Part shown: positions 1 through 64,000 of the stretch, piece after piece
Position numbering within the stretch: position 1 is the first letter of the stretch
Layout of the letters: every line of letters starts with the position of its first letter
From: Phyllosticta citribraziliensis
Taxonomy: Eukaryota
DNA: 64,000 bases
Assembly (NCBI RefSeq): GCF_038025025.1
Contig: NW_027117345.1
Location: 62,001-126,000, forward strand
Direction of reading: 5' to 3'
Notes under the pieces: model-generated
Told to the model about the DNA's origin: nothing
Databases searched by the model: none
Seen by the model: the letters and a program-made list of their open reading frames with translations, nothing else
Position numbers and translations under genes: made by a program

Positions 1-648
1 ATGTAGTCGGATGTTTTCTTATTTCTGCGTTACCTATCTTGGCTTGCTGCGTCTGCCTTTTCATCGTCGCGGTGAAGAGGGTTCTTGACTACTGTACCTA
101 CCGTAGCTGGCCCGGCCCGCTGCTTGGGTCTTTGGAGTCACAGCACACTGATTGCCGTCTTTGATTGGCCGCGGCAGACGGCAGAGAGCGAAGCCAGCTC
201 TGCAACTTGCACTTCTTGCGCAGTCGCTGGGCTACTACATGCCTAGGTACTGCTCGTGCGGCGCCGACGGCATGGACTGCGTCAAGGGAAGTGTCTCTAT
301 GGAATGCTGAGGTGTGGCGGTGCTTCGCTGTATGTGGGTAGATAAGGTAGCACACAGCCGGAGCACCCAGCCCACACCAACCCATGCCACCTCGCCGCCA
401 TTGGCGATGCAGACAAACACAGCATGACTACAGCACCACGGTGACTCCCTCGATGGCCGCCTCGACGCTTGCAATCGCGGCATGGAGACAAGGCCGCGGG
501 CGGCAAAGCAGCTCTCGCGGCAGAAAGGACATGTGTTTCAACGGGCCAGGGCGGATTTCGCATCTGAACGGCGAGCACTCTATCTGAATGCAGGCCGACG
601 CGAGCTTGTGGCTGGCAGGCAGGCAGGCAGCGAGGCTTTCTTTGGTCG

Positions 649-652
<4 letters not shown>

Positions 653-684
<32 letters not shown>
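653..684. repeat. (GTCT)8 microsatellite
   Basis: Perfect tetranucleotide tandem repeat read directly from the sequence. Confidence 0.95.
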
Positions 685-784
685 GCGATGAGTGCTGTGG
701 TAGGTGGTAGTCGGCGCGATGATGGCGCAGTCGGGCCACAGTCGGCGCCAGTAGTGGCAGAGCACAGCACGCAGCGGCAGTGGT

Positions 785-818
785 CAGGGCAGGGCAGGGC
801 AGGGCAGGGCAGGGCAGG
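785..818. repeat. (CAGGG)6+ pentanucleotide microsatellite, potential G-quadruplex
   Basis: Six perfect CAGGG units plus CAGG; GGG runs are separated by 2-nt loops. Confidence 0.9.
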
Positions 819-1775
819 ACCGGCGATCAGAGCAAACAAACGTACGGTGGCGGCGGGCAGCCGCTAGCTAAGGTAGGTACAGAGGCGCAAGCAGGCTCGC
901 AGCGCAGCGCAGCGCAGCACAGGGCAAAACGGCGCGATGGCTTACCGTACCATGGCAGCCTTGGGCGTGCGACGGAGCGATTTGGGCGTGGAAAAGGGAG
1001 AGACAGACTGGAGTTGAAAAATGAAATGGACAGAGGCGGCGGTGACACAGACTGGAGGCGTGGAAGTCAGGGCGGGTGATGGATGGCGTGGAGAGTCGAG
1101 TCGAGTCGAGTCGATTCGGTGGACGCACTGGATGGGTTGGTCTGAGGCCGCGCGAGGAGCAGGACGAGCCGTGAGCCGTGATGCTCGTGTTGAGCCAAGG
1201 CCGAGTATTGGTGGTGATGATCTGGGGAGCGGAATGGAAATTGGACGGCGAGGGGAGGGCGAGGGGCGAGGGGACGGATGATGTGGAGAAGTGAATGAAA
1301 TGGATAACGGAACGGCGGTGGCCATGAGCAGCAGAGCAGCGAGATGTCGATGGAGTGTTCAGGTTGTGGCAGAGGGCGGGATGGGATCCTCGCGTCTGGT
1401 CTGGTCTGGTGGGTGTTGGTGGGTGTGGGCTAGGGGCTGGCTTGACGTAAGCAGTGATGGGGACCGGGACCACAACCCTGAATCCTGAATCTCAAGCGAA
1501 CATCCGCCACTGCTCTCGACCATCAACACCCAAGGAACCCAACCACCAACCCCCATCTCCCACAACCCCATTCGCCGCGCATTGTCGCCGTGCTCCCGCT
1601 GCAGCGCGCACTCGCTGCCTCGCCGCGTCGCTGACGCCGTCGCTGTTCTTTTCTGCCTCTCGACTGGACGCGTCGCGTCAACGCTGCTGTCGGCTTGGCA
1701 TTCACCTCAAGCCAGACAGCCCGCCACCTGACACACTGAACAACTCCGACTTCACTTCAATCCGCGTCGCCCACC

Positions 1776-3293
1776 ATGACCTTCCATCAAAACTCTCTGC
1801 TCACCTACTTCCATTCCAACCCACACCCTCCCCCCATGCAACCAGCTCCTGCCTCTCCGGAACTTCCGCTCCACCAGCATTCCTCGCAGCACGTCAACAT
1901 GTCTCAGAAGCCTGACGACAGACCATCCAAGCCCAGGTCGTGGTCCATCCAGAGTGCCACCACCGACGGCACCGAGGGCAGCCGCCCCATGAAATCTCAA
2001 CCGGGCAAGCGCTCAAAGCACTCGTGGGAGTACGTTGTCGTCGATCCCACCGAGGATGAGGCTCCGCCGCCCACCGCCAGCAGGCTCCAAAAGGAACTCT
2101 ACAGCTCCTTCACCAACAACTTCCTCGGCCCACGAGCCCGTCGCACCCGCGCCGGCGCCGGCCAGAGCCAGCCCTTTCACTACAAGGACGGCTCCGACTC
2201 GTCCAACTCCAACACGGCCTCGGAGAGCGCCTTTTCGTCCAACAGGTCAAACTCTGCCATTTCCCCGGCCAGCTCGCCCGCGCCCCCTTCACGCCCTGCC
2301 GGTGCAGTCTTGCGCAAGAGGAAGGATTCTGTAGCCCCAACTGCCGACGCTGCGCCTCCGCGCAAAAAGTCCAAGGGACCTGACCCCCCCAAGGCTTCCC
2401 CGCCCAAGGACGCCAATTTCATCCCCATCAGGCAGCCATTTTCAAATCCCCTCAAATCACTACCGTCCAGCCCAGAACCGCCATCTGCCAGCAATTCTCT
2501 GATGAATGGACATGACGACGCTCCTCGTCACGTTACTTCCAAACCCCAGCCAGCTGCCCGCAAGTCGGCAGTGTCCGAGGACGGCGCCACCAAGACGCCC
2601 AAGCCACTCAAAAAGACCGACACCAAGCCGTCACCAGCGCTTAGCTACAACAGCGAGCCTCCCGACAAGAGCAAGAAGGACGCTTCGCCGATGACCGTCG
2701 ACAAAGACATGCCCAAGCCTAAAAAAGCCAAGACCGGCCCCGCCGGTGCCGCAAAGCCGCAACCCAAACCGGCGTTACAACAACAACATGCGCAGAAGCG
2801 CGACTCGCTGCTCGAGGAAAACATGCCCGTCCACAACAAGCAGCCGCACCAGCGCCAGGCCCTCCAGCAGTCCAACCAGCAAAACTCGGTCACCACCACT
2901 GCCAAGCAATGGAAAAAGCAAGCGCAGTCCTACTATGCGCACTCGCCCACGCGCGCGGAGCTTGCCGAGCAGCTCGAGGAGATTACGCACCGCGGCATCG
3001 CAGGCGGGCCCTGCAACTACAACTCGTGGACCGAGTACCGCGCGGCGTGCGCCGCCGAGGCCGCCTGGCAGGAGCGCGACCAGCAAGTCGTCGAGCGCAT
3101 GCTCGACAACCCGCACGTCGTCTCTGTGCTGAAGCGCCTGCGCGAGCTCGACCACGAGATTGAGGCTGAGCGCAGCGCCACCGTGGCCGCTGCCAAGGCG
3201 GTGGGCAAGACGGTGGCCAAGGGCGGCGTCAAGGCCAAAGCAAGCGGCGGGAAGAAGAAGAGCGTCGCAGCAGCCGGCATGGGCGACCGATGA
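1776..3293 (+). CDS. Hypothetical Pro/Ser/Lys-rich, largely disordered protein with basic NLS-like patches and a C-terminal helical/coiled-coil region; true start may be a downstream ATG (about 1836 or 1899)
   Basis: 505-codon uninterrupted ORF with strong C/G third-position bias; basic patches RKRK and RKKSK; no family motif recognised. Confidence 0.7.
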   Translation: MTFHQNSLLTYFHSNPHPPPMQPAPASPELPLHQHSSQHVNMSQKPDDRPSKPRSWSIQSATTDGTEGSRPMKSQPGKRSKHSWEYVVVDPTEDEAPPPTASRLQKELYSSFTNNFLGPRARRTRAGAGQSQPFHYKDGSDSSNSNTASESAFSSNRSNSAISPASSPAPPSRPAGAVLRKRKDSVAPTADAAPPRKKSKGPDPPKASPPKDANFIPIRQPFSNPLKSLPSSPEPPSASNSLMNGHDDAPRHVTSKPQPAARKSAVSEDGATKTPKPLKKTDTKPSPALSYNSEPPDKSKKDASPMTVDKDMPKPKKAKTGPAGAAKPQPKPALQQQHAQKRDSLLEENMPVHNKQPHQRQALQQSNQQNSVTTTAKQWKKQAQSYYAHSPTRAELAEQLEEITHRGIAGGPCNYNSWTEYRAACAAEAAWQERDQQVVERMLDNPHVVSVLKRLRELDHEIEAERSATVAAAKAVGKTVAKGGVKAKASGGKKKSVAAAGMGDR

Positions 3294-6200
3294 AGAGATG
3301 GAGACGGGCATGCAGAGTTGGCTGGGTGACGGACGGAACTTGGGTAAATTGGCGGAGGAAACTCGCGGAGGAACGCGGGCTTGGTTCTGGCGGTGGGTGA
3401 TGAGACACGAACGCGTCGCCGATCGACCGACTGTCTTGCGCCGCCGCAGAGTTGGAAATGACGAAATGGCGAGCAGCGCGCAGCAGCAAGCAGACAGCAG
3501 CAGCAAGCAAGAAAGCAAGCAAGCACCTACCTATTCGCCAGCAGCTTCAATTGGAAACGGCCGAAACGTGCGACGAGACGACCAACATTCCAGCGCGGCC
3601 CCTCGTTCGCTTAGGAATCCTCTTCACATCAACACACGGCCCAAAGTGGCCGCCGCGCACCGGGAGGGCTTCACACATACATGACGGCATGAGGGGCCAA
3701 CGGGGCCCAAGCCACCATCCGTCGCTCCACCCATCCATCCATCACATCTACAAAAAGCAAAAGCGCCCGAAAAAAATAATTAGGAAAAAAAAGCACTGCG
3801 TCATCACACCAACACCATATTTCCAACACCCCTCCCTCCCTCCCTCGACCGCAGCGCGAATTCGTCTCCTGGCATGAGCGGCGCCGCGCAAGACGAACGA
3901 ACGAAGTCTGAGGTGACAGCGAGCTGCGGATGAGCGACGGAAGCAGAAGTAGTAGAAGCAAAAAAGGTGTGCAAAGTCTCACCTCGGCGATGCATCAGGC
4001 TCCCGTTCTATGCGGTATGGGGTATTTCGGCGCCCGCGATCTGTCTATCTGTGTGTGTCTGGCTAGGTGGGTGGGTGGGTAGACTTCTCTTTTCTTGCTG
4101 GCTATGCTTGCTTGCTTGCCTCTTTTTACTTTGCTTGCTGCTGCTGCTGCTGCCTCTTTTCCCTTTCCTACCTCTCTCACTGTCTCTCTATCTCTATTTC
4201 TTTCTCTTTCTTTTTCCAGGGATGAGCGTTTCGTTGCGTTTTGTTGGTGGCGAGCGAGCGGTGGAAAAGACGATATCACAGATAGGCCGGCTTGCCGCTG
4301 GCCGCTTGGCGCACACGCAGACAGCCACCCCAGTCAGTCAGTCGATTGCCGCGGCGAGGCTGCAGAGACGGAGACTGAGACAGGCAGGTCGAGCACGGCC
4401 GCAGAGGCGAAAGGGCACCCAGCGAATGGATGGACGGACAGACGCCTGCGAGTCTCCCGTCGACAGACTGCGCGGCGACGCGGCATCCTCCCTCTCTTCT
4501 TCCTGCGATTCTCCTCACCTCGCATGCGCGCCATGGGAGGCGGACGGACGGCCGGCCAGACGGACAAACGGACAAACGAACGGAAAGGCGGACGGACAGG
4601 CGGACAGATAGATTGGTGTTTTTCCTCCTTTTTACAATGGCGGATCAATTAGGGGAAAAAGGTTTATGCTGGGCTGGGCTGGGTTGGGGCTGTCAGACAA
4701 AATGTCCAGAATCTTCTTGCTTCCTTGCTTCCTCTCTTGTTTCCTTTTTGTGTTTGTATTGATACGAGCGAACAAGACGGCGAAAGAAGCGAACAAAGTT
4801 GAGGGAAGAGAATGGCTGAAACAAAGGGAGAAGAACGGGAAGGAAGCGAAGGAAAGGGAAGGGCAAGGCAGGCAAGACGAAGGGAGCGAGTAGGAAAGGT
4901 ATCTAGGATTGAGGATCTAAAGAGGGCGATGGCCTACTTACTACCCTACCGTACTCTTCCTTCTCTGGCAGCCGATTCAAGAGTGAGATTGAAATTTAAA
5001 TGGAAGTGGATCAGGGAGGCGATACAAGGGAAGGGAGCGAAGATGCATATCTACACAAGATACTTAACTGCACTTGAGGAGAAAAGAACCGCGCAGAACT
5101 TCGTAGCCAGGAGTAGTATGGAAAAGAAAAGCGCTCGATTGACGTACACAGCTGCTTGCAATTCCATGGCGCTCTTCTACGACAGCGTAATGGAGCAACC
5201 CATTAGTCTATCTGTCTCGCCGGGGGACTTGGTGCTGCCGTGTATCTTCTACTACCTACCCCTACCCCCTCTATGTAACGTTCTGCCCTACTTACCGGCC
5301 GGTACTCTCTCTTACTTCCTCCTTCTTCCCCTCTGCTTTCGTCGACAAAGATGACCAACCGCATACACTCTGCTCTGCTCTCCATACACCACACCACACC
5401 ACACCACACCACGCCGCCGCCGCCGCCGCCGTACCCGCACCTCGTGTCGCTGTAACGGCATGCGCACTGGGTGTCTGTCTGGCGTCGGACGCGTTGGGGC
5501 TTTGGAGGGAGGTAGTCTGTTGTGGTTGGTTGCTGGGTTCTTGTTATACTTGCTGTGGCGTTTGTGGCGTTTGTGACGGCTCTGTGGCGGTGCATCGTTG
5601 TGGGTGGGTGGTGAATGAGGTGGGCGTTTGGCTGCCGCTATTTTGATGTCTGCTGTGGCGCTGCACTTGGATGTAGGTGAGGTACTTATCTAGGTATGTA
5701 GGTGAGTGTGGCCGCATGCAGTGGCAGTAAGCGGCTCTTGTATACCACCGTGACGGCGAAATGGATGATGCATTGGCGACTCGTATGCGCGTCTCTTCAT
5801 CGCATGTGTGGTGATTTTGTCGTTCTCTTTGGTCGTAGCGGTTAATATTTGGATGGACATCTGCCGCCGCTCTTCTTGTCGCACTGCTGCTGCAGCAGGT
5901 CGTGATGCGCCACCATAGCAGGCAAACAACATAGACCCAGCCAAAAGCTCCTGTCTGGCGCTCGCGACGAGTCCTACGGTCAGATGGAGCGAGCACGCAA
6001 GCCCAGTCAATCAGCAAACACGCACTAGGTTCGTTCCCTTCTCACAGGTTCACTTTTGGCGAGGAAATGGACAGGCTGCTCGTGCGATTGAGGATGCTGT
6101 CTTGGGATTGCGCCAGCAGCGGCACGCGCGCACATGCGGTTTGGAGCTCGATTCGAATTCGAATTCGAACGCTCGCTGGTTGCTCGCTTGCTGTTGCGGC

Positions 6201-7478
6201 GACTCGTGGAATACGCAGTGCGTCAGTCAGTCAGTTCAGACAATTCTGTTTCTTACGTCCTTCCTTTTCTCTCTCCCACCATCTCTGTCCACTATCCACC
6301 GTCCATCGTCCACCGTCGCTCGCCACAGGGAACAAACACCCAGCAAGCCTCAACGCCAGAAAAACACCATGATCTTTGCGCGCAGAGTGAGTTGAGCGGT
6401 TGGTTAGCGACGACCCAACACACCTCGCGCTCTACGCAAATCCGTGCACCAAGAACACCACTGTGAGATGCGAAAGCCAGCCAGCTGACCAGAAGAGAGA
6501 AAAGGAGAAAGAAAGACAGCAAAGAATAAAAGAGGAGAGAAAGCTCGCCGGTTAGGTACTCAAGGTAGGTAGCCAGCGACCATCCGTATCCACATCCGCG
6601 TCCGTTGCGCCTGTCAGTCAAGAAGTCACCTTAACCACCACCACCACCCTCAGAGCCGCCTAGCCAGCCGCGCAACACTCACTCGCTTGCCCACTCGCCC
6701 TTACCGCCCGCCCGTCCGTCGGCAAACTCTAATTTTTGGGTTCCTGTGTGTCAGTGGGTGGCGACGGGACGGGACGACACGGGCGCGCGTAGCGCCGACG
6801 GGCTGATTGATTGGCCAATGGGCTGGACAGTTACGAACGAACGAACAAACGACCACTGAGCGGCTAGCGGATATCAGCTTTTCCGGGCGCCGAGTACGGT
6901 CGCTTTGCCGCGAGAGGAGGTGGTGGTGGTGGAAAAGCGACGTACCGTTACTTACCGCAGCGTGGCCGTGGATCGGATAGGGCCGCGCTGGTTTGTGCCG
7001 GGCCGTACTGGGCAAGTGGAGGCGCTTTGGAGAGCCGGCGGGGAAAATTGCGAGTTGCGCGGGTGATTGAATCAGTCGGGAAGCTTTTCTGGCTTGAATT
7101 GCTGAGAGGGGCTCGTCTACTGCGTTCGTGGCGGAGTGAGGAGTTGTTGGTCCCCTTTTCTTTCCTTCCTGTTTGGGTAGTGTTGTTGCTTCATCTTTTG
7201 CCGTCGTCATCGGGTCAATGTGCAGCGTGTTGCGGTTGCCGCAGAGTCGACTAGTCGTCAGTCTGTTGATGTCGCCGACAAGCACGTTGGTCAATGGAGC
7301 CATGGCTGGGAAAGACTTTTTGCTGTGTATACAGATATGGCTACATGATGAGGCGGTTCTTCCAGGCAACAGATTATACTGGAGCTAGCCCTCAAGATCT
7401 TTCGACGGCTGCAGATATTACCGATTAAGTGCCTGATGTGAACCGCATCATTGCATATGCACATCACATGCCCACGGC

Positions 7479-9884
7479 TCACGCAGCGTACCCAATCTTC
7501 AGCACCCAGCAGTACTCACCCTTGCCCGCCATTTCCTTGGGCCAGCTGAAGCTGATGCCGCCGTCGCCGCGGCTCCACTTGACCTCAATATCCTCGGTCA
7601 ACACGGTCACGATGTCGCCGTCGTAGATGGGCAGCGGCGCGTGAATCACAACGTCCTGTCCCGCGACCGGCTCTTCCAGGAACAAAATGTAGAACGCGTC
7701 GTTGGTCTGGGTGAAGCGGATGTGCTCGCCCTCCTCGGCCTCGATGAACCAGTACGTCGTGTTGAAGATGGCCTCGGCGTGCTTCTTGATCCACACGCCA
7801 GCGGCGCGCAGCGCCTGCGCCTCGACATCGACAATGGTGCCGTCGGCCTTGGGCCCAATGTCGAGCAAGAAGTTGCCATTCTTGCTGGTCATGTCGACCA
7901 GCTTGGCGACGACGGTCGACGCGTTCATGTAGTCCGAGTCGGGCGTGGCGCGGTTGTAGCCGTAGCTGTACGGGTCCATGCCCTGGCTGCTCTCCCACTT
8001 GCGCGTGCTGACGCTGCTGAACGTCAGGTACTCGGGCGTACCGAAGTCGCTGCCCTCGACGATGCCGCACCGGCTATTGATTGTGATTTGCCGGCCCAGC
8101 GCGTTGGCCTCGTTGAACCACTTTGACATGAAGCCCGCCGACCCGTTGGCCGCCCCGCAGTCGCACCACATGATTTCCGTCTCGTACTTGTACGCCAGGA
8201 TCTCTTGCTGCGGCACCTGTAGGTCCTCGATGTAGTCGTCGATCGGCACCCGTCCCGTGTACGGCTCCTCCTCGCCCGTGTAAGGATTCCGCGCTAAGAT
8301 GCCGGGCCAGCCGAGCGAGTCGGCGCCTTCGTGCGTTGCGAAGCCATACTTGCCAAAGTCTGGATTGTACCACTCGGGCATGGAAAAGTAGGTGCCGCGA
8401 TGGAGATGGGGCTGGTACTTTTTGGCCGCGTCAAAGACTTCTTTCAGCACGTCGCGCTTTGGGCCGTAGTTAAGCGAGTTGCGATTGGTCGTCTTTTCGG
8501 TATCAAAAATGGCAAAGCCGTCGTGGTGCTTCGAGGTCAGGACAAAGTACTGGGCGCCTGCGGCGTCGAACAGGTCGACCCATTCCTTTGGGTCAAATTT
8601 GGACGCGGTAAAGTTTTGGAAAAAGTCGTCGTACACCACGTCGGGCCCAAAGGTGCGCAGTCCATACTCCAGCGAGCCCGACTTGTCGGTGGCTGGGTGG
8701 TGCGTGTAGAACCAGTACCACTCGGCATAGACTTCGTATGGGGTGGAGTTGCCCCAGCCCGGCACGGCGTACGGGCCCCAGTGGATGAAGATGCCGTACT
8801 TTGCCTTGTTGAACCAGTCTGGAGACTCGTGAAGAGTCAGACTGGACAGGTCCTCGGTGTAATTCTTGAGGCCAAACTCGTACTCCGGGAAGGTAAAGGA
8901 TGACGTCTCGCTGGTGCTCATCACCTTGACCGTCGCCGTCACATTCGACACCGAGTCAGCGACGACGGCCACGTCGACTCTCTTTTGGTCACCCGGTGCC
9001 AGACGCTTGACTTTGGCTTCCTTCACCGTCTTGACACCGGGGGCCTCGAGCGAAATCGATACCCCAGCGCCAAGGACCCAAGCGGGACCAGCGTTGCCGA
9101 TTGTGATTTCCACTATCTGAACACTCGTGTCGCCGTCCATCCTCTTTTGCGTGGGCCGAATGTTTTGCACAACCAAGCCAGAAACAATGTTGAGCGACAT
9201 GGCAAAGACGTGGATGCGGCCGTCGGTGGTATTGGTGGTCGAGGGGAGTTCGACGGCGGTCAGCGTCTTGGCGGGATTGACGGCTTTGGTCACCTCGAAG
9301 ATGTGCGTCGTGTTGTAGTCCGACTTGTTTTGCATGAAGCGCGTGGGGAAGATCAAGTCGCCCTTGTACATGGTCAGAAACGCCCACCAGGGCTCCGCTC
9401 GGATCTCAGTCTCCAGCGTCGTGTTGTCAGCAAAGCGAAAGGTGACATTGTTGGCGAGAATGGTTTCCCTCGAATCACTGGCGACGAGGAATTGGACGCT
9501 AAAGTACTGGTCCGGGGGGACGGGAATCAATTGGCCTTCGCACACAATGTTGTCATATATGGTGAGGTTTGACGCCGGAAAGTTGTAGTCCGTTCCTGTC
9601 TGAGGCGAAGAAAAGGTGCCGGTATATCCAGCAAGGTCGGCGACATTGTACGATTCAAAAGCGCCGTTGAAGTTGGCATCACCGGGGAAGGCTCCAAAGG
9701 CGCGGTTGTTTAGGTATTTGGTGAGTGGCACGCGAACGACCTTGCGAGTTTCAACCAAGATTCTGGCATCAATCGGAGCTCAGCTTACAGTGTCTTTCCC
9801 TCCTGGAGTCGAAGTAGTTGTTAGCGTAGCTGCGGACAAGACCGCGCTAGTCCAAAGGTAGAGATTATACAGCCGCAAATACAT
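7479..9884 (-). CDS. Secreted alpha-L-fucosidase, GH29 (about 785 aa; exons 9884-9789 and 9740-7479)
   Basis: GH29 motifs WFNKAKYGIFIHWGPYAVPG, AEWYW, FDPKEWVDLF..AGAQYFVLTSKHHDGF, IMWCD (nucleophile) and SKNGNFLLDIGP. Signal-peptide-like exon 1 (MYLRLYNLYLWTSAVLSAA). A 48-nt GTAAGC...AAG intron joins it in frame and contains a stop. Confidence 0.93.
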
Positions 9885-11956
9885 GGCGCAGCAAGCGACC
9901 AGGAATATCTTGATCACCCCCATCTCGACGACTGATGCTACTCGTCTTTTACACTGACCAGACTCCCACTCTTCGAATCAACGTTCGACCGAATGTAACG
10001 CGAGGTGGCTACGTCGATAAGGGAGATGTCGGCGCAGCGAGAGGCGAGCCGTGTGCCGCAGCGGGGGACGCAACGATGCGACCCCCGCGGTGCGTGAGGT
10101 GCGCCCAAGTAGCTGACGTCGTGGGCATTGGCCGTCGTGTTTAACGGCGGCAAAAGAGCTCGTGATGTGAGTTTTGACAGCGCTGCGGGGAGAGAGGAGC
10201 ATATAGGCGCAGCCCCTCACGGCGCGCAGTGGCTGGCGAGCAAAATAAGGGCGAGAGGAGTAGGAGGCATTAGACTCCACCAGGATGCTACATGCGTTGC
10301 TGATCGATGCTGTTGAGGAGAGAGGTGGGATGAGGTAGTGACAAGCGGAGAGATTGAGCTCGGCACAGGGACCGCTTTACACTGTAAGATTGGCCTGCCT
10401 CAGCCATTTGTAGGTACCGCTCCAGGGTCGCCCGGATCGTTATCAACAGGCACTGAAGAGTTACTCATGTCGCCGTGGTCAGGATGAGGCGCGTGCAACA
10501 GAAAGCCTTGCAACGGCAGCCGTTTGCGAACCGACTCTTTGGTCTTGCTCTTCTTCAAACTCTGGACAGCAGCAGCGGCGCGGTGTTTTTCTGGTTTGCC
10601 GACAAGATATCCGCGCGGTAGGGATGGTGATTGACTTTGCTGGACGGGAGAGGTCAAAGTATGATAGCTGTAGCGTTGCCGAGTTTTTTACCGCCATGTT
10701 ACTCATGCATTGGATTACAATACAGCCATGTTCCGGTTGGGCTAGCGTGGGCAGGTGAGGTGGATGCCTGGGTGCCTGGCGGAGCGTCGGAACCGGAGCG
10801 GAAGTCCCGTCGCAGGCGCTAAGCGAGCGGTCTGCCTCGCCAGCTCCGCTGCTCTTCTTCTTCTTTCGTCCCACTCCACCTGCACTGCCATCCGTTTCAA
10901 GGCGCCTCGTCCACATCACCAGTTCTCGCCAGTCTCCCCTGATGCTGCCCGCTGCCAGTGGCATGGCAGGGTCATTGTTTTTCCCCTGGGCCTGAGGTGA
11001 CGCCCAGAGCTCGGTTGCATCGTCACCTCAGGCACCGTTTGGCCCTGCATGGCTGGCAATGACTTCAGCGCTCCACCACGAAATTTGGCCGACGCCTCTG
11101 TGAAAATCTAGCATCAATCCATCGGCCTGCAAAAGACTCGAGCAGACGCCCTTCTCCCCGCCGAATCTCGCCGCCAACTCGTGAATCTGGAGCGCCTGTT
11201 GTGGAAAGATCACTCGCGTCTCTTTGCGCGTTTCCCCCCACAGAGCAATGTGGATCTTGTCCAGTCCGTCTCTTTCATCCGTGCATCGTCTCGACTCCAT
11301 TTGGACTTCGGCTACGGCAAGGCCATCGAAAATCTCTCGCCAAAGGCTTGGCGGGGAGGTTGATGTCGCCGCCATGCGGTCTTTCTAGACCCCGAAAAGA
11401 TAGCCGCCGCGTAGGATCCGCGCCTGCACCTGTTTCGTGCTGATGAGGGCCAAGAGAGTGCCAAGCGCCCCGAAAATGCTTCAGCGCTGGCAAGCCGCTG
11501 CCAAGAACGGCGGAGGGGACCAATTGCTGTCATACTCCCGCCCTGACTTCTACCAGAGACCAGTCAGCGTGCGTAGCACTGTGGTTCTTCCACCTACCGC
11601 GAGCCTCGAACGATTCAGCGTTCTGCCCAACTCGGAAAATCAGCCACCGCGCTCAGAGTACCGCTCGTGTACTGCTCTTTCCACTTGTTTGATCCTTTGC
11701 CATGTTTCATTATGTCCCCATCACGTTGCACGACGTCGTATGGAGAAGCAGTGACCATTCTTGGTTGTAGGCTCGCTAAAGGATGGAGTTGGGAAGTGTT
11801 TAAGTAGAGCCGCATCTTGCAGAGGAAGTTGATTCTCCAGGCCTTCCTCAATCAATCACTCTCTACAATCGTCACTCTCTTGCTGTGCAAGACTGTCTCT
11901 CAAAGCCCACAATCTTTGAACAATTCGTCAATTGTCCACTCCTTTCCAAGACCAAG

Positions 11957-12955
11957 ATGCAGTACTCCATCCGCTCCCTCGCCGTGGCTGTTGCCGTCAT
12001 GGCTGCTGGCTCTGAGGCCTTCATGGTCCCTCGTGAGGCTGCTCCCACGCTCCTCGCCCGCACTCCTACCACCCCTACTCCCACTCCCGCCGTCACCGGC
12101 GCTGCTAGCGCTGCCGCTGGCTTCCCTGCCTCCTCGGGCACCAGCCAGCTCGATGCTCCCATGACCGTCACTGGCAACTTTGACGGTGGCATGAAGGCTT
12201 TCGGCCGTGGCGTCTCCTGCTCTGGCCAGTCCGAGGGTGGTGACAGCGACGCCGTCTTCGACGTTCAGGACGGTGCCACCCTCCAGAACGTCATCATTGC
12301 TGCCGACCAGACCGAGGGTGTCCACTGCCAGGGTAAGCTCTCCAATCCCAATGTGCAAGGCTTGATCTAACTATTCCCCAGGCGCTTGCACTATCAAGAA
12401 CGTCTGGTGGGTTGCCGTCTGCGAGGACGCTCTCTCCATCAAGAAGCTGGATGCCGGCAGCACCGCCTATGTCATTGGCGGTGGCGCCAAGGGCGCTTCG
12501 GACAAGGGTGAGTACAGCCAAAGGACCGACGAAAGGTGTCGAGCAATCAAACTGACTCTTGCTTCTAGTCATTCAGCACAACGGCGCCGGCACCGTCAGC
12601 ATCTCGGGCTTCCTCGCCGAGGACTTTGGCAAGCTGTACCGCAGCTGCGGCAACTGCGACACCATGTACGAGCGTCACGTCATCATCGACGGCGTGACCG
12701 CCACCAGCGGTGACATTCTTGCTGGCATCAACCCCAACTACGGTGACAGTGAGTACCAGGCGGCCTTCGTGACACTGGACTATCGTGTTGACTCTCTCGA
12801 TAGCTGCTACCATCACCAACACCTGCGCCAAGCAGGTCGAGACCATCTGCGAGGAGTTCCAGGGCACCGACGACAACAGCGCGGAGCCGTCTTCCAGCGG
12901 CTCGGGCCCCAGCACCGCGTGCAAGTACGCCCAGGCCGACGTCGCCGCCTGCTAA
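11957..12955 (+). CDS. Secreted pectate lyase, PL3 family (277 aa; exons 11957-12332, 12382-12507, 12569-12748, 12804-12955)
   Basis: Signal peptide; PL3 motifs [53 protein letters not shown] and [11 protein letters not shown]. Three canonical GT-AG introns give an 834-nt in-frame CDS. Confidence 0.95.
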
Positions 12956-15900
12956 GCTCTTCACCACAACGCTACTACTGGGAATCATTTTTGCTTCATC
13001 CAACAATTTTGCTCTCATGAAGAACGTTGAAGCAGAGGAGAAGGCATCAGAAGGCGCAGGGAGAAGACGGAAAGAATGGAAAGCTTCTGGTCTTTCATCA
13101 TCATATAATTAACCAATTTTTGTACATATCTGCAAAGGACCTGGTGTCTCGCAGGCTGTTGCCCATGTACTGTACAGCGCCACACTTAGACAAATCGCAG
13201 CAGCATTGGCCAACCAACGAGTGTTGAAAGCTCTTTCATGGTGACTTTTGGAAATGCTCACTGATGCGGACATACGGAGTTGCTTGCTTGCTTGGCGCCG
13301 CTGCGGCAGTGAGCGGGCCCTCGCACGTCCCCGATATTCGTCGGCGTTGCCACATTCGTCGCGCTCCTCTGCATGCATCATCTCTTTTCCGCCGCCAGGG
13401 ACGGACGCACAACAACGGCGTCCCTCCACCCTCCACCTCTCTTCGGCCACAATTCCGCCAATGTGCGTTTCAGCCTTGCCCGCGCGTCGTGAGACACGCC
13501 TCCTCCTCACCGGCGCCCTCTCTCTTGGCATGCACGGTGACAGGAGTGCAGAAAACGCCGCTCGCATGATTGTTCGCAGCAGCGCCGCCTCTCACAATCT
13601 CGCTGACAGCTTGTCGTCTCGTCTCTTGAGGTCATGCGCGGCGTCGGCGCTTCTCTCCATCCCATCAACAAGCAAGTCAGAGCCAGCCGTGGAAAATGCC
13701 GCCAACACGCCAACACGTTGGCGGGCTGTGCGTGGGGAGTGGACGACGAAGACGAGGTGGGCAGGGACAGTGTTGATCAGTCTATAGGAGTACCACCGTC
13801 CACCACGAGCCCACGACAAATGATTGCTGGATGGAGAGTCCCCGCCTGTTCTGCACAGACGTGGTAGATCCTCTTCTCCTACAGGTGTGTATTGTGGCTG
13901 CTCTTGGCGTCGGCCACCGACGTAGGTCCTTGGGAGAAGTCGACGCGGCCGTGCGTCTGGCCTCATGTCCATCGCGGTAGCAGCGGTATCGACGAGCTCG
14001 TCTCGTGGGCGGCGACGACATGGTTATGGTCGCCGTCGAGCATTTCGACGGCGGAGGAAATCTTGGCGGCTGCTGGAGTGAAGTGTCTACCCTGCTGCTC
14101 CAGGTAGACCTATCTACCACAGGGAAAACTTCTCCCATGATGATGGAGTTCTGGAAGCACAGCATCGGCTGTCAAATTGCCACCGCTCGCCCAGCAAGGC
14201 TCCAGGACAGGACTCAGGTGTCCAAGATCCAATCTCAGGCCAACGTGCCAATCGATTCATCAGTCATCTCCCAGCCCACCTACCGCCATCAAGGTGACCT
14301 GCTGCCGCTGGCGGCCTTTCTTGATCTCGTTCGGAGCGTGCCGAGTCGACCGACCACTCTGTGCGACTCTGCCCTGCCCATCAACTGACGATCGTTCGTA
14401 CAGGAGACTCAAGACTATTATTGCCCAGCAGATATGCAGAAGTGTAACAAGCGGGGACGGAAGTCAGGCTACCGGATCATGGCCGAGTTCTTTGTCTTGA
14501 CGGTAGACGCCGAGGCTGGATGGCGTGTTGGCTGGAGGAAACGGAGGACTGTTTGGCGCAGAGCGAGTCTTGTTGAACTCCATGCCGTGCCCATTGCTCG
14601 CACAACAACCTCCTCCCTCGGGCCACTCAAACCAAATGTCAAAGCCCCATCAACCACCGCAACAACACGCAGCAAAAGCCGCAGCCGCAGCATCTCCCCC
14701 TCAGCGGCCATCCGTCGCCGGCCATCCATCAACCCACGCGCCTCCCCCAGATCCCGCTCAGACGTCGACGAACGTGCGCGCTGCGGTGGGTGCGTTCAGC
14801 GTTGGGTGACGTGTGGAGACGGCGGCGCTACGACTCACGGAACGGGAAACGCCCCCTGATGATCATGATCGCAGCAGCGGCGGGCAGGGGGCAGCATCGC
14901 GTCGCTGCGCACAGAGAAGCGCCGCGCCCGCACCCATCGATGACGATCGGCTGCTTCGGTTAGAGTGCTGGAGTGTGGGTGACGTCGTTGTTGGTGTTGG
15001 CATCGAGTGTCAGTAAGAGCGCGTCCGAGGGTCCCGTATGAATATAGACTTTGAGACTTTTTATGAGTCGTGAGTCGTGACTTCTGTTGTGAGAGACTGG
15101 CGGTGAGGCAGATGTCTTTGATTCTTCGGAGAAGCGCCGAGTCTTCGCTCGTTCGACTGCGCGCTCACATTGAGGGATGACGCAGTGAGGCAGTGATTGA
15201 CAACAGGCCATGGATGTTGTCTCGCCGGCCACGCTCCCATCCTCCACGCAGACTTTGAACCTACGTCTCAGAACTCCGTGCTGGAGGCTCTGTTTGCTTG
15301 CTTGTCGTTGGTGGCCACCATCACGCTCGATTTTCAGCGGCACTGTTGGGTCCAGCCAGAGTCGCACCCGTACTCACGAGCAGCAGTTTGTGCGACACGC
15401 CTTGGGCAGTTGAGAGTGGAGGCGTTTCTCGCAAACTGAGCGCAGCTGTCGACGGCGTTTCTTCCAACAACAACAACCACCAAACGCCATACCATCGCAC
15501 CCACGGCTCAACGACCGAACGTTCCCAGCGGGCACGCCGCCCTCTCGTCCGCCACCCAATGCACCCATCACATCACCACGCATACCTCTGCTACCACAGT
15601 GCAGCGCAGCGCGGCAAACTCACCCCACCTGCGCCGTCGTCCTGCGCCGTCATCGTCGTGGCGTCGCCAACACAGCCAGATAAACACAAAGCATGTCGTG
15701 CAGACACGGTAGGATAGGATAGCGTTTGGGCGGACGACGGGGGCTAGCAAAGCTTAACGCAAAGAAGGTTCAGGGGAAGCACGGAAGCCGCAAAGTTTAT
15801 CGGCTGGACGCCAAGGCTCTCTTGCGCCTCCCGTTGCTCTGGCTGGCTGGCTGGCGCTGTTGTGCAAACGTCTATACGAACGGACGGTAGGTTGGTGAAG

Positions 15901-18900
15901 TAGGTGGGTAGATCTGGCTCGTGTCGTCCCAGTTTGCGCCGCTGAGGTACACTCGCGATGGGGAAATGGTGGTATGATGACGCTTTGCGTGGTGTTACAG
16001 TGACAGTAGCGAGGGGAACCAGGCCCCTGCCGCCGTTTTTCTTTTTGTCGTTGACATCTCGTTTGGCTGTTGCGACGACCGCAACAGCGCATTTCACTTG
16101 CTTTTCTCAGTCTCTTCCACGATGAATTTCATCCGCGTCCTCTTCATCGTCATTTTCACTCCATTGCATTTCTTGAGAGAGAGACAGTCTGGCAGTGCGC
16201 TCCGGCCTCTTGTCGGCTTCATTTTCTCAAGCCTTTTTCCTGGGCTCTGCTTCAGTCACTGTCAGGGACAACGCCACACCCGTCACATTGCGCCATCTGC
16301 AAAATCCAGCCATGGCCGAGTGTCTGGGTCTCGACGGAGCCAAGTCCCGCCTCTTTCGCGCGGAGGCGTTTTGGTCATTGGCCCGAGGCAGACGACAGAA
16401 TCTCCGAGGCCACGGCACAATGACGCGCATGTGACAAAAGATCCGATTCCCAGACGTTTCAAGACAGCAGCGGGACAAAGGGACGCGAAGAAAATCTCAC
16501 CACAGAAATCAGCGCGCCATCATCGCCGGTGCCAGCAGCGGTAGCGCGCCGTCTTGGCACTAAGTCGTCGGAAAAGAGAGCGCGCGGAAGCGTGGTGTGG
16601 TGGCGTCTGCAGCGCGTGCGCGGCTGCCCCGTACTAGGTACGTGTATAGGTCGTCCTGGGCTGGCGATGCGTTATTGCCTGGAGGCCTGGTGTTTTGGGA
16701 GCGGGCTTGGCGGAGAGAGGGGAGGGAGCACACGCAACGCACCCGAGGCGACGGGACGGAGCTCGATTCCGGGTTTGGGGATGCGGCGGGCCGCAAGGCG
16801 CGCTGGCAGCTATTTGGTGCAGATTCTGGTCGTCGCTGGCTGGCTGGATTGTAGGTAAGTGGCGGAGGGAGGGAGCCTAAGGGGACTTCTTGGCGGCAGT
16901 GGTGATGACGGCCACTGTGGATGACATGGGAGACCTCGGGCGCTGTGCCGGAGAAGAGTTTTCGTCCCTCTTTTACTGACCTGGATGTTGTGCCGCTGAA
17001 GACGCCGCGAACGCAGGCAGTGTGGACGAAGACGGCGCTGCGAGTAGATGCCAAGATGCTGCGACCAGAAGGCGACTGTTTTCCGGCGGCTGAAACATGA
17101 GAGGTTTGATGGATCTGGACCCAAGTCCTCTTTCACGAATGCTGGGTAACGAGTCGGTCTTCTGGACTCTGTGGCTCGCGTAAAACAGACGACAGAACAA
17201 GCAGTGCTTGCTGGGGTACTTTCGCAGATGGTGTCGAAAGGAATGGTGACTCGTGGAATTGCGACTGCGCCCAAGGACCACTCGTTCGCTGCCACAGTTG
17301 CGCCTGGGGAGTTTTCATCCGCTGACACAGCTGCACCTGGGCGCTGTCACCTCTTCGTCACCCACTGTGTTCTCAAAGTTGACATTGGACAGCAGTATAC
17401 ATGCCGACTTTGAATCAAGGGCTGATCAAAATCGTGCTCATATTTCTCTCCTGCCCGATGGTGTCTTGTTTGATCTTTTCTTCGCCCGGCCGGCCACAAT
17501 ACGTGCAGACACGGCACGGCAGTGCCTGAGAACGTTTGCAGATTGACGCGGACTTGACTCGGTCCACCGAAGGTCGGAAAATGACAGAAATCCTTTCGAG
17601 GAATCACGAAAATATCCTCGCACAGTCAAAGAAGGAGCATGGAAATTTTGGAGCAAGAAAGAAATCATTCGACAAGCTCATCTGCGGGCTAGCTTGAGCT
17701 TGCAAGTCGAGCAGCAGGCGCAAGCATTTGTTCGGCGCAGACAGGGTCTGGGTTCCAGCATCGACGACAGGACAGAGGCGACGTGATCCCTTGAAGCTGT
17801 TGAGTACATGCCGTTCCAGAAAGCGGCAAACGATGCCGTCCAGACATTGATTCCAGCGGCTATTCGGTCGCGTTACAGGCCGGCTCACAGTTCGTCCAAG
17901 AGCGACGTTGAGGTCCAGTCGGTTTCCATTGAGGAAATTCAGAGAATGGAAGACAATATATACCAAGAGTCGGGTAATCAAGGGATAGACATTCCGCAGC
18001 TGTCAAGCATCCCAGAAACCAGGTTTCGCCGATTCCTTTATGTATCGGCGGATTCTCGACGCGGTTGAATTTGAGCAGGGCAGCGTCCTCGGAGGAGGTC
18101 GTCGGGAGTGCGGGCCGCCCCGGCTTGTCGAGGCTGTGTAATCTTGGGATATCCCACCTCGTCGTCGACAGCTGCCGTAGCACAAAGCCGGAGCAGAGGC
18201 CGGGGGTAAAAGTGCAGCCGATCGGCTGCGACGGCTGGACTCGTAACGATTGATATCGAAGCAGGATCAAAGTCGAACCGTTGGACTATCGAGGCATGCC
18301 GACCTGACCCGATGGCCACTCCATCGCCAGCATGGCATTACTGGGGACAAGGTGCGACCGGGACTGCGGGGAAGCAGGTCGGGATGGTGTTGAGAGACCA
18401 GCGAGCCAATAGCGTCGCCGGCTTTGTTACCCGCACAGTAACGGATGACGCGAGGTGACGTTCTGACAGTCCAACTCCAACACTTTGCGACCCGGCCAAC
18501 TTCATGAGGAACCTTAACCGGACTGGCCTTTCACCCTTTGTCTGACCATCACGCGCGCGGGCACCGCCGGACCGCCGGCTCATGCTGTGTACGTACCTTG
18601 ACGGCCATTGGACTGCTCTCGAAGCTTGAGCTGCTGCTTGCCGCAACGTCGTCGAGCTTCCCCGCACTTCCCGCCTTGCCTAGACCTCACGAGGAGAGAG
18701 GGGTTGATGGTACTCGACGCCATGTCTTTCCTGCTGCCTTCATGACCATCGCCAGTCTTTGTCGACCAAGTATCCAAGTCGTTCGTCCGTCTAGCTGTCA
18801 GAACCGTTGGCCGTCAGCGCCAGCGGCACCGAACAACGCTTCTACGCAGATCGGCCCCCTGGTCTCGACAACGTGGGCCCCAACTGGTACGCCGTCTCCC

Positions 18901-19337
18901 GTAGCTCGTCTGCTTGGTCGACACGCGTAAAAAGTACCTTTTATCACAGCGGGAAGAGTCGGAGCTACCTGACAAGCCTCGACTCCCATGCCTTGATTTG
19001 ATTGAGCCTGCATGTTTCATTCTTCATTCGTCCATTCCCAACATGGCCTTTCTGCTAAATAAGCCCCAACGCCTGCCGCGCTGTGTGCTGACTTGGAGCC
19101 TCACATGCCCGCACCTGCCGCCGGCAGATACGCTTAGACCGCACCTACCTGTCCTATCGTACTTACATGTACACCACCTGCACCGGCTGGCGCTGACCTG
19201 ATTGACCAACGTAGCCCGACCAAATCCTCCTGACCGAAGCGAAGGGATCCACTTCGCCTGCGTACATATATCCCTGGCACGCCAGGCCAATATATCCAAC
19301 AGTCTTTGCCCCGTCCATCCTTACCACCACATCGACC

Positions 19338-20509
19338 ATGTCCTCCGCCGGTTCCTCAGCCTTGGAGGCTGCGAAGCGCCAGTCGACCGCCGCTCTCAAC
19401 AGCGCCAAAGAGTCGCTCAACGAAGGATCCCAAGCCGTTAAGACCGCCGCCGAGAACCCGAGCAGGGCCACGACCGACTTTCTGCACACTCCCTGGGTGC
19501 GAGCCTCCCTCCCCTTTGTCAATGGCGGCCTCGCGGGCATGACTGCCACGACCGTCATCCAACCCGTCGACATGATCAAAGTCCGCCTCCAACTGGCCGG
19601 CGAAGGCATCAAGGAGGGCCCGCGACCAACGCCCTTGTCCATCACAAGAGACATCCTCAAGCAGGGCAAGATTGGAGATTTATACACCGGCCTGTCCGCC
19701 GGCCTCTTGCGACAAGCCGTATACACGACCGCTCGCCTCGGATTCTTCGACACTTTCATGCAAAAGCTGACCAGGCGCGCCGACGCCAGCGGAAAAAAGG
19801 TTGGCTTTGCAGAACGCGCCGGCGCCGGCCTCACAGCAGGTGGCCTGGCGGCCGTGGTAGGAAACCCGGCCGACCTGGCGCTGATCCGCATGCAATCGGA
19901 CGGGCTCAAGCCAGTGGCCGAGCGGGCCAACTACAAATCGGTGGTGGACGCGCTGGCACGCATATCCAAAAACGAAGGCATAACGGCGCTGTGGGCGGGC
20001 TGCAATCCGACGGTGGTGCGGGCCATGGCGCTCAACTTTGGGCAGCTGGCCTTCTTCTCCGAGGCCAAGAATCAGCTCAAGGGCTCGTCGCTGAGCGCGC
20101 GCAACCAGACGCTGACGGCGTCGGCCATCGCCGGCTTCTTTGCGTCGTTTTTCAGCTTGCCCTTTGACTTTGTCAAGACGCGGTTGCAGAAGCAGACCAA
20201 GCGCCCCGACGGGACCTTGCCTTATCGCGGCATGTGGGATTGCTTCAAGAAGGTGACCAAGGAAGAGGGCATCCTGCGCTTCTACCGCGGCTTTGGCACG
20301 TACTACGTTCGCATCGCGCCGCACGCGTAAGTCCTCCCTCTCCGTTGTGGATTTTTGAGCGGGCTGCCACGTCTGTGGCGTTGAGCCCTGGCGAGGTGGT
20401 TTCGTTGGGCCATGAGGTTGGCTGATGATGGACGATTGATGACTGACCGTGGCACAACAGAATGGTGACCCTAATCGTCGCCGACTTTCTCGGCTTCGTC
20501 ACAAAGTAG
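19338..20509 (+). CDS. Mitochondrial carrier, 2-oxoglutarate/malate (dicarboxylate-tricarboxylate) type (345 aa; exons 19338-20326 and 20461-20509)
   Basis: Three Px(D/E)xx(K/R)xR signatures (PVDMIKVR, PADLALIR, PFDFVKTR), GLSAGLLRQAVYTTARLG and RIAPH. A 134-nt GTAAGT...CTGAC...CAG intron restores the last helix. Confidence 0.93.
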
Positions 20510-22515
20510 AGAGACGCTCCTCGTACGACGGTCGAACCAACGCGCGCGCGATGTCGGAGGCATTTTTTCCTGTTGAATTCCTACCCCTTGTCAAATACAG
20601 TACACACCCATGACAAAGTACACACTCAACCGTCCGCTCGGAATCTCGTTCGACTGCTAGTGCTTTTTCGTTGCCGTTGCTACTGCTGTGCGTTCTGTTG
20701 TGTTGTGTGGGATGAAGATGCGGCGGCGGCGGCGGCGGCGTCAACGTTTTTCTGTTCCGGGTTCGGTCTTGTTGAATCGCGTTGTTGGAATGAGGTGAGG
20801 TGAGCCGGACATCGGACGCCCTGTCGCGCGACGGAGGCTGCCGTGGCGTTGGGAGGCGGTGCTGTGTCCACAACCAAACCAAACCAACACCACCACTACC
20901 ACAACAACAACAAGATGCGAAAACGCCATCGTCCATCGCCTCCCGATCGGAAGGACGCCCGTTGTTGGCCCAGCTGCGCGGTCTGTCTGACTGGCTGGCG
21001 CTCGGGCGCCGTCGCATCGGACTGCGAGGGGCCGCCGCCGCTGTGCGTTGCTGCGCTGCGATGCGCTGCGCTGTGCTGCAGTGGGCCGAGGAACTGTTGA
21101 TGAAATAACGTCACGACGGTCGGTGCTGCTACTGTTGGGACTTTTCTGTCGTTTGTCTTTCCTCGTTCGCTTTTTCTTATCTTTTCCTGTCGTGTTTCCG
21201 CTCTTTTCCTGTTTCTTTTTCTTTCCTTCGTCATTCGTTGGAGTTTTGCCGTCTTTTGCACCGGTCCAGAGCGAGAGAGGATGAGAGGGCGCGCGCACAT
21301 ATGTGCTGCTGGCTGTTTGTTGGGTAGGTGGATGGGTTGCGTTAGATCACGGTCTTGCTGGCTGATTGATTGGCTGTTGGGCCTCCTATGCTGGGCAGGC
21401 AGGCGCGCTGGTAGTGCATGAATTGATCTCGTCATTGAATAAAGGCAGTCAGTCCTTTCTGCGCTTTCACTCTGCACCTGGAAGGCGTTGGCGTTCTCGG
21501 AGCTGTTCCATTGCTCTGAAGAAGAGGAGGCGCAGCGATGTATGTGGATGAAACTTCGCTGTGATGGTATAGTGGCTGCTGCTGCTGCTGCTGCTACTGC
21601 TCAAAGCCGTCTTTACGCCGAGCGTCGTTTCGACTCATAGCTTGATTGGTACGCCGTTGCCTTGAAGAGAGATTCGCCAGGTGCCTCACAGTCGGTCTCG
21701 CAGCTCGCCAACTTGCCTGTTTGCAGCTGTCTTCGTATCCGTCGTCTTGTCTGCCTTTTTGCTTGAGATATAATACTGAGTCTGCACTTAGTGTCGATGC
21801 ACCGTGCACCAGACGATGAGGCTTTCAGAGAGCAGAGGTTTGACTGCTGGTCCTGGATACGGCAGAGCGAGAGAATAGGCTTATTCATCGACAGTCGTAC
21901 TCTGACTGGTCGTCCTTGAAGAGGATCAGCACAGGCCGAGCAAGCAATCCAATTCTTGCGGAGGCGGGGAACAGGTTTGTCCATCCAAATCGTTCTTGCT
22001 GGCGATGCTTCATCGGAGTGTTTCCTGGTGTTGCTATTCCTCGTTCTTCTGCCTTGAAAATGGTCAAGTCGTAGAGCTTGAACCTCATCAGGTCCACGCA
22101 GATGAAGAGACCATATCCACATGGATGTGAGTGATGAGATGCCTGTGATGCCATCTCTTGGTGGGTGGACCGGGCCGGGAACTGGTGTCCGCACAGATCG
22201 CCAGACGGCACGGGTACCCTTCCTCGGCCCGTCGGGACCGACTCCGCCCGTCAATGGCCGGGGAGTTCCCGCGCCGACGATGAAACGACGTCAAGAAAAA
22301 CACCAACGTCCATCTTTGCCGCTCTCCCCGGCCGATTCCACCATCTGCGCCGGCACACTTTCTCAAAACCATGCGCTCGAGCTGTTCGACGCGTCGCCTC
22401 ACCAATTGACGCTTACAAACTCAAATCCTGTCTTCATGTCCAACATTTCCACGCCGTGACGCCCAGCGCGTCCTCAACCGCACTCGCGACCGAGTCCATC
22501 GACGGATGAACCAAG

Positions 22516-25500
22516 ATGCGAACCGTTTCGCGGAGGCAGAAAGGGAAGGTCTTGCCGGCCTTCCATCGCTACCAGCTCCCGAGGCAGCTGACGCGCACAG
22601 CGGCACTCAACCACATATCAGCGCGCATCATTCCTCAATTGCTGCCGCATCTCTATGACTTGACCCCCGACCGGTTTCCAACGCGGCGAAAGGCGTACGA
22701 CGCGATAAAACAGCGACTGTTGATCCCATTCCAGAACCAGCTGTTCTTGGGGAGATATATGGGGTGGGATCATGAACAACGTCCCTCAAACGGTGTTCGA
22801 TCCCGGCTCTGGCACGACCTTACTCCGCATATACTAGATGATACGTTGTCGTGTTGTGAGGTCCTCAAGGCACTATCCGATGGTGCAAGAACGATGTCGT
22901 TTCTGCACGACGGGAACGACTTGGTTCGCGCAGACGTACGTACGTGGCGACATTTTCACAATCTCGAAGATGCGCTTTGCGCTCTAGGCTTTCAATCCAA
23001 CACCATCGTTCCCTATGTGTCTTGGCGGATCATAGGGGTGTTGGACGGAAGCTGGAGTGCCGAGCGCGTGATTTCTTCGACATGGCGTGAGCGGAGCGTC
23101 GCAGACGATGCGTGCGAGGAGCACGACGCGTTCGTAGATGCTGACTTGGACGCCGGGCGCATTGATGACAAGGATAATTCAATGGTTTTCCACACCTTGA
23201 TGAGTGAGCCATTTTTGCGCAATGACAAGATGGTTTCGCAGTGGATGAAATCGCTGGGATGGCAGGTTAAACTTGAATCAAAGACTCATCTAATCGAGCG
23301 AGTGCTTGTTCCCTCAGCATTGGCCAAGGGGTACCAGGGTGTGGAGGAAAACCTAGATGCAGAGGTACCGTCGACCAGTCAACCTCGCAACTCTTCAGGA
23401 ACAACACATGCCGACAGGAAAGAGTCTCCTCAGCCTTCTGGCTGGAATAGCCCCCGCAACGCCAAGAGTTCTGATCAAGCAGCATTTTCGAACCAATCTG
23501 CAGTCGCTCCCACAGCCATTACAGATTCCAAGCCTATCGTTAGGTCGGCTTGGGAAGAATCTCCTACCACATCCTCTACCACCGAAGAAAGCAAGGTCCG
23601 ACGGACGTCATGGGATGATCCCGAGCCATCCGCCCCAACAGACGTGTTTTCCACATCGTCTCTGACCGACACGGAAAATGGCCTGCTTGGTTCGAGTTCG
23701 AATTCGTCTACGGGCGGGAGTCTCTCAGACAGCGATGCTTGGGAGTTGCTAAACACCAAAAAAGCTTCTGCGCCGGGCCAGGATAGCGAGACTCCCGTTG
23801 CATCCGAGAAAGTGCAGCTGCGCGCCACAAGAGATGCGTTAGTCGTAAACTCGCCGCGGATGCGGCAACGAATGGCACGCCGGAGAGAACGCGAAGCTGG
23901 AAGAGCCACGAGAATGGATCATGATCTAAATGTCCTGCAACAGCTGCAGTCTCGTGGCTCCGGCCTGCCTGTCTCTAAAGCACCATGGCTCCATGCGGCC
24001 GGGAGAGAAAAGGTCTCTCATAACGACGCTCGAGACGGTGTCGGGGGTCAGCAGAGCAACGCTTCCCCTGGCAACGAGCAGCTGGCGAGGCTGGTGAGGA
24101 GCAGGCAAGGGGGCACCTACCGCGACGAAGGAGGCAGCTGGGATAAGCAGCAAAGTCAGATCCCTCCTGGGCAGCCAGACCGTCAGACTTTTCCATTCCT
24201 TGCTTGGTTGGGGACCTCTGCAGCCGCCTTCATGCATTTCCCCCTTATACAGCACCTGAAGCAGCAGCAACAACAAAAACGAAAAAGCGGGTCCGGCCAG
24301 CTGGAAAACACGACGCTGCGGGTGACGGAGGCGGATCAGAAATGGACCTTTTGTAACGAAGAAGGCCGTTCAGTACTCACGCGCCCTATCCCCCGCAAAG
24401 ATCAGTTTCAGGAGCTCAGGGAGTGGTGGCAACGGCATGATAAAGCGGATGGTCGTGACATCGACCCAGCACACATCTACTTACGCTATCTAGAGCACCA
24501 CTACTTGGATCCGGAGCAGCATCAGGTGAGCATTGTGCCCCTGATGGAACACCTGGTGCAAGATCAACAGCGGCCTGGTGAACTGGCCCACACGACACTG
24601 TCTCTAAAAGTGAAAAAGATAGACTGTACGTACTTCTTCCATGACGAGGAAGGCCGTCAACTATACAAGCGCAGTCAACCCAATGCAGGAGAGCACCAGA
24701 AGCTGAAGCAGTGGTGGCAGCAGCAGCAGCAATCACGACAGGAGCATGGGAAAAGCGCATATCAGGAACGTGGCGAAAAAGTCACCGACGCGCAGATGTG
24801 GTTGATGCTTCTCAAACAGCACCTCCTGCAACAGCAGGAAGAACAGCGGACTCAATCACGACAGCCCAGCGAGTCGTCGGCAGCTCAGGAAGAGGTGGCT
24901 GTTGACCCACCGTCGCCATCGATTCAGCAGCCTGTCAAGCAGTCAGAGCAGCCGCAGGCGGTCCCTCTGAGGCTACAGCGTCTTGTTAATTATATTCTGC
25001 AGTATCAACAGGAGCGGCGGCGGCCAGGCGATTCAAAAAACAAGTTGCCGCCGGAGTTGATCATCAAGGGGACGAGAAGAAAATGGATATACTGCGGCGA
25101 AAATGGCGTCATCTTACTCAAAAGAAATATGCCAAATAGCAGCAAGAAGGCAGCATTGCGGCTTTGGTGGCAGCAGCGGCAAAAGCAACAGGGACAGCCC
25201 TTTGATGAATGCGAAGCACCTCCACATAAACGAATATGGGTCGAAAAGGTGGAGCAGAAATATGTGCAGATGCTGTCGTCGTCTGCCAAGGGAGAGGCGG
25301 CTGATTTCTCGTCTACGCCATCGTCATCTCCGCCGTTGGGTCGGTCAGAGAAAGAAGAAGTTTCTACCACTCGGCATCAGGACCGCATCAGCGAATCCCA
25401 GGATCTTACCAGTGAACAGCTCAGGGCAATGATGAAGAGGAAGGGATACAATCGTGCTCCAGGACCCCGGGTCAAGTGGATTTATTGGAACAAGCATGGA

Positions 25501-25675
25501 GACTTTCTGTTGAGACGTGGAAAAGTTAGGAGCGATATGCTGCAAGGTGACTGGAAGTTCAGGCGGCTTCAGCCACATGAGCAGTCACGCCTTCGACAGT
25601 GGACCACAGAATCGTCAAATGCCATTGAAGGGGACAAGGCGGAATCAGGAAACAGAATCGCCCGAATCCCACCAC

Positions 25676-25711
<36 letters not shown>

Positions 25712-26178
25712 AGCAGCAGCAGCAAGAGGAACAAGGAGTGGAAAACGGCGCACAGCCGTTGGGGGGGAGAAGACGCAGGTGTGTTGTACGAGACGAAGAA
25801 GGCCGTGTCATAGCTGTGCGGACTGCAGGAATTGGCAGAATGGGACTAAATTCCCGGCGAAAGTTGTTGGAGTTTTGGGATTGGTATCAGCAGGAACAGC
25901 AAGATGGTTTACAGCAGCCCATTGAACCCGGGTCGCCAAATTTTTGGCAACGGATTTGGGAGCTCAGGGCAAAGGCGCAGCAGCACAAGTGGGAGCAAGG
26001 AAGAAACACACCACAGTTCGCTACATCATCGTCGGCCAAGGAAGAAGGGGCGGAAAACACGATGGTGCCACAAATCCCGTCGCCCCCGCCGGCAGAGCAG
26101 CGACAGGAATCGAAGGAGCAGGAGAGCAGCTCGCTCATGAGCCGCCTGGACAAGATATCTCAGGGCAAAACAAAGTGA
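22516..26178 (+). CDS. Large hypothetical protein (1220 aa): N-terminal globular region, Ser/Thr-rich linker, then five degenerate repeat modules separated by Gln-rich linkers
   Basis: 3.66-kb uninterrupted ORF with internal repeats visible in the translation (see findings). No known family recognised; start codon uncertain. Confidence 0.8.
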
Positions 26179-27697
26179 GAGAAAGGGTGAGCCCAGGACA
26201 TGCCGGCTGATGAGGAAGAAGTCTGTGAAGAACAGAGCTTCGGGGACGCAGCGAACGGGACGATATATGCATCTGTTGGGCCTGGGTTTTGCTGGTTGCT
26301 GCTTTGATGGTCAGTGGTCTTTTTTGAGTCCTGGTCCGAAAGAGCGGCGGGCAAAGAGCAGGGCATGTGGCATGGCATAGCATGGCATGGACACGTACAA
26401 AAGTTTTTGATTTCTCCTCTCAAGTGTGGTACTGTGGCCGTTGTTGTGTCGCTTCTTTGAAGAAGTGTGTGCGGTCTACGTGAGCGATTTTCGTGTTTGT
26501 TTCCCTGCCTTCTATGTTTTCTGCGGCATGAGAGCGGATGCTACGCACGATCACTTTCCAGGAGGATTTGCTGGCACCGGAACTGCTGACTCTTGTGTTT
26601 GAAAAGATACCCCTGTCGTTTGTCTTTTACTTCTCTGGCGCTCGGAGGCTGATGAAGGCATAAGCATGGGCGTCACGCGTTCAGCGTTGTTTGATGATGG
26701 TCGCTTCAAACAAAGTAGGGTTCAGTGGCTTTGTTTGTCGGGTTTGAATACAGCTCCCGCCTTGGATGCAGCCACAGTGCGTGGAGTTGGTGTTATTTTC
26801 GACACCCTCGGCGTCGGCAGCGCCTCAGAACCCGCCAAACCAGTGCTTTTGACACTGGTAGGTTCGAGTGATTTCTAGGGCCCTCTCAATCACTACACTT
26901 GATGCTTGAATGCTCCCTGTGAGTCGTCGGTCATGACACCTGAGTGCTTTCAGTCAACCGTTGGTTGCAGCGTATGAATGCTTCCCATCATCTATCTGTT
27001 GGAGGGAATGAACGCTCCCTAACGGGCGACACTGATTTTCTATCTTTGTGTGTGCCACGACTTTTGTAAACAAGGCGTTGACTGAGTATTTAAGAGGTTA
27101 TTGGTGGTCTGCCTTGTTGCTGCCTCGTCGCTGCCAGAAAGGGAAGGATGGTTTGTAGACTTCCCTACCAATCTCTCCTCAAATCTTCCGAGCACCTCGA
27201 CTTCTCCGCACCACTCTTCTGTACCACGCAAGAACTCTTCCGCCCTCGTTTTTATTTCAATTGTCATCAAAGCGGCCTTTCAAGTGTAAGTTCTGCTACT
27301 TAATTGGCTGCATGAGCCAACAGCAAAACAGGCGGCTGTGATAGGCGTCACCAGGAATAACTCGCTCATGGCTGCACAATGGTCATCGACGAGGTCTCCA
27401 GAATGACTTTTCTGACACCTTCCGCTTGCTTTCTCAACCTCGATCCTCAAATGCCACTCCTCTTCAAGCGCTTGGCAATCGCCGTTGCGCGTGGCGAAGC
27501 AGTGGGGCAGCTGCAGGACCGAAGATGAACAGAGCGTTGCAGGCATTGGATAGCCACGTCGATTCGCTTGATTGGACAGCTCGATATGTCGCAGCACCGC
27601 AGAAGCCTCAGACTGCGGTAAGCTGAGGCTGAGTTCAGCCTGACACATTTCAACCCTAAACCACTGCATTCCTCTCTCTCCTTTTCCCTCTTTCTCT

Positions 27698-27727
27698 CCC
27701 CCCCCCACCCCCCCCCCCCCCCCCCCC
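27698..27727. repeat. Poly-C tract (C9-A-C20) about 150 bp upstream of the HET gene
   Basis: Read directly from the sequence. Confidence 0.9.
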
Positions 27728-27878
27728 TCTCTCTCTCCTTCTTCGTCACTTTTGGTCAAGAGCCTGCTGAATCAAAGTCTTCTGAGTCTTCTTCTCCAAT
27801 GCTCCGGAGCTCAACTCTCATTCCTGAAACAACATTTACGACTGCGGGCTCATAACTGGCCTTGTTCATGATCAAAAA

Positions 27879-30332
27879 ATGACATCCAACATGTCTGGAA
27901 AAAGGCCCCGAAATCGGGCGCTTTGCGGTAAATGCGACAGGTTTCTCCTAAACGTTTCCAGGATCGGGTCGACCGGCGAGCTCTTCTTCCTTGGCTTTTT
28001 TGAGATGATCGAACGACGGAGCAAGACCTGCGTCCTCTGTCTACTTGTTCACAAATTTCTTGCAAAGAGCGGCCCCAGCGTCGCATTCTGGAATCACCAA
28101 ATCGTTCTTAGCCCCAGGTTTGGTGTTGAAGAGTTCGCCATTTTATGCCCAGAAATCTGCCAGAGCGCTCCGCTTGGCTGGGTTCGAATCATCCAGCCAA
28201 ACGAGCGCATTTCCATCAACGGCCAAAGCGACTCCGGGGGAATCGACGAAGCTCTCAAGACAGGCCAAATACAGTTCAAACAAGTCAGATCGTGGCTTGC
28301 GAGCTGCGGTGTTGCTGGGTACCACCTTGCTGCCGATGGAAACAAGCCCTGGGGCATGTTCAGCCCAAGGAAAGTCCACGATCATCCTGAGGCGAAGGAA
28401 ACTCTTGTGGAAAGAAGTCTCGATCCACGGAATATGCTACTGATTGATGTTATCGATGAGTGCCTCGTGAAAGGCCGTCTTGACGTCAATTTTGTAGCTT
28501 TGAGCTATGTCTGGGGATCCTGGGGTGGATTGGAAGTCATAAAGACCACTGCAGAATCACTGAACTCTTTTTGTCAGAAGGGTAGCCTCAGTGGACTCGG
28601 TGAGAAATTGCCACGCGTGTTGAGCGACGCCATGGAGTTTGTGCGCGGAATCGGCCAACGCTACCTCTGGTGCGATTTGCTGTGCGTCGTATCAGACGAC
28701 CCAGAAGTCAGAAACAAACAAATCCAGATGATGGACGCCGTATACAGTGAGGCCACTCTCACCATCATCGCCCTTACTGGATCTCACGGCAACATGGAGC
28801 TTCCTGGTATCAGACCTCGATCCAGAGACCCAATTTGTCTTTCGGAGACTCTCAACGATGGTTCGCGATTGGTCATCCGGTACCTCCAGCTCACGAGTTT
28901 CTACGACAGCACAACCTACACGAAACGAGCATGGACATTTCAAGAAGAACTCTTGTCAAGAAGATGTCTTTACATTACGGACCGGCAAATGTACTTCAAA
29001 TGCAGATTCTGCTCACATCGCGAAGACGACATTCTATTCAACGAGGCCAATGATGAGAATGTGGAATTTCGTCTCAACTCCTTTCCAGCGGGTTACTCAA
29101 GTCTCGCAAACGTTGGTCAAAACATGAGCTTATACGAAAGACTGGTCGGCGAGTATAGTCGGTGACAGCTTACATTCGACAAAGATATCTTGAGGGCTTT
29201 CGAGGGGATCACTTCGGTGCTTGCGAGAGAGTACGATTGTCCGTTTTGGTGTGGACTTCCCAGCAAATTCTTAGTCGATGCACTCTTCTGGATTCCGAAA
29301 GATCACATCAGCCACCGCGTCGATGGAGGACTTATTCCAACTTGGTCTTGGGCTGCTTGGAAGGGCCCTGTATCCCACCAACCTTCCGATCCTGACCAAG
29401 AATCCTTTCCGGTCATCCAAGGCTTTATTTTTGGTAGCCAGTCTAGCGGTGCTGTCAAAGATGACCAGACTTTTTTGTTCATCCAGACGGTTCGGCGCAT
29501 ACTTGCCGGCTTCGCGTGCATTGGATCCATGGATGATTTCGAGTATCGTTTCAAGCGCTCAAGACTGAACGCAGGCGGTTGGTCAACACAGTCACCAACA
29601 GAATATCAAGCAAAGTTGGCGATTGAATTTACACGGGGGGGAGGCCGGGGTTTTCTAAGTTTCTTCTCCAGGATGACGTTAACAGATGAAACACCGCCGG
29701 CACCATGGCCATTCGGGGCCATGTGGTGCCTCAACCCGGACCACATAAGCAACTGGTGGCCATCAAACTGGGCTATACCCACGTGGGAAGAAATCTTTCA
29801 CGTTCTACGCCATTACTTGTCCGGGCTATTGCTCGACGAATCCGTTCGGGTGACGAGACCTTCCAGCAAGCTCCGCTTCAAACTCCTCTTCTCTACGATT
29901 AGGGATCAGTCCTTTGAACAACATAACATCGATGGAGGGCAGCTGGTGGAGCAAAACAAAGGCACTTTGAGCACGGTACTTTCGACTTCAGATGGCGCCT
30001 ATGACTTCGATGCGACAACGCGGAGATTTTCCAAAAGAAACGAGCCATTGGACAAACGTCTCGAATTCTCATCTAGACCTATGACGGCGATTTTCCAGAA
30101 TTCTTATTCTACACCTCGTGGGGTCTTGTTCGACTTTGAGGATGACATCAAAACTCGAATCAAGTCTTCTGACTTTTGCCAATTCGTCCTTCTGTCTAGT
30201 TCTCCTTCAGGAGTCCAGAACATCATGCTCGTCGAGCAGTTTGGAGATGGGTATGAAAGAATAGCGGTCGGTCAGCTCTTTCAGCCTATTCCCGTTGAGA
30301 ATTGCACGAAAAGTTTGATCAGTCTCAGCTAA
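27879..30332 (+). pseudogene. HET-domain (heterokaryon incompatibility-like) gene, 817 codons, with one internal in-frame TGA at 29163-29165 (nonsense allele, readthrough gene or sequencing error)
   Basis: HET motifs LLIDV, FVALSYVWG, LPRVLSDAM, RYLWCDLLCVVSDD, QIQMMDAVYSEATLTIIA and RAWTFQE. ORFs 27879-29165 and 29190-30332 share one frame and read YSR*QLTFDKDILRAFEGI, followed by the usual WCGLP, PTWSWAAW and YERIAVG motifs. Confidence 0.85.
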
Positions 30333-31968
30333 TTCATTCAATAATGGTACTGCTTTCGACAACAAGTCTTACTTCGGAATCTTGGGCTGACATGATTTGA
30401 CCACGATTGCCATTTCGAATTAATTTACAGCGGCGAGCTAGCCCTATGGATCATCTTACCCAAGCATACACCCCATATTCTTCAACAAGTGCCTACACAT
30501 CGATTCTCTAATAACGCTTTGTCAGATATGCACAAACACCTTTTCAGTCTGCCAAAGACACAGCGTCGAATCTGCACGTCCACTGCTTTTGAAATACATT
30601 CATCAACGAGTTGGCTACACAACACTTCGCATGATCTCCTCCCGGCATACACTGACCACGGCCACCACAAAGGGAAACACCTAACAAATCCCTCCGCGTG
30701 CACCCAACACTTCAGCCCCTGGAAACCGCAACCGCGAAACCAAGCACCCAATCCAGGCAACTCGCACCACACACACCCAACCCAGCAGAGAGTCACTTCA
30801 ACGCCACAACAGCACTCCAGCACAGCGCGCCACGACTGCTCCGATAAAAGCCTGCGCGCTGCAGCCGGCAGGCACGCCAGACGTTCGCAGAGGTCTCAGT
30901 CCCGCGATGTCAGACCCCCATGTGCGGCGCGTCGGCACGAGTACCACTACTACTACTGCCAATATTCCAGTGCTCTCCTGCAATCAGTTCAACAGCAGTC
31001 CTGATCGTCCTCCAGCCCTCCCATCACGTCCAGCGATGCGTAAACCGCAACCTAGCAACGGCCACTACGCGCGGAAAACGGACGCGCGCGCCAGGTCGCG
31101 GCGTGAATCGTGACTTTTCCTGCTGCTTCTCCATGGCAGACCAACACCAGCAAGAGCAGTGCAGAAAAAGAGCGCGAGGAAGGGCGCCAGGGCACGAACA
31201 GAACACAGACGGACGGACGGACGGATGGATGGATGGATGGCGTTGGGTTGCTGGCGGATGTTTGCTGCTTGGCCGCGCGCCTGCGTCGTCACTGACTGTG
31301 TCTGCCTCCCGCGAGTCGCGGGATACGCGAGTGAGGAACGCGAGCAAGAGCAAGCGCGAGCAAGCAAATATTTCACTTTTCTCAAATCCCCCCTTTTTCT
31401 CAAATCGACGTGCCAAACGGCAATCGGCAATCACGACGGACGGATACCACGAGCATGTGAATGCAAACAGGCCGCCAGGCGGCCGGGACAGTCGCATTCG
31501 AACAAACTTCTAAATTGGACGTGTGCGCAAATAGGGTTGTTATGTATGTATGTATGTGTGTATGCGATAGAGGAGCGAGCGGGTGCACGGGACGCGAGAA
31601 GCCGAGCGGGGCGGAGCGGAGCGGAGCGGCGGAGTCAGGGAAATGTGCTACGTAAGGTAGCTCGGGCTTGTTGTGGTGGTGTTGGTGAGGCATGGACGTA
31701 CGGAGTAACCAGTCTGCTCAAGCTGGGGCAAGGACTGTGTGGGGCGTCAGGGGTAGATTATTGCAGAGCTGGCGGGCCTGGGTTTCCAGCACGACACGAC
31801 ACGCGCTACAGACGGGCCCCCTGACAACGCAACTAGTGCTAGCCGCCTACCTGTCTGCCTGTCTCGCTACGGTATGGTATCTACCTACGCGCGCTAGCAG
31901 CCACTGCCGCTGCGCCGCCGCGCCAGTCGCGTGCATGCATGCATGCCTGACAACCGGCCACTACTGCA

Positions 31969-33357
31969 TTACAGCTTGTCGTCGTCGTCCTTGGCCAAGA
32001 CGTCGCGAAACCACGCGCCGAGGGCCTCGACCTCGCGGCGCCAGTCTGGCGCGCGATGCGCGCCCGTCCAGTGTCCGACGCCCGGGCGCAGCAGCAGCGC
32101 GCAGCGGTCCAGGGCCTCGTCGCGCGAGCCGCCGCTGTCGTGCTTGACGCTGCGCTGCACCAGGCGCACCAGCTCCTCGGCCTGGTCGCGCAGCGGCGAG
32201 GCCTCGCCGGCGCTGACGCTCATGACGGGCAGGCGGAGGCCGGCGGCCGTCGGCGGGTACGCGCGGTAGGAGCGGCGGCGCGGCTCGACGGTTGCGCGGA
32301 GCCCGTGGTATGGCGAGGCGGTTGATGGTGGGGTTGTTTCTTCGTCCCAGTCCGAGGCGAAGGCGTCGTCGGACTTGGGGGGTGCGGTGAAGGCTAGGCC
32401 CGGGGTGCGCAGGAAGTGGATGGGCGAGGCAAAGGGGTCGAAGTAGCCGTCTTGGTCGTGGAAGAAGGCGGCGCGGGCGCGCGTCACGGCGGCGGCGGGC
32501 AGGGCTGGGTTGTCGCCGTGGGCGTCCCACGATGGACGGCGATGTTGTTTGCGTCGGCGGCGGCCGGGGGCGAGTGAGACGCCGGCGATGTCTTGCAGCT
32601 GTTCGAGGAAGCCGTCGTCGCTTTCGTCATGAGTGCCGTCGACGTCGTCGTCGCAGCGGACCAGGTCTGGTGGCAGGATCCAGTCGACGAGGGGATTGTT
32701 GACGGCGGCGGCGGCGATGTGAGGGCCGTGGTCGTGGCATTCGGTTAGGGCGAGGGTGGTTGCCAGGTTGGCGCCCAGCAGCTCGCCGCAGACGCCGAGG
32801 CGGGCAGAGCTGGACTTGGGGTCGACGAGGTTGTGCAGGACCCAGTCCCAGGCGGTCAGCACGTCGTGGACGGGGGTGGGAAAGCGGTGGGCTTCGGCGA
32901 GGCGGTAGTTGACGCAGACGACGGTTGCGCCTGAGGCGGCGGATAGGGCTGCCACGGTTTGGGCGTCGTGGTCCGGGCGAGCTGGGGCATGGTCGGCGAG
33001 GAGAGGGCCGGCGGGGAGGTAGAGGAGGGTTGGGGACGACGCTGAAGCTGAAGCTGAAGCTGAAGCTGAGGGCGGCGGCAGGATGCTGCAGTGGAGGGCA
33101 GTGCATGCAGTCAGCGAGGCACAAGTTCTTGGAGTTGTTACTGTTACTGACCTCAGGCGAATGGCGCCGTTCGATCGACAGGGCACAGTAACCGAGTGCA
33201 CCCCCCGCACCTGACTCGCGCGCCCAGATACCTGAAGAGATAGCACCCGCCCGGCTCTGGACGCCAGCCCGGGCGCCAAAGGTGGGATGGCCACGGCCAC
33301 GGCCATGACGACGGGCATGCGCTGCAGCAGACGCAAGTGACAGGCGTGCTGGAACAT
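31969..33357 (-). CDS. Alpha/beta-hydrolase fold protein (HSL/abhydrolase_3-like), probably non-catalytic (about 440 aa; probable intron 33151-33086)
   Basis: VVCVNYRLAEAHRFPTPVHDVLTAWDWV is HSL-family-like; DPFASP motif; the nucleophile elbow reads GELLG. Probable 66-nt GTCAGT...CTGAC...CAG intron. Start at ATG 33357 is inferred. Confidence 0.8.
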   Translation of the reverse strand: MFQHACHLRLLQRMPVVMAVAVAIPPLAPGLASRAGRVLSLQVSGRASQVRGVHSVTVPCRSNGAIRLRSVTVTTPRTCASLTACTALHCSILPPPSASASASASASSPTLLYLPAGPLLADHAPARPDHDAQTVAALSAASGATVVCVNYRLAEAHRFPTPVHDVLTAWDWVLHNLVDPKSSSARLGVCGELLGANLATTLALTECHDHGPHIAAAAVNNPLVDWILPPDLVRCDDDVDGTHDESDDGFLEQLQDIAGVSLAPGRRRRKQHRRPSWDAHGDNPALPAAAVTRARAAFFHDQDGYFDPFASPIHFLRTPGLAFTAPPKSDDAFASDWDEETTPPSTASPYHGLRATVEPRRRSYRAYPPTAAGLRLPVMSVSAGEASPLRDQAEELVRLVQRSVKHDSGGSRDEALDRCALLLRPGVGHWTGAHRAPDWRREVEALGAWFRDVLAKDDDDKL

Positions 33358-34109
33358 TGGAAGAGTGGCCGGTAGAAAGTCACGGCGCGAGGGATAAGAG
33401 AGTAGGCCGGGCTGGTGCCATGGCATGCCAAAATTGCTGCGGCGCCGTGTTCCCCACACAGATGCAGACACAGACACACGGACGTACAGGGGCCGACTGC
33501 TGGGCGGCTTCCTCCTTCTTGCTCGCTCCCACATTCACTACCCTATCCTCTCTTCCACTCTCTCTCTCTCTCTGCCAACTCCTCCTCCTCCTCCTCCACT
33601 CCGCCCGACCTCTCTCGCTCCCACATCTCCCGCGAACCCCTCGTCCTCTTGGCCCCGCGCTTGTTCCCGCCTCTGCCGTTGGCCGTTTCATTTAATCCCT
33701 AACAGGCAACGTCGGGACGGCCTGGGTCTCAGATTGCCTTGCGCTACCCTACCTGGTACCTACCTACGCTACGGCTTCCCTCCGTCACTCCTTTGACCCT
33801 CAACTACCGGCCACACCTCCAACATATTCCTCTCGTGAGTCCTGCTCGCCGACAGACACGCCTCCAATTGTCCTAATTTTCCTACAAGGGCCGCCTGCTG
33901 CCTGCACCGGCAGTCCACTCCGCCCCCAGCCGCCTAACCCCATTTCTTGCCGTCGCCGGCGCGCCTCGAGCCCGACAACACCACGCCCACGGCCTCCCAT
34001 CATCAGCACCATATTGCACCTCTGCCCCTGAGCCGTCAACCCGAACTGTCTGCCACCGACACTCTCAATCCTTCCGCACCAGGAGCTCACGCGCTCCAGC
34101 ATCGCCATC

Positions 34110-36062
34110 ATGGCCGAGGGAAGTCGGTTACGGGGCTTCTGCATCCTCTTGCGCAACCTCTTCCTCGCCGCCCTGCTCTACACGTGCATTCTCAGCATAA
34201 TCAACCTCGCGCGGAACCCCTCGTCGAGACCCACTGGGAAACTCGGAATACCCGCCTTCCTGGGCAAGTCGGGCCCCGTCGATGTCATCAAGCCCACCAA
34301 GTCGGGCGTCAAGGTCAAGTTTGCAGGCTCGCCGACCAGCGTGACAATCAACCCGCACGCCAACGTCTTCAACCGCCCCGACAGCGCCGTCGCCGCCAAA
34401 GACGATTATCTTGGCCCGAGGCCGCATGTGGACACGGAGGCCGATCTGAAACTCTTGGTCGAGGAGTGCAGGGGCTCATACACGGGGATTGAAAAGATGA
34501 GAAACGTTTTCGACTGTCTCGCGTTTTTCGCCAACGACGAGCACCGCTACTACAAGCTCCCGGAACCGACGGCACGTGCCAGTGCCCAGGACCCTCGCAA
34601 GGCCGAGTACAACGACGCCGACGGCCATGGAAACGTCCTGGACAGATATCTGCCCGTGTCGAACGCGACAAAGGCCTCCAAGAGCTCGATTGGATCTTGC
34701 CCGGGCCCCATCGTTCCCTATCACGTCTATTGGACTGGTCCAGCGACGTGGAGGGTCGAGGTCTTTATCAAGAGTTACCTTTACTCGCAAAATCTGGCTT
34801 GCTCGCGCCTCTTTTTGTGGCTGGATGCCGACAAGAGGCCCAACGCGGTCGACGACATGCTGCAGAGGGACCCCTTGTTTGCCCGCTTCCTCCCCCTGGT
34901 CGAGCGTGGAGATATCACCGTCAAGGCCTGGAAGTTTCCTCAGCGCATCCCGCTGCCCAAAAACGTCGACCACAACGATGGAGCTCGCGTTTCGAGGGGC
35001 CGGCCAAACTCCCAAGGAGAAGTCACGATTGCGGATGGCGTGATTGAGGACAAGAATGGCCAGCAATGGCTCTCTCTGACCCCCAAGCAAATGACCTTTT
35101 TGCCCGTTGCCGTTTCGGACGCCATGCGTTTCGTCATTCTGCACATGTACGGAGGCGCCTACTTTGACATGGACGTCTTGATGCTCCGCGACATGCGCCC
35201 GCTCCTCCTGCCGCAGAACCACTCCTTTGCCGAGCGCTGGGCTGCCCACCCCCACCCTGGCGACTACAACACGGCCGTCATGTCCCTGACTGCCAACACC
35301 TCCCTTTCGTCCTATCTGCTGCGCGGCGGTGTCCGCATGGGCCTCAACTTTCACCCGCGCGTCATTGGCCGAATGGCGTGGAAAGACGGTCGCGATCAGG
35401 AATTCCTGATGCTCGAGACGGCCGCTTTTGACCCCATCTGGACCGAGTTCAACTGGGACCGCGAGGGCCGCTGCACAGTGCCCTGTCTCAAGGACTACAG
35501 CGCTGCATTCAAGGGCAAGACCAACTCGATAAAAGACGAGTGGCAAAGCTACGACGGGCCCCAGCTCGACCATGTGGATCTCAGCCAGCAGCGGCCGAGG
35601 ACGAGGATCCAGTCGCAGAAGGTGGTCAAGGGACGTGGCCCGAGCGCTGAGCCTTCAAGGCCAGGGTCGGACGCGCCCCACTCGGCTGCTGAACAGCCTG
35701 GAGCGGACCATAGCGACTCGTTCACCGCTACTAGCGCCGAGGAGGCCGAGCTCAGGAAGAAGGGCGTCGTTGCCGACTATCGTCTGGAGGAGGATCAGTT
35801 TCCTCCCAACAACCGGACCCTTGAAAACTTTTTCCGCGGTGCTTGGACATATCACATTCACAACCAGGTAAGTTTTTCCGTGACCCAAATATTGCTTAGC
35901 TAACCGGTACAGTGGCTCAAACACCCCGAGCCATCTTCTTGGATCAACGTGATTGAAGTGGCGCACGACGCCTTCTTCGCCGGCACCCGGACAAATCCAT
36001 ACGGCGAGACTTGGGACGGCCCGGACCTAATGCCCTATAATTTTTGGCCGGAGTTTGTATGA
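34110..36062 (+). CDS. Type II membrane DXD-motif glycosyltransferase, GT32/Och1-like (about 635 aa; exons 34110-35867 and 35913-36062)
   Basis: N-terminal TM helix; SDAMRFVILHMYGGAYFDMDV signature; HVYWTG; HIHNQW formed across a GTAAGT...GCTAAC...CAG intron. Confidence 0.85.
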
Positions 36063-38169
36063 TCAAAAAGATTAGAGAGTAGCAGCATCATAGTATAACG
36101 ACCATGTACACAAGAATCAGCACGACATGAACATATTCAATTCTTCCGCCGGGACCGCCCAATCGGAGCGGCGCTTCACATACAGACGGCTGACGGCGCG
36201 GAGCACGGATCTCTCCCACGACCCTTTCGAAACCCCGACTAACGGCTCTGGACCTATCTCGCGCACCACGCCTGGGAGTACCCTCAGTATCGTCCATCTC
36301 AGTCGACTCGCCGGCGCAGCTCGACCGGCTCATCTACCGTTCGCTTCCGCGGCGCAGCTTGACAAGACGACGCCAGACGCCATTGAGCGGCGGGGGCTTC
36401 CGAATCTGTTTTTTCGCTGTAAACCACATTCGCTTCGTTGCATCAACCAGACTTGAGGCATACAAATCTTGCGGCTTTCTGTCTGTTTGTCTACACTACG
36501 TTCGCTTCTGACTTGTATTTGACCTCTTTTCTTCACTTCTTCCCTTCCTGACACTTTTTGGGATTTTTTTACTTCTCTTCGTTGTTGTCTGTCTGGCAAG
36601 CTTGCGCGCTGCTGCAGTCGTCTCAGCTCGGTTCAACCAAGCAAGCTTCTTTCTTCCTTCTTCCTCCTTGCTCGTTCGGTCCGTGATAGATTTGGTTCTT
36701 CTCACGCCGTTAACCGGGGTCGTATTTTTGCCATCTTTTCCCTCCCTCCCCTTGCTTCTTCTTCTCTCCCGTCCTCAATATCCGACGGCGGGGCTTTCTT
36801 TTCGGCCCCCCGCTTGGTCGGATGTGTCACTCGGTTAACAAGCAAGCATGAGCGTATCCCTTGATTTTTCGTTTCCGTTTTGGAATCTCTTTTTCGTTTT
36901 AGTCTCGGATAGGATGCTCTCGTACTTTTTTTCGTTGTCTCGTCAACAACGCGTTTAAAGATTTCCCTCCCATGTGCTTTTGCAATTCTCTTCCCCCTTT
37001 TCTTTCTCTTCCTCTTTCTCTTTTTCTACACTCCCCCTTTCTTTTGCGCGTCGAGACTTTTCGCTTCGCCTCTTGTTCGACGCACGGACGACGGTCTTCA
37101 GCCAGTCGGTCGGTCAATCAGTCCGCGCCCCCTCCCTTGTACTATACCGCTTCTACACTATGCGTCCCCGCCTGCCTTTTTGCTTCCCTTCCCCTTTTCG
37201 CTCGGCGGGCGCATGCATGTGCTTTGTTGGCTCCGCGATCGCGACTTGGTGCGGCTTGGTCGCTTGATTGCTTGGGGCGAGTACGCGTGCGGGAAGTGAC
37301 GGCGCAGCGGCGCGTTGGACGGACGGCTCGAGGTGGCATATGATGCGATGGATGCGATGCGATGTGGGAGATGGAGGAGAAGTTGCGCGTGTGGCCAAGG
37401 CGAGCGCTAGTCGTCGTCGTCTTGGGCCGCCATGCCGTGCTCTCATCGCCTCGAGTCGAGTCGAGTCGTGTCGTGTCGTGTCATCACGTCGACCGCTACT
37501 GCGGTGGTGGTGGCCGTTGCGCCTGGACGTATGCTAAGCTCGTACGTACGCACATGATTGACGATGCGGATGATGGTGGGAACAGATAGGTGGACTATTG
37601 ACGACGACGACGACGACGACGAAGAAGGAAAGAAAAGGAAGGCAGTGATGTGGGTATGTGGGAAGAAGATGGATGATGGGGGTACCTAGTGAGATAGTGG
37701 CGCCGTATGTATGTACGTAGGCAAGTGCGTAGGACGGTAATAGACATCCAAGCAAGTCAACCACGCGAAGACGGCGAATGATGATGAAGAATGCCATCCC
37801 ATGCGTCAAAAGCGCTATACAGCGCAGCACAGCGTCTTACGAATATGATGTGTGTGTGTACCCTGCCCTGCCCTGCCCTGCCTTCCTTCCTGCCTCTCCC
37901 TCTCTTCACTGTCCGTCCCCCCCTGTTCGCGATGCCTAGGAAAGACAACACGTCCAGATCCAAAAACAAGGCCACACACTGGCCTGACTACCGTACGCTG
38001 CTACTGCCTTAGTTACCGTCTCTCCCCTCCTCTTGTGACTATCCAACAATGCGGATCATGCGGATCATGCGTACCATGCGTGCGTATCATCACCCTCGTC
38101 CTCTTCACCCCCTCTCCCCCTTCCTTCAAACACCTACTCCTTACACCTCCTCCTCCTACCTACCTACAC

Positions 38170-40605
38170 CTACTCCGCGCCCCCAACCCCGCCAACCAAC
38201 AGCGCCCCCTCGCCATCGCAGCGGTCCCAAATCCGCCGACAAAGCTCCTCCACGACGTCGCTCTGCCGATCCTGCTCTTCAGCCAGCCGCTGCCGCTGCT
38301 GCTGCTGCTGCTGCTGCTGTTGCTGCTGCCGTTGCCTAACTCGCTCCCCCTGCCTGTCTCTCTCGCGCTCGCGTTCTCTTTCCTCTGTTGATCCGTCGCT
38401 ATTCGCTTGCGGATTCAGCGCGCTCAACGTCGACTGCGACGGCGAGAGCGTCTGTGCAGGCGCAGGCGACGCAGCGCGCCCTGGGAGGTCGAAACTGACG
38501 CGTGCGCGCCGCGCCGCGGCGACGGCTTCCATGACGCTGCGCGGCGTGGCGGCGTCGACGCCGTTGGGATGGGCAGTGGCACTTCCCCCACCACCACCGC
38601 TCCCGCCCCCAGGTGTAGTAGACGCGGGCGACGAGACGAGCGTCGCGGCGCTGCTGCTGCGGAGCCCGTTGGTGCGGACCTCGCGGTCGGTGCCGCCCTG
38701 CGTCGAGGGGCGGTTGAGGTGCAGGGCGGACGCGGTTTTGCTGAGCGGCGACGCGGCGGACGCGGTGTTGCCGTTGCTCAGGTGCTGATACGCGGCCGCG
38801 GCCGCGCTGGCCGTTGCGCTGGCGCTCGACATGTGGCGCTGCGACTGGGCGTAGTATCCACTCCCATCACGCTCGCGCTGCGCCAGCTGCTGCTGCTCGC
38901 GGACGTAGCGCCAGCGCGGCGAGTCGGGCGAGTCGGCCAGGCGCGCGATGGCGTCGGCGACGGGGTTGCGGAAGCGCCGCACGACGCGGTACTCGGCGGC
39001 GGCCTCGTCGAAGCGGCGCGCCAGCTCGCGGTCGACGACCACGTCGCCCGAGGGCGTCACGCCCCCCACGACGACGAGCTGCGACGACGAGTGCCGGTGG
39101 TGCGGGTGGGGGTGCGCGTGCCCGTTGGGCGCTGCGAGCGCCGCGCTGCTGCTGCCCCGGTGGTGGTGTGCGAGGAGCTCGGCTTTTTGTTGCGGTTCGA
39201 TGTTGGAGCTGGCGCGCTGGAGCCACAGCTTTTGCTGCGTTCGTGACGGCGCGAGGTCGGATGGGGTCGTCGTGCCCGAGGAGACGTGGCGGCGGTGGTG
39301 CGAAGAGGACGAAGGCGTGGCCGTGGTAGTTTCGGGGATGTTGGCGGTCGACTTGTTGCGTCTTGCCGACAAGTCTCCCCCAGTGTTGGTGTTGGAGTTG
39401 GCATTGTTGGCCGTGGGCCGCGGCTGATGGTGTGGCAGAAACGAACTGTCCCGCGGCGTCCCCGACGACCCATCGCCGTCGATGAAGCGCGACACGGCCT
39501 CCTTGTTCCCCGGAGTATCTATCATGGTGGAGCCCGTCGAGTGGCTGAGGGATCGAGCATCGTGCGAGTGCGAGACGACCGTGGCCGACACATCCGAGAC
39601 TTGCGGCTGCAGCCGGTTCGACGCGCTGCGCTGCAGGATTCGCGAGGTGATCATGTCTGCGTCTGGCAGATTGGGTTGGTGGTAGGAGTTGACGCCGTTG
39701 ATTTGGTTGCTGCTGTACGTGACGCGCTGCTCGGGGCGCTCTGTCCGCGACGTATCCCGCGGCGACGGGGGATCCGAGTGTGGTTCCTGCTGCGGCTGTT
39801 GCTGCGGTCTCGAGTGATTTGGCTGCGGCTGCCGCCGCGGACTGGCATCTGTCTCTGTTGAATCAGACGTGTCGTCGCTCGAATCGGAGCGGGTCTCTTG
39901 TTGTTGTTGCAGTTGTTGTTGGTGTTGGGGCTTGGGAGGATCCAATATCACCGAGTTCTGGCGGGTGGTGCAGCGCGTAGTAGCGGGCGACTGGGAAGCG
40001 CTCTCCTCGGTCCAAGCATTGTCGTCGTCGCCATCGTCGTCGACGCCCAGATCGAAGCGCACGCCGGCGTGGTCCATCTCGGGCGAGCTCTTGCGGCGCG
40101 GCTTGGCTGCTGCCGCTGCGCCGGCTGTGGCCGCGCTCGCGCTCGCACGCTTGGCCAAGGGCTCCAGGTCGCTGCTCCGGTGATGGCGATGCATGGCCTT
40201 GTTGGCCTGGCGCGGCAAGTGGCCGCTCGAGTGGTTTTTGCGCAATTGGGCGTGGGACGTGTTGCGCGAGACTACGGCGGCCGAGGCATTGCGCTTCAAG
40301 GCTGGGCGGGCTTGGGCGTCGGTCGTCGTCGTGGTAGTCGAGGTCGAGGTGGAGCCGGTCGACAGGGTACGCTGGTGATGGTGGTTCTGCTGGGTGGCCT
40401 GCTTGTTGAGATTCTTGCCATATGACGGGTTCCTGGGCCCGAGGCGACTGTGGCCAACGACGTGTCTCCCGGCCTTGTGAGCGGAGCGGTGATGCGGGGC
40501 GTCGTTTGGAGAGTGCGACTGCGTCTGCGACGACTGGGATGAATGGCTTCGCCGGGGCGCTGCAGGTCGCTTGGGCGGCTGAGATTGGGCGTCGGGAGAG
40601 GTCAT
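38170..40605 (-). CDS. TCO89: TORC1 subunit Tco89-like protein (about 811 aa), low complexity with polyQ and His tracts
   Basis: Motif PSRTQQKLWLQRASS followed by EYRVVRRFRNPVADAIARL, which I recognise from Tco89-domain proteins of filamentous fungi; also LKRNAS, LRKNHSSGHL and WTEESASQSP. Start at ATG 40605 is inferred. Confidence 0.75.
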   Translation of the reverse strand: MTSPDAQSQPPKRPAAPRRSHSSQSSQTQSHSPNDAPHHRSAHKAGRHVVGHSRLGPRNPSYGKNLNKQATQQNHHHQRTLSTGSTSTSTTTTTTDAQARPALKRNASAAVVSRNTSHAQLRKNHSSGHLPRQANKAMHRHHRSSDLEPLAKRASASAATAGAAAAAKPRRKSSPEMDHAGVRFDLGVDDDGDDDNAWTEESASQSPATTRCTTRQNSVILDPPKPQHQQQLQQQQETRSDSSDDTSDSTETDASPRRQPQPNHSRPQQQPQQEPHSDPPSPRDTSRTERPEQRVTYSSNQINGVNSYHQPNLPDADMITSRILQRSASNRLQPQVSDVSATVVSHSHDARSLSHSTGSTMIDTPGNKEAVSRFIDGDGSSGTPRDSSFLPHHQPRPTANNANSNTNTGGDLSARRNKSTANIPETTTATPSSSSHHRRHVSSGTTTPSDLAPSRTQQKLWLQRASSNIEPQQKAELLAHHHRGSSSAALAAPNGHAHPHPHHRHSSSQLVVVGGVTPSGDVVVDRELARRFDEAAAEYRVVRRFRNPVADAIARLADSPDSPRWRYVREQQQLAQRERDGSGYYAQSQRHMSSASATASAAAAAYQHLSNGNTASAASPLSKTASALHLNRPSTQGGTDREVRTNGLRSSSAATLVSSPASTTPGGGSGGGGGSATAHPNGVDAATPRSVMEAVAAARRARVSFDLPGRAASPAPAQTLSPSQSTLSALNPQANSDGSTEERERERERDRQGERVRQRQQQQQQQQQQQRQRLAEEQDRQSDVVEELCRRIWDRCDGEGALLVGGVGGAE

Positions 40606-41643
40606 GGCTAATGTCGACTGCACTGGTGGTGCTGACGGCGCCGTCGAGACAAAGGGATGGATGGTGATGAGGAGGCCGATGCGACGTCGACGTCGTGGTC
40701 TGGGGGCCGCCGGCGCTGGCGGGCGGGCTGCTTGCTGCGGCGTCAAGCCAAGCGTGTTGCAGCGGTAGAGGGTCGCGGTCGGCTTCAATTGGCGTGCACG
40801 ACGGGCGTCACGGTGGTCATGATGCTGGATGATGGTGATGATGATTGTTGCATCCACCCGGACCTGCACCTCACCTCAGCGTCGCCCGCCGCCTCGGCCG
40901 CAATCCCGTCGTCGCCATTGGGCAGCAGCCGACGACGGCAACCTTCCGCTCCACCGTGACCGTGACCGTGACCGTGACAACCAACATCCGCTCCCTTTCT
41001 TCCTGACGCCCTCATTCTCTCACCACTCCCTGCATAACCGCACAGCTTCTGGCTGCCCCATGGCGCAAACTTGGTATTCATGAAAGAGTGGCAGAAGATT
41101 CCTCCTAAACTCGCACTCAAGACCACTCCATCTCTGCTCAATCCTTCCCCCGTGGATATTTGACACAGTCCGACTCTACACCAGTCGGTAGAAGCTCCAT
41201 TCCAGGCTCCTCTTGGCTCAGCATGCAACAAGAATCATGAGTATTCACCTCCTCCCCCCCGGAAATCACATCTACTTCTGAGCTTGGCTTTGGAATCGAA
41301 ATATGCCATATGCCAGATAGGACCCCCCGAAAATGACTCTTGGAAGAAAGAAAACCCCGATCCGCAAATGCAAGGGCTATTGCAACTTTTCATTGTCGTC
41401 AACAGCCGAATGACGCCGTGTCTAAAGAACCCGAATCATAGTCTCGTCGAAATGGCCTGGAGTTTGATGCTCGAGCCTTTGGAAATGCCGCCGAACCATG
41501 GCCCATGATGAGAACCCCGCCGTCGCCTTTTTGGTGTTCATGTCTCTAACTTTTGTCGCTGATTTAAACAGAAAGGTCATGCTGATCATCCTCCATCGCT
41601 TGGAGGTAAAAGTCTGCGCTTGGACGTTTCCACGCTGGCAAAA

Positions 41644-42732
41644 TCATCCCGTCATCTTCCTCAACATCCTCCGGCCAGCCGCCTTGGTCAAGCTCCTCTT
41701 TCCAGGAGTCAGAGGCATTACTCCTTCCTCTTTGCTGGCCACTTCCTTCTCGCCCACATCGACCACATCCTCGAGATCTGGGCGGCGCATGCCGTCAATG
41801 CAGCCGAAAGACGTCCAAGACGAGTCTGAAGAACTGGAGCGATTTTCCCACGACATTCCCAGGCCACGCAGTATGTTGCGCCGCGAAGAACTTCCTTCCT
41901 GCATGCTGGGCTGAGAAGAGGCGTCCGAGGGTCGAAAGAGCCGGCGACGGACCTTGCTGGCAGATCCAGGCGGCTCCGACAGTTCGTCGTTGGGATCCGT
42001 GTCGGTTTCTGCTGCTCCAGACGCGGCTCTTGAGCGCGGCGACCATGGCGGCCAGGCGGCATTGTCGATCCAGTGCGAGAGGGCTGAAGTTGGTTTGGAG
42101 AATTCCTTGGAAAAGTCGTTTGGGGTGGCGAGGGTGCTGTCGAGAGTGGAATCGCTCATGTGCTTGGGCTTTTCCAGATCATTGCGGAAGCCCTCTTGCA
42201 GCGAAAGCCTGAGGTGCGCCACGGGCTTCTTCTTCTCCAGCCTGGACTTGCGCGGTGAGCGAAGAAAGCTGCTTCCGGTACTGGGCACCTTGAGCTCCTG
42301 CTCTTGGTCTGGGTCTTCCAGAAGAGGGCTTTCTGGCCGGACGTCTGTCACGGTGGACGAGTACCTTGGAGATGGCGTGAGGGAGGGCTTGAGGTATTTC
42401 TGAGATCCTGCCATGGTCATGGATGAGGGTCTGACCGGGCGGCTGGGCATGCTGCGAGGGCGCTCAATTTTGTTGGCTTCGGAAGCGGATTGAAGTTGGC
42501 GGTGCTTGAGAGCTTTGGGCGGCTCTGCATCTTGATTGTCGAGTCGTAGCGCCTGTGACTGCAAAAGCAGGCCAATGGTTTCCTCGAGCGACGCGTCCAG
42601 GCGGGTGAGTGACGGCATGAGATGAGAATTCAACGAAGCACGAGCTGGCGCCGATTGCGTCGTATCGACGGTATCGTGCCGTGGTCGTGAAGGCGCTGGA
42701 ATCGGCGATGCGCTGAAGCGAATGGCCGGCAT
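41644..42732 (-). CDS. Hypothetical Ser/Pro/Arg-rich disordered protein (about 362 aa)
   Basis: Long ORF (403 codons from the first possible start; ATG at 42732) with protein-like composition; no motif recognised. Confidence 0.55.
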   Translation of the reverse strand: MPAIRFSASPIPAPSRPRHDTVDTTQSAPARASLNSHLMPSLTRLDASLEETIGLLLQSQALRLDNQDAEPPKALKHRQLQSASEANKIERPRSMPSRPVRPSSMTMAGSQKYLKPSLTPSPRYSSTVTDVRPESPLLEDPDQEQELKVPSTGSSFLRSPRKSRLEKKKPVAHLRLSLQEGFRNDLEKPKHMSDSTLDSTLATPNDFSKEFSKPTSALSHWIDNAAWPPWSPRSRAASGAAETDTDPNDELSEPPGSASKVRRRLFRPSDASSQPSMQEGSSSRRNILRGLGMSWENRSSSSDSSWTSFGCIDGMRRPDLEDVVDVGEKEVASKEEGVMPLTPGKRSLTKAAGRRMLRKMTG

Positions 42733-44610
42733 GTCGACGGAACGCGGAAAGCAATGCAGCAACGAGCAAGGGAGTGACTGGCGATGGAAATGTTGGGATG
42801 TTTGGTGTTTTGGACGTGCCGTGGTGTTGTTGATGTCTGAGGTGCTCGTGCTCAAGCAGGACGACAGGAAAGGAAGGCGCGCCAGGCCAGCGGAGGTCCT
42901 CAGTCTGCTGGTCTGGTCGTGTTCGTCGTGCTCCGAGACTCAACCTTACGTCAAAATTTCGTCGTATCCGGCGCGATCTTCGACTCTGCTCGGCCCTCGT
43001 AGCTGACGCTTCGCAGGAACCAATTCGACAAATGATGGCGATGCCTGGCGATGATTCAGTCCAAGGCGCGTGGCGGCAACGATTCCGCGGCGTTGAGTAC
43101 GACGACTTTAGCGACCGACGACTATGAACAACATCAGACACGGCCGGTGGGCGCTCCAGGACGGATATCTCGACTGTCGTCGTGGTCAATGACGACAACC
43201 TCTGGCCTTATACCTCACCTGCTCACCATTATTGCCTTTTTCCCCGGCCATCGCGGCCAACGTAATCTGCATCGGACATTTATCATGCCACCATCCAAGG
43301 TCACGCTCGACTCCGAATTCCAAAGCCTCCGTCGGAACAGGGGAGATAAGACTGGCGGTAATCGCTCTACCAGTGGCGCCCACAGCCTCCACCACAAACC
43401 TTCGAGCGTGATTTGAACATCATTGCCGAATCGCTCTGCATGTTGGCTGCTGTTCTGCAAGGCTTAGCCACGTGTTGATGATTAGACAAGCACTGCTTGC
43501 TTTTTCCATATTTTCCGGGGCTCGGCCTGTCGTCGACTTTGTGGCCTTCATTTTTGCTTCTTCCCTCTTCCAAATCTCCTGCGAGACCCTCGTCAACGTT
43601 TTGGTCGGAGACGGCGTCAAGCCTTCAAGAGGCTGACGGTTGCGACGCCATCAACGTCCGGAGACAAGAGGCTGTCTCTTTGGGCTAGTCCCATCAGATT
43701 CGGCCTGGTCTGTTTGCTTTTTCGTTCGCACGATGGCGTTAGAAATCTGCAAAGAGCCGGCGTCACGAGGGACTCTTTACGCGTACCTTTGCCACGATGG
43801 TGAGGCAGCAGTGAAGGAGCCCAGGTACACGTGCACGACTGACAGGTTCAGAGACTACATGATCTGGTACAGTGGGTGTCGAAAGAACGAGACCTCCTGG
43901 CAGTACAAGTGCGTCCATGGAGCAATTATTCGCTGCCACAGTGTACTTCAAAAGCATTCGTTGGCTGCTAAAGCTGCGCTCGAGGAGCGTTCATTCGCTT
44001 CTACAGTTGCACTCAAAGAGCCTTCGTTTTCTGTTACATCTAGACCCAGGGAGCCTGGTTTCTTTCAACTTCCACTGTGTTGGGAAGCCTCTGATAACAG
44101 CTTATTCCTCAAGCAAAGACACCGAGCGAGCATCGATTGCAGTATTACTGCTTCAAAGCTATCCGATAGCCAACAACGAGTTTCTTTAGTTTGTTTTCCA
44201 CCTTTGCAATCTTCTCCCTCCACAATTTATCAAGCTTTTTCTCGACTGCAGCTCTCGCGGTTGAAAAATCAGGATGCTCTGTGTTGTGTCACCCAACACT
44301 TCCATTTGCGGGTGGACATGTCTCAACGTCCGAAATGGCGACAAGAATCCCAAAGAGCAAGCGTCTTCAAATCCACCATTCCGAAAACAACGAACCTTTC
44401 GATACCATCCTTCGCTACTTCCATGAAAGCATCCAAGCAGGAGCAGTCGATCAGTGTAAGTGAACCCGCGCTGCAAACGTTGAGTCAGGAAACAGATGCG
44501 AATTGCACGAGAAATGCCCACAAATAAATAACCAACGTACTTCGAACGCTCTGCTATCCACGACGCAAGTCTCGTACTTCAAATTTCCATTCCCTCTTGT
44601 CAAAAGGAAA

Positions 44611-45465
44611 ATGCCGCAAACCTCCGACAACAAGCGGCTCTTCATCGAACTGCGCAGCGGTCACGGCCGCCACCGCTTCATCCGGCGCCACAGCTCCACC
44701 GAGCACCAAACCAAGCGGAAGCACGATCGCCCAGCCAAACCCATGCGATTGAGCTGGAGCCTCTCAATCGAGACTCACTCGTCAAAGCACAAAAAGCGAC
44801 GTTCAGCGAAGTCTCGCGACAGCGAAAGCGGCAGCAGTGGTACAAGCAGAGCAGCGCAAGCGGCAGCGCGATCTGAGACATGCCGCTGCTGGCGGGGCGA
44901 CGGGGGCGCCGTTCGCGTCGACAGCGACGGCAGCTCGCTCGAACGCATCTGGGGACACCTAAACGACGACGATGCCGACTCTGCGGCCACGGCGTCTGTC
45001 TGGGGCGGCGAGCGCACGCATCGTGTGCGTCGGAGACGGCACGGCCATCACCGTCCCCACAACCACTTCCACTACCAGCACTGCCGCTGCTGGCTGGAGG
45101 ATTCTGTTCCTCTAGTACAGCAGCGCCAGCACCAGCACCAGCACATCTACTACCGCCCGCGCGTCGACAACTCGCAGGTCCAGAATAACTACTCCTACGA
45201 GCGCTGCCCGGACGACGACGACCCTCGGCGAGACGCGCCGAAGATGGCGGGCCTGGAGGCTTTGCTGCCGGACTTGGAGAAGCTGTCACTGTCACGCGAA
45301 TGGAGCCCTGAGGGCCGTGAAGAGGATTCGTTGCCGCCTGCGTACTCTGAGATTTACCCGCGTTGCAGGGGCACGTCGACGGATAGGCAGGACTCTGTTT
45401 CGGGATTTCCTCTTCGGGAAGAGTATGGTGGGGTTGATGATTCTGAGGAGTGTGTGTGGCACTGA
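44611..45465 (+). CDS. Hypothetical Arg/His-rich protein with an LPPAYS (PPxY) motif (about 284 aa)
   Basis: ORF with ATG in AAAATG context and C/G-biased codons; no family recognised. Confidence 0.45.
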   Translation: MPQTSDNKRLFIELRSGHGRHRFIRRHSSTEHQTKRKHDRPAKPMRLSWSLSIETHSSKHKKRRSAKSRDSESGSSGTSRAAQAAARSETCRCWRGDGGAVRVDSDGSSLERIWGHLNDDDADSAATASVWGGERTHRVRRRRHGHHRPHNHFHYQHCRCWLEDSVPLVQQRQHQHQHIYYRPRVDNSQVQNNYSYERCPDDDDPRRDAPKMAGLEALLPDLEKLSLSREWSPEGREEDSLPPAYSEIYPRCRGTSTDRQDSVSGFPLREEYGGVDDSEECVWH

Positions 45466-46614
45466 GGCGCGCTGGTGGTGTTTGTAATAGGGGTTTATCG
45501 GGAAATGTGTTCAAGCTGGCAGATTAATGCATGAATCTCCCTCCTCTGACAGTTACAATGCCCTGTACACTTCAACACTGACTCCCTTCGACAGAGCTAC
45601 AACCCTAGCCAGTCACCCCTTCACTTCGCCTCCTCCCCCTTACTCTTGTCCTCTGCCTCTCCTTCCTCCCCCTCCCCCTTACTCTCACCCTTCTTCTCCT
45701 GCTCTCCCCTCTTCCCCTTCCCCTTCCTATTTTTCTCCCTCCCCACGCCCCAAACCCCCCTATTCCACGCCTCGCCCCCTACTCGAACGCCATCGCGCGC
45801 CGGCTCCTTATCCACAGCATCTGCGTCTCGGCGACGGACGACGAAGGCGCTACGGCCACCATTCTTCACGACGTAAACATGATGTGTTTGTTTGTGGACG
45901 GCGAGGACGCGGGCGCGGTCGCCGTGGCCGTGGCGTGTGGGGGGAAGGAGGGGCAGGCACATTGGAGCGAGGTAGTGAGGTTGGTTTGTGGGTAGATAAT
46001 GGCGCGTGGTAAGCCGTGGGTAGAGGAAAGTAGATGCCGCGTTCTGGGTCCTGAATCCTGCTTTCTTCGTGCGTTGGGTGGAGATGTGAATATATGGGTG
46101 GATGGATGGATAGATGGGTGTGTAGGAATGAAGGGAGGTCTGAAGAGATGTGCTATTTATTGACGTCCTAGTAGGATATGGTGAAAGAAAGAGTGTATGT
46201 TGTTGCGCGGCTGAGGAGCACATCAATCAAGCGGCGCGTTAGCCGGCTGCTGACTTGCGACCTTGACATGCTGTCTGAGAGGAGAAGCCTACGTATGGGT
46301 CACCCGGTACAAGAACTTCTTTGAACGACATTTAAGCACAGTCACACAGTGACAGCAACCCAGCACATTGTTCCGTGACTCAAAAAGCATCAAGACTGCC
46401 AACAACCACAAAGACCTGAAAAACACATGCATTCAACAACACAGACCAAACAGTGGCACGTTCTAAAAAGACGCTACCTACTCAGTAACCAACAGCGCAG
46501 CAACTCTTTACACAGAACAATGTGCCCACCCTACACAATAAAACGACAACACCGAAAAACCTCCCCCTCAATGCCACTCCGGCCTGCCCAGCCCAGAAAA
46601 CGCGCCCCACCCAC

Positions 46615-49600
46615 CTATTCTAGCCGGCCCCTCTCGCCCCTATCACCCCAGCGCAGCGTAAATGCAACAGCAACAACAGGCAAAACACTGACAATCTCGC
46701 CCAGCCCCGCAAACTCAGGAGGAATACTGAAGCCGCGACCATCGCCATCTCTGCCTCCGGCGCCAGCGCCGCCGACTCTAGCGAGCGCGCCGGCCGCCAG
46801 CAACACGGCAAAGACGTTGTAGACGGTGGCCCAGGCAAAGTTGAAGTGTACGCGGCGCACGGCGCGGCGCGACAGGTGCAGCACGGAGAGCACGCCGGCC
46901 AGGTTTCCGCGCAGCAGGACGATGCTGGCGGTCGAGGCGGCGATGTCGGAAGGGGGTGCGGAGGAGGCTGAGGGCGAGGTTGAGGGGAGAGAGGAGCCCA
47001 TGGCGATACCGACGTCGGCTTGTGTCAGGGCTACGGCGTCGTTGGTACCGTCGCCGACGAAGGCGACGATGGCGGTTTTGTTCTTGCGCCGGAAGATGTG
47101 GAGAGCGCGCTGCCAGAGGCTGTGTTTGGCTTGTTGAGTTGCTTCTGGCTTCTCTGTCTCTTCGTGGTGATGTGCGCCGTCCACTGCTCCCTCGTGGCCA
47201 TGTTCGTGGTCATGGTCATGGTCGTGGTCGTCGTGTCCATCGTGTCCGTCATGCTGGCCGTCGTGATGTTGTAGATGCAGCGCACCAGCCGCCGCGCCCT
47301 CTTGCAGCCGCGCAACATAGGCCTGCTTGCCCGCTGGACTGCATCGTGCCAGCGTCTGGCTGTCGGGTATGCCCAGTATCTGCGCCACGCGGCTGACTGC
47401 GCGTTGGTCGTCGCCGCTCAGAATGTGCACTGCCACTCCCTGCTTCCGCAGCGAAGAGACCACATGTGGCGCTTCGGGGCGCAAGATGTCGGTGAGGGCG
47501 AAGAGTGCGACGAGGATACCGTCAAGCGTAACACCGAAAAACGACACATCAAGATCGCTGGAGGCTTGCGGTCTGGAGGAGCCAGAGGCTTTCTCGCTGG
47601 GTGGCGGTGGCAGACTGGCTCTGAATGATTGCACTTGCGCCGAATCCTCGAGGCCCAGGAAAGAAAGATTGCCAGCGCGGACGACAAGAGTCTTGTCCCC
47701 CTTTGCGAGTCTTCCCTCGAGGCCTCCGCCGACAATGACGTTGGAGCTATCATACACGGTCCCCTGGCGAATGCCCTTGACCTCAAGGTGGTTGGACAGC
47801 GCAAGAGAGACGGGGTGTTTGTTGCGCGAGACGAGACCGAGAAGATGCGGCAGCGTGACCGCACTGCGTTCGAGGAAAAAAGCTTCGTGTGTCACCGACA
47901 TTTCGCCCTTGGTCAAGGTGCCCGTCTTGTCAAATACGACGTGCTTTACGTCCCTAGCGATTTCAATGACCGCGGGGGCGCGGAAGATGACTTCGTTCTT
48001 TGCCGCGACACCGCTGGCGATGACAATGACCATCGGGACGGCAAGACCAATGGCGCAGGGGCAGGAGACGATGAGCGTGGCAATGGCGTAGGAGATGGCT
48101 TTGCTGGCAGCAATGGCGGAGCTTTGTTTGATGACAAATTTGCCGATGCACATCCAGATCACAAAGACCATGATGGACAGGGCGACGATAGCCGGCACGA
48201 AAAAGCTGGCTACCCTGTCGGCGAGAGCTTGCAGTTTTGGCTTGGAGAGCTCCGCGTTTTCGACCAGCGTCCCAATCTCGCTGATGCTATTGTCCCAGTA
48301 CGTGCGGCTCAGGGTCACATCGATTTGGCCGTCCAGGTTTATGGTTCCTGCCGTCACCCTAGAGTCGATGCCCTTGGCGACTGGCTTTGACTCTCCAGTC
48401 ATCATGGACTCGTCCACCTGCGATCCTCCGTAGATCACCACGCCATCAGTAGGGATGCGGGTATGAGGTGGCACGCGGAAAATATCGCCATGCTGGAGAA
48501 GACGAACATCCAGCTCCTTGGTATCGCTGCGGTTCTTTTGGAGCAGTAGTGCATGTGGGGCCTGCAAAGACCGAATGGAGACAGACTCGGTGGCCCTCTG
48601 CCTTGCCAGCTCGCTGACGAAGCGTCCCAGTCTAATTAGCGTAACCAGCAAGGCGCTCGTTTCAAAGAATGAGTTTTTGCTGATGTCGTGTCCGGTGTGA
48701 ATCAATCCAAAGGCCACGACCGAGTAAATGTATGCAGCCGTTGTGCTCAGCACAATCAATAGATCCATGTCGGCAATCCTGGTAAAATACAGCGTCTTTA
48801 TTGCGCTGGGATAAAACTCCCAAGCCGCAACAAGTTGAACAATGGTGGCCAGCACTAGTGATATCGATTCTTTGATGATTCGTCTTTGGTTGATCGGTGC
48901 CCATGCCAGGACAAGGACGGGGATTGTGAGAATGGCCGACAGTGAAAAGTAAAACAGCTCTTTGCGAAGTTGCTTCCGGCCGACTGCCACGGACGACGGC
49001 AAGGGAATGGGAGCGAGGGTAGGATTTTGCAATCCAAGCTTCTCAAGTAGGTCTCGGTGGTACATTGTGTTCGATCCAAAGGTGATTCGCAGCGTCGCTT
49101 TGCCGTTCTTATCTTCCTTTCCCAATTGCTCGACATCGACAACTCCGTCTGGCAAGGCAGTTTGAAGCACATCATGGGGCGAGTCCACAATGACATCCAG
49201 GAATCGCTCGTCGCTGTCATTCGCAAGTCTTTCCACGCTGTATGGAGTCATTTGCCTGACTTCTGCCAGCGCGTCTTCGACAGACATCCTGGCAATATTC
49301 AGGCGGAACTGTGCTTGCATGAGCACCAGGTCCGTCTTGATGTCCTTGGCTGCCGGTATCCGCTCCAGTGCTTTTCGAAGCCTATTCTCACAGCCGCTGC
49401 AAGTCATGCCGCCGACACTAATCTTGACGTCTTCGTAGACTGGTGTTCCTCGTTCGATATCCATCGACGACCCGTCCCCGACGAACAAAGGTTGTGGCCT
49501 GACCAGATTGTCGTTGGAAGAGCAGCACGAGTTGGCCTCGCATGGTCCTTTGCAGCTAGGCTTGTAGACTTTGTTCCCGTCGCTTGGCCGGCTCTTTCCA

Positions 49601-49680
49601 CCGCAGCAGCTCGAGGGTATGGAGCTGGCATGACGCTCAGAGACCTTGGTGCGTCCCTTGCCGTGGCCACAGCCACCCAT
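46615..49680 (-). CDS. PCA1: P1B-type heavy-metal-transporting ATPase, Pca1-like (Cd/Cu efflux), 1021 aa, single exon
   Basis: Cys-rich N-terminus (CC pairs), HMA domain GMTCSGC, TGES, CPC, DKTGT, HP, GDGTND, YN in a late TM segment, and C-terminal IPPEFAGLGEIVSVLPV typical of the Pca1 subgroup. Confidence 0.92.
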   Translation of the reverse strand: MGGCGHGKGRTKVSERHASSIPSSCCGGKSRPSDGNKVYKPSCKGPCEANSCCSSNDNLVRPQPLFVGDGSSMDIERGTPVYEDVKISVGGMTCSGCENRLRKALERIPAAKDIKTDLVLMQAQFRLNIARMSVEDALAEVRQMTPYSVERLANDSDERFLDVIVDSPHDVLQTALPDGVVDVEQLGKEDKNGKATLRITFGSNTMYHRDLLEKLGLQNPTLAPIPLPSSVAVGRKQLRKELFYFSLSAILTIPVLVLAWAPINQRRIIKESISLVLATIVQLVAAWEFYPSAIKTLYFTRIADMDLLIVLSTTAAYIYSVVAFGLIHTGHDISKNSFFETSALLVTLIRLGRFVSELARQRATESVSIRSLQAPHALLLQKNRSDTKELDVRLLQHGDIFRVPPHTRIPTDGVVIYGGSQVDESMMTGESKPVAKGIDSRVTAGTINLDGQIDVTLSRTYWDNSISEIGTLVENAELSKPKLQALADRVASFFVPAIVALSIMVFVIWMCIGKFVIKQSSAIAASKAISYAIATLIVSCPCAIGLAVPMVIVIASGVAAKNEVIFRAPAVIEIARDVKHVVFDKTGTLTKGEMSVTHEAFFLERSAVTLPHLLGLVSRNKHPVSLALSNHLEVKGIRQGTVYDSSNVIVGGGLEGRLAKGDKTLVVRAGNLSFLGLEDSAQVQSFRASLPPPPSEKASGSSRPQASSDLDVSFFGVTLDGILVALFALTDILRPEAPHVVSSLRKQGVAVHILSGDDQRAVSRVAQILGIPDSQTLARCSPAGKQAYVARLQEGAAAGALHLQHHDGQHDGHDGHDDHDHDHDHEHGHEGAVDGAHHHEETEKPEATQQAKHSLWQRALHIFRRKNKTAIVAFVGDGTNDAVALTQADVGIAMGSSLPSTSPSASSAPPSDIAASTASIVLLRGNLAGVLSVLHLSRRAVRRVHFNFAWATVYNVFAVLLAAGALARVGGAGAGGRDGDGRGFSIPPEFAGLGEIVSVLPVVAVAFTLRWGDRGERGRLE

Positions 49681-51153
49681 CGCGGACGCAGAAGGCTGGA
49701 CTTGTCAGAGATACGAGGACGGAGGGTCGCGAATCGTCGAGCGTCGATTTCGTGGTGGGCACCAATTTTAATCTTGCTGCAACTTTGTGGGGGCTCGCTG
49801 ATGGGGCAGAGACACAATAAATAGAGATCCCAGGTGGATACAACTCCTTCGCGCGCGGATCTGATTTGGAAGCCAGAGCCTTGGTTCTGCAATAAATAGT
49901 GCCTTGGTCTTGACGAGCGTAAGGGAGAAGTCCATGGCCAAGCTGAGCATGTGGTGTGCAAGACCTTTTAAGCTGCTGTGTCTCGCCTGGCGGGTTTGGT
50001 CATGAAGAGGGCCTCTTCCTTCCGCATAAACCAAGAGACAGGAGGTCGATCACCCTAAGCGTTGGCAGGAGGGACCCCGCAGGCTGCTAGTGCCAGGTTC
50101 CTTGACGTGGATGGTACATGTTTTGGCCGCCAGAGGGGTCCTATAAGGGACGTTCAGCGGCATCGGGGCGGTTTCACCAGCACGCAACATTTCCCTTTTG
50201 GTACACGTTTGACAGATGGTCTTTTCCCCGGACGTACTGGTCCTCGTGGCACACAGAGTACACGGTAACTCGAGCATTTTTCCAAATGATTTTGACGACA
50301 CAGTGTGCACGGGTGGGTTGGAACCACTCGCTCTGGCAAGTCCACGTCTTGTCCTTGTGCTAGGGCGACGGCGAGGTGCCCGGGTTCCCTTGGCGCCAAA
50401 CATTGGTGGGCTTGAATCTTTTCGCACGCTTTCCCTGACATCTGGGCCGGCTTGTCAAAAGTGTCAAACTAGTGAGTGGGCGGATGGCGGCATCGAGTCG
50501 AAACACGCTGTGGCACCCACCTTGAATCTGGCCGTGTCAATCAAGAATGGAGGAAACGGTGACACGGCTGGATTCTCTCCCGCACGCCATTGCTCGAACT
50601 CATGACCAGAGCCACCGGTTAGTGTGGGCAGTGGTAGAGTGCGTAGTGTGGGGTACTGAAGGCAGTCGGCCTATGGCACAGCCGCGCCCCCATTGCTGCG
50701 ATAGGTAGGTCATGGCGGCGGAGCGAGGCCCTTGCAGCGATAGTTGCAGAGTGACAGGCAAAGGTGTTGACGGTGTAAAGTCGACGCAGTCAAGGGCGAC
50801 GCGATGCAGCTGACTTCGCGTAGACAACCGAAGAGCGGCGGCTCGGCTGGGTGACAACGTCATCGGCCTCGGCGCATATCACCAAGCCGAACCTCCAAGC
50901 CTCCTCTACTTTCCCTCTTCCAACTTCTCGACCTCGCTATCCGCTTCACCGGTTGCTTATACCCTACGCATTTCACGATTAGTCCTCTCACCGCAAACCC
51001 GCCCCGTCCAATTTCCCGTCGCCGAGCTCTCCGTCGCTCTCGCCAGCCGAACTGGCCTTACTTTTTGGTCACTGGACATGTGAAGAATGATCGCATCCCT
51101 TGGCTCCGCCGCACACCAATGACGACACATCGGCCACACTTGACGTCGCGAAC

Positions 51154-54100
51154 ATGGCGAAAGCGAGGGCGAGCACAGCCAGGAAAGCGGGCGCGGCACG
51201 AGGGCGAGGCCGTGTGAACACGCGCGCAACTCGCCAACGTGCAGCGACCAAGGATGATATTCCAAGCGTCTATGCAAAGATGCTCTCTGGCGAGAGCTCG
51301 TCTCCCGAGGAAACAAATAGGCCTTCAAAGCGGCGCAAGGTCGACGAGCCGACGCAGAATGAGGAGGTTGCTGTGTTGGTCACGCAGACTAATGAACACG
51401 CCTCTGGCCCCGAAAATGAAACACAGCCCAAGCTCCAGACCATCATCGATGACTCCGAATCGGACAACAGTGATGATATGGACTGGGAGGACGTTGATCT
51501 GGGGACCAGCGCAGAATACTTGCTCAAGGCTCCCGACCAAGAGGAGAGCGAGACACTGCAAATAAACGCTGGAGATGGAGCCTCGGCGCAGCAGACTCCT
51601 GCCAGAGCTCGTAGGAAAGCATTGACAGCTGCAGAAAAGCAGTCAAGGGTCCATCTGCACAAGATGCATCTGCTATGCTTACTGTTCAATTCTCACATTA
51701 GGAATGCGTGGTGCAATGATGAAAAAGTACAGGTACTGCAACCTAGTCCTCTAGCATATCTGTCTCTGACAACATGATCCAGGCTTCTCTAAAAAGATTT
51801 CTGAACGCAAAGCTAAAATCCTTCTTCGCTCCCGACCCAAACCAGTCGCAGTTCAAAGCTGCCACGTCTTTCACAGACGGTCTGGGGCTGGCGGTCGAGA
51901 TGTGGAAAAAATTCAAATTGACATCCGTAGGCATGAGAAGAGCAAAATGGGCGCACGATGCAAAGGATCTCGAATTCAACAAGATATTCGAGAACTTGGA
52001 CTCGCTGGCAGGTATCTCGGACTTGCGAAAGGCTGCCACAGCTTTCGAAGGTTCCGCTGATACGGGAGCGATTCTGTTCTGCGCATTCCTCCGCGCTGCA
52101 GGCGTCAAGACGAGGCTCGTGTGTTCCCTGCAGACATTGCCGTTCTCGGCTGCTGGACAAGCTCCTCCCCCAGCTTCTGATGACCAGAGGAATACGGTGT
52201 ATGCAGAGGAGCTCATCGCCCCTCCAAGCCCCAAGCCCACACCTCCAAAGCGTCTATTTGGTCGGCGAGGCTTTGGGGGCCAAGTCCCTGTTCGTTCAAC
52301 CACTCCAGTTGCTGGATCAAAGAAGAGGACGGCCTTGTCAAAACCATCCCATCCAGTCTATTGGGTCGAGGCCTTCAATACCGCCCAGCAAAAATGGATT
52401 GCGGTAGACCCAATAGCTACCGGCACAGTGGGCAGGCCTTCTCGCCTGGAGCCACCCCTCAGCGACGCCCAAGTCAGCATGAGCTATGTTCTCGCGTTCG
52501 AAGACAGCGGCGTCGCGCGAGACGTGACGCGGCGCTACGCCAAAGCATACAACGCCAAGACGCTCAAGACACGAGTAGAGAGCACGCCAGGAGGCGAGCG
52601 GTGGTACCGCAAAGCACTCAAGCTGTTCCGACGCGCAGACGTCCTCGACCGCGACCAGATCGAGGACGCCGAGCTGGCCAAGCGCGAGGCGGCGGAGGAA
52701 TTGCCCAAGAGCATCCAAGACTTCAAGAACCACCCGCACTACGTGCTCGAGCGGCACCTGCGCCACAACGAGGTGATCCACCCCAGGCGCGAGGTCGGCC
52801 AGGTCAACCTGGGCTCTGCGGCGCGCACCAACCTGGCGCCCATCTACCGCCGCCGCGACGTGCACTCGCTCAAGAGCGCCGACAAGTGGTTCCGCGTGGG
52901 CCGCACCGTCAAGGCTGGCGAGCAGCCGCTCAAGCACGGCAAGCCGCGCAAAGGCGCCTTTGCCGTAGACAGAGACGACATGGCGGCGGAGGTGGATGCC
53001 GACGATGAACCCGCAGGCGTCGCCCTCTACGCTGCCTTCCAGACGGAGCCGTACGTCGCGCCGCCCGTCTCGCCTTCGGGCCGCGTCCCGCGCAACGCCT
53101 TTGGTAACCTGGATGTCTACGTCCCGTCGATGGTGCCGGCGGGGGGCGCGCACGTGCGGCACCCGCGGGCACGGCAAGCGGCCAAACTGCTAGGCGTGGA
53201 CTACGCGGACGCGGTGACAGGCTTCAAGTTCAAAGGGCGACACGGGACGGCGGTGGTCGAGGGCGCAGTCGTAGCAGCGGCACACCGCGAGGCCGTCGAG
53301 GCCATCATCCAGGGGCTAGCGGAGATGGAGGCTGAGCAAGAAAAGCGCAAGCGAAGCAAAGAGGCACTGAGACTATGGCGCAAGTTTTACCGCGGCCTGG
53401 CGATTGTGCGGCGCGTGCAGGAGGAGTACGGGACGGCGGAGGAGAAGGAGGCGTGGCGGAGGGAGATGGAGGACGCGCAGGAGCAAGAAATGGTCGAGGC
53501 CGAGGCCGCCGGTGGCTTCTTGCCTGCCATCAGTGCCGACGAGCCCGTCGCAGAGCCGACGGCTGGTCGTTTCTTTGCGCAAGAAGCCAACATTGTTGAT
53601 TATGGCGGCGGTGGGTTCTTGCCTGACGGTGGAGAGCCGTCGCCGTCGCTGTTTGACCGCCGCATCCTCGACCACGCTGCACTCCGCCCTCGCGCGTCTC
53701 TGGGCTCGGACGGCACGCACGACGAGGCTATCATGGGCGGAGGCGGATTCATGCCAGAAGACGAAGGGGGAGGCTTCCTACCCGACGCGCCTCTCACCGA
53801 CGAAAAGCGCGACGCCGCTGCCGAAGAACGCGCCGCGTCTCTCTTCGGCGAGGGCGGCGGGTTCCTCCCAGACGACGACGACGACGACGGCGCTGGAGGC
53901 TTCATCCGAGAAGCGGACGAGCCGATAGTCTGGCCCCCTTCCAAGAGCAAGGACAAAGCTGCCGCCGAGGGAATCTTGCAGGCGGGCCCGCCAGCGCCAT
54001 CACCAGTCGCAGCGGCGGCGCCAAATGCAGACGACGACGCTGCGAGCACAGAGCAACAAAATCTAGACCCTGCCAAGGGCTCGACGCAGATTGGCGAGGC

Positions 54101-54323
54101 GGTCAATCAGCCGGCTTCAGAGCGCGAGGGCCAAGAAGGGCGAGCACAAGGTGTGGACGGAGACGAAATCACTGAGGAGAGCCTGCGGCAAGCTCCTGCA
54201 GAAGCAACAATGGAGGGAAAGGGTGGGTTTGGGACTGCAGACTCGGAGAGCGAGAGGGATTCGTTGCCCTCGCATGATCCGGAAGACGAGGATGCGGAGC
54301 CAGAGTGGCTGCTGAGCGATTGA
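51154..54323 (+). CDS. RAD4: DNA repair protein Rad4/XPC (about 1039 aa; exons 51154-51732 and 51783-54323)
   Basis: HKMHLLCLL..IRNAWCND; transglutaminase-like RLVCSLQ and YWVEAF..KWIAVDP; RDVTRRY; BHD motifs FKNHPHYVLERHL, VPRNAFGNLDVY and DYADAVTGFKF; N-terminal DWEDV acidic motif; 50-nt phase-0 intron. Confidence 0.95.
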
Positions 54324-54598
54324 TGGTTGGGAGTGTGCGCAGATGGATCTAGGTCAAATTATTGGACTACAGAGCAAATGATATCTTGGTTCCGCCTTGG
54401 AGGTTTCAATCGTGGACAGCGACTTCGTTTTGAAATGGCCCTCTAAAACAAAGTGAGGCGCATGGGGCAGCCAAGTGCACCCAAGGTGATGCCGGGTAGA
54501 TACTTCTTAGTCGGTCGTGATTCATTTCAAGTGAGAATTGCTCTTGACCCTGCCATTTATGCTGCTCTGTCTGCGGTCTAGGCTTTCGCAGTGCCAAT

Positions 54599-55526
54599 TC
54601 ACTCCTCCATCTCCGCATCGCTGACCTTGGCCAGTCCGTGCTCCTTGAGAAGGGCGTCAATCTCCTCGGCACTCCACAAGTGGTGGTACACCTTGCCGCT
54701 CTTCGTCCTTCCGACCGTGGCGAATTCGACTGCACCGGTTAGCGTTGCCAACGCAAAAGAGACGTCGTGTTCACATACTCTTCTCGCTGCTGAGCTTGGT
54801 CGAATCCATCGTCTTGCTCAACACCTTGACCGCCAGGCCGCACGCCTCCTTCAGGTCACAGTCCTCCTTGTAGTCCTGCTTCAGCAAGCTCTGCGCGCTC
54901 GCGTTGTTGGCGCCGACGCTCGTGGCCTTCCATCCGCCGTAGTTGCCCGAGGGATTGCTCTGGTACAGCTGGAACTGGCGCTGGGGGTCGTAGCCGGCGT
55001 AGATGAAGGACACACCAAACGGACGCAGGCCGCCGTGTTGAGTGTATCCCTGCTTCAAGTCGCATAGCCGGCGCACGAGCTGCTCGCACGGAATGTCCTC
55101 GTTGTAGGTGAGAAGGTAGCGCTGGGCGGCCTGTCGGGCGTAGTTGATCAGGATGTTGGCGTCTGCCGTCATGCCGGCTACTGCGCAGATCATGTTGCTG
55201 GGGGCGCACCGTAAGCATGTGGTCTAATGGGGCGTCCGGGCCGTGTCAAGGTACTCATTGAGGATGTAGAGCTTCTCCGCCGATGTGTCCTGCTCCAACA
55301 ACTTGCTCGTGACCTTGCGTTCGGCTGCTAGGACGATGCCATCCTTGGCGAGGATGCCGAGTGCTGTACCGGCGTGCGAGATGGCTTCAAGCGCGTATTC
55401 GACCTGGTAGAGGCGGCCCTCGGGCGAGAAGATGGTGGTCTGCGAGCTGCGTGTAAGCTACCGCGGCGGAGAGGCTCGCCCGGCAAACTGGGACGGACTC
55501 ACTCTCGAATCGTATCTCCGGGACAT
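54599..55526 (-). CDS. PRE9: 20S proteasome subunit alpha3 (252 aa; exons 55526-55503, 55439-55255, 55197-54779, 54729-54599)
   Basis: [51 protein letters not shown] and [10 protein letters not shown]. Three canonical introns give a 759-nt CDS. Confidence 0.97.
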
Positions 55527-55847
55527 TTTGCAAGGAGGGTGTGCAGGGCGGGGACGAGGTAATGAAGAAAGGAGGGAGGGGCGAGGCTTGATGGTTGGAG
55601 TTGTGTGGAAAGCTGCGGTGGTTGATGTCGAAGGCGGCGAGCTCCAGGCAAGCAAGCTACCTGACGACGCGCCGCTCCAAGTCGTGGCCGCTGATTAAGG
55701 CGGCCTGCACGCAAAATGGGAGCCACCAGCGGCCACCCTTGCTCCCCGTCAACCCCGGCCGCGCCAAGACCGTTGCAGCGTCACTGCAACTGACTTGCTC
55801 TGTCCGACTCTCTGATCTTTGCGCTTCTTCCTCTAAACCCCAGGAAG
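55527..55847. promoter_or_regulatory. Compact divergent (bidirectional) promoter region between PRE9 and the WW/FF gene
   Basis: Only 321 bp separate the two head-to-head start codons. Confidence 0.65.
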
Positions 55848-57620
55848 ATGCTCCAATCGACCTACAAGCCGCCGCCCAAGCCCCCAGCATCAACTGCCCA
55901 AGCCCCCCTACCCCCGGGCTGGACGGAGCACAAGGCGCCATCTGGTAAGCAACAGCATTGAAAAACATCAAGACGGCCTTCTGACTTGCCAGGCCACACA
56001 TACTACTACAACCATGAGACCAAAAAGTCTACCTATCAGCGCCCCGGTGCTGTGCCGCAGGTAGCTCCGCCTCAACCTCCCGCCGCGCCTTCGTTTCCCC
56101 AAAATGTATTTCCCGGCCCACCACCACACCAGCAGCCAGGCTTCAACCCGCAATTTTCCCAGCAACACTTCCCAGGGGCTCGAGGCGGGCGTGGGAACTT
56201 TCGAGGAGGCCACCATCAGGATCGCCGGCGCCATGAGCCACAGGACCGGCCCAAGCACAAATACAGCATACCCGAATGTTCGCCATGGCTTCTAGTCAAA
56301 ACAAAATTGGGCAGGCGGTTCGTTCACAACCCGGAGACGAATGAGAGTTTTTGGAAGTTTCCAGCAGACGTGATGAAGGGAGTGATTGAGTTTGACCGGA
56401 TCGAGCGCGAGAGGAAGGAAAGGAGAGAGCGGGGCGAGCCAAGTGATGTTGAAGAGGAAAGGGAGGCTGCAGCTGCGTTGGCTGCCGAGGATGGCAAAGG
56501 AGAGGCTGCCCATGTCGTTCCTACGAGAGAAGCCAAGGGTTACGACAGCGATGAATATGAAGAGGTCGAGGTAACCGACGACGAGAACGCTGAAGAGGAA
56601 GACGGACCTTCAAAACGACAACGGACCGACGCAGAGGAGGAAGAGGCTGTTGAGTTCAACGAGGATGATATAGCGTGGCAGCTTGAGGCCATGGGCCAGG
56701 ATGGATTTGATGCTGGAGCCGACCAGGACCAAGACATGGGCGAAGGTGGAGACTTGCCTTTGTCCGAGGAAGACTCCAGGGCCCTCTTCAGGGACATGCT
56801 CGAGGACCACCACTGCAACCCTTTCTGGACGTGGGAGAAAATCATCGAAGAAGGCCGAGTCATCGACGACGACCGCTACACGGTCCTCCCCAACATGAAA
56901 TCCCGCAAAGAAGCGTGGGACGAATGGTCGCGCGACAAGGCGCAGTCGCTCAAAGAACAACGCGAAAAAGCCGCGAAGAAAGACCCAGCGATCCCCTTCC
57001 TGACATTCCTGCACAAGCACGCGACGCCGAAGCTGTACTGGCCGGAATTCCGGCGGAAATACAAGAAGGAGCCCGGGATGAGGGACGCCAAGCTGCTGGA
57101 CAAGGACCGCGAGAAGTTGTACCGCGAGCACATTGGCCGGCTCAAGCTGCCGGAGAGCACGCGCAAGTCGGACCTCTCGAGCCTCCTCAAGTCGATGCCG
57201 GTCGCCCAGCTCAACCGCGCCACGTCGCTTGCTGCGCTGCCGTCCACGCTGCTCCGCGACCTGCGCTACATCTCTCTGCCCGCGTCGGTCCGCGATCCGC
57301 TCATCGAGGCGTACATCTCGACGCTTCCGCCACCGCCGGAACTGACCGGCCAATCCGCCGAAGAACTGGAGGAGATGGAGCGCAGGAAGATTGAGAGGGA
57401 GCGGCGGGAAAAGGCGCTGGCGGAGAGAGAACGCAGAGTGCAGGAGGAGAAGCGGCGGCAGCGGAGAGACTTGGCGTACGGCAGAGACAGGCTGCGAGCA
57501 GAAGAGGGCGAGCTGGATCGAGCCATGAAGGTGGGAAAGGAGGGGCTCAGGGCGCAGCTGCAGGGGCTGTCGACGGATGACGACAAGAAGAAGGACGAGG
57601 AGAAGGTGGACGCGTCGTAG
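55848..57620 (+). CDS. URN1: WW- and FF-domain splicing/transcription factor, Urn1/Dre4/TCERG1-like (574 aa; exons 55848-55944 and 55993-57620)
   Basis: WW domain [30 protein letters not shown] across a 48-nt GTAAGC...CTGAC...CAG intron; second WW-like segment WLLVKTKLGRRFVHNPETNESFW; FF repeats FRDMLEDHHCNPFWTWE...DDRY and WPEFRRKYKKE. Confidence 0.85.
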
Positions 57621-59074
57621 TGTCTATCACTGGGTTTACCATAATCAACACATCAATTGTCCGTAACATATGGAGCAGTGACATGGCATTGCAGACTTGT
57701 ACAGCAAAACACCACGCGCCATCGACACGCTACCTACTTAAAGCCTTAGTCTGCCTACATTACTCCACGCAGGCAGGCAAAAACCACCCACCCCTCTTGT
57801 ACAACACGCCCCACACCCCAACCAACCTGTACAAGCACAGAAAAGCGAGTTGTGCCCACCTACCGTACTACACCACCTCCCACACTCCCACACTCCCACA
57901 CTACTTCGCCTAGACTGACGCAGCCGCCAGCCTATGTAGCTACCATCCCCTGCATCCCAGCCACGTACATGACTACACGCAGGCAGTGATAGTTTACTGA
58001 TGTATTACTGCAGCACCTAGGGAGCTTTCATCGCGACTGCAGACGCGCACAGGGAGCAGTCATCCGCCACCGCAGCCAGATGGGCCACTGACATCAAAGC
58101 AGGCCGCACTCAGTCAATCAGCGTAGCCCATCTGCACGTTATGGAAGACAATCATGTCATGAGAGAAGAAGCTTTCCATGGATCAGACTATAAAACGCGA
58201 GCCTGCTAGCAACAGCAACAGCAGCAGCAACAACAACCAAGTGCGACGAAGCAAAAGGAGCAAAAGGAAGCGCAACATCCGACGATTCGATTCGATTGCC
58301 ACAAGAGTCAAGCACCACCACCGTACCGTAGCAGCCAAAGCAAACGCCACAAACGCGAGTAGAGAAAAGAGCAAGACGGCGACGGTGCGGAGCAGTCGAG
58401 CACGTCAAGCGCGACGTGGAGTCTGATGTGTGCAAGACCGCCCGCGCGCCCGGCCGCCAAAAGACACAAGCCGTAAAAGAAAAAGAGCCAGTCAGACTAA
58501 ACTCCGTGATCCGTCTCTTTTGAGGGATGGAGGGCTTTCGAAATTCTTGTGTTGGTTGGAAACCTGCACCCCGCTGATTCGACATGACGTCATGCACGGG
58601 ATATCAGGGGGGTCGGCAAAAGGTGACGAGCAGCAAAGAAAGAAAAAGGAAAGAGGACAAAAAGGAACGACAGAGACCCGCGGTTTCATGCCTGCCAGGG
58701 GGCCGGCGGCGAGCAATTCGATAGAGAGAGCAGAGTTTGTTTCGTCCATCGTGTCGTGGTCATTCTTGTTCTTGCTTGTATCTTGCTTGCTTGTAGCCAT
58801 TGGGGGATTTTCCTCCCAAGGCTAAAAGGAGAGAGGGGGAAAGGTCGAGACCGCGCCTAGAAAGTGGTCTCAGAGTTTCCCAGCAGTCCAGTCCCATTCC
58901 CGGTAGTTCCCCTTGAGGATCACACCTCAAGTATGGTGATGAGAGGGGTATCCGTAGTAGTTTTGACTCCATATGCCGAGAAGCGCCGTTTAGATGATGC
59001 CCAGGTGATTTGATTCGTTACCGTTGTTGCGTATCTATGATACATTCGTCGTCGTCAAAACGTCTGTCTGCGCA

Positions 59075-61014
59075 TCACAACACTGCGTTCTCCGGCATAC
59101 GCTTGAGCGCGGCCTCGACGTCCTTGCTGTCAACCACGACGCCGCTCTCTGAGCAGCGCGCCTTGGCCCGAAGCTCGGTGCAGAGGCCGTCGATGTCAAT
59201 GGTGCCATCCTTGAAGTCTTGCCGGTTTTGGAGTTTGTCCCTGTGCAGTGTCAGTGAGAGCGAGAATATAAACGACCTGGTCACGTACCAAATCTTGTGA
59301 CAGCTGAGGAGGTTGTTTGGATCCTCGCCAGGAACAACCTCATCGTCATCGCCATCTTGCATCCTTTGAATGGCTTCCATTGGATTTTGTTTGTTGGCTG
59401 CGCCAGGCGTCGGGCCATCGCCAAAGTTGAATGGGCTTGCTGAAAAGTCTGCTGGGAACGCATCGTTGAAGAAACCTCCCGTAAAGTCACCATCACCCAC
59501 AACCGCGACTTGCGATTCGCGGTAATCCCCAAACAGCGAAGGATTGAATTGGTTGTCGTTTTGTGTTGCCAGCCAATCGAGGCCAAAGTCGTTTCCAGGA
59601 CTTTTTGACACTTGCGCCTGATGAGTCGCAGCCATTGGAGCTGGCTTGTCGTTAGATTGGGACAGGGCGCGAGGGACTGGGTTGCGAGGGTTGCCACAAG
59701 CTTCGTTCAACTTTTCGCAGAAAGTGACCTCACCTTCGGTGTTGCCGTAACATGCGTATCCGTTTCCTTGCGAATCCTTGATCTTTTCGTTGCCGGGCGA
59801 ATTGTGACTCGGCTCGGGCGAGGTACCACACGACGAGTTTGCGCCGTAGTTGGACACTGACGATGCCGATGGCGAATCATTCGTTGAGTTTGCGTTGCTG
59901 TTGAATTGGAAGACGCGCCCGACTCCAGTCGAGCTGGACACGCTACCGCGCGGTCCGTTGAGCGTGGGCGATCCGTTGGCAGTGTTACCGGTGCCATTTG
60001 TAGATGGCGAGTGGTGGGAGTTAGGGCTGGCTCCTGTTGATGCCTTGTCTGGAGACCTAACTCCATTGGTGTTGCTGCTCGGACTCATACTCCGGCCAGC
60101 ACTGTTTTGCCGGCCGCCCGCAGGAGCGTTGGAGCTCTTGGACAAAGGACCATTGTTCAACAGCTGGGAGCCAGGAAGGGCGCCAAAGCGGGGAAACTCG
60201 AATTGAAAGTTGTTGGCTCCAGGCGAGGCGTTGGACAGAAGTGAAGGAAATCCAGTCTGGGTCTTTCCAACGCCCGAGGCATTCAGCGACAAGCGCTTCC
60301 GGTACTCCCGCAACTCCATCTGCAGCCTCTCGACTTGAGCGCGGAGCAGGCCGTTTTCGTGGTTGGTCGCATCCGACGCTTGTTCGAGCTCCTGAACCTT
60401 AGTCTCGAGGTCCTTCAAGTGTTTCTCCTTGCGCTCGCGGAATGCTCGCTGGGCCGCTCGGTTCTGGGCTTTGCGTTTCTTGGCCACGTTAGCAAGATTC
60501 ACGATGACGCACCGTCATCACTCACGGTCGTGGGCTCTGAAGTCAGTGGCTTTCTGCCGGGCTTCTTTGCCTGCTTCTCGTCCCCTTCTCGGCGCTTCGG
60601 ATCTTCATCGTTCTCTTCAGGGGGTGTCTTGCGCTTCTCGCTCGACTCGCCGTCAGGAGACCTTTGGTTTCCCTCTCCAGGCAGACCGCCAATCAAGAGG
60701 TCACCCGTCTCGTTGGGGTCAAAGTCGAATGTCCCGTCGACATCCAAAAACTCGCCGTACGGACTTTCTTCCAGACCAAAGGCGCCATATTCCGAGTCGG
60801 CGCCCTGCTGCGGCGATGTGAAGAATGAAGGGTCCATTCCGTCGAGAGGAAATTGTTGTTGCGGATTGCTATCGGACCTTTTGTTTTGCGAAGAGTATGA
60901 CGCAGACTTTCCAGGTTGGCCGGCCGAGTTGGAGTTTAGCGCTGCCACCAACAAGTCTTGTTGGTTTGGAGTGAGGTAAAGGTTTGGGTTGAATTGGTTA
61001 TTGGCGCTTGCCAT
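59075..61014 (-). CDS. YAP1: Yap1/AP-1-like redox-regulated bZIP transcription factor (614 aa; exons 61014-60526, 60478-59289, 59240-59075)
   Basis: KKPGRKPLTSEPTTKRKAQNRAAQRAFRERKE basic region and zipper; n-CRD FCEKLNEACG; c-CRD LSCHKIWD...IDIDGLCTELRAKARCSE; two canonical introns. Confidence 0.96.
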
Positions 61015-61090
61015 GATAGGGATCTAATAACGCAAGATTGGGAAAATGGTCGGAGTGGACCAGAGGGCAGTTGAGAGAAATTTGGATGCG

Positions 61091-61129
61091 TCAGTTGTCC
61101 CGAGTCGGCGAGGCACGCGGATCGAGCAT
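61091..61129 (-). promoter_or_regulatory. Putative 12-codon uORF (MLDPRASPTRDN*) in the YAP1 5' leader
   Basis: ATG at 61129 and TGA ending at 61091, 76 nt before the YAP1 ATG, downstream of a probable 5'-UTR intron (61287-61162). Confidence 0.4.
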
Positions 61130-62154
61130 CCGCAGAGAGAAGCGCAGCGGAAGAGGCCCTACTGTTCACCGCCGTCAGTTGGCAAATACAAGAGGCTTCG
61201 GGCTGAAGGCGGATTGATTCAGAGCGAGGCGGTGGTGACGTTGGGTTGACGAGGAAAAGTCGGGGCAGTGCCGGAGGGCTCGCGTACCTCGAGGGCCTGA
61301 TGATGGATGGTGAAAGTTGGAGCCAGCGGCGGAGGGACAGTTTGAGCGCAACAGTGGTTGCTGGAGGCGAATTTTGGCAGAGACGTCAGAGACGTAGGCA
61401 GAGTCGAAGACGTTGGTCGGAGGGGAGGGGCGGAGAGCGGAGGGCTGGGAGAGAAAGACGCATGTCAGATCAGATTGGTCTGGGCTTTGGGCCTGAAGAG
61501 GAGTAGCTCTGGCCGTGTTGTAGCGACCGGGGGGTCTGAGTGGTGGAGATTGGCGGGAAGGTCGTCGAAGGCTGCCAGCTCGGTCTCGGGCTCCTGCTTG
61601 GTAATCGGAGCTTAGGGCGGCACTGGATTTGACTAGGGCTGAGCAGCTGCGCCCATGTGGAGTGCGGAATGGCGATGCGGGTGGGAGAGATGCGGGCTTG
61701 GGGGAGTGCGGAGGAGGATTGAAGACGGGCGGAGTTCTCTCTTTCTCTCTCTCTGGCCCCTCACAAAGAGAAGAGGATCGAAGCGTATCTGCTGCGCTGG
61801 ACGGGGCGGGCGGACGGGAGTTCTGCCGACTATGCCGCATCGGGCGGTGGCAAAAGTCGCCGACATTCTTCCGCTCATCACGTGCCCTGCCGCTATCTTA
61901 TCTCCGCGTGACCGCCTTAGATCTCCGCCAGGCCCGCGCTAAGCCGCATCAGGCGCTGGCGGCCCGCCGCTCTCATCGTCGCGAGCCACGACCGACTTCA
62001 GCCCAGCGCGCCTCCCAACCATCCACTCTCTCTCCACGCTGCGCCCACGACACGTCCTCTCGCCCACCTGCCTGCGCTGCGCGTCACCACATCTCTCCGG
62101 TAACGTCTGTCTGCTTTGGGCTCTGCTCCCCCGCGATCGGAACTGAAGGGAAAA

Positions 62155-63116
62155 ATGAGTAGCAACATTCAAGAGATCGAAGATTCGATTCAGGAGTTTG
62201 CCCGCCAGGTAACTTGTCTCACTCGCGAGCATCTACGTCACCTGCCTGACTCTCTCTCCAGCTCGAAGAAGTCAATGCCAAGCTCGAGATCCACCCAAGT
62301 GATGCCGGATACCTCGAGTTGAAGACAGAGCTCGAGTCGGGCGTCGACGAGTTGCGCACTCTCCTCGACGAGGAAAAAGCCCGCCTCCCTGCCCCAAAAG
62401 ATCCATCGCCGCCCGTCAAGGAAAAATGGTCGCGCGAGAACCACCCCGCCTTCAAAAAGGCCGCCCCGTCGCCCGCTGATGACGAGTCTTCTGCCCCGCA
62501 GACGTACAAGGTCAACGACACTGTGTTGGCCAAGTGGAAGTCTGGCGACAGGGGCTTCTACCCGGCCAAAATCCTGAGCATCACGGGCTCGTCCACGTCC
62601 CCAACATATCACATAAAGTTCACCCAGTACCCGGACACGGAGAGCCTGGCATCGCATGAAATCAAGCCCTTTGCCAATGACAGGAAGCGCAAAGCTGATG
62701 GCTCACCAGTCATGCCGACGGCGGCTTCAACTCCCCCAAACACCTCGGGTGTCATTTCGGCTGCAGCCAACATCGACCCCGTCCTAGCCAGCCAGGCCCG
62801 AAAGGAGCCCAGCAAGGTCAGCGACGGGCCTGCCCGGCCGGCCAAGATTCCGAAAAAGGTCAAGGCTACCAAGGAACTCGAGCAGAACAAGAGCAAATGG
62901 CAGCAATTCACTCAACAGGGCAAGGGCAAGAAGAAGGAGAGCATGTTTCGTCTGGGAACGAGCGTCAACGCCAGAGGTGAATCTTCCAGTGGCGCTCTTT
63001 ATTGATGTCTGGCTAGGCTAACTCTTGCAGTCGGCTTCACTGGCTCTGGCCAAGAAATGCGCAAGGATCCGACGCGCACCCGTCACATTTACCAGCAGGT
63101 AGATGAAGACAACTGA
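62155..63116 (+). CDS. SPF30: Tudor-domain splicing factor SPF30/SMNDC1-like (284 aa; exons 62155-62208, 62262-62976, 63031-63116)
   Basis: N-terminal helical hairpin; Tudor domain YKVNDTVLAKWKSGDRGFYPAKI...YHIKFTQY; KSKWQQF; SMF...RVGFTGSG formed across the second intron. Confidence 0.9.
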
Positions 63117-63626
63117 ATGCGAAATTCTGGGCAAAGCGGCGCACGGCGTTTCGGGGGACAAGGGGGGCTTGGTCTTGGAGTATTGATCGTGACGAGTATC
63201 CCAAAGCTGAGTTGGGGCAGAGCACTGATACTGATCATCGATTGCAAGACTTAGGGAGAATCCGGCTTGCCTCTACAAGCCTCGATGACCATGTCAGACA
63301 AAGCTTTTGACGGCTCAACCGACGAGAGAGAAAATTGCAACTGTGCTAAGTTTCTTTACCTTTTTGCTTGCTTGCTTGCTTGGTCGCTTGGCTTGTGTTG
63401 ATGACGTCGTCTCCTCCGTTGATGTCCGGGTCTAATGCGCTATGTATTGCTGACAGGTCCTCCGGCTCGACGTATCGTTATGGGCTTCTTGGCCTGTCAT
63501 CCTTGCTGCGTACTGCTAATGTTGCTCTTGCCGCTGCCGAAATGTGACTTACTAACATGGTGCCGCGCAAGCTCAAGCGTGAAGGCAAGATAAGTGTCGA
63601 AAGAAACCAGACCTGACAGTGCGAGC

Positions 63627-63724
63627 GCTTGGGAAGCGTTCATTCGCTACTACAGTCGCGCTCAGGGAGCGTTCATCCATCGCTACAGCCACGCTCCGGG
63701 AGCAGTCGTTCATCGTGCCGCCAT
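63627..63724 (+). repeat. Degenerate 33-bp tandem repeat, about 3 copies
   Basis: Units start at 63627, 63660 and 63693 and share a GCT..GGG(A)AGC...GTTCAT core. Confidence 0.6.
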
Positions 63725-64000
63725 GCCCAGAGTCTTTGTCTTTTGACACCGACCATGACGGGGAACTACATGTACTATGTCATTGGCGGTCTGCGCCGAC
63801 GCGAGCCAACTGATCTGCAGCAGGGTTCCTTCCTTCCTCCTCAACCATCTACAGTTCTGACGTCGCTTAACGTGCTGCCTGCCCGCCAGGTACTTCTGCT
63901 GACTGGCCGCTGACCAACCAAGCTCTCACCCACGCTCGCATGCTCGTAAGCCTTACCAAACCTGCCACAGCAGTAGTTGCTCGGCAATGCCGCATATTGG

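Follow-up and report, generated by a model that had tools for sequence, protein, structure and literature searches.

The gene at 27879..30332 of the window (the whole 64,000-nucleotide stretch of DNA analysed here) encodes a predicted HET-domain protein whose reading frame is interrupted by one TGA, and it is most probably (at about 85%) an ordinary young nonsense allele, or pseudogene, of this fast-turnover family. In the lineage of the window, one C-to-T transition at a CpG changed the CGA of the near-invariant Arg429 to TGA. Ribosomes would be expected to stop at codon 429 and the full-length protein would be lost (termination, loss of function and neutrality being presumed from the sequence), and nonsense-mediated decay would probably act on a transcript with ~1.2 kb of former coding sequence past the stop. 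The youth of the mutation alone would explain why the remaining frame is open, and the outcome would be a recent loss-of-function allele or an incipient pseudogene. The initial annotation had rated a recent nonsense allele at least as likely as stop-codon readthrough; the data favour the nonsense allele. The features of the gene are as follows.

27879..30332, + strand: the whole HET-domain gene, a predicted single exon of 817 codons plus TAA, with one internal TGA
27879..29165, + strand: the N-terminal open frame, 428 codons plus TGA (from the listing of open reading frames), the expected product if termination is normal
28491..28946, + strand: the Pfam HET (PF06985) match, residues 205–356, from a profile search
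29154..29207, + strand: the conserved block Y426..G443 enclosing the stop, from 60 aligned homologues
29163..29165, + strand: the premature TGA, codon 429, derived from CGA (Arg), as judged by T versus C at 29163 across four public runs (X1–X4)
29166..30332, + strand: the downstream part, still open, 388 codons plus TAA with 0 in-frame stops
29529..30332, + strand: an ATG-started sub-frame of 267 codons, matching called protein P0105 (267 aa) at 100% identity

As the initial annotation had read it, the TGA at 29163–29165 (context CGG TGA CAG CTT ACA, i.e., ..YSR*QLT..) is the sole lesion of the 817-codon frame, which runs on to its terminal TAA, and the "roughly 390" codons that it had described as free of further stops number 388. 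Over these codons the gene frame holds 0 stops, versus 12 and 18 in the other two frames, and a stop-free downstream frame appeared in 0 of 10,000 mononucleotide shuffles. The openness of the downstream frame is far beyond chance when measured against shuffled sequence.

Four of 12 public runs were compared with the window at the locus. X1 and X2 share one organism label (organism A) and belong to studies from 2017 and 2025; each provides one contig over 27748–30600 that has 0 differences from the window and reads T at 29163, and the depths are 293 and 1878, respectively. X3, a surface metagenome, provides low-depth pieces (~4x) with no differences on the pieces listed, and has T in both contigs that cover 29163, where the calls sit 4 and 9 letters from the contig ends at a depth of ~4. 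The stop is real: a sequencing or assembly error hiding a true C, which the initial annotation had kept as an option, is excluded by the T recovered in two studies and in an environmental sample, with the caveat that the assembly itself may derive from X1 or X2 and that contigs also lose rare variants. X1, X2 and X3 match the window without a difference and may represent one clone, and their agreement does not imply fixation in a species. The contigs of X1 and X2 behave like genome contigs.

The fourth run, X4 (organism B, depth 62), carries C at 29163, which restores the codon to CGA (Arg). Its orthologue-like contigs differ from the window at 72 of 2390 bases (3.0%), with no gaps. Because X4 has C, and because column 429 holds Arg in 53 of 60 homologues (Lys in 5, Leu in 2), the TGA is a derived, lineage-specific C-to-T transition at a CpG. 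The sister sequence bears out the CGA-to-TGA change that the initial annotation had proposed from the motif alone; moreover, a TGA private to one lineage, facing a sense codon in its sister, is largely the situation in which that annotation would have regarded the gene as an ordinary loss-of-function allele. Repeat-induced point mutation was considered as the cause of the change and rejected: the ratios TpA/ApT (0.46) and (CpA+TpG)/(ApC+GpT) (1.25) are like those in the rest of the window, and the X4 differences have no excess of C-to-T or G-to-A (86, versus 80 reverse changes).

HET-domain genes of this kind set off regulated cell death in filamentous fungi. By the Pfam gathering threshold the predicted protein belongs to the HET family over the whole model, with PF06985 matching at profile positions 1–146 of 146 (E 1.3e-25, 90.9 bits against a cut-off of 22.5). 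The uninterrupted frame of a functional member is broken by the real TGA at codon 429. In the 60 aligned homologues, the residues around the stop are strongly conserved, i.e., Y426 (in 57), L431 (51), D436 (60), A440 (59), F441 (55) and G443 (56), and the window gene has every conserved position of the Y..R.LT...D.L.AF.G block except codon 429. The stop occupies the Arg position of this motif, as had been recognized from the sequence at the outset. The further statement that it lies just after the HET domain is correct for the 146-position Pfam model, but does not hold for the functional domain, since the stop falls inside the conserved block Y426..G443. Reviews put the functional, death-inducing HET domain at ~220–240 aa (PMC12881547, in excerpt); counted from residue 205, a domain of that size would reach ~425–445, so that the stop cuts its last conserved block. 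For comparison, the HET domain of het-B BH covers residues 1–240, with a HET-associated beta-rich domain behind it (PMC10890737, in excerpt).

A homologue search with the read-through protein (X at the stop) returned 103 matches at E ≤0.001 among 8000 scored candidates, all of them HET-bearing. Identity is 43–47% for the best three, which are named Phyllosticta citricarpa and P. capitalensis, and no full-length protein above 47% identity was found among these matches and candidates. Homologues of 760–882 aa are collinear over 83–97% of the query and run through the stop without a gap, which argues that the gene is a single exon and that the C-terminal half is part of the same protein.

In a search with shorter proteins (19 matches at E ≤1e-10 among 4513 candidates), only fragments exceed 47% identity. 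The closest named relative, P0107 (named P. citrichinensis), is a protein of 186 aa with 85% identity that starts at the equivalent of M253. After ..LNSFPAGYSS it runs on as ..TKDWSASTVGDSLHSTKIF, a tail that matches the +1 frame of the window gene, TKDWSASIVGDSLHSTKIS* (TKDWSAS.VGDSLHSTKI). The P. citrichinensis-named orthologue thus appears, from its gene model rather than from DNA, to be truncated and frame-shifted at a different place. A second fragment, P0106 (named P. capitalensis, a "partial" model of 320 aa, 68–69% identity), reads YSRRQLTFD across the site. The P0107 model suggests that the locus is decaying in this clade; separate damage in the copy of a related species fits relaxed selection on the gene. 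In metagenome contigs, an exact pattern across the stop with T or C allowed gave 0 matches to orthologue DNA, and a protein-guided scan gave 93 pattern matches, of which 0 were confirmed by tblastn.

The neighbourhood of the gene was scanned with Pfam over 12 open frames, three of which gave a match; these three and the upstream neighbour are as follows.

19215–20330, + strand: mitochondrial carrier (Pfam match)
22510–26178, + strand: upstream neighbour, an open frame of 1222 codons with no family match in the Pfam scan
31969–33534, − strand: alpha/beta hydrolase (Pfam match)
34032–35903, + strand: DXD glycosyltransferase (Pfam match)

An NLR, a PII-like protein or another obvious partner of the HET gene was not found among the 12 neighbouring frames.

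Random substitutions in the 388 downstream codons create a stop in 3.9% of cases when weighted by the observed transition bias. With an origin of the TGA immediately after the separation from organism B, i.e., at ~1.5% lineage divergence, 0.68 new stops are expected, and the chance of finding none is 0.51; at 3% divergence that chance falls to 0.26. As about half of such frames would stay open under neutral drift, the open downstream frame is no argument for function and carries little weight for it. The point is general: an otherwise intact frame does not amount to function when the lesion is younger than ~1–2% divergence.

Substitution patterns were read from 40 of the 237 X4 differences, 36 of them within the gene; the stop itself is spanned by record 17 of X4 (28984–29779), for which 30 of 33 differences are listed. 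On the upstream side, the differences listed comprise 3 nonsynonymous and 8 synonymous changes (dN/dS ~0.08, p 0.0002 versus neutral). Downstream, to 29635, those listed comprise 11 nonsynonymous changes (in 10 codons) and 7 synonymous ones (dN/dS ~0.43, p 0.09 versus neutral). The ratios of nonsynonymous to synonymous changes among the listed differences do not differ significantly between the two sides (Fisher p 0.13), and the downstream region is in any case less conserved across the HET family. The apparently weaker downstream constraint, taken from a partial listing, is compatible with relaxed selection and is no proof of it.

An AlphaFold2 model built on a 61-sequence alignment (mean pLDDT 80.8, pTM 0.81) places the stop between helices 416–427 and 434–452. 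In the predicted layout, an N-terminal region containing cysteines leads into a TIR-like HET core; the conserved middle part and the C-terminal domain that follow are both beta-rich. Foldseek found no match in the PDB at E ≤0.001. A wide VIA search gave weak matches confined to residues ~200–411 (Z ≤5.7, below the tool's noise level of ~8), which leaves the C-terminal domain effectively outside that comparison. The best of them is the nucleoside 2-deoxyribosyltransferase 6evs_B (Z 5.7, rmsd 3.5, 104 aligned), and the TIR domains include SARM1 9hq0_A (Z 4.8, rmsd 3.9, 96 aligned) and TRR-2, SpbK, MyD88 and ThsB (Z 3.4–4.7), all likewise below the noise level of ~8. A distant HET–TIR relationship has been proposed (PMC10890737 and PMC12881547, in excerpt), with which these TIR-like matches of the modelled HET core weakly agree.

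The position of this core bears on the alternative that survives best, although it is an improbable one, i.e., that the TGA is a true terminator and the 428-aa product is nonetheless functional, for example as an unregulated or dominant-interfering HET protein, with the C-terminal half alone decaying. Since the TIR-like core precedes the stop, the truncated product may retain some activity; it keeps the full Pfam HET match (205–356) together with the region that weakly resembles TIR domains and deoxyribosyltransferases, upstream dN/dS is low among the listed X4 differences, and an overexpressed HET domain alone has been reported to be sufficient for cell death (PMC12881547, in excerpt). However, helix 434–452, with the invariant D436 and the near-invariant A440, F441 and G443, is lost from the truncated product; all four residues would lie within the ~220–240-aa functional domain described in the same excerpt (PMC12881547). 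The model is one compact unit, so that half of the protein may be unstable on its own, and a constitutively active death domain would be counter-selected. In addition, the low upstream dN/dS between organisms A and B would mostly reflect the time before the mutation, and the fold matches are below the level at which the tool is informative. For the nonsense allele, we note that the truncated product retains the whole Pfam HET match and the weakly TIR-like core, and that the loss of activity may be less than total.

Less probable still is a functional leaky termination, in which UGA followed by C would let a few ribosomes insert Arg, Trp or Cys and make a trace of full-length toxic protein, as a dampener or switch. 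The initial annotation had raised this reading as a possible one, and of its supports the +1 C is the one that holds. The 3' hexamer CAGCTT does match the CARYYA motif at 5 of 6 positions, as direct reading confirms; at least five matches are expected in 13 of 512 hexamers at equal base frequencies. The downstream frame of 388 codons is open, and downstream dN/dS among the listed X4 differences (~0.43) is nominally below 1. Against these points, the fungal readthrough motif is UGA CU(A)(G), and in U. maydis the efficiency depends mainly on the first two bases, CU (PMC4207609, in excerpt), whereas the window gene reads UGA CAG, in which the +1 C fits and the second base is A instead of U. There is no difference at 29164–29203 among the X4 differences listed, and the 3' context therefore seems to be ancestral Gln-Leu-Thr coding sequence, older than the stop and not selected after it. 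RNA structure downstream is absent over the 120 nt examined (29163–29282; z −0.34, with 76 of 200 shuffles folding at least as well), and the open frame is expected by chance at this age. A stop conserved in relatives and accompanied by downstream constraint would characterize functional readthrough; here the stop is derived, with CGA in X4, and dN/dS is ~0.43 among the differences listed, a value that cannot be told apart from neutral (p 0.09). Known programmed readthrough extends proteins at their natural ends and is not known to bridge a new stop at an invariant residue. UGA-C is a weak termination context, so that some leak is likely for any such stop, which weighs somewhat against a complete loss of full-length protein.

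Other means of decoding the TGA found no counterpart in the sequence. The window contains no tRNA gene within its 64 kb that could act as a suppressor, and TGA terminates 12 of its 19 open frames of at least 300 codons. Fungi are stated to be without selenocysteine machinery (PMC4207609, in excerpt), and the ancestral residue at codon 429, judged from the 60 homologues, is Arg rather than Cys or Sec.

Repair of the transcript before translation, by A-to-I editing of the stop or by splicing of a short segment, is barely credible. Fungi do have restorative editing of premature stops in otherwise intact "pseudogenes" (PMC10776026, in excerpt), but the known cases correct TAG, and the machinery originated in the ancestor of the Sordariomycetes and separately in the Pezizomycetes (PMC10776026, in excerpt), whereas the nearest named relatives of the window gene are Phyllosticta, i.e., Dothideomycetes. 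Moreover, editing of UGA to UGG would place Trp in an Arg column. For splicing, a 57-nt in-frame GT..AG span (29112–29168) crosses the stop, and it is one of 42 such spans of 40–250 nt. These were rejected as introns: even the best donors share just 4 of 6 positions with GTAAGT, a CTRAY branch point in range is missing from all of the best 15 of the 42, and conserved residues such as Y426 would be lost with each.

Few gene families of filamentous ascomycetes are as numerous or as variable as the HET genes (PMC10890737 and PMC13412767, in excerpt): in Sordariales no other Pfam domain varies more in copy number (PMC10890737, in excerpt), and HET has marked presence/absence variation among 76 N. 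crassa strains (PMC13412767, in excerpt). In a family so numerous and variable, a single disabled copy is expected and unsurprising. Ordinary HET loss-of-function and presence/absence polymorphism (PMC13412767 and PMC10890737, in excerpt) resembles the window gene in having one recent disabling mutation, and in that a related copy is disrupted elsewhere; from such polymorphism the gene does not differ notably.

The resemblance to systems of rescue is partial. In readthrough of the UGA CU(A) type, which produces peroxisomal isoforms in fungi and animals (PMC4207609, in excerpt), UGA is likewise followed by C and the host may be a fungus; however, the stop of the window gene has A as its second base, is absent from the sister X4, and is internal and new, replacing an invariant Arg, rather than a natural protein end with a short conserved extension behind it. 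Restorative A-to-I editing is known from pseudogenes of Fusarium and Neurospora (PMC10776026, in excerpt) that are, like the window gene, otherwise intact genes with a single premature stop; unlike those (TAG to TGG in Sordariomycetes), it has TGA at an Arg codon and Dothideomycetes as its relatives.

As an intact gene, the locus would have been close to Podospora anserina BH (het-B), which exemplifies a non-NLR type composed of a HET domain, a HET-associated beta-rich domain and a variable C-terminal recognition domain (PMC10890737, in excerpt). Similarly, the window gene is a single exon in which HET precedes a conserved beta-rich segment (the WSWAAW region) and a more variable, beta-rich C-terminal domain, and its HET part weakly resembles TIR folds, as proposed for the family. 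Unlike BH, the predicted protein has ~200 extra N-terminal residues with conserved Cys pairs, its C-terminal domain has no lectin-fold match (Foldseek, none at E ≤0.001), and the gene is interrupted by a stop with no partner gene evident alongside. Most HET genes are not het loci, and a small minority are (PMC10890737, in excerpt).

The nonsense allele matters little in itself, being one more disabled member of a large, fast-turnover family. Translation past the stop at a meaningful level, if true, would bear on how fungi restrain toxic cell-death genes, and a tolerated or favoured leaky stop would be the first nonsense-plus-leak dosage control on a fungal immune or allorecognition gene. For annotation, the appropriate label for the locus is that of a disrupted HET gene. 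The 428-aa frame is absent from the called proteins of the public collection, and the sole piece of the gene among them is P0105, the 267-aa C-terminal sub-frame.

The only called protein that the public collection holds from the HET gene is P0105, a 267-aa C-terminal sub-frame (window 29529–30332, +), and the 428-aa HET-bearing frame is absent from that collection as a called protein. The existing annotation of the locus is therefore probably misleading. The closest named relative, P0107 (named Phyllosticta citrichinensis), aligns to window 28635–29193; its gene model begins at an internal Met and, past the residues ..GYSS, continues in the +1 frame of the window HET gene. Read from the gene model, this switch of frame implies that the P. 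citrichinensis orthologue would have been frameshifted independently.

Within a single contig of the sister organism B that crosses the premature TGA (X4 record 17, window 28984–29640), synonymous divergence from organism A is non-uniform, with pS of ~0.23 over the 59 codons preceding the stop and ~0.07 over the 158 codons that follow, as calculated from 30 of the 33 differences, those that were listed. This unevenness is possibly small-sample noise, possibly a boundary of recombination or introgression, and possibly the trace of old polymorphism around the HET core.

Alongside the orthologue-like contigs (~97% identity), organism B (run X4) also yields extra contigs over window 27748–28814 that match the HET gene's 5' part at just ~87–93% identity (128 differences across 993 nt; 22 and 18 across 259). 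They may derive from a paralogue, or else from a highly diverged allele of the kind seen at polymorphic HET loci.

Two features lie 5' of the HET gene:

22510–26178, + strand, open frame of 1222 codons, 1.7 kb from the HET gene
27700–27747, long poly-C/CT tract, ~130 nt ahead of the HET start codon

The organism A contigs from both studies (X1 and X2) start at 27748, immediately past the tract, which thus marks a breakpoint in assembly and may in addition be a low-complexity element of the promoter region. The 1222-codon frame has no Pfam family match, and no look-alikes of its product are listed in the ESM Atlas, though the sequence itself is present there. The product is rich in Q/S/P and carries about five copies of a ~35-aa module of the form W..C.EEGR..L.R...(P)......L..WWQQ.
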